Assembly (NCBI GenBank): GCA_963663765.2
Contig: CAXXUA010000007.1
Location: 1-64,000, forward strand
Origin: Candidatus Poribacteria bacterium
Lineage (GTDB): Bacteria > Poribacteria > WGA-4E > WGA-3G
Length of the DNA stretch: 64,000 nucleotides
Direction: 5' to 3'
Shown: one piece after another, positions 1 to 64,000 of the stretch
Position numbering within the stretch: position 1 is the stretch's first letter
Layout of the letters: each line of letters starts with the position of its first letter
Notes under the pieces: generated by a model
Seen by the model: the letters and a program-made list of their open reading frames with translations, nothing else
What the model was told of the DNA's origin: nothing
Database searches by the model: none
Made by a program: the position numbers and the translations under genes

Positions 1-270
1 CCATCTAATGAATTAAATAATTTCACAATATCAAATCCATACTATATATCAGAATAAGAACACTATTATGTGTTAACACTTATACAGGTTTCACGTTAAA
101 TCTTCATAGAACATTAAGTCATACATACATTTTAAGTTATAGTCTATGATTGTGTCAAAATTATTTACAAATCCGAGATCATTCACGTTAATCAATACTT
201 CAAATAAGGTTGATTTTTTAAAATGAATGTGTGAAAATGTTTATATTGATTCTGTTAGGAGGAAATAAAA

Positions 271-777
271 ATGAATACCGAAAATCTACGCTTAGCATTT
301 ACGAAATCCAAGGACATTACACTCAGTTTTCTTGGTGGCATGCTATCAAACACACGTGTTGAACCGATCCGTGAAGACGAAGACGTTATGGGAATTAAGG
401 CATCTTGGATTGGAAATCAAGGGGATAGTAGCATCGCGGTGGATACAGGTGAAATGAACGCAAAAGTAAAGATGGAAACTGACGATCCACCGACTTTAGA
501 ATATGTGCAACAAGGTGAATCGCGTAGTGTTTCTATCAAAAATATCAACAATATCACCTGCACAATGGATAGCGAAACATTAGATGAGTTTGTTTCACCG
601 AGAGGGGCAGCAATCGCTGTTTGTGCTGGAGCAGCAGCTGGTTTAGTCGGTTGGTTCGTTGTTTCTGTAATGCGTGCTATCGCAGTTGCTGCTAATGAAG
701 AAAACGCATCAACACCTGCAGCTATTCCTACTCAGGAAGATCAATCGGTTGATGATGCACCATCTGATGACGAATGA
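271..777 (+). CDS. Hypothetical protein with one C-terminal TM helix and acidic tail
   Basis: 168-aa ORF, AGGAGG RBS upstream, hydrophobic AAIAVCAGAAAGLVGWFVVSV segment; ATGA overlap with next gene. Confidence 0.7.
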   Translation: MNTENLRLAFTKSKDITLSFLGGMLSNTRVEPIREDEDVMGIKASWIGNQGDSSIAVDTGEMNAKVKMETDDPPTLEYVQQGESRSVSIKNINNITCTMDSETLDEFVSPRGAAIAVCAGAAAGLVGWFVVSVMRAIAVAANEENASTPAAIPTQEDQSVDDAPSDDE

Positions 778-1967
778 AAATTGTTGCTGTAGATCCATTC
801 TATCTGCGGATGTCTGAGATTACAAACGCAGCAGATGGCACACAAGACACACTCATAATCCGTATTCGCACAGATTCTGGACTTGAAGGGTGGGGAGAAT
901 GTGATGCTTCACCTTTGGTCAGCATAGCAGTGTATTGCTGTCCGATGTCGCATGGAAACATCATCAATATCCGTGAATCCTTGCTTGGTGAAACACTTGA
1001 TAAACCTGAAGATGTGCTACGGTTGAACAAAAAAGTCCTGCGAAATGCGTTAGATATACAACATATTCAACACGCTTATAGTGGTGCTGAAATAGCATTG
1101 TGGGATCTCATCGGCAAAACGTTAGAAAAACCTGTTTACCAAATCCTTGCTGAGATTACTGAAACACAAAGTAAACCCTATCCGAAGTTGCCTTATGCAT
1201 CAGTTCTATTTGGGGATACACCAGAATCCACCTATCAAATTGCAGTGGGATTGCGTAAACAAGGATACATCGCTGCTAAGTTCGGATGGGGACCCATGGG
1301 TAAACACGGTGAAGAAAATGACATTGCCCTTGTCCGGGCTGCCCGCGAAGGTATGGGAACTGAGTCACAGATAATGATTGACGCAGGTGTCGTGTGGGGC
1401 ACCGACTATGAATCCGCATACAACCGTGCTAATGTGTTTGCCGAATTTTCTCCGACATGGTTAGAAGAACCCCTTGCACCAGATGCAATAACTGCTTACA
1501 AGGCACTCACGGACAAAAATCCACGTGTCCCGATTGCTGCAGGTGAAGGGTCAAGTACCTACCGTATGGCAGAAGACATTGTCGTCAACGGCGGTGTCAA
1601 TTTTATTCAAATTGACACTGGACGTATAGGAGGTATCATGTCCTCCTTTCAAGTAAGAAAGTTAGCTGAACAGCATGGCATACAGTATGTCAACCACACC
1701 TTTAAAAGCCATCTTAGCCTTGCTGCTGCACTGCATGTCTTTGCTACGAATCCCGATTTCAACCTATTGGAATTTCCTGCTGCAAATTCTGAACTATCTC
1801 AGAGCATAGTAAAGCATCCTTTTGAAGTTGATCCTGACGGATTAGTTCGCGTTAAGGACAGTCCCGGTCTCGGTGTGGATGTTGATACTGATGCTATTCG
1901 TCCATTTCTTGCACCGGTCAATATTGATGTTGGTTCAGATACAGTTTTTCAACAATCCTCACTATAA
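774..1967 (+). CDS. Mandelate racemase/muconate lactonizing enzyme family (enolase superfamily)
   Basis: GLEGWGE, EIALWDLIGK, metal ligands in IDAG / WLEEP / AAGE, C-terminal PGLGV. Confidence 0.9.
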   Translation: MKIVAVDPFYLRMSEITNAADGTQDTLIIRIRTDSGLEGWGECDASPLVSIAVYCCPMSHGNIINIRESLLGETLDKPEDVLRLNKKVLRNALDIQHIQHAYSGAEIALWDLIGKTLEKPVYQILAEITETQSKPYPKLPYASVLFGDTPESTYQIAVGLRKQGYIAAKFGWGPMGKHGEENDIALVRAAREGMGTESQIMIDAGVVWGTDYESAYNRANVFAEFSPTWLEEPLAPDAITAYKALTDKNPRVPIAAGEGSSTYRMAEDIVVNGGVNFIQIDTGRIGGIMSSFQVRKLAEQHGIQYVNHTFKSHLSLAAALHVFATNPDFNLLEFPAANSELSQSIVKHPFEVDPDGLVRVKDSPGLGVDVDTDAIRPFLAPVNIDVGSDTVFQQSSL

Positions 1968-1991
1968 CATTACCATATCTATGCTGAATTA

Positions 1992-2310
1992 ACGTGAGTT
2001 TGATAATCAAAAACTGGTAAATAGAGAACCCCTTTGTTATTATGAAGTATACCAAATACTTACATAAGGAGTTCTCTGATGGAGATCATAACACTTTTCT
2101 GTATAATTGAAGATTTTTTTCTTGCATATCTACTATATATAAAGCAAAACACCAGTTACCAGAAATACCCGGGATAAGCAATACCCGTGGCAGACCCAGG
2201 TGTTTTCATCCGAGCGAAGTTATGACAATACTTATTCATTTTCATCAACATAAGTGTAAAAACTTTAAGACCTATTATCAAGAGCATGTCTGTAGCAACC
2301 TCCGTTATAA
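1992..2310 (+). mobile_element. Truncated, frameshifted IS982-family transposase remnant with left end
   Basis: End ACGTGAGTTTGATAA at 1992; AAGGAG RBS then ATG 2079 MEIITLFCIIEDFF; after a frameshift near 2140 reads RGRPRCFHPSEVMTILIHFHQHKCKNFKTYYQEHV, typical IS982 N-terminal motifs. Confidence 0.75.
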
Positions 2311-2349
2311 TAGGAGATGCGACCGTCCTGGAATTTTAATATACAATTG

Positions 2350-3420
2350 ATGAAACAGATAATACAAAAACCTGAAGATTTTATTGTTGAGGAAATACCA
2401 AAATATGAACCTTCAGGTGTTGGCACACACACATTCTTTGCAATCTGCAAACGGAATATTGGTACTTTGGATGCAATTCGCCAAATATCACGTGTACTTA
2501 ATGTGAAACCCAGTAGTATCGGGTACGCTGGATTGAAGGATAAGCATGCGGTGACAACACAAGTAATATCTGTAGAAGCGATTCCCCCCGAACAAGTGCT
2601 AACTATAGAACTACCAGGAATTGACGTTTTATGGGCAAAACGACATCCCCACAAATTACGTATAGGACATTTGCGTGGTAATCGGTTTGAGATCACATTG
2701 CGGGATGTCTCCATAAATACAATGCCAGTAATTGAAGCAAAAATGAGGAAGTTAGCAACGCAAGGCGTTCCAAATCGGTATGGTTCACAGCGATTCGGTA
2801 AAAAGCACAATACACATCTTATTGGCAAGGCAATGGTGAATAGTGAATGGGATGAGGTAATTGACTACCTACTTGAAGATGGAGCATCATATATAAGAGT
2901 ACAGCTAAAGACTGAGAGAGAACGGCACTCGCCAGAAAAGACAATCACATACATTCCCCATCGGTTACGCAAGTTGTATCTGTCCGCTTATCAAGCGTTT
3001 CTGTTTAATCGGATTTTGGAAAAACGTTCTCCAAATTTAGCAGAACTTCTGGATGGGGATATTGCAATAAAGCACAGTAACGGCGCACCGTTCCATGTTG
3101 AAAATGCTATAATTGAACAACCACGAGCAGACGCCTTTGAGATTAGTCCTTCCGGTCCTATCTTTGGTTTCAAAATGCGACAGCCAACAGGACAGATGCA
3201 GGAGTTGGAGTCTGAACTTCTTGCTGAAGAGATGGTGGAACCCACAGCATTTCGCAAAGTAACAGGAATTCGGTTACAAGGAACACGACGACCCCTTCGC
3301 ATACAGATGGAAGTACATCAAGTAAAATCTATAGACGACAGGTTACAACTTTGCTTTACCCTACCAGCTGGAGGATACGCAACAGTCGTATTAGAAGAAC
3401 TCAGCGATTGTTTGATTTGA
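2350..3420 (+). CDS. truD: tRNA pseudouridine(13) synthase TruD
   Basis: PEDFIVEE, YAGLKDKHAVT, GHLRGNRF, PNRYGSQRFG, FTLPAGGYAT; start 2350 preferred over 2317. Confidence 0.95.
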   Translation: MKQIIQKPEDFIVEEIPKYEPSGVGTHTFFAICKRNIGTLDAIRQISRVLNVKPSSIGYAGLKDKHAVTTQVISVEAIPPEQVLTIELPGIDVLWAKRHPHKLRIGHLRGNRFEITLRDVSINTMPVIEAKMRKLATQGVPNRYGSQRFGKKHNTHLIGKAMVNSEWDEVIDYLLEDGASYIRVQLKTERERHSPEKTITYIPHRLRKLYLSAYQAFLFNRILEKRSPNLAELLDGDIAIKHSNGAPFHVENAIIEQPRADAFEISPSGPIFGFKMRQPTGQMQELESELLAEEMVEPTAFRKVTGIRLQGTRRPLRIQMEVHQVKSIDDRLQLCFTLPAGGYATVVLEELSDCLI

Positions 3421-3953
3421 GTTCATGGATCTATGGTAGATTAAGGACATTTCAACAATAGAATCCCAATAGATTATACATGATTTCTATTGTTCTCAAA
3501 ACAAAAAACACAACAAACCCACACTACCATAAGGTATAATATAATCCATACACACAAATGAAATCCAAACTTTTAGTCTAATACAAACAAAGCGCACCAA
3601 AATCACAGGTAGACAAATCAAAGAACAAAATGCAGCTGACAAGCCCAGAATAAATTCAAAAATACACAAACAAAAAACAACAAAAAACCCATTTAGTTGT
3701 TTTTTTCAAAATTATGTAAATTCATAAAACCTTCATAAACCCAGACCACAACACGATCGAAAATACTTATAAAAAACACGAAAAAAACAACTAAATAATT
3801 CCACGGTGAGGACACAATACACAAATTGGAGACATTCAATTGTAGATTAATCACATACGCTAATAATATATATTGTTGTAGATGGGGAAAATTGGGGTTG
3901 AAAACTTCTACTACAATAGTACATTTCAACAATTGAATACCTCTGTGGTGAAG

Positions 3954-4134
3954 GGATGTGTAAAGTTTCTGTCACTATATGCGTCAATTTAGAAATTTCA
4001 TATTTCCTTTTTTTACGGAATCGCTGATTTGACGAAATCCGATATTTCGTACACACGCTGCGAAATCCGATATTCGGAAGCACTCCGCGAAATCCGCAAT
4101 TCAGACAGAAAGGTGACAAAAACTTTACATACTC
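3954..4134. mobile_element. MITE with ISKra4/ISLre2-type ends
   Basis: GGATGTGTAAAGTTTCTGTCAC ... GTGACAAAAACTTTACATACTC, each 2 mismatches from the TIR of the IS at 8359-9816; no clear TSD. Confidence 0.75.
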
Positions 4135-4211
4135 ATGCTAAACTCAATGCTTGTATTCTTGCTTAATATAGGATATACTAAACATCGGTATTGATCATTA
4201 CACTCGCGTTG

Positions 4212-4361
4212 GTAGGAGCGACCTCCTGGTCGCGACTGTATTGATACATTGTCTCCATACGGACCCGACTGGGAGATCGCTCCTTTCAACGCAGCGGATG
4301 GTCGTGCCTGGAAGGTCGTTCCTACAGAAGACGCGTATAATTAATTCAATAATTCACCATA
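4212..4361. repeat. Inverted pair of GTAG-type REP hairpins followed by an IS630-like MITE end
   Basis: GTAGGAGCGACC ... GGTCGTTCCTAC; right end GTATAATTAATTCAATAATTCACCATA resembles the end at 15790-15817. Confidence 0.55.
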
Positions 4362-4397
4362 TATAAGATTCAGTCTGAAAACACAAAGGCGTTAAAG

Positions 4398-7300
4398 ATG
4401 AACATACTGCATGAATTAAATGAAAAACAGGTGGAGGCAGTAATTCACAAGAATGGTCCAATCCTTGTGATCGCTGGACCAGGTACTGGCAAAACAAAGG
4501 TTATCACCCATCGTATCGCACATTTAATACGACAACACAAGGTCAAGCCGGAAAGTATCCTTGCAATCACTTTCACAAATAAAGCAGCAGAAGAGATGCG
4601 GGATCGTGTGAACAAGGAAATCGGTGAACCACACGGTTCCAATATTCATGTCAGTACCTTCCACGCTTTTTGTGTGAAAGCACTACGAGAACATGCACAA
4701 CATATCAATTTGAGTGAAAACTTCGCTATATTCGATCAGGAAATCCAAGACGAAATCATAGCAGAGGTTGTCCGTGAACTGAATCTCAATCCTAATGTCT
4801 ATCCAACATGGTTACTCCGTAATGTCCTAAGTGAAACAAAGTGTAATAATGACAAATCACCAGATGAAGTGTTGCATAATGTAGAAACGATCTCTGAAAT
4901 TGATGATCCGGATGCAATAGCAAGCATAAAAAGTATTCTAAATGCTTATCAAGAGAAACTTGATGAATACAATGCACTTGATTTTGATGATTTACTAATA
5001 AAAACAATGACACTTCTCAAGCAGTCACCAGATGTGCAACAGGAATATCACAAGTCAATCTCACATATCCTTGTTGATGAATATCATGATGTAAATAGCG
5101 TGCAATACCGTCTCTTACAACTCCTCTGTGATCCATCAACACAGAATCTGATGGTGGTTGCAGACGAGGATCAATCCATCTACAGTTGGCGTGGATCCAA
5201 TCCGCAGTATATTGCAGATTTCAAGACAGACTATACTCCACACATTGTAACATTAGACGACCACTATCGGTGTAGTGAGACAATTTTACATGCTGCACAG
5301 GAAGTCATCGCAAAGAATCCACTAAGGCAGCAGCAACATGTCCTTAAACCCCACAAGGACGAGGGACGCACAATATACCATTACACATTCACGACACCTA
5401 CAGAAGAAGCGCGCTCTATCATAAAGATCATCCGTAACTTAGTTAAACAGCGCAAGGTCTCGTATCGGGATATTGCTATTTTCTATCGTACGCATAGACT
5501 CGCGGATGTCTTAGAAGAACAGTTATACCGAACCGGTATCAGGTTTCAGCGAATCAGGTCAACTAACACATTTGACGATGTATATTTAAAAGGGTTTCTT
5601 TCCTATCTCTGTTTAGTGCAATGGCAACTCCCGCGCGACTTGGAATATGCAATCAATTTTCCTGAAAAACGAATTGACGACCTAACTTGGGTACGACTCA
5701 AATGGTTAGCACAACGCAAAGACCTGACCTTAGTTGAACTTTTGAAAGATATAGACTCATATAAAGAAGATGTCGGTCCTTTGACACGTAAAAATATAAT
5801 TCAATTCTGGCATGAACTTGACACACTGAGAGAAAAAACTGAAGACCACAATATTGAATCTATTGAACAGATGTTAACATCAAGATTAGAACTTTTTCGT
5901 TCACCCTACCGAGCTAAAGAGTTGTCAATTATTGAAAACCAACCAGAGTTAACGAAATTGGGTTTAGCACAAGATGTGTTATATAGTGCACTTGATCGTG
6001 GTGAAGCCATACAAGTCACCGCAAGGTATGGAATTGACGAATACTGTGCAGCTCTTATTTTTAGTGAGACCCTAAAGACTTATTTAAATCAGGATGTACA
6101 TATCCAATTCCTACCAAAAAACATTTCTGTTAAATCTGATGAAAGCAATTCAATGAAGTCAGATAGCAAGGAAAGTGTTCAATTGCTTAAACACAATGCA
6201 GTCAATTTACTTATAGGAGAGTTCGGTGAACTTGGTGAGGGAAATCAGGAATCAAGAACAATACTGATCGGTACAACCCAATCTGAAGAATCAGGTGCGA
6301 TTCAACTACAATCCGAAGGTGTCCGTAGTATCGCTGCACTCAAGTTGTGTCAGCGGCTATTGAGTCGCTTTGAAACGCCAAACATGTCTGACATGGTTAT
6401 CTATGACTTGGAAACTACAGGTGTCAATCCGAAAAGCGCAAACATTGTTGAGATAGCAGCGAAACGACTGAACGTAATTGGTAATGAAATTGAAAGCTAC
6501 CACCGTTTGGTTAAGCCTCCCGGTGGTTACATACCGCGATCCGTCACGCGTGTGCACGGCATTAGTACAGAGGGTGTCAAGAATGAACCGAGTATAGAGA
6601 TAGTACTCCCAGAATTTTGTAGTTTCATACAAGACCGTATCCTAATAGGACATAATGTCGCGCGGTATGATAACCCAATTCTTGAACGTGACCTACAAAC
6701 ATATCTCAAGAGGAATCTGAGAAATCCCCATTACGACACCTTAATTACAGCGCGTAAACTCCTTCCAAGACAACGGCACAGCATTGAAGCACTTGCCGAA
6801 AAATTTAGTATTCAACATGGCAAGTTGCATAGGGCTATGAAAGATGTTGAGGCAAATAGACTCATCTTTAAGCAGTTGATAAAAACCGATTTGCAGAAGC
6901 GGGAGGTAAAATCTCTAACTGAATTTCTACCACTTATTGGTGTAGCAATTCATGCAAAAGCAGCTGTTCCTGACGAACGTATCACCAACACCGAAATAAG
7001 TGCGTTCCTAAATGCTGCAAAACGATATGTAAAAGCATACCATACCAACTTGTTTGACGAACTACCGCTTGAATCAGTTGAAAAGGAACAGATAACTGAA
7101 TTCATAGATCTTTTGAGTCAATCTGATGTGCCGATTCTACGGGAAGATACTGAATGGTTAGAAGCAAGAGCGAAGTTCCGAAATCTCGTTATGAAGTTTA
7201 AAAAGGTCGGAACTGGCAGTAGTCTTTCTGATTTTTTGGATTACCAGAAACTCCTAACCAATTTTGATGAACTTGATGATAACGCAGAACTGGTTACTCT

Positions 7301-7583
7301 CATGACACTACATGCAGCGAAAGGCACAGAATTTCCTGTTGTAATCATCATCGGTATGGAGGAAGGAAGTTTCCCTATGTGGAAACAGGGTATGACCGAA
7401 GAAGAAATTGAGGAGGAACGCCGGCTGTTTTATGTTGGTATGACCCGCGCACAAGATCAACTCTATCTCTCATCTACAAACTATCGCTATGGTGACCGTG
7501 AACTTGCAACGTCCATGTTTGTGCGAGAAATGCCATCTGAGTATGTACGTAAATGGAGCCCGCGCAGTAGCAATCTAAGTTAA
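4398..7583 (+). CDS. UvrD/PcrA-family SF1 helicase with inserted DEDDh (DnaQ-like) exonuclease domain
   Basis: AGPGTGKT, VDEYHD, QSIYSWRG, TLHAAKGTEF, EEERRLFYVGMTRA; internal IYDLETTG, GHNVARYD, HRAMKDV. Confidence 0.9.
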   Translation: MNILHELNEKQVEAVIHKNGPILVIAGPGTGKTKVITHRIAHLIRQHKVKPESILAITFTNKAAEEMRDRVNKEIGEPHGSNIHVSTFHAFCVKALREHAQHINLSENFAIFDQEIQDEIIAEVVRELNLNPNVYPTWLLRNVLSETKCNNDKSPDEVLHNVETISEIDDPDAIASIKSILNAYQEKLDEYNALDFDDLLIKTMTLLKQSPDVQQEYHKSISHILVDEYHDVNSVQYRLLQLLCDPSTQNLMVVADEDQSIYSWRGSNPQYIADFKTDYTPHIVTLDDHYRCSETILHAAQEVIAKNPLRQQQHVLKPHKDEGRTIYHYTFTTPTEEARSIIKIIRNLVKQRKVSYRDIAIFYRTHRLADVLEEQLYRTGIRFQRIRSTNTFDDVYLKGFLSYLCLVQWQLPRDLEYAINFPEKRIDDLTWVRLKWLAQRKDLTLVELLKDIDSYKEDVGPLTRKNIIQFWHELDTLREKTEDHNIESIEQMLTSRLELFRSPYRAKELSIIENQPELTKLGLAQDVLYSALDRGEAIQVTARYGIDEYCAALIFSETLKTYLNQDVHIQFLPKNISVKSDESNSMKSDSKESVQLLKHNAVNLLIGEFGELGEGNQESRTILIGTTQSEESGAIQLQSEGVRSIAALKLCQRLLSRFETPNMSDMVIYDLETTGVNPKSANIVEIAAKRLNVIGNEIESYHRLVKPPGGYIPRSVTRVHGISTEGVKNEPSIEIVLPEFCSFIQDRILIGHNVARYDNPILERDLQTYLKRNLRNPHYDTLITARKLLPRQRHSIEALAEKFSIQHGKLHRAMKDVEANRLIFKQLIKTDLQKREVKSLTEFLPLIGVAIHAKAAVPDERITNTEISAFLNAAKRYVKAYHTNLFDELPLESVEKEQITEFIDLLSQSDVPILREDTEWLEARAKFRNLVMKFKKVGTGSSLSDFLDYQKLLTNFDELDDNAELVTLMTLHAAKGTEFPVVIIIGMEEGSFPMWKQGMTEEEIEEERRLFYVGMTRAQDQLYLSSTNYRYGDRELATSMFVREMPSEYVRKWSPRSSNLS

Positions 7584-7665
7584 GGTTATCTAAAGGGTAG
7601 GTATACTTTATAAACCTAAAATACTGTATGTAATTTTGAAAGGTAATTTATACAAGAATAAAAAA

Positions 7666-8085
7666 ATGATTAAAATCTCAGACTTGCCAACAATCAATGC
7701 AATATTAAATACAATTAGTGCAAGCCTGTTAGTAATAGGTTATGTGCAAATTCGACTGCGGAAAATTGACACGCATAAGAAATGTATGCTTGCTGCATTT
7801 GGTGTATCTGTCCTTTTTCTGATAAGTTACTGTATATACCATGCAAATGCAGGATCGACGAAGTTCACACAGCAAGGTTGGATACGTCCTGTCTATTTTA
7901 CAATATTGATTTCACACATTGTTTTGGCATTCACGATTGTCCCCTTAGCGTTACGTACACTCTATTTAGCATGGCGTGAAAAGTTTGAAAAGCACCGCCG
8001 CATCGCAAAAATTACCTTTCCAATCTGGTTATATGTATCTGTGACAGGCGTACTAATTTATCTGATGCTATATCAGATGGGTTGA
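7666..8085 (+). CDS. DUF420 family membrane protein
   Basis: LPTINAILN, HKKCML, YFTILISH, HRRIAKITFPIWLYVSVTG. Confidence 0.9.
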   Translation: MIKISDLPTINAILNTISASLLVIGYVQIRLRKIDTHKKCMLAAFGVSVLFLISYCIYHANAGSTKFTQQGWIRPVYFTILISHIVLAFTIVPLALRTLYLAWREKFEKHRRIAKITFPIWLYVSVTGVLIYLMLYQMG

Positions 8086-8358
8086 ACGATAGTGGAAATA
8101 TGTTTTACAGTAGATTATAAGGAGAAATTAAGCTATGAGACCTACACGCGTTTTTATGACAACACTCTTGTTCACTATAACGCTTTTCTCAACCACTTTT
8201 GCACAAAACTACACACAATGGGAATTACCTGAAGGTGCAACGTTACGGCTTGGAAAAGGTAGAATTCATACAAACCGGTTAAACCAATTTCCTCCCTATA
8301 TATTTTCACCAGACAGCACGCAGCTTGCAGTAATGAGTTCAATTGGAATATGGTTATA

Positions 8359-9816
8359 GGGTGTGTAAAGTTTTTGTCACAAGAATGTACTGAATACAGA
8401 TCTTGCTTAGTATTAGGTTAAATGGTATCCTTCTAAAAAACACTTTTTTATCAGAGAGGATACCAATGTTTAGTATATCATTAGCAAGTTGTGAAGTCGA
8501 AGAGTTTAGAGAAGATGCAATCCATTTTGTAGAAAAGATCAATAATGTTTTACACACCCTTAGTTCAGACAGTCTTTATGTAGACGCTATGGAGATAATA
8601 GCCTTAGAGACGATGCGTTCGTTAGGTCAAATGATGTTAGAAATGGGTGTTCTCAAACATTCCGTTGAACAAGTTTCTGGATCTGTTGAATGTCCACAAT
8701 GTCAACAAGCGTGTCGTCCGTATCGTAAAAGAGAACGCCGTATTACGACGCTATGTGGTGTTATTCGTGTTGACCGTTGGGTGTATCGTTGTGCTTCGGG
8801 TCATTATCATTTTCCGTGGGATACGAAAGAAAAGTTGAAAGGTCAATACACACATCGTGTAGCTGAAGTGATGTGTCGTATGTCTGCGCGTCTTGACTTC
8901 AGGGAGGCAGCAGAGGAGTTGTTTCGTCAAGGGATAGAAGTCAGTCATACGACCCTCAATCAAAATGTGCGTGAATGGTCAAAAGCGTTGCGGGATTCAC
9001 AACAAGTGGAAACACAAAAACTTGAGGCAAATCAGCGTTGGTATGTGAGTTGTGATGGATGCCACACCAACTCACAAGAGGGGTGGAAAGAAACCAAAGT
9101 TGGTTGTATTTATAGAGATTATCCACAACCTCCAAATAGTTCTGGTGCGACACCGAGTGCGAGAACACCAAGCATTCGTTATGTTGCGGAGCGTGAGAAT
9201 GCTGCTCATTTCGGTAAAGCGTTGTATAAGTTAGCAACGCAGAGCGGCATCTATCAAGAAGATATAGGCACGCAAGAGGTCGTGTTTATCGGAGATGGAG
9301 CGGCGTGGATATGGAACTTAGCGGCTGAATACTTCCCGAATGCTGTAGAGATTGTGGATTACATGCATGCCAAATCACATCTTTATGATGTGGCTAAAGT
9401 TGCCTTTGGTGAGACAGAAACAGAAGACGTAGAAACTTGGGTCACAGAGACAGAACCCTTTCTTTTTGATGGCAACATTCCAGAAGTTGTCTCACGTATC
9501 CGTGCTTTAGCCACACAGCACCCAGACGTTTGTGAGATTTTAGTAAGAGAAACAGGTTATTTTGAAAAACACGCGAAACGGATGCAATATAAAACGTTTA
9601 GAGATAAGGGGTATCAGGTTGGGAGTGGTGTGATTGAGAGTGCGTGTAAACATGTTGTGGGACAAAGGTGTAAACAAGCTTCTATGAGATGGGAGAAACC
9701 GGGTATTAATGCTGTTCTAAGTTGGAGATGTCTGTTGAAGAATAATGCCTGGGACAGATATTGGTATCCAGACACAAAAGCCGCATAACACTTAGTGACA
9801 AAAACTTTACACACCC
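8359..9816 (+). mobile_element. Intact ISKra4/ISLre2-type (Mutator-like) insertion sequence, 1458 bp
   Basis: Perfect 22-bp TIR GGGTGTGTAAAGTTTTTGTCAC; 9-bp TSD ATGGTTATA (8350-8358, 9817-9825). Confidence 0.95.
8466..9788 (+). CDS. ISKra4/ISLre2-type DDE transposase
   Basis: CPQC, SCDG, IGDGAAWIW, VDYMHA, GSGVIESACK...MRW; GAGGA RBS before ATG 8466. Confidence 0.9.
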   Translation: MFSISLASCEVEEFREDAIHFVEKINNVLHTLSSDSLYVDAMEIIALETMRSLGQMMLEMGVLKHSVEQVSGSVECPQCQQACRPYRKRERRITTLCGVIRVDRWVYRCASGHYHFPWDTKEKLKGQYTHRVAEVMCRMSARLDFREAAEELFRQGIEVSHTTLNQNVREWSKALRDSQQVETQKLEANQRWYVSCDGCHTNSQEGWKETKVGCIYRDYPQPPNSSGATPSARTPSIRYVAERENAAHFGKALYKLATQSGIYQEDIGTQEVVFIGDGAAWIWNLAAEYFPNAVEIVDYMHAKSHLYDVAKVAFGETETEDVETWVTETEPFLFDGNIPEVVSRIRALATQHPDVCEILVRETGYFEKHAKRMQYKTFRDKGYQVGSGVIESACKHVVGQRCKQASMRWEKPGINAVLSWRCLLKNNAWDRYWYPDTKAA

Positions 9817-11833
9817 ATGGTTATACGATGTTCAAACTGCAAAGGAGCTTGCACTCTTCCCAATGGAATTGGATAGAGTCAGATGGCGGTTGGCTTTCAA
9901 ACCTACCAGTAATATTCTCGTCTGTGGAGACAAAAACGGTATAATTCATTTTTGGGACATCCTTTCTAAGAAACTGATCAAAAAGTATACAGGTCATGCA
10001 TATAATATCACTTGTATTGGCTTTAATGCCGATGGGAGCGTGCTTGCAAGCGGGAGCGGTGACGAGACGGTACGATTATGGAATACTAACACTGATCACT
10101 ATAAGACTATCAATGTTGGATATAGACCTGATATGCTTTTGTTTAGTCCTGATGGAACAACACTCGCAACCAGTGGTAGAAAAAGTATCATGTTATGGGA
10201 CACGAATATAGGTAAACTCAAACACATATTTGAAAATACAGAACGTTGCTTTCGGTTTGAGTTTAGTCCTGATGGACAGATCCTTGCAAGTAGTAAAGGG
10301 AAGGACACTCTGTTTTGGGATACTAAAACCGGAAAAATTAGAATGATGTTTAAAGATACAATAGAGGAAACTATATTAGCTTTTTCGCCTGATGGAAAAT
10401 GGTTTGCTACCGTAAGAAAAGACTATTACGCAGTTCAATTATGGGACGTACAAACCGGTAAACTGAAGAATACATTTAAAGGAGCACCGAAATATGTTGA
10501 GGAATTTATAACCAATGAGGATGGTTCAGAGAAAGAAATCAAAGTGCCTTCGAATCGGGTGAAATCTATTACATTTAGTCCCAATGGAAACACACTTGCA
10601 GTATCTTATTTGAATGAGAATGTAGTGTTGTGGGACATAAAAACTGGAAAACGTCAAGCAGCTTTAAAAGGACTGCGGAATGTATCTCGTCTGTTGTTCA
10701 GTCCTAATGGACATACCCTTGTTTCAATGAAAGGTTACAACATCTTTTTATCTGATATAAATACAAAAGATATCAAAAAATCTAAATTGAAGCACACAAT
10801 TACAGAACATCATAGTGAGGTAAATTCAACCGCATTTAGTCCTGATGGTCAAACCCTCGCAAGTGGACATTTTAGGTCACTTCAACTTTGGGATCTTCCG
10901 ACTAATAATCAGAAACAACCTAACAGTGATACACTGTATAAATCAGAAAATGTATCTTTGGCTTATTCACCAGATGGAGAAATGCTTGCAGGATTACATC
11001 CTTATTTTCCATTAAACATAACTTTATGGGATGCTTCTACTGCGGAGAAGGTTACAATTTTCAATGGAAATGGCAAGAATTCGCGGAATGGTAATATCAT
11101 ACACCATACTGGATACATCGTTTTCAGTCCAGATGGAAAAACTCTCGCATATAGTAGTCGTGACAATATAGTCCGGCTGTGGGATGTAAAGAAATTAACA
11201 AGTAAATCACTAATAGGGCTAATTCGAGGTGTTGTCTTTGGTAATCAATTTCGTGAGTATAAAGGACATACGGACCAGATTAAGGCGATTGCATTTAGTC
11301 CAAACGGACGCATAGTGGCAAGCGGTAGTAAAGATAAAACTATCCGTCTGTGGAATGTTAAAAATCGTAAACATATAACTACACTTGAAGGACATACTGA
11401 TGAAATATTAACTGTTGCATTCAGTCCAGATGGGTTAACGCTTGCTAGTGGTTGTGGTAGAGGTTCTATCCATTTATGGAATGTAAAAACTGCCAAACAC
11501 AAAACTTCTCTCATAGGTAATGATCTTTTTTCAGCTCCTCCAAGTCTCCCTCATAGAAAAGATGATCCACCAAATATTACTTCAAGGAGACGTAGTGCGA
11601 TCACTTCACTTGTCTTCAGTCATGATGCAAAAACACTCATAAATGCAAATAGAGATGGAACAATTCACTTTTGGGATATGAGTACACTGCAGATAAAATC
11701 TACCCTATCAGGACACGTAGGTATGAATTCTCTTGCTTTCAGTCCTGATGGTAAAACACTTGCGACTGGGAATGCTGACGGGACGGTTCTTATTTGGGAT
11801 GTGAAACCGTAAGCAGTTGACGTAAAAACCACT

Positions 11834-11977
11834 CTAGTGCTTAGTCAAGTGTATATTGATGGGTCTAAAAAGTAGTCGGGAATCGGAGTTCCCTCCTACA
11901 ATACACACAATACACAAGACTTCTGTAGGAGCGATCTCCGAATCAAGACCGACAATAGTATGTTGACTAAGCACTAG
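11834..11977. mobile_element. MITE with CTAG-bounded inverted ends carrying REP hairpins
   Basis: Perfect 15-bp IR CTAGTGCTTAGTCAA / TTGACTAAGCACTAG; internal GGGAATCGGAGTTCCCTCCTAC and GTAGGAGCGATCTCC. Confidence 0.7.
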
Positions 11978-12010
11978 TCATAGAAATGTTCGCGTTCAGA
12001 TTGGTCTTTT

Positions 12011-12907
12011 CTATGCAGAATAGGGACGGAATCCTCGCACCATTAAACCACGATCACTGTTGGATTTTTTTGCTTCCTCTGCTGCTGCAGCGCGTTTCTC
12101 CGATTCCGCACGATTTGCTGCTGTTGTACCACCAATGGTCACAAAGTCATCTGTCCGACGATAACGATTGATAAAAACCGGTCGTGGTTTGTCAGACATG
12201 TTCTGTTTAGAACCGTGCACCGTTTTGACATTAAAAAAGATTGAGTCACCAGCATCACCAATTACAGGCAACGCGCTTTCCCAGGGCCACTCATCCTCTT
12301 CCAAACCAAGGTGTGAGAACGTGTCAATATGCTTGAGTTGTCCAAGTTTATGTGATCCTGGGACAACATGTAGCGCACCGTTCACAAGGTCAGTGTCTAC
12401 AACATAGTTCAAAATACCGACTGGTCCCTGATAGCGATGCTCAAAGTAGGCGGAGTCTTGGTGGAGGTGCTTAGGATGTCCTCCAACAGGTTCCTTATAG
12501 AGACACTGTCCATTTCCGAAAATCTCAACATTCGGTCCTAAAATCGCTTCAACGATACTCACAGCATTTTTATCAAAAGCAGCATGGAAAAACGCTGCAC
12601 TTGATTGATAGTTCAAAGCCAACACCATGATCTGTTTATCTCTGTCATAGCCTTGTGGTGCAGGAATAAAAAGTGTCCCGTTAGGTGTACGCCACCCTTC
12701 AACAATCTGCTGTGCCTTGTCAAGAAGTGACAAAGATTCCGCAACAGCGGCTTCAATGTCTTGTTGAATTGCTTTGATATAGGGTTTCATCAACCCGCGC
12801 ACGATAAGGCATCCGTGTTCTTCAAATATATCTGCTGCTTGTTTTAGGTCCAAATTATCAACCGATATTTCAATTTCTTCAATTGATACACTTTGCTCTG
12901 GTTTCAC
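12011..12907 (-). CDS. Phytanoyl-CoA dioxygenase (PhyH) family Fe/2OG dioxygenase
   Basis: HQD, NGALHVVPGSH, AGDSIFF, HGS...N...R. Confidence 0.9.
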   Translation of the reverse strand: MKPEQSVSIEEIEISVDNLDLKQAADIFEEHGCLIVRGLMKPYIKAIQQDIEAAVAESLSLLDKAQQIVEGWRTPNGTLFIPAPQGYDRDKQIMVLALNYQSSAAFFHAAFDKNAVSIVEAILGPNVEIFGNGQCLYKEPVGGHPKHLHQDSAYFEHRYQGPVGILNYVVDTDLVNGALHVVPGSHKLGQLKHIDTFSHLGLEEDEWPWESALPVIGDAGDSIFFNVKTVHGSKQNMSDKPRPVFINRYRRTDDFVTIGGTTAANRAESEKRAAAAEEAKKSNSDRGLMVRGFRPYSA

Positions 12908-14025
12908 GAATTATCTCCCATTTCACTGAGTTTTATGGTAGGCATTTTGGAAGGTTGTGCATGCAACGAGTCTTCCGTTTCTTCACCGTTGCGTATCTGA
13001 ATTAACTGTGAAGCGATACTTACTGCAATCTCAGGTACGGTTTTAGAGTTTATGTCCAATCCGATTGGTGCGTAAACTCGCTTCAGTTTTTCCATCGGAA
13101 CACCGACTTCCAACAGATCGTCAAAGATTAGTTTTATCTTCCTGCGACTTCCAATCAGGCCAATATATCTTGCGTTAGATTCAACGACACTATGCAGTGC
13201 TGATTCATCATGCTGATGTCCACGTGTTACAATCACGACATAAGTGAGATGGTTGATTGGATATTTCTTGAGTTCCTCCGAAATATCTCCGATGATTATT
13301 TCATCTGCTTCAGGAAGTCTTATAGAGGAAGCAAAATCAGCGCGGTCATCAACAATTGCGATGTCAAAGTCTAACCAACTGCCCAGGTGACAAAGTGCTT
13401 GTCCAACGTGTCCTGCTCCGGCAATAAGTAAAGTTGGTCTGGGTTGAAGGGGTTCAAGAAAGATGGAAGTTGTATCATTTTTTTGGAATACATCCGCACG
13501 GTTTTTCTGAAGGATGTCGGACATTTGACCTTCAACTTCTGTTTCCAAATCCGAATTTCCTAAAGTCCCGATCTTATCTCCGTTAGTAGCAAAAACCATC
13601 TTCTTGCCCACATCGGTGTTGTGCTCATCACTTTTCACAACTGTCGCACAAATTAGGGGTATTTTCCTTGCGTTTAGTTCCTGCATACGTGTGAACATTT
13701 CTGCTTCAGCATGGGTTCTGGGTAAATCTATGAAGATTTTCATGTTACCGCCACATATGAGTCCATCATCCCAACCGTAATCGCTATCCAATTGAAACTC
13801 CAGCAAACGCGGATGACCTTCTTGCATGAGTCCGATGGCTTGTCGGCGTGCTTCAGCTTCAACACAACCCCCACCGAGTGTGCCGATATTGCGTAAGTCT
13901 GGTAGAATCAGCAGTTTTGCACCAGGTTTCTGTGGGGTTGATCCTTTGGTTTCAACCACAGTGCAGTATGCCCCTACTTGATCCGATTCGATTAACTCTT
14001 GGATTTTCTGATATATCTCTCTCAT
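12904..14025 (-). CDS. XdhC/CoxI family molybdoenzyme accessory protein
   Basis: GSTPQKPGAK, GTLGGGCVE, GLICGG, GAGHV, YIGLIGSRRK, APIGLDI. Confidence 0.9.
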   Translation of the reverse strand: MREIYQKIQELIESDQVGAYCTVVETKGSTPQKPGAKLLILPDLRNIGTLGGGCVEAEARRQAIGLMQEGHPRLLEFQLDSDYGWDDGLICGGNMKIFIDLPRTHAEAEMFTRMQELNARKIPLICATVVKSDEHNTDVGKKMVFATNGDKIGTLGNSDLETEVEGQMSDILQKNRADVFQKNDTTSIFLEPLQPRPTLLIAGAGHVGQALCHLGSWLDFDIAIVDDRADFASSIRLPEADEIIIGDISEELKKYPINHLTYVVIVTRGHQHDESALHSVVESNARYIGLIGSRRKIKLIFDDLLEVGVPMEKLKRVYAPIGLDINSKTVPEIAVSIASQLIQIRNGEETEDSLHAQPSKMPTIKLSEMGDNS

Positions 14026-14082
14026 AATTTACAAATGTCAAGGGTAGACAATACGCTGTTGTTTTAGTGCGTCTATTTTCTG

Positions 14083-14459
14083 CAGGGTTTTTTAGTTTTA
14101 GGTGTTTTTGATGATTTATTGCTATGACGTTAATTTTGTGTGTTGCCATCTTGGCCGTGTCTTTAGTCCCGTAGGGACGATATGTTTATAGCAAAATGTT
14201 ATCTACACCTATGGAGTTCCGTAGGAACGGCATAGAAGAATAAACATATCGTCCCAACCATATCAACGCCAAATGCGCCAAATCAACGGTATGAATGCCA
14301 TTAAGGCATTCCCCGTATGGCATTTGTCGGGACTAAAGACCGATGTTCATGTTTCAATAATCTAAATTTGATGTAATAGGTGCAGTTTGGAATCCTCATT
14401 TGGGGTATTAATTTTCAGTAAATCTCAATAACAAAATACTTTTAAACTGAATAACCCTA
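14083..14459. mobile_element. CAGGG-ended (ISAs1-like) MITE with nested REP element and hairpin insert
   Basis: CAGGGTTTTTTTAGTTT ... AAACTGAATAACCCTA; 14401-14459 is nearly the reverse complement of 35119-35178. Confidence 0.7.
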
Positions 14460-14872
14460 ATTTCTATCTAAGTTTTTGATTATTTCTTTTCTCTTCATTG
14501 TCATTTGCAGCACAGCAAATAACAATGATATGCAGTATACATACTGCGAACTCAATAAGTGCTATTAGTCAAAAGATAGATAAGAAAAATTAGAAATCTG
14601 CTATTCAAAGATTTCAAATCTGTGTCTACACTTTCAAATTGCCCCATTTATGAATGCAACATCTTCTTTCAAAGTAGAGTGTATCTCATAAATCATTTGT
14701 ATAACGGGGACCCAGTACATGCTTGTTTAGAATAAACGAAAATACAGTTGTGGCACCAAGTCAAGAATTCATGAAATCAAAGGTATGAACACCATTAAGG
14801 TGTTCCCTAGATATAAATGCAATTAAGGTGTTCTCCGAGCATGAATGCCTATTAGCATTATAATTGTATTTG

Positions 14873-15697
14873 TTATTGCTTACGGGGAATATACACACAA
14901 CGAAAACCGCCAAAGGCACTTGAGTATTTTGTTGCCCCAGCATCTCGGTTATCCACACGTAGAAATTTGATGTTGTCTGTCCAACAACCACCTCGAAAGA
15001 CGCGATAAGTCTTGCTATTATTGAAATTATCTATAACATCTGTTATAGAACCTTTGTTGAAGGGATTTTGTTTCTTAGATTTCACATAAAACTTTTTATC
15101 ATATTCATCTAAACACCATTCCCATACATTGCCAGCCATATCGTATAATCCGTAGCCGTTGGGATCGTACTGTCCAACAGGTTCGGTATCATTGATATAC
15201 CTAGCATGGTTTGCCTTTTCAGGATCCGTTGCATTCCCCCAAGGATATGCTTTACCAACCAGACCGCCGCGAGCCGCTTTTTCCCATTCCGCTTCTGTCG
15301 GTAATCGTTTCCTTGCCCATTTTGCGTAAGCCATCGCGGCATACCAACTTACATAAATAACTGGATGATTCCCTTTATCCGACGGGTAATTGTTCTTATT
15401 CCATAACCTCAGATATGTACTATCATGGAATCGCTCTGCAATGTTTTCTTTTTGCCAATTCGGATTAGCATCAATGAATTTTTTGTATTGTGCGTTCGTT
15501 ACTTCATAGATGTCCATGTAAAACGCATCTACATAAACGGTATGTCTCGGTCTTTCATCGGTGGGACCATCGTGATGCCCCATTTCAAACTCGCCAGCAG
15601 GTATAAGTACCATATCTTCAGGCAAATCATTTGCGTGTGAAATATAGCAGAATAACACACACACTAAAAAAAGCTGCGTTATTTTTTCTTTTCTCAT
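14873..15697 (-). CDS. Secreted FGE-sulfatase (SUMF1)-domain protein
   Basis: MVLIPAGEFEMG, YEVTNAQY, RLPTEAEWEKAARGG, GLYDMAGNVWEW, GFRC; the longer ORF start lies inside a MITE. Confidence 0.9.
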   Translation of the reverse strand: MRKEKITQLFLVCVLFCYISHANDLPEDMVLIPAGEFEMGHHDGPTDERPRHTVYVDAFYMDIYEVTNAQYKKFIDANPNWQKENIAERFHDSTYLRLWNKNNYPSDKGNHPVIYVSWYAAMAYAKWARKRLPTEAEWEKAARGGLVGKAYPWGNATDPEKANHARYINDTEPVGQYDPNGYGLYDMAGNVWEWCLDEYDKKFYVKSKKQNPFNKGSITDVIDNFNNSKTYRVFRGGCWTDNIKFLRVDNRDAGATKYSSAFGGFRCVYIPRKQ

Positions 15698-15705
15698 TAC
15701 CACAT

Positions 15706-15817
15706 TATAGTGAAATTTACAAATAAGTTTACACATCTTCTGTAGGAACGACTCCCGGTAGCGACTCGGGGTCGCTCCTACCAGTTTAGTGTATAATTAA
15801 TTGTATAATCTACCATA
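15706..15817. mobile_element. IS630-like MITE with REP palindrome cargo
   Basis: Left end TATAGTGAAATTTACAAATAAGTTTACA resembles the IS630 end at 25630; cargo GTAGGAACGACTCC...GGGGTCGCTCCTAC. Confidence 0.65.
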
Positions 15818-15845
15818 TAGAAGCACATTAGGAATTAGAGATTAC

Positions 15846-16288
15846 AACGTATCTCATAATTATTTTGGTTAAATATCTTTTTATGAGGTGCTACCATTTC
15901 AAAACCACTTCCTCTCAATGACGCATCTAAAGGATCAGCGTCATTGACTTTGTCCCCAATCAGTACTGCGGGGTTATAGTAAAACTCGTAATTATTTGCA
16001 CATGCTGCACGGAACGCAGGGGTTGGGTAACCCAACCCCTACAAATGTATTATGTAAGATCCTACAGCGGAGTGTAAACATATTTTCAGATTCTACTATA
16101 AATGCGCAATGTAGATCGGAGCGACCTTAGCGGCCTTCGACATGTATTACTCATAGTTAATGCACTCATAAGATGCTTTTTAATAATAGATCGTAGTTCA
16201 TAAATCCGATTGTTAGACTTCCTATTTCACTCTCATCATAAGGGGGTCTCCAGTCCAATGTTACTATAAAGTGATTTATGAGATATGT
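15846..16288. mobile_element. Putative MITE (AACGTATCTCATAA / TTATGAGATATGTT ends) containing a nested IS630-like MITE at 15975-16100
   Basis: Same end motif as at 20044-20130; inner TATAGTAAAACTC ... GATTCTACTATA surrounds REP GGGGTTGGGTAACCCAACCCCTAC. Confidence 0.55.
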
Positions 16289-16297
16289 TATAGGATA

Positions 16298-17221
16298 TCA
16301 ACTATAGTTTTGTGATGCTGCACTTTGCGCTACAAGTTGTTTGAACTGTTCAGTCTGTGTACCTGTGAGTTCCAATGGAAAAATGTTCTCAATTCCTTTA
16401 CTACCCATTTTTGAGGGAACATTGAGGAAAACAGAAGTTGTGTCAGTAGAGATTAACGTACCGACACACATCACGCGTTTCTTATCAAGGCTAATGTTTG
16501 AAACGACTTGTAGAATATGACTTGCTAATGTAAAATCGCTTGAGGAAGTATAAGGACACCGTTCAACAGCAGCTTCAGATATACTTTGAATATCGGATTC
16601 CTTCATCAATTGTGATAGAGGGATTCCATTGACTCTACAATACTGAGTTAACGGGTGCGTTACTTCGTCGTTACCGATAGCTAATGCGGAGACATCCTTA
16701 ACAGAAATACCCAACCGATTAGCAATTTCAGATTTTAGGTGTGCAGTTGAAACGCCGTTTGCAATACCAATGATGTTGTTCAAACCATGCTTCTGATGTA
16801 TCCATGCTGCGATATAATTTGCATAAGGCATGGCGATCAGGATGATGGCATTCTGGAGATGTTCTTGAATTTTAGGCACAATCTGTCGAGTGACTGAAAG
16901 ATTTGTCGTTTTCAATGCTTGTGATGAATGAAAACCGTAAGGCAAAGATGTTGGCAGGAGGACTACCACATCTGAATCAGATAAATCTTCACTCTTGTTC
17001 GTAATTGAAATCTTGGTGTCACTTGAACTCATAGCAGTTGCCAGTGCCAAATCTTCTATACTACTGCTGAGCGTTTTTTGTAGATTTGCAGTACGACTAC
17101 CCAGTTTACTACCAGTTTGTGTGTCATTGTAAAAGATGATTTGCTGTGCTAACTCCGGTTGACAAATACCCCATGTCACCGAAAGTGCCATCTGGCTTGC
17201 ACCTATAATAGCTATTTTCAT
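16298..17221 (-). CDS. Degenerate lactate/malate dehydrogenase-fold protein
   Basis: MKIAIIGA start, DLSDSDVVV, IANRLGISVKDVSALAIG, VNGIPL, VPSKMGSKGIE match the LDH/MDH scaffold; catalytic motifs altered. Confidence 0.75.
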   Translation of the reverse strand: MKIAIIGASQMALSVTWGICQPELAQQIIFYNDTQTGSKLGSRTANLQKTLSSSIEDLALATAMSSSDTKISITNKSEDLSDSDVVVLLPTSLPYGFHSSQALKTTNLSVTRQIVPKIQEHLQNAIILIAMPYANYIAAWIHQKHGLNNIIGIANGVSTAHLKSEIANRLGISVKDVSALAIGNDEVTHPLTQYCRVNGIPLSQLMKESDIQSISEAAVERCPYTSSSDFTLASHILQVVSNISLDKKRVMCVGTLISTDTTSVFLNVPSKMGSKGIENIFPLELTGTQTEQFKQLVAQSAASQNYS

Positions 17222-17231
17222 GTCTTTGTTC

Positions 17232-19991
17232 CTATAGTAGCGTATCTACAATTTCTTGGAAACGAGATTCAAGGTTTTCACGCTGTTTGCACATATCCGC
17301 ACTGGGTTTTAGTTTTGTTTCAAGCAATTCGTCGTAACGTTCGGCATATTCCATTAAGGTTTCTACTTCCTTTTCATAACAGACAGTTGAGGCTAACACC
17401 TTCTCTTTTATAACAACAGGGAGTTCTTCTTGTGTTATCTGTGTTAGTTCCCATCTCCATACTTTTTCAGAGATATACTCTACAAACAGATCTAATGATT
17501 TACCTTGATAATTACTGTTTTGAAGTTCTCTTACTTCTTGTATTAGTGTTAATACTTGATTGAAAAGTGAGTCGGACAAAATACTTCTTAATTCCATAAG
17601 GATTCGACCTGTTGTTGAAATAGGTAACTTGTTTTGTAGGAGAAATACTCGCAGATTCGGATAGTCGTTCACAGTTTTTATATCGTTTAGCCAAGTATCC
17701 CCAATTGAAGGGAGTTCATTTAGGTCAAAACTCAAAACCTGTTTCTTACGTATTTCTTCAATTGTAGATCCGTTCTTCCTTAGACCTGCATTTGCAAGTG
17801 TGTTTATAGCTTCGGTTTCATCATACGGTTTCAAGAAAGCGATCATGTCGTTAACTTTTGTTTGTACTGTTTGGATAGTATCTGAAATTAGATTGCCGTT
17901 GTTATTCACATTGACTGAGTTGAGCTTTTTTTCTTTACGCGATGTGTTTGTCAGACGGCTTGCACGTTTTGATAACGTTACATTATATTGTTCTAATTCT
18001 TCGCGAAGCAAAGATAGAGTCATATCACCATGGATAGCGAGTTTTTCTGCAGTCGTAATATCTCTTAAGCTATGTCCTGTTTTTTTCACAAGTGCTTTAT
18101 TGAGATTTCGTTCCAAGGTTTTCCGGTCCCTTTCATCATCTATAATCAGTTGACTTTCCAATGTCAGGTTCATAAGTCGTTTCGTTTGGTCAGGCACACT
18201 GATATTGATGTCGCAAGTAGGTTGAAAATCGTGGAGAAGTTTTTCCCGCGTTTTACCATTTAGGACTAATGTCCATAATGTTGCGTAATACTTTTGGATT
18301 GTGTCTGTTTCTTTCGGGGCGTGTTCAATCCAAGACTTTATGATTGGAAGATGATATTCGACACGTTTTAGTATATCTACAAATTCTTTTTCCGCAATCT
18401 CAAAACCATTGATTTTTGCTGTTGAATGTCTGTTTGCATTATTGTTCCGTTGTGATGACATAGACTTTGGAGCTAAGAGTATGGTCTCCAGTGGGTGTAT
18501 CACCTTTTCAAAAATCTGATTGTGCTGACTTGCATGGTTAGCGATTTCAAGGCAAGATAACCAGACATTTCGCATTCTTTCGATCTGTGATGGGTGCCAT
18601 GTAGAGCGAAGACCTATTCGTGTGATCTTTTCCTGTACAGTACCAGATGTCCATTCTGGAAGATGAATATTTTCAAGTAGAACGTCATCTTCTGTAATTT
18701 GTAGTTGTACCTTTTTAACAAGTTCTGTATCAATAAAATCTGAATGAAAAACAAGGTCATAATAAAGAGCTGCGGCTTGATCCATCACTTTATACGTTAA
18801 GATGTAACTTGATTGGATTATATTGTTATAGGTAAACTGTTGGTTTTCCTGCAATTGCCATAACTCAATTATCGGGTCAATCTTTTCTTTTAGCAGGTTT
18901 GTTGCATTCAGTGATATTTCCTCGTCAAAATGATCACTGATGAATGTATTGAAATAATCACAGAATACTAAGTTTGTATTTCGTAGTTCACGTACGATGA
19001 GATCATCCCACACTTTATGATGAAGTCGTTGTCCACGGTCTAACATCAGTGCCTTTAATCGACTATCTACACCTTGTTGAAATTGTGTCATCAACTGATA
19101 TGCATGTTGATTTACTTTCTCTCTATAATTTCCGATTTTTTTGGAACATTCATTTATCGCATCCTCAATATCCGTTGTTTTCCCAACGATCTCAATCGGG
19201 ACGAGTTTAACATTTTCTGATTCAAGTGGATTATATACTGCTGCAATAGGTAAAATACGCAGAGATCGCACTGTATCTGAATTTTCTTGATCCAAAATCC
19301 GATTCTTTAATGCTAAACTGTATTCTAAGTCAGTCAAATCAGGATAGTGCTTTATGTGTGTACGTATACACACAAATACAGTCTTGTCACCATTTTTGTC
19401 AATTTCGGATAATAATTCATCGTCATTGAGATTTACGCGATTGATATGAGTCTGTTCTGGAATGATAACTTTTTCTACTTGTTGCGAACTTTTAGTTGTA
19501 TCAGTAAGTATAAACCCTCCTGTTTTGATAGTATTTGGTACGATCAGTCGAGATTGTAATACTTCTTCAGTTAATTGAGTAAGAGTAAGGGATTTCCCTA
19601 AGTGTTGAACAGTGATATTTGCTAATACACCGTCAGCGAAATCCGTTATTTGTCGGATGTTGCGTTCTAATTCCTGCACACTTTTTTGTACGCGGTCATA
19701 ATCGTCAATTGCTGCGGCTTGTATGATGGATTCGTCAATCCAAGACACCCATGCACCTGGACGATATTTCATTTTGAGTGTCAGTTTCCCATCTTTGGAG
19801 TCAAAACCGGGAAGTACTTGGCTTTCAGAGGACTTTTTCGGTGTCCATACAATAAGATGTTTCGTGTTACCACTACCGAGTGTTACCCCAAAAGTGTCTC
19901 CCCAACTTATCCGTCCTTCAACACTTGCTTTGATTTTATCCGTTAATGTAAAAAGTGAGTCTGCGTGAAAATTTAGTGAAATATCTTGCAT
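17232..19991 (-). CDS. Large hypothetical protein (919 aa, largely helical)
   Basis: Long uninterrupted ORF, GGAGG upstream, no motif recognised. Confidence 0.8.
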   Translation of the reverse strand: MQDISLNFHADSLFTLTDKIKASVEGRISWGDTFGVTLGSGNTKHLIVWTPKKSSESQVLPGFDSKDGKLTLKMKYRPGAWVSWIDESIIQAAAIDDYDRVQKSVQELERNIRQITDFADGVLANITVQHLGKSLTLTQLTEEVLQSRLIVPNTIKTGGFILTDTTKSSQQVEKVIIPEQTHINRVNLNDDELLSEIDKNGDKTVFVCIRTHIKHYPDLTDLEYSLALKNRILDQENSDTVRSLRILPIAAVYNPLESENVKLVPIEIVGKTTDIEDAINECSKKIGNYREKVNQHAYQLMTQFQQGVDSRLKALMLDRGQRLHHKVWDDLIVRELRNTNLVFCDYFNTFISDHFDEEISLNATNLLKEKIDPIIELWQLQENQQFTYNNIIQSSYILTYKVMDQAAALYYDLVFHSDFIDTELVKKVQLQITEDDVLLENIHLPEWTSGTVQEKITRIGLRSTWHPSQIERMRNVWLSCLEIANHASQHNQIFEKVIHPLETILLAPKSMSSQRNNNANRHSTAKINGFEIAEKEFVDILKRVEYHLPIIKSWIEHAPKETDTIQKYYATLWTLVLNGKTREKLLHDFQPTCDINISVPDQTKRLMNLTLESQLIIDDERDRKTLERNLNKALVKKTGHSLRDITTAEKLAIHGDMTLSLLREELEQYNVTLSKRASRLTNTSRKEKKLNSVNVNNNGNLISDTIQTVQTKVNDMIAFLKPYDETEAINTLANAGLRKNGSTIEEIRKKQVLSFDLNELPSIGDTWLNDIKTVNDYPNLRVFLLQNKLPISTTGRILMELRSILSDSLFNQVLTLIQEVRELQNSNYQGKSLDLFVEYISEKVWRWELTQITQEELPVVIKEKVLASTVCYEKEVETLMEYAERYDELLETKLKPSADMCKQRENLESRFQEIVDTLL

Positions 19992-20043
19992 TGCGTCAAT
20001 TTTAAATTGTCCTCCATATTAATAACTTATATACCTATTAACG

Positions 20044-20130
20044 TATCTCATAAATACGATTTTGTTAAAATCCACTATAACGAGTGTTTGGTAAATCGGG
20101 GTTAGAAACCCTCCTACTATTTATGAGATA
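20044..20130. mobile_element. Small MITE with REP cargo
   Basis: 13-bp IR TATCTCATAAATA / TATTTATGAGATA enclosing GGGGTTAGAAACCCTCCTAC. Confidence 0.55.
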
Positions 20131-20221
20131 GGCTATACTTAAACAAAGCGTTTGACTGCTGTGTTTTATCTCAATTTAAACGAAAATGTATGTGTTCTTT
20201 AATCGGTTTATATTATTTAAT

Positions 20222-20812
20222 TTAACGAGTTTCTTTAGGTATATTTTCGAAGTTAATTTCTTGTTTTATTTCAAGTCCCCAAACGTCCCAACCTTCTACT
20301 TTTTTTCTTGCAAAAAGTTCAAGTTTACTTTGATCTGGAAACATTTCATTTATGCGGTTTCGGACTTCATCTGGTTTTTCGGAATGCCGTGTTCGTTTTG
20401 CTTGAACAAGTTGTCGTATATTTCGCATTCCTCTGGGTTGTGGTATCCTGCCACGTTTAAAGACGAGACATAATTCACATTGACTCATCGTATAGAATCC
20501 AGGATTGACGCGACACTTGTCCCAAACAAATGCAACAGTTGCCCAACGAAATCCCCAGGCTTTTCCTAACATGATTGCTTGGTCAAGATGAGGGGATGTA
20601 CTCCACATGAATAGAAGGCAGTTTTCAGTGGTGATAGATGCAATGTTCCAAAGTGCCATCTCTGTTACAGATATGGTTGGATAATGTCGGATTGCTCCAC
20701 CGCTGTCTTTGCCGTCAGTACCTGTGTGCTGCAATTGCCCTTTGTAATCCCAAGGTGGGTCAGCGTAGAGAATTTGATATTTTTTCTTCGGAAATGGTGG
20801 GTGTGATAACAT
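20222..20812 (-). CDS. MT-A70 family adenine methyltransferase
   Basis: YQILYADPPW, LFMW, WGF, FVWDK, HSEKP, KLELFAR, GWDVWG. Confidence 0.9.
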   Translation of the reverse strand: MLSHPPFPKKKYQILYADPPWDYKGQLQHTGTDGKDSGGAIRHYPTISVTEMALWNIASITTENCLLFMWSTSPHLDQAIMLGKAWGFRWATVAFVWDKCRVNPGFYTMSQCELCLVFKRGRIPQPRGMRNIRQLVQAKRTRHSEKPDEVRNRINEMFPDQSKLELFARKKVEGWDVWGLEIKQEINFENIPKETR

Positions 20813-20908
20813 AGTTGTTTACAGACAGCACCTTTCGTTATTAGTGCGTTGTTGCTGACTGTATCGTGAGTCACTTGAATAGAATAGGAAACTGATTCCA
20901 TTTATATT

Positions 20909-21457
20909 CTATTGTGCCTCAACGCTTAGTCCTTCCTGAGCGATGTCGTTGTTTGCGACCAGCATATCCCGGTCAAAGATGAAATCACTTCGTGAACTAC
21001 CAAGGTCTTCACCTTCTGCTTGACGTTCACGAAAGTATTGTGGCAATGTCAAACCTGTCATACGAATAGCATCTTCGGGACATGCTTCAACACAGTACCC
21101 ACAGAAAATGCAGCGTAGCATATTTATTTCAAATACGTCAGGATATTTTTCTCGTTGATAACCTTCTTTTGTTGTCCATCCTTCTGGTGCAGGTGCTGCT
21201 TGGATTGTGATGCAGTCAGCTGGGCACGCTGTTGCGCATAAGAAACATGCAACACATTTGATTTCATCTTTTTCAGTCGTGGTGAGTTTGTGAATGCCGC
21301 GATATCGATCATTGCGTTCATTGACGCTTCGCGGGTCTTCAGGGTACTGAACTGTGAGTTTCTTTTTTGGGATGTGTTTTAACGTTGTGAACATCCCTTT
21401 AATCAACGCTGGGATATAGAGTCTATCCCAAAATGACATCTCTTCGTTAACTTTCAT
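20909..21457 (-). CDS. nuoI: NADH-quinone oxidoreductase subunit I
   Basis: TVQYPE, RYRGIH, CVACFLCATACP, INMLRCIFCGYCVEACPEDAI. Confidence 0.9.
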   Translation of the reverse strand: MKVNEEMSFWDRLYIPALIKGMFTTLKHIPKKKLTVQYPEDPRSVNERNDRYRGIHKLTTTEKDEIKCVACFLCATACPADCITIQAAPAPEGWTTKEGYQREKYPDVFEINMLRCIFCGYCVEACPEDAIRMTGLTLPQYFRERQAEGEDLGSSRSDFIFDRDMLVANNDIAQEGLSVEAQ

Positions 21458-21525
21458 ATACGCTTTCCTTTCTTTTAAAACTTTGACCTATATTCCTTGG
21501 TTTATAAGATACGTTGCAAAACAGT

Positions 21526-23118
<1,593 letters not shown>

Positions 23119-23160
23119 TTATAGCATATTAACACTTTCATGTCAAAAATATTTTAATAT

Positions 23161-23358
23161 GTGTGTGTAAAGTTTTTACTTATGTCTGAACCAGGATTTT
23201 CAGGATTAGCAGATTTCCAGGATTACCCCATCAGGTGTTTCTGCTTAGTATAAGCGTATATTGGGAATGGCACACTACTGCTTCAACCTCCTATGTAGGT
23301 ATTTTTGTAATCCTGAAAATCCTGGTTCAGACAAATGCCAAGAACTTTTTACACTCTC
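23161..23358. mobile_element. Degenerate ISKra4-type MITE enclosing a 26-bp perfect inverted-repeat element
   Basis: GTGTGTGTAAAGTTTTT ... AACTTTTTACACTCTC; inner TGTCTGAACCAGGATTTTCAGGATTA (23183-23208) with its reverse complement at 23308-23333. Confidence 0.65.
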
Positions 23359-23435
23359 TATCAGATTTTTGCTCTAATATAATTTTCGTAACTATGGTAA
23401 AATACCAAAAACTATTGAACAATAGGAGAAATTAA

Positions 23436-24482
23436 ATGGAGAATCTTAACGTTGGAATTGTTGGTCTTGGATGGGTTGCTGGTGCACATATTGAAGCATT
23501 CAAAGCTGTATCTGGGGCAGATGTCACCGCTATCTGTTCACGCCGAGAACACGATGAAGCAGTGCTTGCGGAAACTTACGGTACACCACTTAAAGCCTAT
23601 ACGGATTATGAAGAAATGCTTGCTGATCCGGATATACATATCATAGATATTTGCACACCACATCCCTTTCATGCGGAACAAGCGATCGCTGCAGCAAACG
23701 CAGGAAAACACCTCATCATTGAAAAACCGATCTGTCTTACATATCAAGATGCGATTGCAATACGAGATGTTGTGAAATCCACTGGTGTCAACGTGTGTGT
23801 CTGTTTTGAGTGTCGTTTTAGTGCACATTTCACAATGATACGTTCTGTGATTGACAATGGACTACTCGGTGAACTGCACTACGCTGAAGTTGATTACTAC
23901 CACGGTATCGGTCCTTGGTATGGACAATATGAATGGAACATCAAAAAGGACTTCGGTGGCAGCACCCTACTTACGGCAGGATGTCATGCACTTGATGCAC
24001 TTCTCTTTTTTATGGATGGAAATGTTGAGGAGGTAACCAGTTACCACACACAATCCATAGGGGAAGCATTCCAACCTTATGAATACAAAACTACCAGCGT
24101 GAGTCTGCTGAAGTTTGAAGGTGGACAGAAGATCGGTAAGGTTACATCTTGTGTAGATTGTCTACAACCCTACTACTTCCACATACACCTTGTTGGCAGT
24201 GAAGGGAGTCTGCTTGACAATCGTATCTATTCTGCAAAACTGAAAGGTATGGATAAGAGTAGATGGAGCACACTTGAAACATCGCTGATTGACTCTGGTG
24301 ATGTGAGTGACCATCCTTACGAACCACAGTTCCAAGCATTTGTGGATAGCATTGGACGTGATGAACCGATGCCGTTAACTGATTTTAATACTGCTTTTGA
24401 GACGCACCGCGTTGTGTTTGCTGCGGACCAGTCTGCAGAAGCGGGAGGACGCACTGTCAAGTTGTCTGAACTTGCGATTTAA
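23436..24482 (+). CDS. Gfo/Idh/MocA family oxidoreductase
   Basis: [33 protein letters not shown]. Confidence 0.9.
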
Positions 24483-24677
24483 GCATTATAACGTGAGTTC
24501 AATAAATGGATTCATGTTAATTATGGTTCAATTAGGGACTTAACCTGTTCCGATTGTGGAACTTCTCAAAAATATTAGAATTGGGAATGAGCATATTCTT
24601 GCTTCACCATCAACATAGAAGTGAGTATTTCAACTTTTAACAGCAATTATCGCATTTTTCACGAGTGATACGCGGTG

Positions 24678-25547
24678 TTACTTTGAAAGTTTATTACCCA
24701 ATTTATCAATGTATATAACCTCAACCCCTTTCGGTTCAATTCCAAAAATATTGAGAAGGAATATTTGCATGGAATTAAGTCGTGTACCAAAGTATTGTAC
24801 ATTAGGTCCATTATCTTTACGTTGCACATAGACAACATCTCGGTTCTGATAAAACGGCAGAACTTTGTCCCCAATGTGGATACCCCCTGTAACCGGTTCA
24901 CCTACTGTGCGTTCCATCGTGTGCTTCCGCTTTAGAAAAAGAAGGTGATGTTCAAGATATCTTTTTTTGATTCTATCTATGTCTGATACAGGTATTCCAA
25001 ATGTCTCTGATTCTTCCTGAAGCAATCCGGGGATGTTATCAATCCTATCTGTTACCACTCGCGCATCCATATACTGAGCATATTCAAGAAAATTGTGGAA
25101 GATAACTCCTCTATCAAGCAAATATTGCAGCCACTGTTCAGGAGGAACTCTTTTATCAATCCTTCTACGCGATTCATCTTGCATGTACGCTATATAATAG
25201 GAATCCATGAGTGCTTCAACGGTTTGCGGGCCTTTATGCCATGTCATCATTGCAACCCACAAATCCTGTTCTGTCATTTTAGGAATTGTAGTCCCTTCAA
25301 AGTAGGGTTCAGCATCATCAGTTTTGGTAGATTTCTCTTTGGTTATAGTTGAGGTATCGTTCTTGGGTGGGGTATAATACTCAACCTCTCCATTTGGCCC
25401 GATTCGTCCAACAGCATCTATTGGGAACTTGTATTTATGAAAAGAAGGGGTTATTATCGCATCAAGAATAACGAAAACGCCAAGAATAAGAATTAAGCCT
25501 CCTATTACTAGTCCACCTATAAAAAGTTTTTTGGGGAAATGTTTCAT
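24678..25547 (-). CDS. Hypothetical membrane-anchored protein
   Basis: 289-aa ORF, N-terminal TM helix, AGGA RBS. Confidence 0.75.
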   Translation of the reverse strand: MKHFPKKLFIGGLVIGGLILILGVFVILDAIITPSFHKYKFPIDAVGRIGPNGEVEYYTPPKNDTSTITKEKSTKTDDAEPYFEGTTIPKMTEQDLWVAMMTWHKGPQTVEALMDSYYIAYMQDESRRRIDKRVPPEQWLQYLLDRGVIFHNFLEYAQYMDARVVTDRIDNIPGLLQEESETFGIPVSDIDRIKKRYLEHHLLFLKRKHTMERTVGEPVTGGIHIGDKVLPFYQNRDVVYVQRKDNGPNVQYFGTRLNSMQIFLLNIFGIEPKGVEVIYIDKLGNKLSK

Positions 25548-25631
25548 TTCGTTATTTCCTTGTTAGGATTTCTCTGTTCGGAGTTTGTATATTTCGTATA
25601 TAAAGTCACATGTTAACACATCTCCGGTTTA

Positions 25632-26537
25632 TAGTGAAATCTATAATTATGTTTACATTTTTTTTGAATTTTGTTTTAATAATGTTATTATGAGATATTC
25701 AACAGATTTACGAAAACTTGCTCTAGATTTTATAGCAGATGGTGGCAGTATAGCTGAAGCTGCACGAAGGTTTAAAATATCGCGCCCTTGTATCTATACA
25801 TGGCTTGACGCAAAAGATCCTCTCTCGTATAAAAAACCGGGACCCCGAAAACCCCATCGTCTTGACCCAGAAGCACTGGCTGAACATGTCAAAAAGTTCC
25901 CAGACAGCACCCAGAAAGAACGAGCTGCACATTTTAGCGTGTCGCAGCAATGTGTTTGGTATGGTCTAAAGAAACTCGGTTGTACCCGAAAAAAAAGACG
26001 TTCACCTACAAGGAACAATGTCCTATAAAGCAGGAGGTATATAAGACTGAACTTCAGACATCACTTCAGAATGGAAAAACACCTGTCTTTATTGACGAAA
26101 GCGGTTTTACTATAGAAAGTGTCCGGCAATATGCGTATGCTCCCAAGGGGGTTAGCATAGAAGGGACAATCTCAAGCAATCAGTATAGACACACCTCACT
26201 GATTGCTGCACGAGTCAATGGTTGTTTTACAGTGCCGATGCTTTTTGAGGGTGCTTGTGATGGACTTGCCTTCAATGCTTGGCTTGAAAACATGTTATGT
26301 CCGATACTTGATGCGTCACATGTCGTCGTATTGGATAATGCGTCTTTCCATAAAGGGAAAAAGACAAAAGAACTCATCGCTGCGTGTGATGCGAGTTTAC
26401 TATTTTTGCCACCTTATTCACCTGAACTTAATCCTATTGAAAAAGATTTTGCAAACATTAAGCGTAAACGCGAATACAATCCCAATATGTCTATTGATGA
26501 AATTATAAAAGTGTATAGGTAATTATAGATTTTACTA
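25632..26537 (+). mobile_element. IS630-family insertion sequence (about 906 bp)
   Basis: 18-bp TIR TAGTGAAATCTATAATTA / TAATTATAGATTTTACTA (1 mismatch), TA on both flanks. Confidence 0.92.
25690..26522 (+). CDS. IS630 transposase in two frames joined by a -1 shift at an A8 run (25989-25996)
   Basis: ORF1 MRYSTDLRK HTH; ORF2 FIDESG, VLDNASFH, LPPYSPELNPIE. Confidence 0.85.
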
Positions 26538-26700
26538 TAAGATAAACAGGTTTTCTGAATCCTGTGTTTCTGGACGCAAAAACCCCCGCAGCAAGAAAGT
26601 GTCCAACTAAGCGCACGTAAAAAGCCGGTGCAACCTTGAAGACCTTCAATGTTGTTTCGCAATAAAATAATTAATGTCAATATTTTTTGAAAAATAGAGT

Positions 26701-27750
26701 TTATCCGTTTTTTCTATGCCATTCCTGCACTGCTATTGGGATTTCTTGAAGGTTCTCTATTGTTGTTTGGAGGGGTATCGCACATTCAGGACCGATGAGA
26801 GGTACACCTGCCTCTAAGTTTTTGACGACTTCTATTTTGACATCTTCTGGTTCTTTAGCAAAAAGGGTTTCGGGATTGTTGATATTGCCAATCAATGCGA
26901 TTCGTTTTTGGACGATATCCATCGATTCTTTAGGTTCATTTTTGGAGTCGTAGTGGAAGGCTGCCATACCTGTTTGTGCTATATATTCCATGCGATCAAC
27001 GGTGCGTCCACATATATGGAGGATGAGCGGAATTGGAATCCGTTCCACGAATTCAATGTGTAGGTCGCGTAGATAACGTTTGTAGTATTCACCACTGACA
27101 AGGTCACCCGTTGCGTGATCAGGGAGAGTGAGAGCATCCGCGCCTGCTTCAATCTGTGCGATACCGAATTGCACTGTTGCTTCCTTCATTCTATCCAGTG
27201 CAAGTTTTGTTTTGCCCGGATCATCAAGGGACAACAATAGGAAGGGTTCAACACCGAAGCAGTGGTACCCAAGCGACCAAGGTCCCATCGTCTTGCCGAT
27301 GACAGCGACTTCATCGCCATATTCTTTCTTTAGTATCTTTATCGCTTCCAAAACACATTGTGTGTCTGGGTGTGTTAGGAAATCCTTTGGAATGTTGATG
27401 TCGTCAACATCTTCCCAGATCGGTTCACGCATCTTGACAGTTGGCCAGTTGTCTTTTTGCTCCCACTGGATTTTGCAGCCAAGTGCGCTTGACTCTTGGA
27501 TAATCGTGAAGACTGGCATGATGGTGTCAAAACCGAGTTCTGTGTATCCTGTGGCAGCGAGTCTTGCCATGAGTTCTGGTTCGCGATTTGCCTGTGGGAA
27601 CGGTGCGTCAACCAAATCCATCAGTTCGACGGTGGCGACAGAGGTGGGATTGCAAACTGGGGTGCGGTCAGTCGGTTCGTTACGTAGTGCTGCGAGAACC
27701 CTTTCTCTACCTGACATCTGTTTGACGGTATGTTGCATTGAACTTTCCAC
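26701..27750 (-). CDS. MtaA/CmuA-type methyltransferase (UroD family)
   Basis: MSGRERVLAAL, GPWS, QIEAGAD, Zn ligands in LHICG and GPECA. Confidence 0.85.
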   Translation of the reverse strand: MESSMQHTVKQMSGRERVLAALRNEPTDRTPVCNPTSVATVELMDLVDAPFPQANREPELMARLAATGYTELGFDTIMPVFTIIQESSALGCKIQWEQKDNWPTVKMREPIWEDVDDINIPKDFLTHPDTQCVLEAIKILKKEYGDEVAVIGKTMGPWSLGYHCFGVEPFLLLSLDDPGKTKLALDRMKEATVQFGIAQIEAGADALTLPDHATGDLVSGEYYKRYLRDLHIEFVERIPIPLILHICGRTVDRMEYIAQTGMAAFHYDSKNEPKESMDIVQKRIALIGNINNPETLFAKEPEDVKIEVVKNLEAGVPLIGPECAIPLQTTIENLQEIPIAVQEWHRKNG

Positions 27751-27760
27751 GATTTTTTCC

Positions 27761-28399
27761 TTATGATTGTTGACTTGGTGCAGTTAGGACACCACGAGCA
27801 GCAACGGATTCTTCTTCACGTAGGATGACTCGGACATTTGGGGCACGGACTAATAGGAGACCAACGAGTTCATCGTGCGACTGACCACATGGAAAGACAA
27901 CTGAATTAGGATCGTTATCCTTGGAGTTATTCATTTCTCCTAATTTTGCTAAACCTGCAGCAATCGCAGCAACCCTTCGTTCTGCACTACGTCCTTCACC
28001 ATTGGAACGAACACTATAGATACCGTTTTCCACGGAATCAACTGTAATTGTCTGTTTAGACTTTTTATCCAGTGTTTTTAGTGGACGGGGTTGTATAGAT
28101 GTGTCAGGTGCGATTTTGCATGCTTCTAAAAAGACACGTCTGCATGCTGCCTCATGTTTATCACCACAAGGGAAACAGAGTAATCCATCATTATTCTGCT
28201 GCATTCCACCTAATATACGCATTGCATAGCTGACTTCCTGTATGCGGTTCTCAGCACCTTCAAAACTACTATAGGTATGCACACGGTAAACAGCACGAGA
28301 TTCAAGTTCCTGTTGGTAAAGTGCTATCGTAATATCCTTGAAATGCGGATCAATCGGAACAAGTTCAATACGTCTACCGATATTAACAACGGATGCCAT
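27761..28399 (-). CDS. Hypothetical protein with duplicated FPCGxxH motif
   Basis: FPCGDKH and FPCGQSH; 10 bp from the methyltransferase start. Confidence 0.75.
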   Translation of the reverse strand: MASVVNIGRRIELVPIDPHFKDITIALYQQELESRAVYRVHTYSSFEGAENRIQEVSYAMRILGGMQQNNDGLLCFPCGDKHEAACRRVFLEACKIAPDTSIQPRPLKTLDKKSKQTITVDSVENGIYSVRSNGEGRSAERRVAAIAAGLAKLGEMNNSKDNDPNSVVFPCGQSHDELVGLLLVRAPNVRVILREEESVAARGVLTAPSQQS

Positions 28400-28419
28400 A
28401 GAATGCCTTGAATTACCAC

Positions 28420-29331
28420 TTAACGGACAGGGAACTTATCACCATAACTTTTGTAGATATAGTCATAAACTCTTTCTGATACTCCGCGCATGATTTTTTC
28501 ACGTTGATTTACCCATGCACCAATCGGAATGCGGTGTGTATGAGTGTTTGTCTTGGTCTTGTCTTCAATCAATCCAGTAAATAGATAAGGACGCGGATTT
28601 CCACTTGGATCATAAAGCACAAAAATACCGCTATCTCCAGCGAGTCCGTAAACATTTACCGTTTTATTATATATCTTAGTAGACGGTGGAATTCGGGTTT
28701 GTTTGAAGTTGTTATCCTTATTAGGAAGTTGAAGATAATACTTCATTTTATTGGAGTAAGGTAGATTATTGTGCCATAGTTGCTTATAGAATCTGTTTAA
28801 ATCTTGTGGTGAAGTTGAATTCCGATATGCACGTCCGTTAGTGGGAATATATTCAATGATCTTGGTCTGCTTAAAATAAGGATAGATGGCTTTCAATCTA
28901 CGATTTAAGGTGCTTGGTCCACCTATTTTGCGTATTATATAGTTTGTTGAAGTATTTGAACTGTTACGAATCATTTTTTCTAAATGATGTCGATTTGTAT
29001 TTGAATGCGTTAATCGTCCTTGCTTCACTTCATGAAAATATAAAAGCATAATGTAATTATTAACGAAATCGGCAGCCATCGTCTGACGATCCTCATTAAT
29101 GGATACCAATGTTTTCTCACTTGACAGGTCATAGACAGCAACACTGATTTGGTCCGAGGATGTTAAATCCTTATTTTCTTTGAGTGTTTTGAAGTATTCA
29201 TCTAAGTTTTGCTCAAGTGGAGAATCATATAAGGAATCTTTTTCAGCATACAAGACAGCAGTACAACAGATTAATAAAGCAATTCCAATATAATAGACGG
29301 TGTGTAAATGTTTGTTCATATTAGTATCCAT
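28420..29331 (-). CDS. Class A beta-lactamase-like protein lacking catalytic Ser/Lys
   Basis: Paralog of the next gene; AADFVN replaces AASLIK, KTV replaces KTG. Confidence 0.8.
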   Translation of the reverse strand: MDTNMNKHLHTVYYIGIALLICCTAVLYAEKDSLYDSPLEQNLDEYFKTLKENKDLTSSDQISVAVYDLSSEKTLVSINEDRQTMAADFVNNYIMLLYFHEVKQGRLTHSNTNRHHLEKMIRNSSNTSTNYIIRKIGGPSTLNRRLKAIYPYFKQTKIIEYIPTNGRAYRNSTSPQDLNRFYKQLWHNNLPYSNKMKYYLQLPNKDNNFKQTRIPPSTKIYNKTVNVYGLAGDSGIFVLYDPSGNPRPYLFTGLIEDKTKTNTHTHRIPIGAWVNQREKIMRGVSERVYDYIYKSYGDKFPVR

Positions 29332-29363
29332 TGGATTTTGTGAAATGTTTTCACAATGTTCTG

Positions 29364-30275
29364 TTATCGGATAGTGAATTTACCACCATAACTATTGTAG
29401 ATATAACCGTAAGCACGTTCAGACACACCTCGTAGGATACTTGCCCGTTGATTTACCCATGCGCCGAATGAGATACGTCGTCTGCGAGTGCTAGTCTTAG
29501 TTTTGTCTTCAATAAGTCCAGTGAAAACGTAGGGACGTGGATTCCCTTTTGGATCACGAAGTACTAAAATACCGCTATCACCCACGAGTCCGTAGACAGT
29601 TCCGGTTTTGTTGTAGACTTTGGTAGAAGATGGTATTCGTGTTCGTTTGTAGATGTAATCTCCATTGGGAAGTTCAAGATAGTACTTCATTTTATGTGAA
29701 TATGGTAGTTTGTTATGCCATAATTGAACATAGAACTTGTTTAGATCATGTGCACTTGTGGTGTTGCGATAGGTGCGTCCGTTTGTGGGGATATATTCAA
29801 TAATCTTGGTCTGCTTAAAGTAAGAATAGTTGGCTTTCAATCTACGATTTACGGTGTATGGTCCACCTATTTTACGAATAAAATAGTTTGTAGAAGAATT
29901 TGAACTGTAACGTATCATTTTTTCCAAATGACGCCGGTTTGTATTTGTATGCGTTAAACGACCTTGCTTCACTTCATGAAAATATGCAAGCATGACAAAG
30001 TTCTTAATTAATGAAGCAGCCATCATTTGCTGATCTTCGTTGATAGAAACTAGTTTTTTCCCTTTTGTAATATCATAAACGACAAAACTTGTCCGTTCTG
30101 TTGAAGCCAATGGTCCTTTTCGTCGATACTTTTTTATAAAGTCATCGATCTTTTGTTCAAGTGGAGAATCTATAGAAGGATCTTGTGTCGCATGAATCCC
30201 AGTGGGTCCAATGAGTAAGACACAGAGTCCGCAGAATACTAAGAACTTTGAGATATTATTATAATGAGCTTTCAT
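29364..30275 (-). CDS. Class A beta-lactamase-like serine hydrolase (secreted)
   Basis: SxxK (AASLIK), SSN, NTTSAHDL, KTG; signal peptide. Confidence 0.85.
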   Translation of the reverse strand: MKAHYNNISKFLVFCGLCVLLIGPTGIHATQDPSIDSPLEQKIDDFIKKYRRKGPLASTERTSFVVYDITKGKKLVSINEDQQMMAASLIKNFVMLAYFHEVKQGRLTHTNTNRRHLEKMIRYSSNSSTNYFIRKIGGPYTVNRRLKANYSYFKQTKIIEYIPTNGRTYRNTTSAHDLNKFYVQLWHNKLPYSHKMKYYLELPNGDYIYKRTRIPSSTKVYNKTGTVYGLVGDSGILVLRDPKGNPRPYVFTGLIEDKTKTSTRRRRISFGAWVNQRASILRGVSERAYGYIYNSYGGKFTIR

Positions 30276-30401
30276 CAGATTTTGTCTTCCTCTTTTTATG
30301 TCATGTGATATGTAAAATAAAACAAAAGCGGGTATAAAATATTCCCTATAAGTGGGATTATGATTGCTTTAGTTGATAGTGTTATGTCGACCGTATACCA
30401 T

Positions 30402-31922
30402 TTATATGGTCGGTAACAGGTAACAAGCGGCTTCGCGGTTGTTTCGAACGAGTAGGTAATTCCCCGCGAGTGCGGGGTTGTTCCATGTTTGCCCTGACAA
30501 AGCTGGAAATTGAGCCAGTTCTATATGTTCATCTGGATTCGGTTCAATTAACACAATCTCGCCATCTTCGGTGAGAATTAACAGGACATCTGAGATTAAA
30601 ATTGTCTGACCGTGTCCGTAGCGACCTCGTTTCCATTTGCGAGTACCGTCAACGGCATTTATACAAGTGAAAATTCCGTCATCAAGGCCGTATACAAAGT
30701 TTTTGTAATAAATAATTGTTGTAAACTTTGCTTTGAAAAAGATACTCTCCCATATAAGATTAACGTCAAAATTGTCTGTCTGGTTACTTTTGGTAATCTG
30801 GAATAATTTAGCACCGATTCCATAAGAAGTGGAAACGAGAAGCCTATCTTCAGGTAATGGTGTTGGTTGTGCGATACACTCTACACTGGTATTAGGCCAA
30901 GGTTTTTCCCACAAGAGTTCACCTGTGGTAGGTTCATGTGAAGTTACAAGTCCTTGATCAAAAAGTACTACCTGTTCAGTTCCTGCAATGTTTAGTAGGA
31001 CAGGTGAACTATAGGCGCTTTGTACCCTCTGTCCTTTCCAAGCTATCTGTCCTGTCTCTTTGAAGTATGCGACTGCCCCACCAGCACTGACTATTACCAC
31101 ATTATCGTGAACAAGTGGGGAAACACTCACACCCCATGGTGGAGCTTTTGCGTTGTTCTCTTCAAAGATGTTAGTAGTCCAAATCTGCGTACCTGTTGCA
31201 AAATCCAAACAGTTCAGGATACCAGTTGAACCGACGGTGAAGACACTTTCTCCATCAATGGTTGGGGTTGCGCGTGGACCAAGTCTTCCAAGAGCTGTAT
31301 AGTATCGCGCTTGATCTTTGTGTGTCCACTTTTCCTCACCAGTGAGTAGGTCATAACATACTACCTTTTCCCATTCGTCTTCCTGTTCCTGAGTAATTGC
31401 TGAATCACCGACAACAGCAAAACCAGACCATCCATCACCAATCGGCTGTTTCCACACTAACTGTGGTGGGGTGTTTTCCCAGTCGGTGTTTAGTTTGATG
31501 TTGGTGACTGATGCGTTGCGATTCGGTCCAAGGAACTGAGGGTAATCTGTCAATATATGTGCTGTTAGAGTCTGTCCATTTAATGAACCGACAGCACGTT
31601 GTGTAGGTTTGCGCCATCTCCATTCAAATTTCAGTGCAAGGTCACCACTGAAACCATCGAACCGGAATAGAATAGAAAAAGAAACAATAGTGAAAAGGGT
31701 AACAGCAAAGGAAATTAATCTAATTCGCCATGCAATACGCGAGAGTGCCATCAACCATACTATCCCAAGAATTGTGGTTATGATGAGTATCACTTGGGTC
31801 AACATAACTTTTTCTTGGCGATGGCGAGCATCCAGTAACCACACTAATATGATCGCTATGACGCAAAGACTAACGATAATATATAATGGCCAGAAACGGA
31901 TGCTTTTTTTGTCTGATGTCAT
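30402..31922 (-). CDS. Membrane-anchored PQQ-type (BamB-like) beta-propeller protein
   Basis: N-terminal TM helices, YPQFLGPNRN, GPRATP, SAYSSP, TWNNPAL. Confidence 0.85.
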   Translation of the reverse strand: MTSDKKSIRFWPLYIIVSLCVIAIILVWLLDARHRQEKVMLTQVILIITTILGIVWLMALSRIAWRIRLISFAVTLFTIVSFSILFRFDGFSGDLALKFEWRWRKPTQRAVGSLNGQTLTAHILTDYPQFLGPNRNASVTNIKLNTDWENTPPQLVWKQPIGDGWSGFAVVGDSAITQEQEDEWEKVVCYDLLTGEEKWTHKDQARYYTALGRLGPRATPTIDGESVFTVGSTGILNCLDFATGTQIWTTNIFEENNAKAPPWGVSVSPLVHDNVVIVSAGGAVAYFKETGQIAWKGQRVQSAYSSPVLLNIAGTEQVVLFDQGLVTSHEPTTGELLWEKPWPNTSVECIAQPTPLPEDRLLVSTSYGIGAKLFQITKSNQTDNFDVNLIWESIFFKAKFTTIIYYKNFVYGLDDGIFTCINAVDGTRKWKRGRYGHGQTILISDVLLILTEDGEIVLIEPNPDEHIELAQFPALSGQTWNNPALAGNYLLVRNNREAACYLLPTI

Positions 31923-32034
31923 AAAAAGACTACTAACCTAAAGCGTTTAAATTTTTGTACAGTGTAATTCTAATATAAAATACTGATCAATTATTGTCAA
32001 GTTAAATTGTATTGTTTTTCCTGAATCAACGATT

Positions 32035-32880
32035 TCAAACTTTCACAACAAATTCTGTTCCTTTTTGAAACCACTGCTGAAGAATAGTGTTTTCATTGGA
32101 GGTACGTTTTGCTTGTGTTCCCGTTGCTTGTGTTAGGTCTATTGTAGCAGTAACGATCTGATCACCAAAGAATCCTGCTTCCTTTATAACATTTCCATTA
32201 GGATGAATGATCTTTGAGTTGCCATGTGATGACCCAGATGACCTAAGATCATTGGGATTCGCAGGTGTATTTGTCATAACGAGATAGATGCCGTTTTCAG
32301 TTGCGCGTGAAATGGGCATAGCACGATAAGCAGAGAGTTTATTTTCTGATAACAGACCTGATTCACATGAACAATAAAAGCAGATTTGTGCTCCCATTGC
32401 AGCTGGCAGTTTGACTAATTCTGGATAGCGGACATCATGGCAAATGATAAAGCAACAGTCTACCCCAGCTAACTCCACAATTGGTAGTTTGCCGCGATTA
32501 TTGGTACACCATTTTTCACCTGCGAGAAAAGTCTTACTGTAGCGATATCTAATGCTGCCATGTTGATCAAATATTACCAAGTCGTTATGCCAATTATCAC
32601 TATCATGCTTAGCTGAACCAACTATAACTGCAATGTTGTGTCGTCGTGCTGCATCTGCGATTCTTGTTTCTGCCTCCTTAAATATCTGTGTAGAAATATG
32701 TTTCCAATAGGAAGTATCACAACAATAACCGTATAAGCATCCTTCAGGAAATGCAGCTATTTGAACCTGCATTTCTGCACATGCTTCTATTTGCTTAAGC
32801 ACTTTTGATGTGCTTGCATTAACGTCTTTACTTGTTAACAGCTGACATGCTGCGACTTTTATCTGGTTTTTTGACATCAT
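32035..32880 (-). CDS. Carbon-nitrogen hydrolase (nitrilase superfamily)
   Basis: E-K-C triad in FPEG, YSK, ICHD; RATEN, GNSKII; ATGA overlap with upstream gene. Confidence 0.9.
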   Translation of the reverse strand: MMSKNQIKVAACQLLTSKDVNASTSKVLKQIEACAEMQVQIAAFPEGCLYGYCCDTSYWKHISTQIFKEAETRIADAARRHNIAVIVGSAKHDSDNWHNDLVIFDQHGSIRYRYSKTFLAGEKWCTNNRGKLPIVELAGVDCCFIICHDVRYPELVKLPAAMGAQICFYCSCESGLLSENKLSAYRAMPISRATENGIYLVMTNTPANPNDLRSSGSSHGNSKIIHPNGNVIKEAGFFGDQIVTATIDLTQATGTQAKRTSNENTILQQWFQKGTEFVVKV

Positions 32881-33677
32881 CCTTTTCCTAAGTTGTTTAT
32901 TTTTTCGAAGTTCCAAGCAGGTGTAGAATATTTTGTATTTTCCAATGTCTCTGCTTGTGCAATTTCTTCAAACATCAGTCTGTCTTTTTTAAATGTATAC
33001 CCAACTTCATTGGTTTCACAGATTGCTGTGATTAAGGATTTTTTGGTGATAAAACGTCCATTTGTGTTAATTGCAGAGGATTTTTCTGACAATATCTGTT
33101 GTGCCATCGGATTTTTTGATACATGTTTTAGGATGTGTTTGGGTGGTATGTCTAATGAAATATATCCTTGAAACATGATACCGTTTCTGTTGCGTCTGAC
33201 CGACACACCTGCGAGTTTCTTACCGTTGCACATGACATCGTTTTCGGCAGGATTTGTCAAACAGATATTTTCAGTTGATGTAGTTGAACTTTCATTATAA
33301 CATTCTGCTGGTATGTTGAGTTTTTGGAATGCTCTAACCAGACCTTTGCCGATCAATTTGTATGTTTCAGAAACAGGGTATTCTCCCGATTTGCGTGGGA
33401 GAATCAGTGTATACGTCAAATCCCATCCATGCACGACGGTGCCCCCGCCAGTCATCCGTTTCACCAATTCAATACCCTCTGAACGGCATGCTTCAACGTC
33501 AACTTCAGAGGAAATATCTTGAAAGTACCCGAAGCTGAATGCTGGTTTTGTCCAATCGTAAAACCGTAGTGTTGGGTTGTCTTGGCAGTTCTGCGCGATG
33601 AGAATTGCTTCGTCAATTGCCATATTCATGGCTGCGCAGTTTTTGTCCATTTCTATTAGGCGTCCAGTCATTTTCAT
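32877..33677 (-). CDS. Lipoate-protein ligase A / LipM-type protein
   Basis: NMAIDEA, PTLRFYDW, VKRMTGGGTVVH, GKKLAG. Confidence 0.9.
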   Translation of the reverse strand: MKMTGRLIEMDKNCAAMNMAIDEAILIAQNCQDNPTLRFYDWTKPAFSFGYFQDISSEVDVEACRSEGIELVKRMTGGGTVVHGWDLTYTLILPRKSGEYPVSETYKLIGKGLVRAFQKLNIPAECYNESSTTSTENICLTNPAENDVMCNGKKLAGVSVRRNRNGIMFQGYISLDIPPKHILKHVSKNPMAQQILSEKSSAINTNGRFITKKSLITAICETNEVGYTFKKDRLMFEEIAQAETLENTKYSTPAWNFEKINNLGKG

Positions 33678-34324
33678 TTGGGATATGCTATCCGACAGAC
33701 AGCAGTTGTATGTGCATCACAATACCAGAAATATCCATCCCAGTAGGTCATGCCGTGCGGTTCAGGATGTGGTTCAGGTATTTCTATTTTATTACTAAGG
33801 CTGCCATTTTCTGTATTGAGTTGATATATCGCGCGATGATTGGTTTCAACGCACCAAAGTTCATCTGCGATCCAAGCGATTCCGTGGGGTCTGTCTCCAG
33901 GTGCAGGAAATGAATGCATTACTGTGAAATCGTTTTCAACATCAATTTGATAGATTGTTGCAGATGGCGGTACTGCCATCCAGAGTTTGTTATCACGCCA
34001 TTCCAGGCCGTGCGCGCCTGTCTGTCCTGCACCGGGTGTATCATAAGATGCAAGTGTCTTGCCGTTTTCTGGGTCAGTCAGCAGGATTTCACAACTATAG
34101 GTAGACGCAAGCCAAAGGTTTGTGCCAGTGTGTGTAATGCCGCTGCCTTTGTCGGAGTCGGTTGCAAGTGTCTTTTTTACTGTCCCATCATAAGAGACTA
34201 AATGCACCTCGTCTGTTTGTTGGTCGAGTATCCAGAGTCCTTCTTTGATGGCTTGCATACCGTTGGGTTGTGGTCCTGGCGCGTCAAACATTTTTTCGAT
34301 ATTTGGCATGTGATGTCTCCGCAT
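33674..34324 (-). CDS. Small beta-propeller protein (glutaminyl cyclase/Vgb-like)
   Basis: Repeats PGPQPNGM, GAHGLEW, RPHGIAW, EPHGMTY. Confidence 0.7.
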   Translation of the reverse strand: MRRHHMPNIEKMFDAPGPQPNGMQAIKEGLWILDQQTDEVHLVSYDGTVKKTLATDSDKGSGITHTGTNLWLASTYSCEILLTDPENGKTLASYDTPGAGQTGAHGLEWRDNKLWMAVPPSATIYQIDVENDFTVMHSFPAPGDRPHGIAWIADELWCVETNHRAIYQLNTENGSLSNKIEIPEPHPEPHGMTYWDGYFWYCDAHTTAVCRIAYPK

Positions 34325-34348
34325 ATGGATGTCTTGTTTCGGTTCATT

Positions 34349-34477
34349 TTATACGGTAATAGGTGAGGTGTCAATGGTATTATTGATATCGTTTGTTGGG
34401 TTCGCGAAAATTAGATTTTGCCTATCTCTGATGGTTAAAGTTGAAAAACATCGATCGGCAAATAACCTCAATCTCAT
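34349..34477 (-). pseudogene. Possible truncated DUF5615 (PIN-like toxin) remnant
   Basis: TAATG overlap with DUF433 stop; MRLRLFADRC start; stops after 42 aa. Confidence 0.5.
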
Positions 34478-34701
34478 TAAGCGACTTCCTCAAATTCTGC
34501 TAACTCACGAGCATAATCCAGACAAGCATGAATGTGCATTACTTTTAGGTCAGGAAATTCTGCAATAATTTCATGTGCTGTATATCCTGCTGCCAAGTAT
34601 CCAAGTAAGAGACTAACTGGAATCTGCGTGCCTTTTATCCGCGGTTTTCCCCGTAATATCTCTAATGTGCTAATAATATGATCTCTCCAATTAATTGGCA
34701 T
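34477..34701 (-). CDS. DUF433 family putative antitoxin
   Basis: GKPRIKGTQIPV, EIIAEFPDL, IHACLDYA. Confidence 0.9.
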   Translation of the reverse strand: MPINWRDHIISTLEILRGKPRIKGTQIPVSLLLGYLAAGYTAHEIIAEFPDLKVMHIHACLDYARELAEFEEVA

Positions 34702-34794
34702 GTGATTTTTTCCTATTCTGTTGTGAAGTTACCGTGTTTTAGAGCATTCGGAGTTTCGCATACAAGAACCAAATCTATGTTTTATCAAAGCCTG

Positions 34795-35037
34795 TTAACG
34801 TTCTCGCTTAGCATAGCCTGGTTGATAGTCGTTGATGAATCTTGTTAATCCTTCTCCTTCTTTCGCCAATTCTTTCATCTCCTCAACGTCATCCTTACCT
34901 GCACTCTCATAAGTATACAGATAGATTCTACCGCTCGTAAACTGGATTCTGATAAATTTAGCTCCCGCTTCATAAGCAGCGATTCCCGAATTTCCATGAA
35001 GATTACCATATCGTTTCATGCGTTTTTTCTTTTGCAT
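34795..35037 (-). CDS. Small KTSC-like protein
   Basis: SGIAAYE, IRIQF, YLYTY, GLTRFIN; AGGAG RBS. Confidence 0.65.
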   Translation of the reverse strand: MQKKKRMKRYGNLHGNSGIAAYEAGAKFIRIQFTSGRIYLYTYESAGKDDVEEMKELAKEGEGLTRFINDYQPGYAKRER

Positions 35038-35118
35038 GGGTTTCCTCCTATGTGAGAACTATAGTTTCGTCTATTATAGCACATTCGAAACTTTTTGTTA
35101 GATGAAATTACTCATTTT

Positions 35119-35399
35119 TAGGGTTATTTAGTTTTAAGAGTATTCTGTTATTGAGATTTACTGAAAGTTAATACCCCAGGCCGGTAGGTGCGGTTAGAAA
35201 CCGCACCGAATCCTAATAGGGAAAGTTGCCATGAAGGTTTTTGATCCAAATTCAGCAGAATACGCCAAATCAACGGTATGAATGTTATATAGCATTCCCC
35301 GTTTGGTATTCTGCATTGGTTAGAAACCGCAACTACCAGCATGGAATATATAGCATGTGTTAAAAATTCGCAAGAAATACCTGAAACTAAATAACCCTG
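35119..35399. mobile_element. CAGGG-ended (ISAs1-like) MITE with REP pair and hairpin cargo
   Basis: 15-bp perfect IR AGGGTTATTTAGTTT; 9-bp direct repeat ACTCATTTT (35110-35118, 35400-35408). Confidence 0.8.
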
Positions 35400-35412
35400 A
35401 CTCATTTTGGGT

Positions 35413-35835
35413 TTACGGGCAAGTGTCCTTGGTTAGCAAGTGTTTATGTGATTTTGTTTTGTATACTTTTCCTTGAGATACATGCACCTTAAAATCTGCA
35501 ATCAATTTATTATCTTTGGAGATCAAAACTTTTACTTCCGCAATGAGTGCTAATGCAATAATGTGCGGATCGTCTGATTTAATTTCGTCTTTTATTTTAT
35601 CATTTTTTTCTTGCACATCTTGGGCTAATACTAATTTGAGTTTACCCCTTCTTTGCAGTTGTCTTCTTAACGTGTACCCACCTCCTTTATCCCATTCCTT
35701 TCTAAATTTCTCGGTATCAGAGTAAACAATTTTGCCGTTTTTTCTTTCTAACCACTGGTGCACAAACTTCAGATCTTCATCAACTGGATCCTTTTTAAAT
35801 CTACCAATCAAATTAACATCTAAAATAGCACACAT
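35413..35835 (-). CDS. PIN-domain nuclease
   Basis: AILDVN, SDDPHIIALA, LISKD acidic motifs; starts 2 bp after the ATPase stop. Confidence 0.8.
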   Translation of the reverse strand: MCAILDVNLIGRFKKDPVDEDLKFVHQWLERKNGKIVYSDTEKFRKEWDKGGGYTLRRQLQRRGKLKLVLAQDVQEKNDKIKDEIKSDDPHIIALALIAEVKVLISKDNKLIADFKVHVSQGKVYKTKSHKHLLTKDTCP

Positions 35836-35837
35836 AG

Positions 35838-37169
35838 TTAATCCTCAAAACCCATGAGTCGGTTAGTTTCTTTTAAGAAAAATTTACCATAATGTGGCGG
35901 CACACCTACCATATTTGCCATTTTGTCAAAACCGATATTATGCACCTTTACGATATTTCCCTTTGGTTCAAAGTAGATTAGGGATACATCTTCAGGTTTG
36001 ATGTTTCCTTTTCTTATTTCAATGCGTGCACGGTCAATCATGTAATCACTGTGTGTCTCAATTATGAATGACCTATTCCCTTGGCTTGTAAAGTTTGCTA
36101 ATAAAGAAGATAGTTCTGCTTGTGCCCTTGGATGCAAGTGCACCTCTGGCTGTTGTAATAAGAAATAAGACATATCCTCATAATCAGGTTGAGTCCTCTT
36201 GCGAATACCGTGATTTAGTATTTGCACCAAAATTGGCAAAATTTGGCTGACACCGTAGCCGACATCGATTATATTTGAAGTAGGTCCTCGGACCTTGAAT
36301 TGTAATTGGAATGGTCCGCCAAGAGATCGTCCAAAGTTTTTTATTTTTATGTCTTGGAAGAGTCCAGAACTTATCCCAAATTCGATTAGTTGTTGTTTTA
36401 GTATTTCCCATTCCTTTTTTTCAGTCGCCTCTATTCGCATTAGTAGCATCGGGACATCACTGCCTTCTGGATCATCAAATTCCCGTGTTGGATCGTAAGT
36501 ACGTTTAGGTCGTGATCTAATCGGCGATGTACTAAATACAGATAAACTACCAAAGGAATCCCACGGTCGGTAATCACCTGTTCCTATATAGTGATTCTTT
36601 TTACTTAGATATTCCTCTAAGGCAATTTCTGCATCAGATTCATCTCTGAAATGGAGTGAAAGTATTTTAATATAAGGTGGAGTTAAGGTATCAGTTCCAC
36701 AAATTATTTGATATTGATTTCGTTTTTTATCATAAGAGGCTAAACGCACAGTCTTTGCGATTTGTTGTCCAGTTTCAAGAATGACTTCACCATCAACGAA
36801 TTTCACTCTTATTGAACTAACAGTCGGCTCAATTCCTCCTTTTTTCTCAACAAATTCAACTGTCACTTCAACATTTTCATTACTATATCTACCTGCAAAA
36901 CTATATCTACCCGTAAACCCGAGCTTAAAATATTTTTCTTTTTTCTTACTATTTCTGACAATATCTCGGTAGGTTCCCAGTGAGTAGGGATAAGGATTAA
37001 TATCTAACTCTCCATGTCGTAAATAATTTGCTAATACATGAAAACATGCAAGTGTAGTCGTCTTACCGGTGCTGTTTTCTCCAACCAAGAAGGTTAACGG
37101 GCGGATTTCAAGTGTTTGCCGTCCAGCAAAACAACGGACCTCTTCCATTGTAAATTGTGTAATGCTCAT
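35838..37169 (-). CDS. ABC-type/AAA_21 ATPase with DUF3696-like C-terminus
   Basis: GENSTGKT, DVGYGVSQILP, LLQQPEVHLHP, IIETHS. Confidence 0.9.
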   Translation of the reverse strand: MSITQFTMEEVRCFAGRQTLEIRPLTFLVGENSTGKTTTLACFHVLANYLRHGELDINPYPYSLGTYRDIVRNSKKKEKYFKLGFTGRYSFAGRYSNENVEVTVEFVEKKGGIEPTVSSIRVKFVDGEVILETGQQIAKTVRLASYDKKRNQYQIICGTDTLTPPYIKILSLHFRDESDAEIALEEYLSKKNHYIGTGDYRPWDSFGSLSVFSTSPIRSRPKRTYDPTREFDDPEGSDVPMLLMRIEATEKKEWEILKQQLIEFGISSGLFQDIKIKNFGRSLGGPFQLQFKVRGPTSNIIDVGYGVSQILPILVQILNHGIRKRTQPDYEDMSYFLLQQPEVHLHPRAQAELSSLLANFTSQGNRSFIIETHSDYMIDRARIEIRKGNIKPEDVSLIYFEPKGNIVKVHNIGFDKMANMVGVPPHYGKFFLKETNRLMGFED

Positions 37170-37191
37170 GATAATATCACGGAAAGACAGA

Positions 37192-37411
37192 ATTGCGAGT
37201 TTCCAGCGCGCTTACAAAGCACGCCTACCGTTGCGCATGAACCAATATTGCGAGTTTCCAGCGCGCTTACAAAGCACGTCTACCATTTGCACGTGAACCA
37301 ATATTGCGAGTTTCCAGCGCGCTTACAAAGCACGTCTACCATTTGCACGTGAACCAATATTGCGAGTTTCCAGCGCGCTTACAAAGCACGTCTACCATTT
37401 GCACGTGAACC
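37192..37411 (-). repeat. Tandem array of about four 56-bp units, no spacers
   Basis: Three identical units at 37244, 37300, 37356 plus one variant at 37192-37243; each has GTAG + hairpin CGTGCTT-TGT-AAGCGCG on the minus strand. Confidence 0.95.
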
Positions 37412-37418
37412 TATTTAA

Positions 37419-37427
37419 AGTATAGCA
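37419..37427 (-). promoter_or_regulatory. Extended -10 promoter TGCTATACT
   Basis: TGn-TATACT ends 7 nt before the first repeat; -35 match weak (TTCAGT). Confidence 0.55.
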
Positions 37428-37473
37428 TATTATGTAAGGAAACTGAAGATCATTTTACCTACAGTATGGTTGC

Positions 37474-40053
37474 TTAAGATCGTCTCATATCAATGCGGCG
37501 GAGGGCGATGTCTATGAGTAATAGGATTAGGGCTGCGATGAGGAAAGGTCGCCACAGATGTATCCGCAGTGTTACTGGGTTTTCAGGTGTGCGAAATACA
37601 TCTTCAGCGGAAATGTTGAATTTCCCACCAGACACATTTGAGAGCTGCGTGAGAAGTGATTCGTTAGCATTGTGGACAAGATATTCGTCTTGATAGGATA
37701 CAACGGTTCCGGAGACTTGGGTATTGACGATTTCACTCCCTTGTTTTTGTACGATGTTTAAGAAATAGGGACCGACATCTTGTGTTGGAAATTCAAGTTC
37801 ATATTTTCCGGGAGAAGTTTGTGAGATTGCGAGCTGTTTCTTTTTGAGATCAGGACCAATTAGGGAAATATCACTGTCTAACTCGTTCAGAAATTCACCG
37901 TCTTCACTCAATGCGTCAATGGTGAGATGTGCAATTCCCTTATCTTTTGTGATTTGTGCTTGAAAATTACTGAGTGTTGTTTTTCGCATTGTATCACGCA
38001 CGAGTTGTGTCCAAAATTTGCCATAACCCGGCCACTCTAACCAATCAGAAGCCCACCGTGCTTTTGCATCTGAAGTAAAAGCTACAGATTTGCCTAAACC
38101 GTATTGCCAGCTTGCAAGAACAGGATCGCCTCTGTCAGAGACGAGGAAAATCTCTGCAGTGGGTCTTGGTTGCGTAGCCACATATCCGAGTAGGAAGGGG
38201 GCAAGTTCCAAATCTATCCCGTTTAGAACTTGTGTCGGTTTGATGCGTTGCGGTATGAATGGTGTATCAATGATTGCAGACTTAGAAGCAGTGACTGTTT
38301 CTTTTGCGAAAATCTGTGGTACATTGTATGGGTCTTGTGTGAAATAGTCGCGTCCACCACCCCACTTGGCAAGATTCCCCAATAGGTTCATATCTGCACC
38401 AGAACCGATACCGACGGTTGATATTGTGATGCGTTCAGAATGCATTGAATTCGCGATTCCGTACCAGTCTCCACCTTGCGAATGACCATCACTCAGAACG
38501 ATGACGTGTTTAAGTTTCGCAGTTGTTTCGGTAAGTGCATAGTATGCTTGCTGCAATGCAGGATATAGGTTTGTTCCACCACCTGCAGTAATAGAACCGA
38601 CCTGATTTGAGATGAATTGCTTATCGGATGCATCGTGCATTTCAGTGATCCAGAATGGAGATCCGTCAAATGCGATGACACCGATTTTGTCGCGTGGACC
38701 GAGAAGTTCAACAGTTGCGCGTGCTGCTTCTTTTGCTAATTCTATCTTGATCCCACCCATACTGCCTGATTTATCTATCACTAACAGCATGGCTAATGAA
38801 GGTGTTTCTTTTTTCTTTTCGGTATCGGTGCGGACAGGTAGTACCTCTTCAATTGGGGTTTTATAGTATCCACCCAATCCAAAACTGTTTTCACTTCCGA
38901 GCATCATATATCCACCGCCGAGGTCTTGGACATAAGTGCGTATGAGTTCCATCTGTTTCTCACTGAGACGGTTGGCAGGAACATCACTGAAGATGATGAG
39001 TTCGTAGTTTTGGAGATCTGCTAATTCATTAGGGACACCTATGCCGTTACGGACATCCACACGAATCTTTGCTTCCTCAAGTACGCGCATAAGGTATCTG
39101 GTCTGAGACTCGTTTTCGTCAATTAGCAGCACTTTTGGTTTTCCAGAGACAGAAACTATTCCAAGAGCTTTGTTATTGTCGTAGCGTGTATCTTCTGTTG
39201 TTCTGCAAGTTACATCATAGGTCAACGTTCCGCTTTCCATAGATGTTTCCATGAAAACAATGCGATTCTCACCTTCAACGAGTCGAACCTCTTTCTTCGC
39301 AGCTTCAAATTTATTCTTGTATAGTTTGACTTCTGCTATATCCTCGTGATTGCTGTGGATAATTACTTCTAAATTGAAGGGTGCACCTTGTTTGACTTGT
39401 GCAGGAGCGTCAATTCGTTGTACCATGACTTCAGGTGAGTCGCTGGGATAGATAGGTACTGTGTCAATCTGTATGTCAAAGTCCTTTCCCCGTAGCCCTG
39501 TATGAATAGCATCACCTTGGGTTTCAATTCCGTCTGTGATTAGGACAATTCTTTTGTTTGCATTTGCTGGAAAAACACTCCATGCCGTTTCAATTGCTTG
39601 TGCAATATTTGTCGTGTCGCCGACATCCTCATCTTTCTCTAACCAAGTTTTCTTTATGTCTGCGAAATCAATTTTGGCTTCAGATTGTTGTTGATCTTGA
39701 GTATCTGGGGAATTTAGAATCTCTGCATTTTCAGTAAATGCTATAACACCAATTTGCTGATTCCCACTCTGGGATTTGAGTGCTTCATCAACAAATTCCG
39801 TTGATTTTTTCAATCCTTCTTCAGAGATACTGTCAGAAATATCTGTCAAAAACATCACAGCAAGTTTGTTATCCGTCTTTAGGTACTGGAAGTCTACCAC
39901 ACTTAGGATAAGTAGAAGTACTATAATGATTCTGACACATAAACTAACAATTCTCTGCGTCAGTGACAAGTCTACGAGACTGCGACGAAAGCCATAGTAA
40001 AGGACTGGTAATAAAACCAGCAGCAATAGTAAAAATGGGCGTGTTATTTCCAT
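37474..40053 (-). CDS. Membrane protein with two VWA domains and a glutamine amidotransferase-like domain
   Basis: DISDS and DKSGS MIDAS motifs, LITDG, LSDG, QYGLGKSVAFTSD. Confidence 0.85.
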   Translation of the reverse strand: MEITRPFLLLLLVLLPVLYYGFRRSLVDLSLTQRIVSLCVRIIIVLLLILSVVDFQYLKTDNKLAVMFLTDISDSISEEGLKKSTEFVDEALKSQSGNQQIGVIAFTENAEILNSPDTQDQQQSEAKIDFADIKKTWLEKDEDVGDTTNIAQAIETAWSVFPANANKRIVLITDGIETQGDAIHTGLRGKDFDIQIDTVPIYPSDSPEVMVQRIDAPAQVKQGAPFNLEVIIHSNHEDIAEVKLYKNKFEAAKKEVRLVEGENRIVFMETSMESGTLTYDVTCRTTEDTRYDNNKALGIVSVSGKPKVLLIDENESQTRYLMRVLEEAKIRVDVRNGIGVPNELADLQNYELIIFSDVPANRLSEKQMELIRTYVQDLGGGYMMLGSENSFGLGGYYKTPIEEVLPVRTDTEKKKETPSLAMLLVIDKSGSMGGIKIELAKEAARATVELLGPRDKIGVIAFDGSPFWITEMHDASDKQFISNQVGSITAGGGTNLYPALQQAYYALTETTAKLKHVIVLSDGHSQGGDWYGIANSMHSERITISTVGIGSGADMNLLGNLAKWGGGRDYFTQDPYNVPQIFAKETVTASKSAIIDTPFIPQRIKPTQVLNGIDLELAPFLLGYVATQPRPTAEIFLVSDRGDPVLASWQYGLGKSVAFTSDAKARWASDWLEWPGYGKFWTQLVRDTMRKTTLSNFQAQITKDKGIAHLTIDALSEDGEFLNELDSDISLIGPDLKKKQLAISQTSPGKYELEFPTQDVGPYFLNIVQKQGSEIVNTQVSGTVVSYQDEYLVHNANESLLTQLSNVSGGKFNISAEDVFRTPENPVTLRIHLWRPFLIAALILLLIDIALRRIDMRRS

Positions 40054-40193
40054 ATCTGCGTTATTTTCCCATAGAGTAGATTACAAGATTGGTAATCAAG
40101 TTGTTGTTTCATTATAACATATCAACTTTAGGTAGACAATATTAATAGTGTATGTTCAGACTTTTTTGGTTCTTTACACTTTTTATTTTATAT

Positions 40194-41333
40194 TCATCGT
40201 TGTAGATCAGCAATTAGTGTTTCTAAATTGATGTATTTAACTGAAATACCGTTGAATTCCGTAACAAAAGGATGGTCAACATCCTGCGCTATGACATAAT
40301 TTGCACCATCAGGATATTGTCTTCGAAATGCAAGTAATTGGCGTGGTGAAAAACCTGCTTCAGACCATTTACACTCAATTGCTATAGGTTCTTTTCGGTG
40401 GTGTGAAAGAATGAAATCTATTTCGTGTCCTCTTTTATCCCGCCAATATTGAATATCTTGAGTTTGTGTATGTGCTATTATTTCGTTTAGAACAAAATGT
40501 TCCCATAATATACCTAAATCTTCTTGTCGCAGTTGCATCCACCCTTTATGATAGCAGACGAAACCTGTGTCAAATCCATAAACTTTAGGTGCAGCAACAA
40601 TTTCAGTTGAACGACGAGAACTGAAGGGTCTAACGATATGTATTACGTAGGTCGCTTCTAAAACAGACAGATAGTTTGAAATTGTACTACGACTTACTTC
40701 ACAAGGTGCAGCGAAACGGGATGCTTCAAAAACATCACCACTCTGTGTCATCAGTAGTTCAGTAAATTTCTGAAACGAATAACGACGTTCAAGTCGAAAT
40801 AGTTCTTGTATATCTTTTGCCCAATATGCATCTATCCATTCTTGATATTCTTTTTCAGGATATTCTGCTTCAAGAAAATATGGAGGTAACCCACCATGTA
40901 ATAGACGATGTTGCAGATTTTCCTGATTGAAATCGAGCAGGTCGTTAGTTATTATTGGCGTTAACCACAATTCTACCTTGCGTCCAGCAAGTGTGTCCCG
41001 AAATTTTGTACTAGCACCGAGTGTTGATGAACCTGTAGCAACAATATATATTTGTGGATAGTGATCTGACGCAATCTTTAATAGTTCTGATGGGTTTTGC
41101 AAACGGTGTATTTCATCAAGGACTATTCTTCCGCTTCTGATGTTGTTCAGAAACCCTTGCGGGTCTTCCATCAATCGTCTGACACGAGGCAGTTCACAAT
41201 CAAAATACTCAATCTCAGGAATTGTTTGACACAAGCAGGTTTTTCCAACCCTTCGTACACCAGATAACCACACGACTGACCGTCGTTCCCAAGCAGCTTC
41301 AATACGATTTAACCAGAATTCTCGTTTTATCAT
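40194..41333 (-). CDS. AAA_14 ATPase with DUF4143 domain
   Basis: GVRRVGKT, LDEIH, ATGSS, PKVYGFDTG, EIDF...IECK. Confidence 0.9.
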   Translation of the reverse strand: MIKREFWLNRIEAAWERRSVVWLSGVRRVGKTCLCQTIPEIEYFDCELPRVRRLMEDPQGFLNNIRSGRIVLDEIHRLQNPSELLKIASDHYPQIYIVATGSSTLGASTKFRDTLAGRKVELWLTPIITNDLLDFNQENLQHRLLHGGLPPYFLEAEYPEKEYQEWIDAYWAKDIQELFRLERRYSFQKFTELLMTQSGDVFEASRFAAPCEVSRSTISNYLSVLEATYVIHIVRPFSSRRSTEIVAAPKVYGFDTGFVCYHKGWMQLRQEDLGILWEHFVLNEIIAHTQTQDIQYWRDKRGHEIDFILSHHRKEPIAIECKWSEAGFSPRQLLAFRRQYPDGANYVIAQDVDHPFVTEFNGISVKYINLETLIADLQR

Positions 41334-41339
41334 ACATGA

Positions 41340-41422
41340 ATCGTATCGTATAGTGCTACTATATGTCAAGTCTATTTGCATATAGTAGCACTATTTGTAA
41401 AGTCTACTTGCATATAGTAACA
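41340..41422 (-). promoter_or_regulatory. Promoter (TTGACA-18-TACGAT) overlapped by a 16-bp perfect inverted repeat
   Basis: ATAGTGCTACTATATG (41350-41365) / CATATAGTAGCACTAT (41379-41394); direct repeat AAGTCTAYTTGCATATAGTA. Confidence 0.6.
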
Positions 41423-41612
41423 AAATATATGTCTTTTCTAAACATAGATTTTTCAAAAAAGTTACCAAATGGACACTTTTTTCGTTTTTTTGGCAACATT
41501 GCAAAACCGATAGTAAACATAGTCATCGTAAGGGTTTATAGGTGTTTTTTTCGTAAATTTCCAAATTTAAAAAATATTTTCATAATGTGTAACATTTTTC
41601 TCTATGGTTTAT

Positions 41613-43697
41613 TTAATCAATTCGTCTTCGTTGATAAAGGAACCATTCAACCACTGTTAGAATAACGGCAAAAAACACTAAATAAATCCAAGGCGGATAA
41701 CGGAATAACGAACTCCCACTTAGTATTTCTGCATCTGTTATAAGGTCTTCAATTTCTTCTACAATATCAATATGAGATTCTGTTTCACTTGCGAGATTAA
41801 CTGCCCATACCTGTTCTGGTTCTTCGGTTTCTGCTTCATCAGTAGTGGGTTCATCAGGTTTTTCTGTATTCGGTTTGTCAGTTATATCCGTTGTTGCTTG
41901 TTCTGAAATAGACAGTGCGTAAAATCCTGCTCTTTGTGTGTTATCAAAGATCATCTCGTCATTCTCAATTGGTATGTCCCACGTTTCTTCTCCTGGACCT
42001 GTTATCTTTACAGTTTCCTGTGTATTTTCAACTGTGGTTTCAGTTTCTTGTTCTGTTTCGGTATCTTGTGTAATCTGTGGCTCAACTTTATAGCGAAGCA
42101 CTTCACCCGTGTGTAAATGATATTCCTCCATACCTTGTTTCTGTTGAAACCATTGAATCGTATTTGCCATTATGACAGGGAATGCGATTCTTAGCGGTAA
42201 GTCAGATTCCAAGATATTGATTGCTGCAAAAACAATTTTTCTATTTGGTGTTACATCCACAAAAATGACTGGTGAGTCAAAAGAACGTGCTAAGACTTGT
42301 GCGGTAGATGGAGGTGTAATATGATATGCCTCTCCGATGAGTACATTCTCCAAATGAACGTGTCGCAGGACGGGATGTGTGCGTTCCCAGTCTGTGATAA
42401 TTGGGGTATCAAGTGGGTTCCCTATATTCCAGACTATTTCGGGTTTTACAGCATTTTCTTCAGGCGTCTCATTGTTTTTTGGAGGATAGATGAACATGTA
42501 ATTTCCATCATCAAGCGTGTTTGGACTGTAGCGATCAAAAATCACGACTTCAGCTGTCAGTGCGGAAGATTCATATTCCTCAGGAGTTGTAATGGTAAGG
42601 TCTAATTTTTCATCAACGGAAAGTGCTTTTTCAAGAAACGGATTTTCGTTTGTCACCAGTAGCGCAGAGATTAGTTCACGTTTTGGTAGCGTTGCATAAG
42701 CCACATTATCAGTGATGAGTATGTCTTGAATGTCTAATACAGCTTTTAGTTCGCCGCCTTCAAATGCAAAATTACTGAAGATTTCTGATTTCTTTTCTCC
42801 GGGTGCGAGCGTGTAAGGTCGGACATCAAAAAGATTATCGTTGAAATAGAGTTCAACACTACACTGTTTTTCTTCATCAGATGCGTTTACGACGGTGAGC
42901 AAAGTTTCGTAATCGAATGCGTTTACGATGCTTTTTCGGACGCGAAATTGCGTAATGCCGACGTTATCACTTTTTTCACCTATCCTGATAAGATGCAATT
43001 TTATCTTTTTTTGCTCTTGTTGGTCTTCTTCTGTAGTTTCATTCTCGGTGAGTGTATCTTGGAACTGTGTGATTAATTGTTCTTGTACTGAGTGAAAGTC
43101 ACTCATCACAATAATTTCTGGGTTAGGTTTTGTTTCTGCCACAGAATAAGCTAAATCCACAGCGGGTTTTATATCTGTTTTTATATCAGTAGGTTTGATA
43201 GATTCAATTGCTTCTCTTAGAGTTTTTTGATGGTTGGTAAAAGGGGTATGGATTACAGGAAGTGTATGACAACTAATGATTGTCATCTCGTCCATGAAAC
43301 GAAGTTGTTGGACTATCTGTAATGCTTGTTCTTTTGCAGAGTCTAAACGTGTTTCTGAAGTAGGATTCTCAGGTTCAAGTTCCAAAACAGCATTCATACT
43401 TGCTGAATGATCAACGATGAGTATGAGTTGTCTTGCCGACTTTGTCATGAATGCGAATTGTGGACGTGCAACTGCTAAGACTAAAAGTAACAGGAATAGT
43501 AATTGAAGCAATAACGACAATAAATGCTTAAGTCTTTGAAAGAGTGATGTCGTCTGTCTTTCTTTGAATAACTGTTCCCAAAACATCAAAGTAGAGACAG
43601 GTTCACGTCGTCTGCGCAGTTTTAGGATGTACAGCGCGATGATAGGTGCAGCAAGAGCAAATAGGAAAAGCGATGTGGGAGCAAGAAAATTCATCAA
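41613..43697 (-). CDS. BatA-like N-terminal anchor plus VWA domain protein
   Basis: APIIALYILK...STLMFW, LAVARP, VDHSASM; C-terminal TM. Confidence 0.85.
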   Translation of the reverse strand: MMNFLAPTSLFLFALAAPIIALYILKLRRRREPVSTLMFWEQLFKERQTTSLFQRLKHLLSLLLQLLFLLLLVLAVARPQFAFMTKSARQLILIVDHSASMNAVLELEPENPTSETRLDSAKEQALQIVQQLRFMDEMTIISCHTLPVIHTPFTNHQKTLREAIESIKPTDIKTDIKPAVDLAYSVAETKPNPEIIVMSDFHSVQEQLITQFQDTLTENETTEEDQQEQKKIKLHLIRIGEKSDNVGITQFRVRKSIVNAFDYETLLTVVNASDEEKQCSVELYFNDNLFDVRPYTLAPGEKKSEIFSNFAFEGGELKAVLDIQDILITDNVAYATLPKRELISALLVTNENPFLEKALSVDEKLDLTITTPEEYESSALTAEVVIFDRYSPNTLDDGNYMFIYPPKNNETPEENAVKPEIVWNIGNPLDTPIITDWERTHPVLRHVHLENVLIGEAYHITPPSTAQVLARSFDSPVIFVDVTPNRKIVFAAINILESDLPLRIAFPVIMANTIQWFQQKQGMEEYHLHTGEVLRYKVEPQITQDTETEQETETTVENTQETVKITGPGEETWDIPIENDEMIFDNTQRAGFYALSISEQATTDITDKPNTEKPDEPTTDEAETEEPEQVWAVNLASETESHIDIVEEIEDLITDAEILSGSSLFRYPPWIYLVFFAVILTVVEWFLYQRRRID

Positions 43698-43738
43698 TAT
43701 ATAATTTGCACTGGTAAGTGAATATTATGTGAAATCAA

Positions 43739-44629
43739 CTATGAAACAAAACCACCCATACGGAAAATTCTCAGGATCAGTTCTTCAAAAGGTGTTTTTG
43801 TCATTGTTCGTACGATGCTAATCTCACGTTGTGTGCAGTATCTGTCAATGTCATCACAGTATTTTTGGAAAAGAGCTTGGTAACGTTTTATGTGATTTTC
43901 ATTGATAGTAACAGGACGGAGTTGATTAGTTTCGACATCAACAAGGTGATAATCTCCAAGAAGATTGGGTTCTGCTTCCTTTTCATCAATAATATGTACG
44001 ACAAAAAGATCATGCTTTTGAAATTTCAACATATTGAGTCCAGCAGTAAACCCCTTTGGATCGAATAGATCGGATATAACGACGACCAACCCTCTGCGTT
44101 TTGTAAAATGCACGAAATTACGGAAAGCGTGTTCAAGATCTGTTTCCCCTGTGCAATTGATCTGATCAAGGAAATTGAGAACGGTAAAGATTTTTCCTTT
44201 TCCACGTTCTGTTGGTAACCGAGTTGTGTCGGTGGTGTTAAATGCGGTAATCCCGATTCGGTCGAGATTTGAGAGTCCGATGTATGCAAGGGCAGCTGCG
44301 ACGCGTTTGGCGTAAGTCAGTTTTGGCAGCTCACCGTAGGTCATGGATTGGCTGACATCTACGAGGAAATAGATGTGTAAGTCCTCGCGTTCCTCATATA
44401 GTTTTAACAGGAGTTCGTCTAACCGTGCAAAAGCGTTCCAATCAATATAGCGGAAATCATCACCTGGTGTATAGTTGCGATAGTCTGCAAACTCAACACT
44501 TACACCCCGACGTGTGCTGCGGCGTTCAGCTTTGATCCGACCTGAAAATATTTTTTTTGAGACAATATAAAGGTATTCAAGCTTTTTTAAGAAATCACTG
44601 TCAAATGCGGATTCTGTTTCGTTATTCAT
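43739..44629 (-). CDS. DUF58 family protein
   Basis: SVEFADYRNYTPGDDFRYIDWN, DVSQSM, VVISD. Confidence 0.92.
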   Translation of the reverse strand: MNNETESAFDSDFLKKLEYLYIVSKKIFSGRIKAERRSTRRGVSVEFADYRNYTPGDDFRYIDWNAFARLDELLLKLYEEREDLHIYFLVDVSQSMTYGELPKLTYAKRVAAALAYIGLSNLDRIGITAFNTTDTTRLPTERGKGKIFTVLNFLDQINCTGETDLEHAFRNFVHFTKRRGLVVVISDLFDPKGFTAGLNMLKFQKHDLFVVHIIDEKEAEPNLLGDYHLVDVETNQLRPVTINENHIKRYQALFQKYCDDIDRYCTQREISIVRTMTKTPFEELILRIFRMGGFVS

Positions 44630-44713
44630 ATTAAAACCTTGTGTATTATGGGAATCAATAGGCAACAAATATTACGGGTTACTCACTACGCGAAAAGAAT
44701 CAGACAGGAAGTA

Positions 44714-45697
44714 TTATTCAACGACATCTAACAGATGGTGAATGATACCGTCGGGGTCAATTCCTTCTGCTTCGCCTTCAAAACTCAGGATGAGTCTGTG
44801 ACGTAGACTGGGTAAAGCCACAGTTTGTATGTCTTCACGAGCGACGTTATATCTACCGTCGAGAATGGCACGAACCTTACTTGCCAAAATTAATGCTTGT
44901 GCACCGCGTGGACTTGAACCATAACGTACATACTGTTTTGTCATTTCTGGTGCGTCATCAGCTTCTGGGTGTGTTCCTAAAACCAGACGTAATGCGTATC
45001 TACGTATATCTTCTGCTATGAGAATGTCGCGTACAATCAATTCCAAATCATTTATTTGCTGACCATGACTGACTTTTCCAACCGCAGGCATTTCACGTTT
45101 TGTGGTGCGTTCCATGACAAGGTCAAGTTCATCAAGTGTTGGGTATTCAACTTTTAGTTTGAAAAAGAATCGGTCCAGTTGTGCTTCAGGTAAGGGATAT
45201 GTGCCTTCCATTTCTAATGGGTTCTGTGTAGCCATTACAAAGAAGGGCAAATCCAATTTGCGATGCTGTCCTGCGACAGTAACAGATTTTTCTTGCATTG
45301 CTTCTAACAGTGCTGATTGTGTTTTGGGTGTTGCACGGTTTATCTCATCAGCAAGGACAAGATTTGCAAAGATAGGTCCAGGTTGGAATTCAAAGAACTT
45401 TTGCCCAGTTTCATCTTCTGCTACAATAGTCGTCCCCACAATATCTGCAGGCATTAGGTCGGGTGTAAACTGAATTCGTTGAAATTCAAGGTCAAGGACT
45501 TCTTTGAGAGTGCTGATGAGTAGTGTTTTACCTAAGCCAGGAACTCCTTCTAAGAGTGCATGTCCACCTGTCATAAGGCATATTAGAACACCTTCAATAA
45601 TTTCCTTTTGACCGACGATTCGCTTAGATACCTCTTCATGTATCTTCAAGAAGGTCTCACGGAATTCTTCATGTTTTTGTTCAATTTGTTCGGACAT
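44714..45697 (-). CDS. moxR: MoxR-family AAA+ ATPase
   Basis: GVPGLGKT, RIQFTPDLMPAD, LADEINRATPKTQSALLEAM, EGTYPLPEAQLDRF. Confidence 0.95.
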   Translation of the reverse strand: MSEQIEQKHEEFRETFLKIHEEVSKRIVGQKEIIEGVLICLMTGGHALLEGVPGLGKTLLISTLKEVLDLEFQRIQFTPDLMPADIVGTTIVAEDETGQKFFEFQPGPIFANLVLADEINRATPKTQSALLEAMQEKSVTVAGQHRKLDLPFFVMATQNPLEMEGTYPLPEAQLDRFFFKLKVEYPTLDELDLVMERTTKREMPAVGKVSHGQQINDLELIVRDILIAEDIRRYALRLVLGTHPEADDAPEMTKQYVRYGSSPRGAQALILASKVRAILDGRYNVAREDIQTVALPSLRHRLILSFEGEAEGIDPDGIIHHLLDVVE

Positions 45698-45730
45698 AAT
45701 TCTCCCTACAGGTAGTAGTGATTCTACGTT

Positions 45731-45767
45731 AAATCACCGCAAAGATAGGGTATCTCTGCGGTGATTT
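45731..45767. terminator. Intergenic stem-loop (terminator or mRNA stabiliser)
   Basis: AAATCACCGCAAAGATA-GGG-TATCTCTGCGGTGATTT. Confidence 0.5.
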
Positions 45768-45785
45768 TGGTCAGGTACTCAGTTC

Positions 45786-47270
45786 CTACTCATCAGTCGG
45801 TTTAATTGATTCAAAGTAGCGTTTCACGTAGAACTTATATCCGAGTGGGATCTGTTCTTCTGTGAGAGCATCTTCAGAAAGTTTCTGATACTTCATATAT
45901 GCATCTTTATAACTGAGTGAAGACTCTTGTCCTTCAGCGGATGCTTTTTCGGTTTGAACAGTAGAACTTCCTTCACCTTGAACACCTTTGATATGTTCAA
46001 GATTTAGGGTAGAATCAAGAGAGGTTAGTTTACCAAGTTGTGATTCAGTAGTTTTATTGCCTGCACTATTACTGGGTTGATTTGACAACAGATTTGTTAG
46101 ACCTGTAGCGGGATTTACACCTTTACCTGCGCAACATGCTGCGATACATGCTTTGCATTCCTCACATGCACACAACAAGTCTGTCAACTTTTGATTACGG
46201 TTTTTGAGAAGATCAAAATCGCGTAGGCTTTTGCTGACTTGACTTAATTTCTGCTGTGTACCCTCTGAATCGTTACCTTCCATTGCTTCACCAGCACCGG
46301 CAAGTTGTCCTCCGAGGCCTTCAAGGTCGGTATCTTTCACTGTTTTTCCAGCGCGTTTGAGTTCATCAGATAGGTTTTGCTTTTTTTCCTGCTCAAACTT
46401 AGGGACATCTTTTGCGACTTTATCAAGTTTTTCAGCTGCTTTATCGTAATCTCCACGTTTAAGCTGCTGTCCGAAATCGTTGAGTATAGGATTACCGATG
46501 AATTCCTGTCCGAGTCCTTTCATAAGTTCTTCTTGCTGTGCCATCTTAAGTGGATCAACTTTTGTTTTTAGCAAAGCTGCTAATTCGGTCATTCTCTTAA
46601 GAGCGTCCTTAGGAAGGATCTCGGGTTTTTTCAATTCTTGGGTTCTTTTTTCAATTTCTTCCAAGATTTCTTTGAGTTCTTGGTCTTCAGTCTGTTCAGC
46701 TTCTTTTTTTGCTTCTTCAATAGTCTTCAATAAAGTGTCTGCTTCCGCTGCGATTTGCGGCGAATAGTCAATTTCAGAAGTAGCTTGCGGTGTAAAAAAC
46801 TCAACAAACGAGAAAGCCACGAGAAATACTGCTACAAGTGCAAAGTATTTTGTTTCGCGTGGGACAACATATCGTGCAACTTTTTTGATTGATATGCTCT
46901 GTAACCAATTTGCTGTATCTTGAAGCTGCAACGCAGTTAAGGATTCATTTGTTTTTCGTTCAATCTGTTCTAAACCACTAATAACACGATCTTTAAGTGA
47001 TGCGTCAACATCAATTGCATGTGCTGCTTGGTGGAGATCAATCGGACGAATGAGTCGGTAGACAAAAGCAATAACGCAGATTCCGCCTGCGACACCGAGG
47101 AACACCAGAGGTGAAATATTAAAAGAGGTCATAACACTATCAACAATAACTACCGGGACACATATCAATAGTCCGTATAGGAGAAACATCGCAAGTGTTT
47201 GTAAATAACTTTGAACGTTTAAACGTCGACGCACTTGTTGAATTTTTTCAAGAATCAATTTTTCCTGCAT
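45786..47270 (-). CDS. Membrane-anchored coiled-coil protein of the MoxR operon
   Basis: N-terminal TMs, E/Q/K-rich coil, Cys-rich patch, C-terminal IPLGYKFYVKRYF. Confidence 0.8.
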   Translation of the reverse strand: MQEKLILEKIQQVRRRLNVQSYLQTLAMFLLYGLLICVPVVIVDSVMTSFNISPLVFLGVAGGICVIAFVYRLIRPIDLHQAAHAIDVDASLKDRVISGLEQIERKTNESLTALQLQDTANWLQSISIKKVARYVVPRETKYFALVAVFLVAFSFVEFFTPQATSEIDYSPQIAAEADTLLKTIEEAKKEAEQTEDQELKEILEEIEKRTQELKKPEILPKDALKRMTELAALLKTKVDPLKMAQQEELMKGLGQEFIGNPILNDFGQQLKRGDYDKAAEKLDKVAKDVPKFEQEKKQNLSDELKRAGKTVKDTDLEGLGGQLAGAGEAMEGNDSEGTQQKLSQVSKSLRDFDLLKNRNQKLTDLLCACEECKACIAACCAGKGVNPATGLTNLLSNQPSNSAGNKTTESQLGKLTSLDSTLNLEHIKGVQGEGSSTVQTEKASAEGQESSLSYKDAYMKYQKLSEDALTEEQIPLGYKFYVKRYFESIKPTDE

Positions 47271-47483
47271 TAAGAAAACCTCCTGTAAGACACAGTTAGT
47301 TTAAAACAGTTTTTCTTTACGGTTTTGTTAACTATGCTAGTGAGACGTTGCTGATCATGTAAATTGGAGTAATCATCAAATAAGGGTAATTTCTGAGTTT
47401 TTAACATTGTATTACATTAATAACCTTCATGTCAAGCATAAAATCAATATTTTTTCACATTTTTTCATATTTTCGTTGAATTC

Positions 47484-49568
47484 TCATTTATTTTTGAGTT
47501 TTTCCCAGTCCCACATGATGACTGTGCCATCGTTTGAGGTACTTGCGAGTATTTTTCCATCGTGAGAAAACTGTAGTTTTTCAACTTTGTTTGAATGTCC
47601 TGAATAGGTAGTGATTGTCTTTGCAGTTTGTACATCCCACAATCTAATTCCGTTAATGATTTCAGATGCCCATCCAAAGCGACCTTGTATATTTCTTCGC
47701 TCTTCAATTCCTCCGAGCAGCGTTTTCCCATCTGGTGAGAATGTTAATGCAAATATTTTTTCATCATATTCTAATTTAATCAAATGTTCTGTAAGAATTG
47801 TGCTGGGTGGTTTTCCGGTGTTAAGATTCCATAGATGTATTTCCCTACGAGTACCAATAGCAAGAATGGAATTATCGGGAGAAAATGCAAGGGTTTCGGC
47901 ATCATCCGTTGTAAGTTTTGAATGAATCTTAGCTTTTTTTACATCCCATATAAACGTTTCACGGTAACTTCCATCAGTTGCAAGGAAATTGCTATCAGAG
48001 GAAAACGCAATGACGGTATCTTGTGTCTTAAATTTAAAGAGTTCAGTTGCACTGTTAGTATCCCAAACGACAGAATCACCTAAGGTTTTTGCAAATACGA
48101 GAAGTCTGCTATCAGGTGAATATAGGAATTCTCTTCCACCAAATATGTGTTCTAATTGTGGTAGTTCAGTATCAGTATTCAGGTTCCAAAATCGAATAGT
48201 ATTAGTGCCTTGTGAGGCTTTTCTACCAATACTGTTACCGTTTGCAGATGTAGCAATTCTGGCGTTTAGTCTTCCATATACAGCAAAACGTGAAGCATCT
48301 GGTGAAATTGCCATTGCATCAGTGAGTGCGATCGGTGCTGCATCAAAAGTTTTTATTTTTTCTCTGGAATTAATATCCCAGGTTTGGACTTTACCGTTAA
48401 ATGTACTGGTCACAATTTTTGTGTTATCTGGTGTGAATGCAACTGATTTTGATCCCATCACATGATCGGTAGCAAAAACAGACAATTCTTTTGCAGTATT
48501 TATGTCCCAGAAACGTATTGTGCCGTCTAAACTACCACTTGCGAGTATTTTTCCATCAGGTGCAAAAGTCAGTGCTGTTACTGTATGTGTGTGACCGTTG
48601 AGAGTACCGTGTTTGTCACCTGTTTTTACATTCCACAAGTGAATATTTTTTCTTGCGTCACCACTGGCAAGAATCGTATTATCTTTATTGAATACAAGGG
48701 CTGTGATCCAAACAGTTTGTGCTTTGAGAGATAATTTTTGGGTATGTGCTTTTTCGGTCCATAGCCTAATATTTCCTTCGTAATCTCCTGTGGCTATGGT
48801 CTCACCGTCCTTAGAAAATTGAATACTAATCATTGAATGCCGTCTAACACGATTTCTCATATCTCCTGATCTTGAAAATTTTGAGAGAAAATTACTTGTT
48901 TTCCTACCGAGTAGAACACCTGGATTACGTGCTTCCGGAAATAGTAGATTTACTTTCCCCTCTTGAGAAACACCAGCAAAAATGTTTTTTTCCACGTTGT
49001 ATGTCAAAGGAAGCCCAAAACCTGTGATGGAATCTCTTGACAACACTCTGGAAGTTTTAACATTCCATCGTTTTATTACATTCTCTGTTGACATGATTGT
49101 AAACAGACCAAAAAGCTCTTTTCCATCCTTTGAGAAAGCCAATACATTCGCATTAACATTCACTTCTCCACTAAGAGATAGTCTTTTTTTGCCAGTATTC
49201 AGATCCCACAGAATTACTTTCCTACTATTGCAGCCACTACTTGCAAGTGTATTTTGGTCAGGAGAAAGTGCAAAGTTGTCAACACCACCGGGATGAGGTG
49301 TAAGCAAATGTTTTACGTTTCCTGTGTTGACTTCGTAAATCCACACTCCGATATCCGATCCTACTGCAAGGAGAGAACCATTGTCCAAAAATTGCAATTT
49401 GGTTATTTTTCCTTTACCCAATCTTGCAATTGCACCTTCAGGTAGGTTAACTTGGGTTTCTGACTGAGCAGAGATCGGAGTAACAAAAATGGTTAAGTAA
49501 AGAAAGACGACAAAAAATAGTCGTAAAATGTTAATTTGGAAATAGTTTATATTGCGCATATCTAACAT
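47484..49568 (-). CDS. Secreted WD40-repeat protein
   Basis: Signal peptide, LPEGAIARLGKG, GH...FSPDG...WD repeats. Confidence 0.9.
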   Translation of the reverse strand: MLDMRNINYFQINILRLFFVVFLYLTIFVTPISAQSETQVNLPEGAIARLGKGKITKLQFLDNGSLLAVGSDIGVWIYEVNTGNVKHLLTPHPGGVDNFALSPDQNTLASSGCNSRKVILWDLNTGKKRLSLSGEVNVNANVLAFSKDGKELFGLFTIMSTENVIKRWNVKTSRVLSRDSITGFGLPLTYNVEKNIFAGVSQEGKVNLLFPEARNPGVLLGRKTSNFLSKFSRSGDMRNRVRRHSMISIQFSKDGETIATGDYEGNIRLWTEKAHTQKLSLKAQTVWITALVFNKDNTILASGDARKNIHLWNVKTGDKHGTLNGHTHTVTALTFAPDGKILASGSLDGTIRFWDINTAKELSVFATDHVMGSKSVAFTPDNTKIVTSTFNGKVQTWDINSREKIKTFDAAPIALTDAMAISPDASRFAVYGRLNARIATSANGNSIGRKASQGTNTIRFWNLNTDTELPQLEHIFGGREFLYSPDSRLLVFAKTLGDSVVWDTNSATELFKFKTQDTVIAFSSDSNFLATDGSYRETFIWDVKKAKIHSKLTTDDAETLAFSPDNSILAIGTRREIHLWNLNTGKPPSTILTEHLIKLEYDEKIFALTFSPDGKTLLGGIEERRNIQGRFGWASEIINGIRLWDVQTAKTITTYSGHSNKVEKLQFSHDGKILASTSNDGTVIMWDWEKLKNK

Positions 49569-49684
49569 TGAGTGTATATGTATAAGTGTGGAAATCTGAA
49601 TTATCAGGTATTATTTTGAAAAGGTATTCAATCCTGTGATTATAATTGTAATCTAATTTCATATTGATGTCAATGTATTTTACA

Positions 49685-50156
49685 GGGTGTGTAAAGTTTT
49701 TGCACAAACATCCCACTCTCCATTGTAGGGCGAAATCAACGGTATGAATGCCATTTAGGCATTCCCCGGGTCTCTGTGCCCCCCCGCAACTGATTAAATG
49801 AGAGATTGCGGACACAGAGTCCTAATGAGTTTTGACGTTCAAGTTGTGTATTCGTAGGTGCGCGGTTTCCACACATGATCTACGCAAACTCAAAAACCAA
49901 AGGGGTTGGGGAACCCAAACCCTACGAATTCAACTACCAATTTTGATTGTCAAACTTCATTAGGTGTCAATATAAAGAAATATTGTTAATATTAACCATA
50001 TTCTTCAGTCCCGTAGGGACGATTTGTTTATCCTTCTATGTCGTTCCTACAGAACTAAAGAGAGAGGATGTGATAACGTCTTTCTATAAACATTGCGTCC
50101 CTACGGGACTAAAGAGAACAAAAGCTAGTACCTCTGTGCAAAAACTTTGCACACCC
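49685..50156. mobile_element. ISKra4-type MITE (472 bp) packed with REP-like palindromes
   Basis: 22-bp TIR GGGTGTGTAAAGTTTTTGCACA (1 mismatch); 9-bp TSD TATTTTACA (49676-49684, 50157-50165). Confidence 0.9.
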
Positions 50157-50294
50157 TATTTTACACAGGGTCATTTAGTTTTAAGAGTTTTTCGTTATTA
50201 GACATTAATAATGTGTTCTGCATGCAGTTTAGCACATAATGGGTAGAACTGCAACATTTGCGAATTGCTGCATTGTTGAGTGGAATTAAAATTC

Positions 50295-50331
50295 TAATAG
50301 CGTTTGATAATTACACTATCAAACGCTATTA
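50295..50331. repeat. 15-bp perfect inverted repeat
   Basis: TAATAGCGTTTGATA-7nt-TATCAAACGCTATTA. Confidence 0.6.
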
Positions 50332-50419
50332 TTGCACGGAATAGGCAAATATTAAAGTGAAATCAAGGTGAAGGGAAAATCAGGAGAGTTATTTTATAAA
50401 CTTATTAGTGGAGATTTAG

Positions 50420-51090
50420 GTGCTACAAGAGGTGTGTTTTTCGCAACTAATCGATTCAATAAAAATGGTCCGGGGTGTGTAATATTCAAAGATGCGTATA
50501 GGTGTCAATTCCCTTCAAACGGGAAGGACTTTCCGAATCTTCTTGTTCACGATTGGCTGTTAGTGTTTGAAACTGTAGGTATCTAGGTTCCAGAGATCGC
50601 ATTTGAGGCAAACATCTAAAGCATTCGTGAGTGGTATTTCAGCGTATAGGTAATACTCTTGCACTTTTGTTTTTTGTGCTGTGGTGGGTAATGGTTCGTG
50701 TAGATATATCGAGAGGTGTGTATCTTGTCCGCGGACCCATTCTGTGGCGTTATCATATCACTAGAGTTTGAAACTTGTCGCCAACGCGAACCGTCGTTTG
50801 TAGACCAGCGTTGATATATTGACATCACCGGTATCAGGATCAGATGGATAACTATTCCCATCAAAATAGGAAGCACCGAGCCATACCCGTTTGCCGAAAA
50901 CAGGTAGTGTGCCGTTGATATGAGCGAAAAGTGGCGGACTGTTATTCTGTATCGGTACAAGGGGACCGCCACTTTTCAGGTATGCTGCCAGCATGCCTGG
51001 GATAAGAACGGGCAGTGATTTCAATGAAATTACTAAATCCGTTTTGTCCGCTTCCATCTGTTCAATGCGTGTGAAAGTTGCACGGTTCAT
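50420..51090 (-). pseudogene. Possible decayed gene of unknown family
   Basis: 109-aa ORF continues in frame as protein-like text after scattered stops. Confidence 0.3.
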
Positions 51091-51295
51091 GCCGTTATGT
51101 AAAAAAGCTCTGCGGTAAGGGTTTGGTGAATTGTCCCTTTTCTTTGAAAAATGACAGATGTTACACCCGCCTGTCCGTTTGTATTGTGCCTTGAACGTTT
51201 TCTAGAACGCTGGCAAAGTTAATGTGGATTAATCTACGATCAAGGTACAAGAAAGCACCATTGCACAATAGCACAAAAATTTACGCATCATAAAC

Positions 51296-51760
51296 TCATT
51301 TTCGATCCTTGTTTCTGTTTGCAGTGTGGACAATGCTACGAATTTTCATAACACATGCGATAAACACAAAGAAAGCGAACCAACCGATGAGCAATGCCCA
51401 TGGTCGTTGCAGTGCCAATCCTCTTGTTGTATGTAAGAAGTAAGCAGCATAGGCAAGCACACAACAAAAGAATAGCAATATAACGGCTTGTAACGTTTTT
51501 TGGACAATGAGAATCGGTATCGGCAGCGTCTCCACTTCATCCTGCCTCGTTTTGCCAAGCACAAGTCCCAATGTGAGTGTTGTCAACCAACCTAAGAGTA
51601 AACCTTTCGGTCGATTCTGTAGTTCGTGCGCTGCTTCTCTGGTCGCTATAAAGTAGATCGTTCCAATAAAGAGTGCGAGTGCGATAAGGAAAACGATCGC
51701 TAAGAGTATCGTTTCTCTCACCACCCGCCGCAGCACAATTCTATTGTTGTTATCCTGCAT
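51296..51760 (-). CDS. Small 4-TM membrane protein at the end of the RND operon
   Basis: Start overlaps the permease 3' end, GGGAG RBS; internal repeat LQNRPKGLLLGW / LQRPWALLIGW. Confidence 0.7.
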   Translation of the reverse strand: MQDNNNRIVLRRVVRETILLAIVFLIALALFIGTIYFIATREAAHELQNRPKGLLLGWLTTLTLGLVLGKTRQDEVETLPIPILIVQKTLQAVILLFFCCVLAYAAYFLHTTRGLALQRPWALLIGWFAFFVFIACVMKIRSIVHTANRNKDRK

Positions 51761-54700
51761 CGTTTTCAACTCCCCTTTGGACAGTAAAGCGGTCAAGGAT
51801 ACAATATAGAACAGGAATAATCGTAAGCGTGCAGATCGTCTGTATGACGATAGCCCCGATTTCAACGCCAGCTAATGTTGCCCGCATAATCGCGGTACCT
51901 TGGTCTCCGAGCGTCTGCGGAAATATACTAATAACGATGGTCAAGTTTGTCATGATAATCGTTCGCAATTTGAGTGGTCCCGCTTTGATGAGTGCCTCTT
52001 TGATGGGAAGTCCTTCTTCCCGGTATATGCGGGTCTGTGTGAGTATCAAGATAGCGTCATTGACAACAATTCCGATCAGCATGATTAGTGCCAAGAGTGA
52101 AAAGATATTGATAGTCAATCCAAAAAGCGACATAGACAACACAGCACCCACGAAACCAAGCGGCAGTGTGAGCATAATCGTGAATGGATGTGTGTAAGAC
52201 CCTAAAAGTGCTGCGAGTAGCATATATGTTAGGATAATTGCTTGCACAATTGCCACACCGATGGCTTGAAAAGACTCAGCCTGTTCTTCCGCATCGCCAC
52301 CCATGCGTATCTGGTAGCCGGGCGGTAAATCTATCTGTGCTACCTTCTCCTCGATCTGTTTTGTCGCTGCGCCGAGTGCACCTTGTATCAGATTTGCTTC
52401 AATGACAAACAACTTCAGCTTGTTCTTACGTGCGATCTGCGTTTCACCTAACCGTTCAACGACGGTGCCGAGTGTCGATAACGGCACTAATCCTTTTTGT
52501 GTGCGTATCAGTACCTGATCAACTTTTTCAGCGATATTCATATCCGTTTTGTTCAGTTGCACCCGAATATCGTAAGCGTCATCATCTTCCGTATAGGTAG
52601 ACGCTACCGATCCCGTGATACTGTAGTTAAGCACTTGTCCGATCTCCGCGACGGTGATACCGTAATCTTTGAGCCGATTTCTGTTTGGTATGAACGTGAT
52701 TTCTGGTTTCCCTGTGCGGACAGTGGATTTCGTCTCAATCAACTGCGGCATTTCATCAACGATACGTTTGACCTGTTGTGTTATCTCTATCAGTTTATCC
52801 TTTTCAATGCCTAACACTTCAATTTTGATGTCCGCACCACTGGGCAGACCGCCAGTGCCAGGTAGCATCTGTTGCAGAGTCACGCTGGGGAACTTACCCT
52901 CTAAAACAGTGCGCAGTTCGTTGTTCACCTCAATAATATGTTTTTCATGTCCTTTCGGCAACACGACTAACAACTCAGCATATTCAACACCTTCCTTACC
53001 TCTGCCACTTTTACCGATCTTGGTGAACACATCTTTGACTTCAGGCTCGTTCTTGAGGACGGCTTCTATCTCTGTAGTCATTTCATCTGTCTCGGCTAAT
53101 GTTGTGCTGGGTGGCAATTCTACATTGATAATGAGGAAGTCACCGTTAGATTTCGGCATAAATTCACTACCCAACGATCTTCCTAAATAGCCAGCTCCAC
53201 CAATCAAAACAATCGCAATTGCTACGTTTGCCCATAAGTGATTCAATGACCATGTGAGTATCTTTGCATATCCGCTTTCTAAACGTGCCATACCGCTGTC
53301 CCACAGTCTGAAAAAGACGTTAGGCATTCGTTCCTCTGATTTCGGTTTCAAAAGATATGCAGCCAACATTGGTGTCAGTGTGAACGACATCCAGAGTGAA
53401 AAGAACGTCGCAAACACAACGGTCAGTCCAAACTCAACGAAAAATGCACCCGCGATACCGGACATAAAGGCAATAGGTATAAACACGAAAATGTTTGTCA
53501 TGGTTGAGCCGATCACAGAGATAGTCACCTCTCTTGTGCCTTCCGCTGCTGCTGTTTTAGCAGGTACCCCAGCGTCAAGGTGTCGGGTAACGTTTTCCAA
53601 GATAACAATCGCGTTAACAACAAGTGTGCCGATAGAGAGTCCGAGTCCAAGCATAGACATAATGTTAAGTGTAAAGCCGAACATACTCATCAGGAAAAAT
53701 GAGGAAACGATACACGCTGGCATTACAACAGCAACAATAATCGTCATGCGGAGATTGTGTAAGAAAAGGTAAAGGATAATAGATGTCAAGATGATACCGA
53801 TAATGATGTTCGTTTGTACATCGTTGACAGAGTCTAAGATACTAACAGATTCATCTTTGATCACTTCAATCTCAACATCGGCTGGTAGCTGCGTCTTGAG
53901 TGCTGCAATGGTCGCCCGCACATCATCTGCGAGTTGGATAGGTTGTGCTTCGCTGAGTTTGATAATACTGAGCGAAATCCCTTCTGATCTACCATAGCGC
54001 GCGGTCATCCGCTTTTCAACGAACACATCATCAACCGAACCCAGCTCACTGAGTTTAACGGTGCCGCCAGCAGGCAGGAAAACATCTAAATACCGCAGTT
54101 CATTTAGACTATTGAATTCGCCTTCCATGCGAACGGTAAACTCATCTTTAGATTGTGTGATACGTCCTGCGGGCATTGACATATTCCCTGCGTTGATTGC
54201 GCGCGTTACATCCGTGATAGAGAGTCCATACCCTTTCAATCGTTCTTTGGAAAGGTTGACCTGTATCTCGCGTTTTTCGCCGCCTAAAACATCAACGTTG
54301 GCAACACCTTGCACACGCGACAACGCGTCTTTGACATTACCATCAGCATATTCATACAACTCCGGAAGTGGACGTTCACCTGTCAGCATGAGTTCCATAA
54401 GCGGAGAGGCTCCAAGGTCAAACTTTTCAACAACTGGTGAAATGATACCGTCAGGCAATCTACCGAGAATAGTATCTACTTTGTCTTTCACATCAATATG
54501 TGCGAAGTTGACATCGGTGCCGGAGACAAACCATATAGTAACAATAGAGACACTCTCAAGTGAGTAAGATTCGAGGTTCTTGATACCGCTAATCGTAGCA
54601 ACAACATCTTCTATCTCTTTGGTAATTTGACTTTCAACTTCTTTCGGACCCGCCCCCGGCCATACTGTCCTGACGTTGACGACAGGAATATCAACTTTCG

Positions 54701-54812
54701 GGAACAAGTCCATCGTCAACGTAGCAAACGCGACAATCCCTAAAAAGATAAACACCAAATTAAGCATCACTGCCAGGACCGGACGTTCAATACAGATTCT
54801 TGCTAAATTCAT
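51750..54812 (-). CDS. RND efflux permease (AcrB/AcrD/AcrF family)
   Basis: ERPVLAVM, DLFPKVDIP, GAGPKEVE, SFTLTPML, LTIIPVLY. Confidence 0.92.
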   Translation of the reverse strand: MNLARICIERPVLAVMLNLVFIFLGIVAFATLTMDLFPKVDIPVVNVRTVWPGAGPKEVESQITKEIEDVVATISGIKNLESYSLESVSIVTIWFVSGTDVNFAHIDVKDKVDTILGRLPDGIISPVVEKFDLGASPLMELMLTGERPLPELYEYADGNVKDALSRVQGVANVDVLGGEKREIQVNLSKERLKGYGLSITDVTRAINAGNMSMPAGRITQSKDEFTVRMEGEFNSLNELRYLDVFLPAGGTVKLSELGSVDDVFVEKRMTARYGRSEGISLSIIKLSEAQPIQLADDVRATIAALKTQLPADVEIEVIKDESVSILDSVNDVQTNIIIGIILTSIILYLFLHNLRMTIIVAVVMPACIVSSFFLMSMFGFTLNIMSMLGLGLSIGTLVVNAIVILENVTRHLDAGVPAKTAAAEGTREVTISVIGSTMTNIFVFIPIAFMSGIAGAFFVEFGLTVVFATFFSLWMSFTLTPMLAAYLLKPKSEERMPNVFFRLWDSGMARLESGYAKILTWSLNHLWANVAIAIVLIGGAGYLGRSLGSEFMPKSNGDFLIINVELPPSTTLAETDEMTTEIEAVLKNEPEVKDVFTKIGKSGRGKEGVEYAELLVVLPKGHEKHIIEVNNELRTVLEGKFPSVTLQQMLPGTGGLPSGADIKIEVLGIEKDKLIEITQQVKRIVDEMPQLIETKSTVRTGKPEITFIPNRNRLKDYGITVAEIGQVLNYSITGSVASTYTEDDDAYDIRVQLNKTDMNIAEKVDQVLIRTQKGLVPLSTLGTVVERLGETQIARKNKLKLFVIEANLIQGALGAATKQIEEKVAQIDLPPGYQIRMGGDAEEQAESFQAIGVAIVQAIILTYMLLAALLGSYTHPFTIMLTLPLGFVGAVLSMSLFGLTINIFSLLALIMLIGIVVNDAILILTQTRIYREEGLPIKEALIKAGPLKLRTIIMTNLTIVISIFPQTLGDQGTAIMRATLAGVEIGAIVIQTICTLTIIPVLYCILDRFTVQRGVENDAG

Positions 54813-54835
54813 AAAATACAAATTCCTTCTATTTT

Positions 54836-54900
54836 GTTTGACAGGTTATTTCCACAACCGACACTTTCATACCATCTGCCAACTGCCGGTAGCCATTGAT
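54836..54900 (-). pseudogene. 3' remnant of a second MFP gene
   Basis: Reads INGYRQLADGMKVSVV versus VNGHRQLKDGMDVLVVK at the end of the intact MFP. Confidence 0.65.
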
Positions 54901-54916
54901 TCCTATCTTCTTCAGC

Positions 54917-55150
54917 TTATTTTCGTATCAACATCTTCCGTGTAACACTGAATCACATGCGGTGAGTGTATAAAAATACACGCCGCTTGCCACAGGTTTC
55001 ACCCAGAGCATTTTTGCCATCCCAATACGCAGCACGACCACGACTTTGATAGATACCGACTGACTGATGTGCCAAGTTCAACGTCCTAACCATTTTGCTA
55101 TCTGCATCATAGATCGTCACCGTTACATCTGCAGGGACTGCTAACTGATT
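54917..55150 (-). pseudogene. Frameshifted fragment of the secreted-protein C-terminal domain
   Basis: QLAVPADVTVTIYD...AAYWDGKNALGE / VASGVYFYTL / TRKMLIRK; homologous to the end of the gene at 61623. Confidence 0.8.
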
Positions 55151-55189
55151 TTGTAGTGCGAGGTATCTGTACATACCAATGTTGACAGG

Positions 55190-56779
55190 TTATTTCACAA
55201 CCAATACATCCATACCATCTTTTAACTGCCGGTGCCCGTTGACAACGACACGGCTGGACTCGGTTACACCTTCAAGAATAGAAATACTATCGCCCCAAAC
55301 AAGTCCCACTTTCACGTTCTGTTTTTGTGCTTGGTTTCCGTCTGCCACAACGAAAACATGCCCCGCATCATCTTGAATGTTTAAAACGGCTTCACGGGGA
55401 AGCAGTAACGACTCTTCAAGTGCTGAATTGTCTATATTGACTTCCACAAACATACCCGGCTTGAGTTGATACTTCGGATTAGGTATTTTTCCCTTGACGG
55501 TTACCGTGCGATCTGCGGGGTTGACAATCGGGCTGATGTAATTGATTTGTCCCTGGATAATGTCTTTTCCTGCGGTAATGTTTACTGGCGCGCCAACGCT
55601 GATGTTCGTGATCTCTGTTTCAGAGACAGTGAACACCGCATGGACAATATCCATATTGACAATCATAAGTATCGGGTTACCTGCGCGACTGCCCGCAGCT
55701 GCAGCATAATCCCCTGTATCCGCGGTCTTGTTCACCACGATACCAGCTACAGGTGCCGTTATTGTTGCGTCTGACAACCGCTTTTTCGCAAGGTTCACCT
55801 GTTCGGTCGCTTGGTCATATTGTGACTGTGCAGCGGCGATGTCATGTTCCCACACCTGTATCTCAACGAGTATATCCGCTGAACGCAGATTCGCTCGTGC
55901 CTGCTTGACTTGTGACTGCGCTAGTGCAATTTGTTTCTCCCAATCTTTCGTATCCACTGTCCGCTTCGCGAGTCTTTGAGCTGCTTGTGCTTGTTGCAGT
56001 TGGGCTTCGGCTGCGTTTATATCTTCTTCACGCGTGCCTTCTTCTACCAAGCTGAGCTTTTCAACGGCACTTTCATGTTGTGCTTTGGCACCGTCCCGTT
56101 GGGTTTTCGCGTTATCTAAGTCTTGGTCGGTTATCGCCTCTATCTCATAGAGTTTTTGCAACCGCTTGACGTTTACCTCTGCGTTATCCAATGATGCTTT
56201 GGCACCAGAAACCGCCGCTTTTGCCTGTTCCACTTCCTGACTTCTGGCACCTGACTTCGCCTTTTTCAGACTCGCTTCCGCAGCAGCAACACCCGCTTTG
56301 GCTTGTTCAAACTGCGCGTAAACTTGTGCCTGTGCCAACGCCTCTGCTTGATTCAACTTCGCATTCGCTGCATCAAGCGAGGCTTCTGCGTTTATAGATT
56401 GCGTTTCAACTTTTATCTGTGCAGTTGCTTTCACCTTCAAGAGATTGGATTCCGCTGCTTTTTGTGAGGCTTGTGCTTGTGTCAACGCTAGTTGTAGTTC
56501 GTGTGATTCCGTAAGCGCAAGCACATCTCCTTTTCTGACAGGTTGCCCCTCATTAACCTTAAACGCCACTAATTTGCCTGAAGTGTTCGCGTAAATCTCT
56601 ACCATCGCATCCGCTTCAAGGGTGCCGGTATAAGTGGTTTTCTGTTCTATCTTGCCACGGTGTGGCGTGGCAACTGTAACAGGTTTCGGCTTCGACGCTT
56701 CTTGTGCTTGTGTGTAAAACAGCGCACCGAACCCGAAACATAAAAGTAAAAGAATGTATGAAAATCTATTTCGTAGCAT
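55190..56779 (-). CDS. RND membrane fusion protein with long coiled coil
   Basis: EGQPVRKGDVLA, TITAPVAGIV, LKPGMF, LLPREAV. Confidence 0.92.
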   Translation of the reverse strand: MLRNRFSYILLLLCFGFGALFYTQAQEASKPKPVTVATPHRGKIEQKTTYTGTLEADAMVEIYANTSGKLVAFKVNEGQPVRKGDVLALTESHELQLALTQAQASQKAAESNLLKVKATAQIKVETQSINAEASLDAANAKLNQAEALAQAQVYAQFEQAKAGVAAAEASLKKAKSGARSQEVEQAKAAVSGAKASLDNAEVNVKRLQKLYEIEAITDQDLDNAKTQRDGAKAQHESAVEKLSLVEEGTREEDINAAEAQLQQAQAAQRLAKRTVDTKDWEKQIALAQSQVKQARANLRSADILVEIQVWEHDIAAAQSQYDQATEQVNLAKKRLSDATITAPVAGIVVNKTADTGDYAAAAGSRAGNPILMIVNMDIVHAVFTVSETEITNISVGAPVNITAGKDIIQGQINYISPIVNPADRTVTVKGKIPNPKYQLKPGMFVEVNIDNSALEESLLLPREAVLNIQDDAGHVFVVADGNQAQKQNVKVGLVWGDSISILEGVTESSRVVVNGHRQLKDGMDVLVVK

Positions 56780-56798
56780 CTGTTATCTCCTTTATCCC

Positions 56799-58160
56799 TT
56801 ATTCAAGTCTAAGGGCGATCGCACGTCTATACCGTGCAGTCGCGACCATGTAATCATGTATCGCTTGTAACCGATTCACTTGGGTTTGGGTATAGGACAG
56901 CTCAACGTCTGTCAACTCAACACCCGTAATCATGCCCGCTTCATGTTTTACATTGGCAATTCGTAAGCCTTCTGCGGCTTGCTCAACAATTCCCTCTTGT
57001 GCTGCAATCAATTCCGCAGCAGCTGCCAGATCAAAGGCAGCGGATTTTGTCTCAAGTTTGATACTGTCAATAAGCCGGTCTTTATTTGTTTGAACCTGAT
57101 CTAACTTCACACGCGCTTGCTTCACACGCGAACGTGTCGCTAATCCGTCAAATATCGGAAACGAAATCGACATGCCAACACTCCAAGATGTATCAAGCGA
57201 TTGTCTCTCATTGTCATTGAACACATAGCTGCCATAAGATGACACTTTCGGCTTATCCCCGGCTTTTGCCACCTTTACCTGTGCCTCGCTAATCCGTTCC
57301 TGTAGGTTTAGCTGCTGGATTTCAGGACGGTGCACAACAGCTCTTGTGATCGCAGCGTCAAGCTCTACATCTTTAATTTCAGCCTGTAGGCTACCCGAAA
57401 GCGAGATCGGCTGCTCAGGTGAAAGCCCCAGTGTCAATTTGAAGTTTTCAACCGCAAGTTTGTGCTGATTACGCGCTTGAATCAATTGTGAACGGCTATT
57501 GACAACTTGCACATTGGCACGGATCACTTCCAACCGTGTCGTTGCCCCCATCGCTTTTTGTTGCGCTGCGAGTTTATGCCGTTTTTCTACTTGTGCGAGC
57601 GACTGTTCCGATACCTTAACAAAGGCTTCTGCCAACAGCACACCGTAAAACGCCTGCTGCACCTTCAACTCCGTATCGAGATGAACGGCTATCAACTTGC
57701 GTTCTGTTACAAGCTTGCCTAGTACCGCCTGCTTATACGTGTTGCTCAGCTGCCCCCACGTAAAAATCTGCTGTGACACACGGGCTTGACCCAGAATATT
57801 ATGCACAGCCCCCATCTGAAATTCTATCGTTTCCATGTCCGTACCACTACCACTTGATGAAGCGTCCGGTGTGCCGCTCAGCACGGATAACAATTCACTA
57901 TCTAACACAATCGTCGGTAAATCACCGTTGAATGTATAACTTGTATCTAACGACAAACGCGGTAAAAACGCAGCACGCGCCTCTTTGATTTTCGCATCTG
58001 CAAGTTCAACATCTTTTTTTGCCACTTGATACTCGTGACTATGACTCAATGCATGACGAATACCGTCTGCCAGTGTAAAAGTTTGTTCTGCTTCTTGTGC
58101 CAATACGATAATAGGGACAAGCAACAGAAATACACAATATGCGAGTGTTCTTCTAAACAT
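56799..58160 (-). CDS. TolC-family outer membrane factor
   Basis: ARAAFLPRLSL, HRPEIQ, SFPIFDGL, EAGMITGVELTD; signal peptide. Confidence 0.92.
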   Translation of the reverse strand: MFRRTLAYCVFLLLVPIIVLAQEAEQTFTLADGIRHALSHSHEYQVAKKDVELADAKIKEARAAFLPRLSLDTSYTFNGDLPTIVLDSELLSVLSGTPDASSSGSGTDMETIEFQMGAVHNILGQARVSQQIFTWGQLSNTYKQAVLGKLVTERKLIAVHLDTELKVQQAFYGVLLAEAFVKVSEQSLAQVEKRHKLAAQQKAMGATTRLEVIRANVQVVNSRSQLIQARNQHKLAVENFKLTLGLSPEQPISLSGSLQAEIKDVELDAAITRAVVHRPEIQQLNLQERISEAQVKVAKAGDKPKVSSYGSYVFNDNERQSLDTSWSVGMSISFPIFDGLATRSRVKQARVKLDQVQTNKDRLIDSIKLETKSAAFDLAAAAELIAAQEGIVEQAAEGLRIANVKHEAGMITGVELTDVELSYTQTQVNRLQAIHDYMVATARYRRAIALRLE

Positions 58161-58295
58161 ATACACCTCCAAAATTGTTTATTTGTCAGATTTATAGTAA
58201 ACCTTGAAATTAATGAGACATTTTCTGATTGTAGTACATTCTGTTAGATTGCGTATCTCGTAGCACATCCTTCCATATTGTGTTTGTTCAATCAC

Positions 58296-58440
58296 TATGG
58301 TGAATCATAGAATTATATCTACACTTTCTATCAACGGTAGGCGAGGTTTCCCAACCGAACCGGTGTTTGTTCAGTCTCATGGATGTGGTTTGGAAACTGC
58401 ATCTACCGGGGAGTGTGCACGTATTTTACATTTCACCATA
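58296..58440. mobile_element. IS630-like MITE with REP pair
   Basis: TATGGTGAA ... TTCACCATA ends; cargo CGGTAGGCGAGGTTTCC ... GGAAACTGCATCTACCG. Confidence 0.6.
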
Positions 58441-58504
58441 TATGAATATGCCAAATAAGTGGGACGTGTCATGCAAAAGGTAAAAACCCACGTCCCATAA
58501 GTTT

Positions 58505-59216
58505 TTACATACGCTTAATTTTACCCCAAGTAGTTGTAAGTTTTTCTAAATGAGTAACCGACGTAACGTTTACCCTCAAAATTTCAATCTCTCTTACACT
58601 TAAACTTCTATTATACAAACGAAATTCATCAACTAATCCCAACCAAGAACCATTTGTATCTTTAGCACCTTTACCAACTATGAGTTTTACAACATCAGAC
58701 ACTTCGCCTTCAGTCGCATCACTATTATGCGTAGGGGTGTCATCAAATATACCATTGATATGCAAAGACAGTTTTTGACCGCTTTCCCAAGAATATGCGA
58801 TGTGTTGCCATTCCGTTGTTTGCACATCGCTTTTACTTTCATAGGTTTGCGTGCCACCTATAGTTATCAGGGTCGCTTGATGACATCTACTCCACCCTTC
58901 ACATCCCAACTGGATTTGTCATAGCGTAAACCGAAAACCTCGTCTTTACCTTAAGGATCAATCCCCATCAGGAGACCTCTGTCGTGATTCGTTTCAGTTG
59001 ACTTTACCCACACAGAGACAGTGAAAGCAGTAAGACCATTGATATAATTGCCACCGTTTTCATCAACAACACAACCATCGTTACCGTCCAGACTGATAGC
59101 ACCGTCATGCCTGCCTTTTGTAGACAATCATTCAGCACCGCCTATCAGTTCAGCGTTGTGGACGTTGCCACTATCATCAGACACAGCGTTACCCTTCGTT
59201 TCGTCAAACGGATATT
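58505..59216 (-). pseudogene. LamG-like jellyroll secreted protein pseudogene
   Basis: YPFDETKG...DDSGN, FTVSVWVK, EWQHIA, VDEFRLYNRSLS, KLTTTWGKIK; two stops and a frameshift; 5' end abuts a REP element. Confidence 0.8.
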
Positions 59217-59300
59217 GTAGGTCGGGTAGAGCGTGCGAAACCCCACACGCATCTACTTATCATCAGTAAAGTCGGGTTTCGTGCATCTACCCGATCTACA
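59216..59300. repeat. REPIN-like inverted pair
   Basis: TGTAGGTCGGGTAGA...GAAACCC / GGGTTTC...TCTACCCGATCTACA. Confidence 0.7.
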
Positions 59301-59332
59301 ATATATGAGTAGATAGACCAGTAGGTTACTTC

Positions 59333-59465
59333 TTACTTCAAACTAACCATTTTACGCAGGAAAGACACACTGTCTGCCTGCAGCTGATAAAAATAGATAC
59401 CGTTTGCCACGCGTTCACCGAGATTGTTCCGACCATCCCAATGCGCAGCACGACTACGCTGATGA
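59333..59465 (-). pseudogene. Orphan copy of the C-terminal-domain 3' end
   Basis: About 6 mismatches over roughly 115 bp versus 61627-61741 (AAHWDGRNNLGERVANGIYF...RKMV). Confidence 0.85.
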
Positions 59466-59730
59466 CGCATCTCTATAAGTACTGTTAGGAAACCGCACCT
59501 ACCGTCTAAAAATAAGATAAATCCCGTTAATACTGTTTTGCATAATAGATTCCAAGGCTTACGGGAGTGAAAGTTTTCTGAACCCATTCAATATCAATTA
59601 ATTCATCAAGTACTGAAGCCTCATTTTCAGTGGCACTATGCAGACAAAGCATTTTCCCATCCGGTGCCAAAGCCGTGAGGCTATACGATTTATAATCGTC
59701 CAACTCCTCCTCAAACTGACGATCACGGAC

Positions 59731-61599
59731 TTACCTTTCTGCGGGTGTGATTTCCCACAGCAGCACGGTGCCATCATCACTCGCACTTGCGATTGTGGTG
59801 CCATCCGGACTAAAAGATACGTTATAGACCCTACGTGTATGGCCTGATAATGTTCTTATGTGTGTGCCTATGTCTACGTTCCACAAACGGATGGTTGTGT
59901 CCCAACTTCCACTTGCGATTGTGGTGCCATCCGGACTAAAAGATACGCTATAGACCACACCCCTATGTCCTGATAATGTTCTTATGTGTGTGCCTGTGTC
60001 TACGTTCCACAAACGGATGGTCTCGTCCCAACTCCCACTTGCGATTGTGGTGCCATCCGGACTAAAAGATACGCTCTTGACATCTCTCGTATGCCCTGAG
60101 AGTGTTCTTATGTGTGTGCCTGTGTCTGCCTCCCACAAACGGATGGTGTTGTCCCTACTCCCACTTGCGATTGTGGTGCCATCCGGACTAAAAGATACGC
60201 TCTCGACATCTTCCGTATGCCCTAATAGCGTTCTTATGTGCGTGCCTGTGTCTGCCTCCCACAAACGGATGGTGTTGTCCCTACTCCCACTTGCGATTGT
60301 GGTGCCATCCGGACTGAACGACACGCTCCAGACCCAATACGTATGCCCTAATAGCGTTCTTATGTGCGTGCCTGTGTCTGCCTCCCACAAACGGATGGCG
60401 TAGTCCCTACTCCCACTTGCGATTGTGGTGCCATCCGGACTAAAAGATACGCTCTCGACATCTTCCGTATGCCCAGATAGTGTTCGTATGTGCGTGCCGG
60501 TGTCTGCCTGCCACAAACGGATGGTATTGTGCACACTCGCACTTGCGATTGTGTTTCCATCCGGACTAAAAGATACGCTCTCGACATCATCCGTATGGCC
60601 AGATAGTGTTCGTATGTGTGTGCCGGTGTCGGCCTGCCACAAACGGATCTCTTGCCTACTCGCACTTGCGATTGTGTTTCCATCCGGACTAAAAGATACG
60701 CTATAGACCCTACGCGTATGCCCTGAGAGTGTTCTTAAGTGTGTGCCGGTGTCTGCCTGCCACAAACGGATGGTGGTGTCCCAACTTGCACTTGCGATTG
60801 TGTTTCCATCCGGACTAAAAGATACGCTATAGACCACACCCGTATGCCCAGATAATGTTCTTATGTGTGTGCCTGATTCTACGTTCCACAAACGGATGGT
60901 TCTGTCAAAACTTGCACTTGCGATTGTGTTTCCATCCGGACTAAAAGATACGCTCTCGACCCAATCCATATGCCCAGATAGTGTTCTTATGTGTGTGCCG
61001 GTGTCTGCCTGCCACAAACGGATGGTGGTGTCATAACTCGCACTTGCGATTATGGTGCCATCCGGACTAAAAGATATGCAATTGACCAAATCCGTATGCC
61101 CAGATAGTGTTCGTAGGTGTGTGCCGGTGTCTACGTTCCACAAACGAATCTCTTGTCCACTCCTACTTGCGATTGTGTTTCCATCCGGACTAAAAGATAC
61201 GCTATAGACATCCCCCGTATGCCCAGATAGTGTTCGTAGGTGGTTTCTTGTGTCTGCGTTCCACAAACGGATGATTCTGTCCGGCGATCCACTTCCACTT
61301 GCGATTGTGGTGCCATCCGGACTAAAGGATACGCTCTCAACATCACCCGTATGCCCTGAGAGGAGGTCAAGTTCTTCACCTGTCTGTGCATCGTAGATCC
61401 AAACACCGATACTACCTGCTACTGCCAGCTTGCTGCCATCGTGAGAATAGGCAACATTCCCAGTAATCTGTCCTTTCCCGAGACGTACTTTTGCGTCTTC
61501 GGGTAGATGCCATTGCGATGAGTCTTGGGCATAGGTGTTGGTGGTAAAGGTTAGTGTTATGAATAGTGTTATCAAGATTGAATACAATATGTTTTCCAT
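59731..61599 (-). CDS. Secreted WD40 protein with 13 near-identical repeats
   Basis: Signal peptide, LPEDAKVRLGKG, 13 x SFSPDG units of about 126 bp. Confidence 0.95.
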   Translation of the reverse strand: MENILYSILITLFITLTFTTNTYAQDSSQWHLPEDAKVRLGKGQITGNVAYSHDGSKLAVAGSIGVWIYDAQTGEELDLLSGHTGDVESVSFSPDGTTIASGSGSPDRIIRLWNADTRNHLRTLSGHTGDVYSVSFSPDGNTIASRSGQEIRLWNVDTGTHLRTLSGHTDLVNCISFSPDGTIIASASYDTTIRLWQADTGTHIRTLSGHMDWVESVSFSPDGNTIASASFDRTIRLWNVESGTHIRTLSGHTGVVYSVSFSPDGNTIASASWDTTIRLWQADTGTHLRTLSGHTRRVYSVSFSPDGNTIASASRQEIRLWQADTGTHIRTLSGHTDDVESVSFSPDGNTIASASVHNTIRLWQADTGTHIRTLSGHTEDVESVSFSPDGTTIASGSRDYAIRLWEADTGTHIRTLLGHTYWVWSVSFSPDGTTIASGSRDNTIRLWEADTGTHIRTLLGHTEDVESVSFSPDGTTIASGSRDNTIRLWEADTGTHIRTLSGHTRDVKSVSFSPDGTTIASGSWDETIRLWNVDTGTHIRTLSGHRGVVYSVSFSPDGTTIASGSWDTTIRLWNVDIGTHIRTLSGHTRRVYNVSFSPDGTTIASASDDGTVLLWEITPAER

Positions 61600-61622
61600 T
61601 ATTATTCTCCTTATGTTGACTG

Positions 61623-64000
61623 CTATTTCAAAATAACCATTTTACGCAGGAAAGACACACTGTCTGCCTGCAGTTGAAAAAAATAAATACCGTTCGCCAC
61701 GCGTTCACCGAGATTGTTCCGACCATCCCAATGAGCAGCACTGCTTTGGGTTATGTAGTATCCCGCCCGTTGATGCCCCAATTCCAACCGACGCACAATA
61801 ACGCCACGCGCATCGTAAATCGTAATCTGGACGTCGCTGGCATTTGCCAACTGATACGGTATCCACGTCTCCGGATTGAACGGGTTTGGATAGTTGGATA
61901 AGAGTGCAGTCGTATCAGGAGATGGCTGAGCAGACGGCGCAGCACCCTCTACATCGGTGACATTGATTGTAACGGAGATTTTATCATTTTTGGTCTTTAC
62001 ATCTATCACATAAACCGTTACACTGTAAGATGACTTCGTTTCATAATCTAAGTTTTCTTTGGTTTGCAGTTGCCCTGTTGTGCTGACAATACTGAATGAG
62101 GCTGCGTCCGTGCCACGCAGGTAATAGCTGAACGCATCCCCATCAGGATCTTTTGCACTAATCCTTCGATCAATGTTCTGACCAGGTTCAGTGTTCTCCG
62201 CTACAGAGCGAGTTGTGCTGTTACCATCTATGAACCAAGGATACCTATTTCCAATATAGCTTGCTATCGTAATTCCCGTATCCTTGTCTAATATTGTTGC
62301 GATCGAACCGAAATCGGTTATCGGATTTCCATGGAGCGTTAGATACTTCAGCATTGTGAAACCTTCCAAATATGATATATCACTAATATTGTTGTTGGCC
62401 AGATATAGAGACTTCAGTGCGGTCATATCATCAAGTGCGGATATACCGCTGATGCTGTTATTACTAAGGTTGAGGCTGGTCAGTGCGGTCATATCATCAA
62501 GTGCGGATATACCGCTGATGCTGTTATTACTAAGGTTGAGGCTGGTCAGTGCGGTCATATCATCAAGTGCGGATACATCACTGATGCTGTTATTACTAAG
62601 GTTGAGGCTGGTCAGTGCGGTCATATCATCAAGTGCGGATATATCACTGATACTGTTATGATCCAGAATTAGAAATCTTAGACCGGTTATATTTGTAAGA
62701 GAAGATATATCATTGATGCTGTTTTCACCAAGACTAAGCAATGTCAGTGCGGTCATATTTGTAAGAGGAGATATATTACTGATGCTGTTTTCATCAAGAC
62801 TAAGCGATGTCAGTGCGGTCATATTTGTAAGTGGAGATATATCACTGATATTGTTATTCGCTATTTCAAGAAATGTCAGTGCGGTCATATCATCAAGTGC
62901 GGATATATCACTGATTTTGTTGTTATTGCTAAGATTGAGGTGAGATAGTTTTGTTAGATCATCAAGTGCGGATATATCGCTGATTCTATTCCTATTAAGT
63001 TTGAGAAATGTTAGTTTTGTTAGATCATCAAGTGCGGATATATCAACAATCTTATTATTTGCTAAATCAAGGGACTGTAACTCTGTAAGATTTTCCAGCG
63101 GCGATATATCCATGATATTGATATGATAAAGACTTAGATTTGTGAGTTGTGTCAAATTTGCCAACGGTGAAATATCGGTCAAATTGTTGAATCTGAAAGA
63201 TAACCATTTCAGTGAAATAAGCCCATCAAAGTCTCCTGTTTTGAGTGATGTAATTCCTTTACTTTGAAGATCAAGGCTCGTAATTGCTGCGAGATGTTCT
63301 GGTGTCACATCTTCAGCAGAATCCACGCCTGCGGTGGTAACAATTTCATCGCGTATTTGCGGTGTGCGTTCACTTACCGGCGTAATTGTAATTTCGGTCA
63401 CATCTGTGACACTGATTGTGACAGTGATACTATCACTCCCGCCATTCTCATCGGAGACAGAAATGGTTACCGTATAAGAGGTTTTCGTTTCATAATCAAG
63501 TGCGGCATTCGTCTGTAGCTGCCCGTTCGTGTTGACGATGCTAAACGATGTCGCATCCGTACCACTGAGAGTATATGTAAGCGTATCGTTATCTGCATCG
63601 GTTGCAGCAACAGGGTCTCCGATGTTCTGTCCAGATTCCGTATTTTCCGCAACAGACCGAGTCGTACTATCGCCATCGGTGAACATCGGTGCACTATTGA
63701 CAACTTGTTGCTGTTGTGAACTGATACTACCTATGATGCTGATTGTAACAACGATAGAGTTGCTCCCGCCATTCCCATCGGAAACTGTAACCGTGACGAA
63801 GTAGGTATCCTGTTGTTCCGAATTCAGCGGTGCTTTTGTTTGTAGCTGTCCTGATGTGCTAACGATCTTAAACGCTGCTGCATCTGTCCCACCGAGACTA
63901 TAGGTGAGCGTATCGTCATCTGCATCTGTCGCAACTACCGGGTTGCCGATATCCATGTCTGCCTCTGTGTCCTCAGTGATAGAGCGAGTTGTGCTATCGC
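61623..64000 (-). CDS. Cadherin + LRR surface protein with conserved C-terminal domain (5' end outside window)
   Basis: PVAATDADNDTLTY / LDYETK cadherins, internalin-type LRRs with 66-bp DNA repeats from 62415, NYPNPFNPETWIPYQL. Confidence 0.92.
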   Translation of the reverse strand, partial: DSTTRSITEDTEADMDIGNPVVATDADDDTLTYSLGGTDAAAFKIVSTSGQLQTKAPLNSEQQDTYFVTVTVSDGNGGSNSIVVTISIIGSISSQQQQVVNSAPMFTDGDSTTRSVAENTESGQNIGDPVAATDADNDTLTYTLSGTDATSFSIVNTNGQLQTNAALDYETKTSYTVTISVSDENGGSDSITVTISVTDVTEITITPVSERTPQIRDEIVTTAGVDSAEDVTPEHLAAITSLDLQSKGITSLKTGDFDGLISLKWLSFRFNNLTDISPLANLTQLTNLSLYHINIMDISPLENLTELQSLDLANNKIVDISALDDLTKLTFLKLNRNRISDISALDDLTKLSHLNLSNNNKISDISALDDMTALTFLEIANNNISDISPLTNMTALTSLSLDENSISNISPLTNMTALTLLSLGENSINDISSLTNITGLRFLILDHNSISDISALDDMTALTSLNLSNNSISDVSALDDMTALTSLNLSNNSISGISALDDMTALTSLNLSNNSISGISALDDMTALKSLYLANNNISDISYLEGFTMLKYLTLHGNPITDFGSIATILDKDTGITIASYIGNRYPWFIDGNSTTRSVAENTEPGQNIDRRISAKDPDGDAFSYYLRGTDAASFSIVSTTGQLQTKENLDYETKSSYSVTVYVIDVKTKNDKISVTINVTDVEGAAPSAQPSPDTTALLSNYPNPFNPETWIPYQLANASDVQITIYDARGVIVRRLELGHQRAGYYITQSSAAHWDGRNNLGERVANGIYFFQLQADSVSFLRKMVILK

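Follow-up and report, generated by a model that had tools for sequence, protein, structure and literature searches.

A tandem REP array in the leader of a poribacterial ATPase-PIN operon is very probably a recently amplified passenger

The array of 56-nt hairpin repeats that fills the 5' leader of an ATPase-PIN nuclease operon in a Candidatus Poribacteria bacterium is built from copies of a GTAG-tagged repetitive extragenic palindromic (REP) element. Very probably, it arose by recent local head-to-tail amplification of this element and is carried as a passenger by a cassette that works without it. The window analyzed here is the whole stretch of 64,000 nt at positions 1 to 64,000 of contig CAXXUA010000007.1 (assembly GCA_963663765.2), and all features of the locus lie on its minus strand. 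The original prediction had suggested a candidate defense or toxin-antitoxin system in which the PIN nuclease may cut the array into monomers that restrain an ATPase-PIN complex, with the caveat that the repeat might be a REP amplified in a 5' UTR. With 1352 copies of the element in the genome of this sponge symbiont and no such array in relatives, the caveat has become our favored answer.

The description of the locus on which that prediction was built is borne out throughout. Tandem Repeats Finder (TRF) places the head-to-tail array at positions 37192 to 37411 (period 56, 3.9 copies, 96% matches, 0 indels, score 405). Three of the four predicted units are letter-identical, and the gene-proximal fourth is about four substitutions and one indel apart. 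A distance of 22 nt separates the array from the ATPase ATG, and the PIN open reading frame (ORF) starts 2 bp past the ATPase stop codon. Each unit contains the expected GTAG and hairpin, the unpaired GTAG being followed by a 7- to 9-bp stem and a 3-nt loop, together with a linker that is confined to the ATPase-PIN locus. An additional G-U pair is available in the sense orientation, and the hairpin of the other strand is less stable. Folding of single units and of the whole leader was no better than that of dinucleotide shuffles (z of +0.19, -0.95, and +1.81), so that structure statistics argue neither way, and an Rfam scan of positions 34000 to 38500 returned no match at E ≤ 1.

Directly upstream of the array, an extended -10-like box (TG-n-TATACT, positions 37419 to 37427) can be read from the sequence. 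Transcription from it would begin at about 37412, where the array has its first base, in agreement with the start originally placed at the first repeat. The site is not listed by a sigma-70 scan because its -35 region is poor; its conservation in four of six aligned syntenic relatives (L036, L043, L029, and L037) supports the putative promoter, from which the array would be transcribed. As predicted, no terminator-like site was found between the array and the ATPase gene (37170 to 37411). The rest of the leader (22 nt, positions 37170 to 37191) is devoid of a Shine-Dalgarno-like motif, whereas 71 of 75 homologous loci have one (GGAG, GAGG, AGGA, or AAGG at -21 to -4). Since this motif has been lost in the window, the insertion may have altered expression in a consequential way. 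As a counterpoint to the passenger reading, the array lies exactly at the presumed start site and in sense orientation.

The hairpin itself is dispersed across the genome. A 23-nt motif comprising the GTAG and the hairpin occurs 1352 times at up to two mismatches (675 copies on the plus strand and 677 on the minus strand), compared to 0 copies for a reversed-pattern control; 15 genomes of the same genus have 0 to 26 copies each, and the motif is absent from 10 genomes of other genera. The copies form 303 clusters on at least 12 contigs, and 1043 of them stand in 104 same-strand runs of three or more, with up to 38 units and periods of 31, 32, 41 to 43, 46, and 56 to 57 nt. Neighboring copies form 977 direct pairs versus 72 inverted ones (REPIN-like doublets, mostly 43 or 46 nt apart). 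In 16 cases, including the ATPase-PIN array, the distance from an array of at least three copies to a downstream ORF of at least 100 aa is no more than 150 nt; the other 15 precede unrelated genes, such as those for OTCase, cytochrome bd subunit II, TruA, GNAT, SNF2 helicase, TauE, and ThuA. The position of the array is thus, by itself, no evidence of selection, and the core of the repeat unit is not confined to this operon. A crude ORF caller put 697 of the 1352 copies "inside" unmasked ORFs, in a test that masking makes circular; we read these cases as an artifact of long arrays opening spurious frames.

The gene-proximal unit has a canonical 35-nt REP core (positions 37199 to 37233), with 12 exact copies elsewhere in the genome and 190 at up to four substitutions, the majority within a longer MITE-like element. 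This core is probably the founder copy of the array. A nearby REP at about 35187 was rejected as a member of a high-copy family, its 23-mer occurring 3 times genome-wide. The poribacterial element matches the GTAG-tagged REPs described in the available excerpts of two earlier reports (Di Nocera et al. 2013, PMC3733652; Bertels & Rainey 2011, PMC3116915) as a short imperfect palindrome with an 8-bp stem, a 3-nt loop, one G-T pair, and an unpaired 5' GTAG. Further common traits are more than 1000 copies, a very uneven distribution between related genomes, and inverted doublets; a RAYT gene bordered by its own REP may be another. It differs in that the head-to-tail layout prevails and in that the candidate RAYT gene next to the family is only partly contained in the assembly. 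A literature search combining Poribacteria with "repetitive extragenic palindromic" retrieved nothing relevant, an unrelated review aside.

This candidate lies at the end of contig C10, as a partial gene with an array of the same REP immediately before it. Its resemblance to the NCBIfam profile "REP-associated tyrosine transposase" (NF047646) is weak (26.5 bits against a cut-off of 80, with 45 profile positions covered), and it shares 43% identity with the intact RAYT of the genome. Because the contig ends within this gene, which also carries an apparent frameshift in a homopolymer run, current mobility of the REP is only presumed. Flanking the intact RAYT (C4:621319-622077; 120.8 bits against the same cut-off) is another GTAG REP and not that of the array. 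The four strongest Y1_Tnp matches were rejected as the cognate RAYT; they represent almost the same IS200-type transposase, and the surrounding 1.5 to 3 kb contain no REP of the array's family.

Comparison with relatives shows that homologous loci lack the array. The original prediction called for a scan upstream of homologous ATPase-PIN pairs; among 73 homologous ATPase loci with at least 400 nt of upstream sequence, TRF (minimum score, 30) detected no upstream array with a period of at least 29 nt. The same scan returned only 7- to 14-nt repeats at 11 loci and a 14/28-nt low-complexity run at one. The gene upstream of the operon encodes a VWA/GATase1-like protein (Pfam), and the VWA-ATPase-PIN synteny is maintained in relatives, with a leader of about 30 nt where the window has the array. 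Two of them, L036 and L043, align up to window position 37415 and resume at 37178, the intervening gap being 26 nt compared to 236 nt in the window. Since the syntenic relatives keep both the -10 box and the leader of about 30 nt, the array is an insertion. Searched against the genomes of 25 relatives, it matched REP-core pieces of at most 45 nt, none at the syntenic site; the best three of these (L091 to L093) were rejected as syntenic sites, as none holds the ATPase.

Sequencing runs add information on closely related strains. In a near-identical strain from run X6 (6 differences over 294 flanking nt), position 37407 is joined to 37243 via 34 other letters, which indicates that this strain has fewer array units. 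Runs X1, on the one hand, and X2 and X4, on the other, come from two different studies and share the array junction sequences; one of these runs may be the source sample. The X1, X2, and X4 contigs end inside the array, so that these samples provide no copy number. Three identical units and recurring junctions could mean selection and not recency.

We propose that the REP underwent a lineage-specific burst in this genome, presumably mobilized by a RAYT tyrosine transposase. One copy would have inserted downstream of the -10 box and upstream of the ribosome-binding site in a preexisting two-gene cassette and would then have been duplicated, together with 21 to 25 nt of adjoining sequence, to yield three identical extra units. 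Any effect of the array on mRNA stability or translation would be a by-product.

The first gene of this cassette (positions 35838 to 37169) encodes an NsnB-like OLD-ABC ATPase of 443 aa, confirming the predicted ABC ATPase. Pfam assigns it to AAA_15 (4.6e-17) and AAA_21 (2.7e-13), and its best PADLOC match is NsnB (2.8e-39), followed by PDC-M55A (9.2e-37) and, more weakly, AriA (5.7e-20) and PtuA (4.3e-09). The NCBIfam PtuA model gives 23.3 bits, below its cut-off of 500, and a literature search for "PDC-M55" found nothing. All 36 family members contain AAA_15, and in their alignment the Walker A motif is invariant and the Walker B position is QQ in every member. Pfam DUF3696 was detected in 0 of the 36; the closest plasmid homologues of the ATPase are annotated "DUF3696 domain-containing protein."

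The second gene (positions 35413 to 35835) encodes a stand-alone PIN-fold protein of 140 aa. Pfam, NCBIfam, and PADLOC detected no PIN domain in the protein of the window, and Pfam detected one in 3 of 36 family members (best E value, 3.6e-4). The fold is apparent from the AlphaFold2 model (mean pLDDT, 92), whose best Foldseek matches are VapC PIN toxins (probability, 0.99 to 1.0) and whose top VIA-align match is 5x3t_B (Z, 9.8; rmsd, 2.9 Å over 120 residues), about 35 top rows being PIN proteins; the PIN call of the original prediction is thereby vindicated. In an alignment of 56 sequences, E47, D89, and D108 are invariant and D6 is at least 90% conserved; H91, D114, and D137 are likewise conserved, and 36 locus-derived sequences show the same pattern. 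As judged by secondary-structure positions without superposition, the acidic residues occupy the end of strand 1, helix 42-50, the N terminus of helix 90-99, and a site just past strand 103-105. Conserved acidic residues of the D-E-D-D type are described for PIN nucleases in the available excerpts of Li et al. (PMC12065111). Both ORFs of the window are intact and keep every invariant residue, and the conserved residues and the model suggest that the PIN protein is probably an active RNase.

This protein has the fold of VapC-type PIN toxins and acidic residues at the expected positions but differs from them in its genetic context, as no VapB-type antitoxin gene lies upstream and an ABC ATPase is coupled to it instead. 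A sequence-profile search of the PDB with the PIN alignment gave spurious coiled-coil matches alone (best E value, 0.0097), and tblastn of the PIN protein against plasmids gave no match. A shared origin with the genes downstream of DUF3696 ATPases on one Rhodococcus and one Bacillus plasmid found no support, hhalign with the PIN profile yielding probabilities of 1.3% and 1.8%.

The ATPase and PIN genes form a conserved cassette. Of the 67 loci where the ATPase is full and the downstream sequence long enough, 55 have an intact adjacent PIN gene; it is broken or missing at the other 12, among them the closest relative, L018. The pair is common to three phyla of sponge symbionts (55 to 63% identity), and its neighboring genes differ at the Latescibacterota and Caldilineaceae loci, those of L063 and L085 being unrelated by eye. 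The two proteins probably form a complex, as suggested by a model of the homologous L063 pair (two ATPase copies and one PIN) with an ipSAE of 0.63 (median of 3 runs) compared to 0.01 for the best of 3 controls. This value is reached by 116 of 157 solved complexes and by 2 of 215 mismatched pairs, although custom alignments and the 2:1 stoichiometry depart from the tool's calibration and the model may lean on a likeness to solved Septu and PARIS structures. At least 90% of the contacts agree between runs, with a partner pLDDT of at least 81, and they involve residues 399 to 424 of both ATPase copies, so that the PIN is predicted to sit between the two C-terminal tails.

This organization is reminiscent of Septu (PtuA-PtuB) and PARIS (AriA-AriB), two-gene operons in which an OLD-ABC-type ATPase gene is followed by that of a small nuclease, and the predicted dimer holding one nuclease adds to the likeness. 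The nuclease is an HNH protein in PtuB and a Toprim/DUF4435 protein in AriB, whereas here it is a PIN. The Menshen system NsnA-NsnB-NsnC, as presented in the available excerpts of Li et al. (2025, PMC12065111), is similar in several respects: NsnB as the best PADLOC match of the ATPase, the AAA_15 OLD-ABC class with GxG replacing the SGG signature, a PIN-fold protein gene immediately downstream, and an asymmetric PIN predicted between two ATPase C-terminal tails, as predicted for NsnB-NsnC. In the same excerpts, NsnC combines an inactive PIN-like N-terminal domain with a C-terminal nuclease effector, and the "inPIN" domains lack the acidic residues; the partner found here is a single 140-aa PIN domain that keeps them, without a C-terminal nuclease. 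NsnB has a DUF3696 domain as its C-terminal tail, for which Pfam gave no match among the 36 members of the present ATPase family. No NsnA (ParB-DUF262) gene stands beside the ATPase, the five DUF262 matches of the genome all being on other contigs, and the cassette is therefore Menshen/Septu-like in architecture but not a member of these systems. By analogy with Menshen, Septu, and PARIS, the cassette may have a defense role: the C-terminal tails of an NsnB-like ATPase dimer (or tetramer) would hold between them a PIN RNase capable of catalysis, which a trigger such as phage infection would release or activate.

How far the array takes part in such a system can be weighed against several explanations. 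It may have been exapted in cis and not as an RNA acting in trans: a structured leader would tune or silence a potentially toxic operon, with mRNA stability, ribosome access, or RNase entry sites as the means. The location between a conserved -10 box and the start codon, the loss of a Shine-Dalgarno motif present in 71 of 75 homologues, and the greater hairpin stability in the sense transcript would fit such a role, as would the broken or missing PIN at 12 of 67 loci, including L018, which suggests recurrent pressure to disable the module. Yet near-identical strains differ in the array, 15 unrelated genes are preceded by arrays of the same family, and both ORFs of the window are intact with all invariant residues, and we consider exaptation in cis unlikely. 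It is very unlikely that the operon's own ATPase-held PIN has come to bind or cut the sense-strand hairpins of the leader as a decoy or substrate, making the toxic module autoregulatory; if so, a link between the genome-wide load of REP transcripts and activation of the system would be possible. The regular 56-nt spacing beside the promoter might suggest iteron-like sites at which a DNA-binding protein regulates the operon, but the conserved cassette has no DNA-binding gene, the hairpin occurs 1352 times in the genome, and homologues lack the array, which leaves this explanation with next to no probability.

The transcribed array could also act as the RNA partner first predicted, similar to type III toxin-antitoxin (ToxIN) or retron systems: the PIN would process it to 56-nt hairpin monomers, and these would bind and restrain the ATPase-PIN complex. 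As in type III systems, tandem hairpin units directly precede an RNase gene and share its strand, and the PIN has kept its acidic residues. A ToxN/AbiQ-type toxin is the defining feature of type III systems, however, and the nuclease here is a PIN, with no terminator between the repeats and the genes. The repeats, which belong to a mobile element found genome-wide, are not conserved with the gene: the array is present at 0 of 73 homologous loci, and the pair is conserved without it at 55 of 67. The linker alone is locus specific, and it is missing in the near-identical strain; the fold energy is no better than that of shuffles, and no Rfam family matches. Although RNA binding has been proposed, in the available excerpts of Li et al. 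(PMC12065111), for PIN-like domains attached to NsnB-type ATPases, an RNA partner is most improbable, and this part of the original prediction is not sustained. Two of the three findings that were named there as refuting it have been made, namely homologues without upstream repeats and a repeat core scattered across the genome at unrelated genes.

The preferred reading, a REP amplified as a passenger, spares the effort that an RNA-guided or RNA-restrained defense interpretation would have directed to a false lead. The locus offers a clear case of a REP amplifying inside a 5' leader, with relatives that preserve the empty site and a sister strain that has a shorter array. The unusually large, strain-specific, and mostly head-to-tail REP expansion of this Poribacteria genome may be used to study RAYT/REP dynamics in uncultured symbionts. 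Furthermore, the compact pairing of an NsnB-like ATPase with a PIN that appears active from its conserved residues and predicted structure, without the sensor NsnA, represents a candidate minimal ATPase-nuclease defense or toxin module.

The minus-strand repeat array upstream of the ATPase and PIN genes occupies 37192-37411 (Tandem Repeats Finder [TRF]: period 56, 3.9 copies, 96% matches, score 405), with three identical units and a gene-proximal fourth carrying about four substitutions and one indel relative to them. The ATG of the 443-aa ATPase ORF (35838-37169, minus strand) lies 22 nt past the array end, and the 140-aa PIN ORF (35413-35835, minus strand) starts 2 bp past the ATPase stop. 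A TG-n-TATACT box (37427-37419, minus strand) would put the transcription start on the first base of the array; a sigma-70 scan did not list this box, which has a poor -35 element. The site scan found no terminator between the array and the ATPase gene. TRF, the ORF coordinates, and the site scan thus bear out the original prediction as a description of the array, its units, the spacing, the box, and the missing terminator. An Rfam scan of 34000-38500 gave no match at E ≤ 1, and the folding energies of the leader and of single array units were not better than those of shuffled sequences. Two further long tandem repeats in the window, at 59779-61356 (period 126 nt, 12.5 copies) and 62414-63045 (period 66 nt, 7.6 copies), are probably coding sequence of repeat domains.

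The array had been proposed to be an RNA partner of the two genes, cut by the PIN protein and restraining an ATPase-PIN complex. Our survey of homologous loci argues against this role. Taking one genome per species, we obtained 75 distinct loci with ATPase relatives (55-91% identity) from metagenome-assembled genomes of Poribacteria, Latescibacterota, and Caldilineaceae. None of the 73 loci with at least 400 nt of upstream sequence carries an array of period at least 29 nt upstream of the ATPase gene, even at the permissive TRF score of 30; the same scan returned only short-period repeats (7-14 nt) in 11 loci and a 14/28-nt pyrimidine-rich run in one. The order VWA-domain gene, ATPase, PIN is kept in many Poribacteria. 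In two homologous loci (L036 and L043), the alignment reaches window position 37415 and picks up again at 37178; these points are 26 nt apart there, versus 236 nt in the window. A -10-like box is found in four of six aligned relatives, followed by a leader of about 30 nt with a GAGGA-type ribosome-binding site. Since these relatives have the box and the leader without the array, the alignments identify the array as an insertion between the putative promoter and the ribosome-binding site. When the array was searched in the genomes of 25 relatives, REP-core pieces of up to 45 nt matched and nothing longer, and the best three, which were checked, were not syntenic.

Public sequencing runs contain contigs with identical unit junctions in two studies (run X1; runs X2 and X4), one of which possibly includes the source sample. 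In another run (X6), a near-identical strain, with 6 differences in 294 flanking nucleotides, has 37407 joined to 37243 via 34 other letters; this strain carries a shorter, differently built version of the array. The 34 letters replace 163 nt of the array. Along the gene strand, they include a unit-like stretch where GTAG runs straight into the linker with no hairpin; this one contig hints at exact gain or loss of the hairpin module at the GTAG.

The array belongs to the GTAG-tagged repetitive extragenic palindromes (REPs). Its gene-proximal unit has a 35-nt core, of which 12 exact copies and 190 within four substitutions are found elsewhere in this sponge symbiont lineage's genome assembly (6.35 Mb in 15 contigs, the window being on C7). 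The 23-nt heart of the core consists of GTAG and then a hairpin (8-bp stem, 3-nt loop) and occurs 1352 times at up to two mismatches (675 plus, 677 minus; 0 for a reversed-pattern control). In 15 congeneric genomes the count ranges from 0 to 26, with 0 in five of them, and ten genomes from other genera of the order hold none. Given this difference between the genome and its 15 congeners, the abundance of the REP is a lineage-specific (strain-specific) burst. The copies fall into 303 clusters, including 169 singletons, and 104 same-strand runs of at least three copies hold 1043 of them (77%), the longest having 38 units (examples are C2:50450-51432, C3:389850-391021, and C5:1544384-1546155). 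These runs prefer periods of 31, 32, 41-43, 46, and 56-57 nt, with linker lengths stepping by about 11 nt; neighboring pairs are direct in 977 cases versus 72 inverted, and most of the latter resemble REPINs, with a spacing of 43 or 46 nt. Most dispersed single copies, and about 190 copies of the core, are embedded in a larger MITE-like element (roughly 95-130 nt, ends inverted; C2:138198, C4:555355), also found in tandem (C4:595272-596066) with periods of 87, 95, 125-130, 151, 186, and 196 nt. The linker of the studied array is unique to its locus, the other 56-nt arrays having a C-rich linker.

Excerpts of PMC3733652 and PMC3116915 describe REPs with a GTAG tag and G-T pairs in their stems, clusters in which units are tandemly reiterated together with flanking DNA, and genes for REP-associated tyrosine transposases (RAYTs) flanked by their own REP clusters, with an abundance very uneven between related strains. 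The REP and RAYT arrangement of the present genome matches this description. One trait is unusual: head-to-tail arrays dominate here, whereas Di Nocera et al. (PMC3733652, in excerpt) describe them as under-represented in most genomes. An array of the studied family (GCAG variant, period 42-43 nt) lies directly upstream of a partial RAYT-like gene at the very end of contig C10 (C10:24593-25277, extracted as L014; gene start 24997). This gene is cut by the contig end, has an apparent frameshift in an A homopolymer run, and shows 43% identity to the intact RAYT over 54 residues and 26.5 bits over 45 profile positions (family cut-off 80). A REP also opens C10, which places assembly breaks at REPs. 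The intact RAYT gene (C4:621319-622077; NCBIfam NF047646, "REP-associated tyrosine transposase," 120.8 bits, cut-off 80) has tandem arrays on both sides, with periods of 118 and 37 nt (region C4:620760-622660, L013:600-2500). These consist of another GTAG-tagged REP, oppositely oriented; the gene and its arrays are a second REP/RAYT system of the same genome. In addition, four near-identical IS200-type Y1 transposase genes (C5:688634, C3:287718, C5:550867, and C5:353059) indicate an IS that is active now or was recently, and no member of the studied REP family was found within 1.5-3 kb of them.

In 16 cases, the studied array included, an ORF of at least 100 aa begins no more than 150 nt downstream of a REP array with three or more copies. 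The other 15 precede unrelated genes, among them those for ornithine carbamoyltransferase, cytochrome bd subunit II, TruA, a GNAT acetyltransferase, an SNF2 helicase, TauE, ThuA, and a DDE transposase. The genome-wide spread of the unit core, its arrays before unrelated genes, and the homologues without upstream repeats all contradict an RNA partner dedicated to this gene pair, and very probably the array arose by REP amplification and has no dedicated role. Nor does it qualify as a type III antitoxin: the array is not conserved with the gene, no terminator follows it, and the toxin belongs to another family, the known type III toxins being of the ToxN/AbiQ type versus a PIN protein here. The inserted array might have lowered or altered operon expression, since a Shine-Dalgarno-like 4-mer at -21 to -4 is present in 71 of the 75 homologous loci and gone from the window (leader 37170-37191), and since the array forms more stable hairpins on the sense strand. 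We regard such an effect as unlikely and retain REP amplification without a dedicated role as the preferred explanation.

The ATPase matches Pfam AAA_15 and AAA_21. In PADLOC it is closest to NsnB of Menshen (2.8e-39) and to PDC-M55A, an untested candidate (9.2e-37), with weaker matches to AriA, Old, GajA, and PtuA. A literature search found no paper naming PDC-M55, and PIN partners are not treated in the excerpt of preprint 10.1101/2025.07.10.664194. The closest homologues on plasmids, which share 25% identity with the ATPase across 99% of the length, carry the annotation "DUF3696 domain-containing protein" and are each followed by an overlapping hypothetical gene; Pfam DUF3696 matched 0 of 36 members of the ATPase family. 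Walker A is invariant in the 36 aligned members, while the Walker B position (residues about 338-347) has QQ instead of the usual acidic pair, then PE-x-HLHP, in all 36, suggesting that the protein binds ATP with altered hydrolysis.

The 140-aa protein itself has no match in Pfam, NCBIfam, or PADLOC. Among 36 homologues, three touch Pfam PIN, three touch DUF4411, which we take to be a PIN-clan family, and six touch the N terminus of the PADLOC candidate PDC-M11A; a language-model search placed the protein near clusters auto-named "PIN domain-containing protein." Its AlphaFold2 model (56-sequence alignment, mean pLDDT 92) has VapC-type PIN toxins as top matches by Foldseek and VIA-align (probability 0.99-1.0; Z 9.8, rmsd 2.9 Å over 120 residues). 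Four conserved residues, D6, E47, D89, and D108, occupy the sites where the PIN D-E-D-D set, as given in an excerpt of PMC12065111, would be expected. Just 3' of the PIN gene lie genes for a DUF433 protein (74 aa, 4.4e-19; 34477-34701, minus strand) and an 80-aa ORF without family match (34795-35037, minus strand), both kept in several relatives.

Using author-made alignments, we modeled two ATPase copies (425 aa) with one 140-aa PIN protein from the homologous pair of locus L063. The complex scored 0.63 (runs 0.62, 0.66, and 0.63) versus 0.01 for the best of three controls. Among solved complexes, 116 of 157 attain the complex's mark, and among mismatched pairs, 2 of 215 do; the runs share at least 90% of their contacts, with a partner pLDDT of 81 or higher. 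The PIN protein is predicted to contact residues 399-424 of both ATPase copies and residues 357 and 361 of one. The model supports binding of the PIN protein to the ATPase, although it may lean on likeness to the solved Septu and PARIS complexes. Its geometry is that of the NsnB-NsnC prediction excerpted from Li et al. (PMC12065111), in which the PIN-like domain is asymmetrically sandwiched between two C-terminal tails. The pair is nevertheless not a Menshen member, because NsnA is absent and because the ATPase is paired with a lone PIN domain, apparently active from its residues, whereas the Menshen partner is an inactive PIN fused to a nuclease. By analogy, the pair may resemble the ATPase-nuclease modules of Menshen, Septu, and PARIS in its working, and we lean toward a complex-forming defense or toxin module.

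Of the 67 loci whose ATPase is full length and whose downstream sequence is long enough, 55 have an intact adjacent PIN gene; in the other 12, with the ATPase intact, it is frameshifted, truncated, stopped, or missing, as in the closest relative, L018 (L018:4333-4763; ATPase identity 91%). In loci L018 and L027, the VWA and ATPase genes are also separated by 1.0-1.4 kb of additional sequence. In the Latescibacterota and Caldilineaceae loci the neighboring genes look unrelated, and no DUF262 gene was found near the cassette, indicating that the pair is a self-contained cassette. Its occurrence at 55-63% identity in sponge-associated members of these two other phyla (L061-L086) suggests that the cassette moved horizontally within sponge microbiomes.
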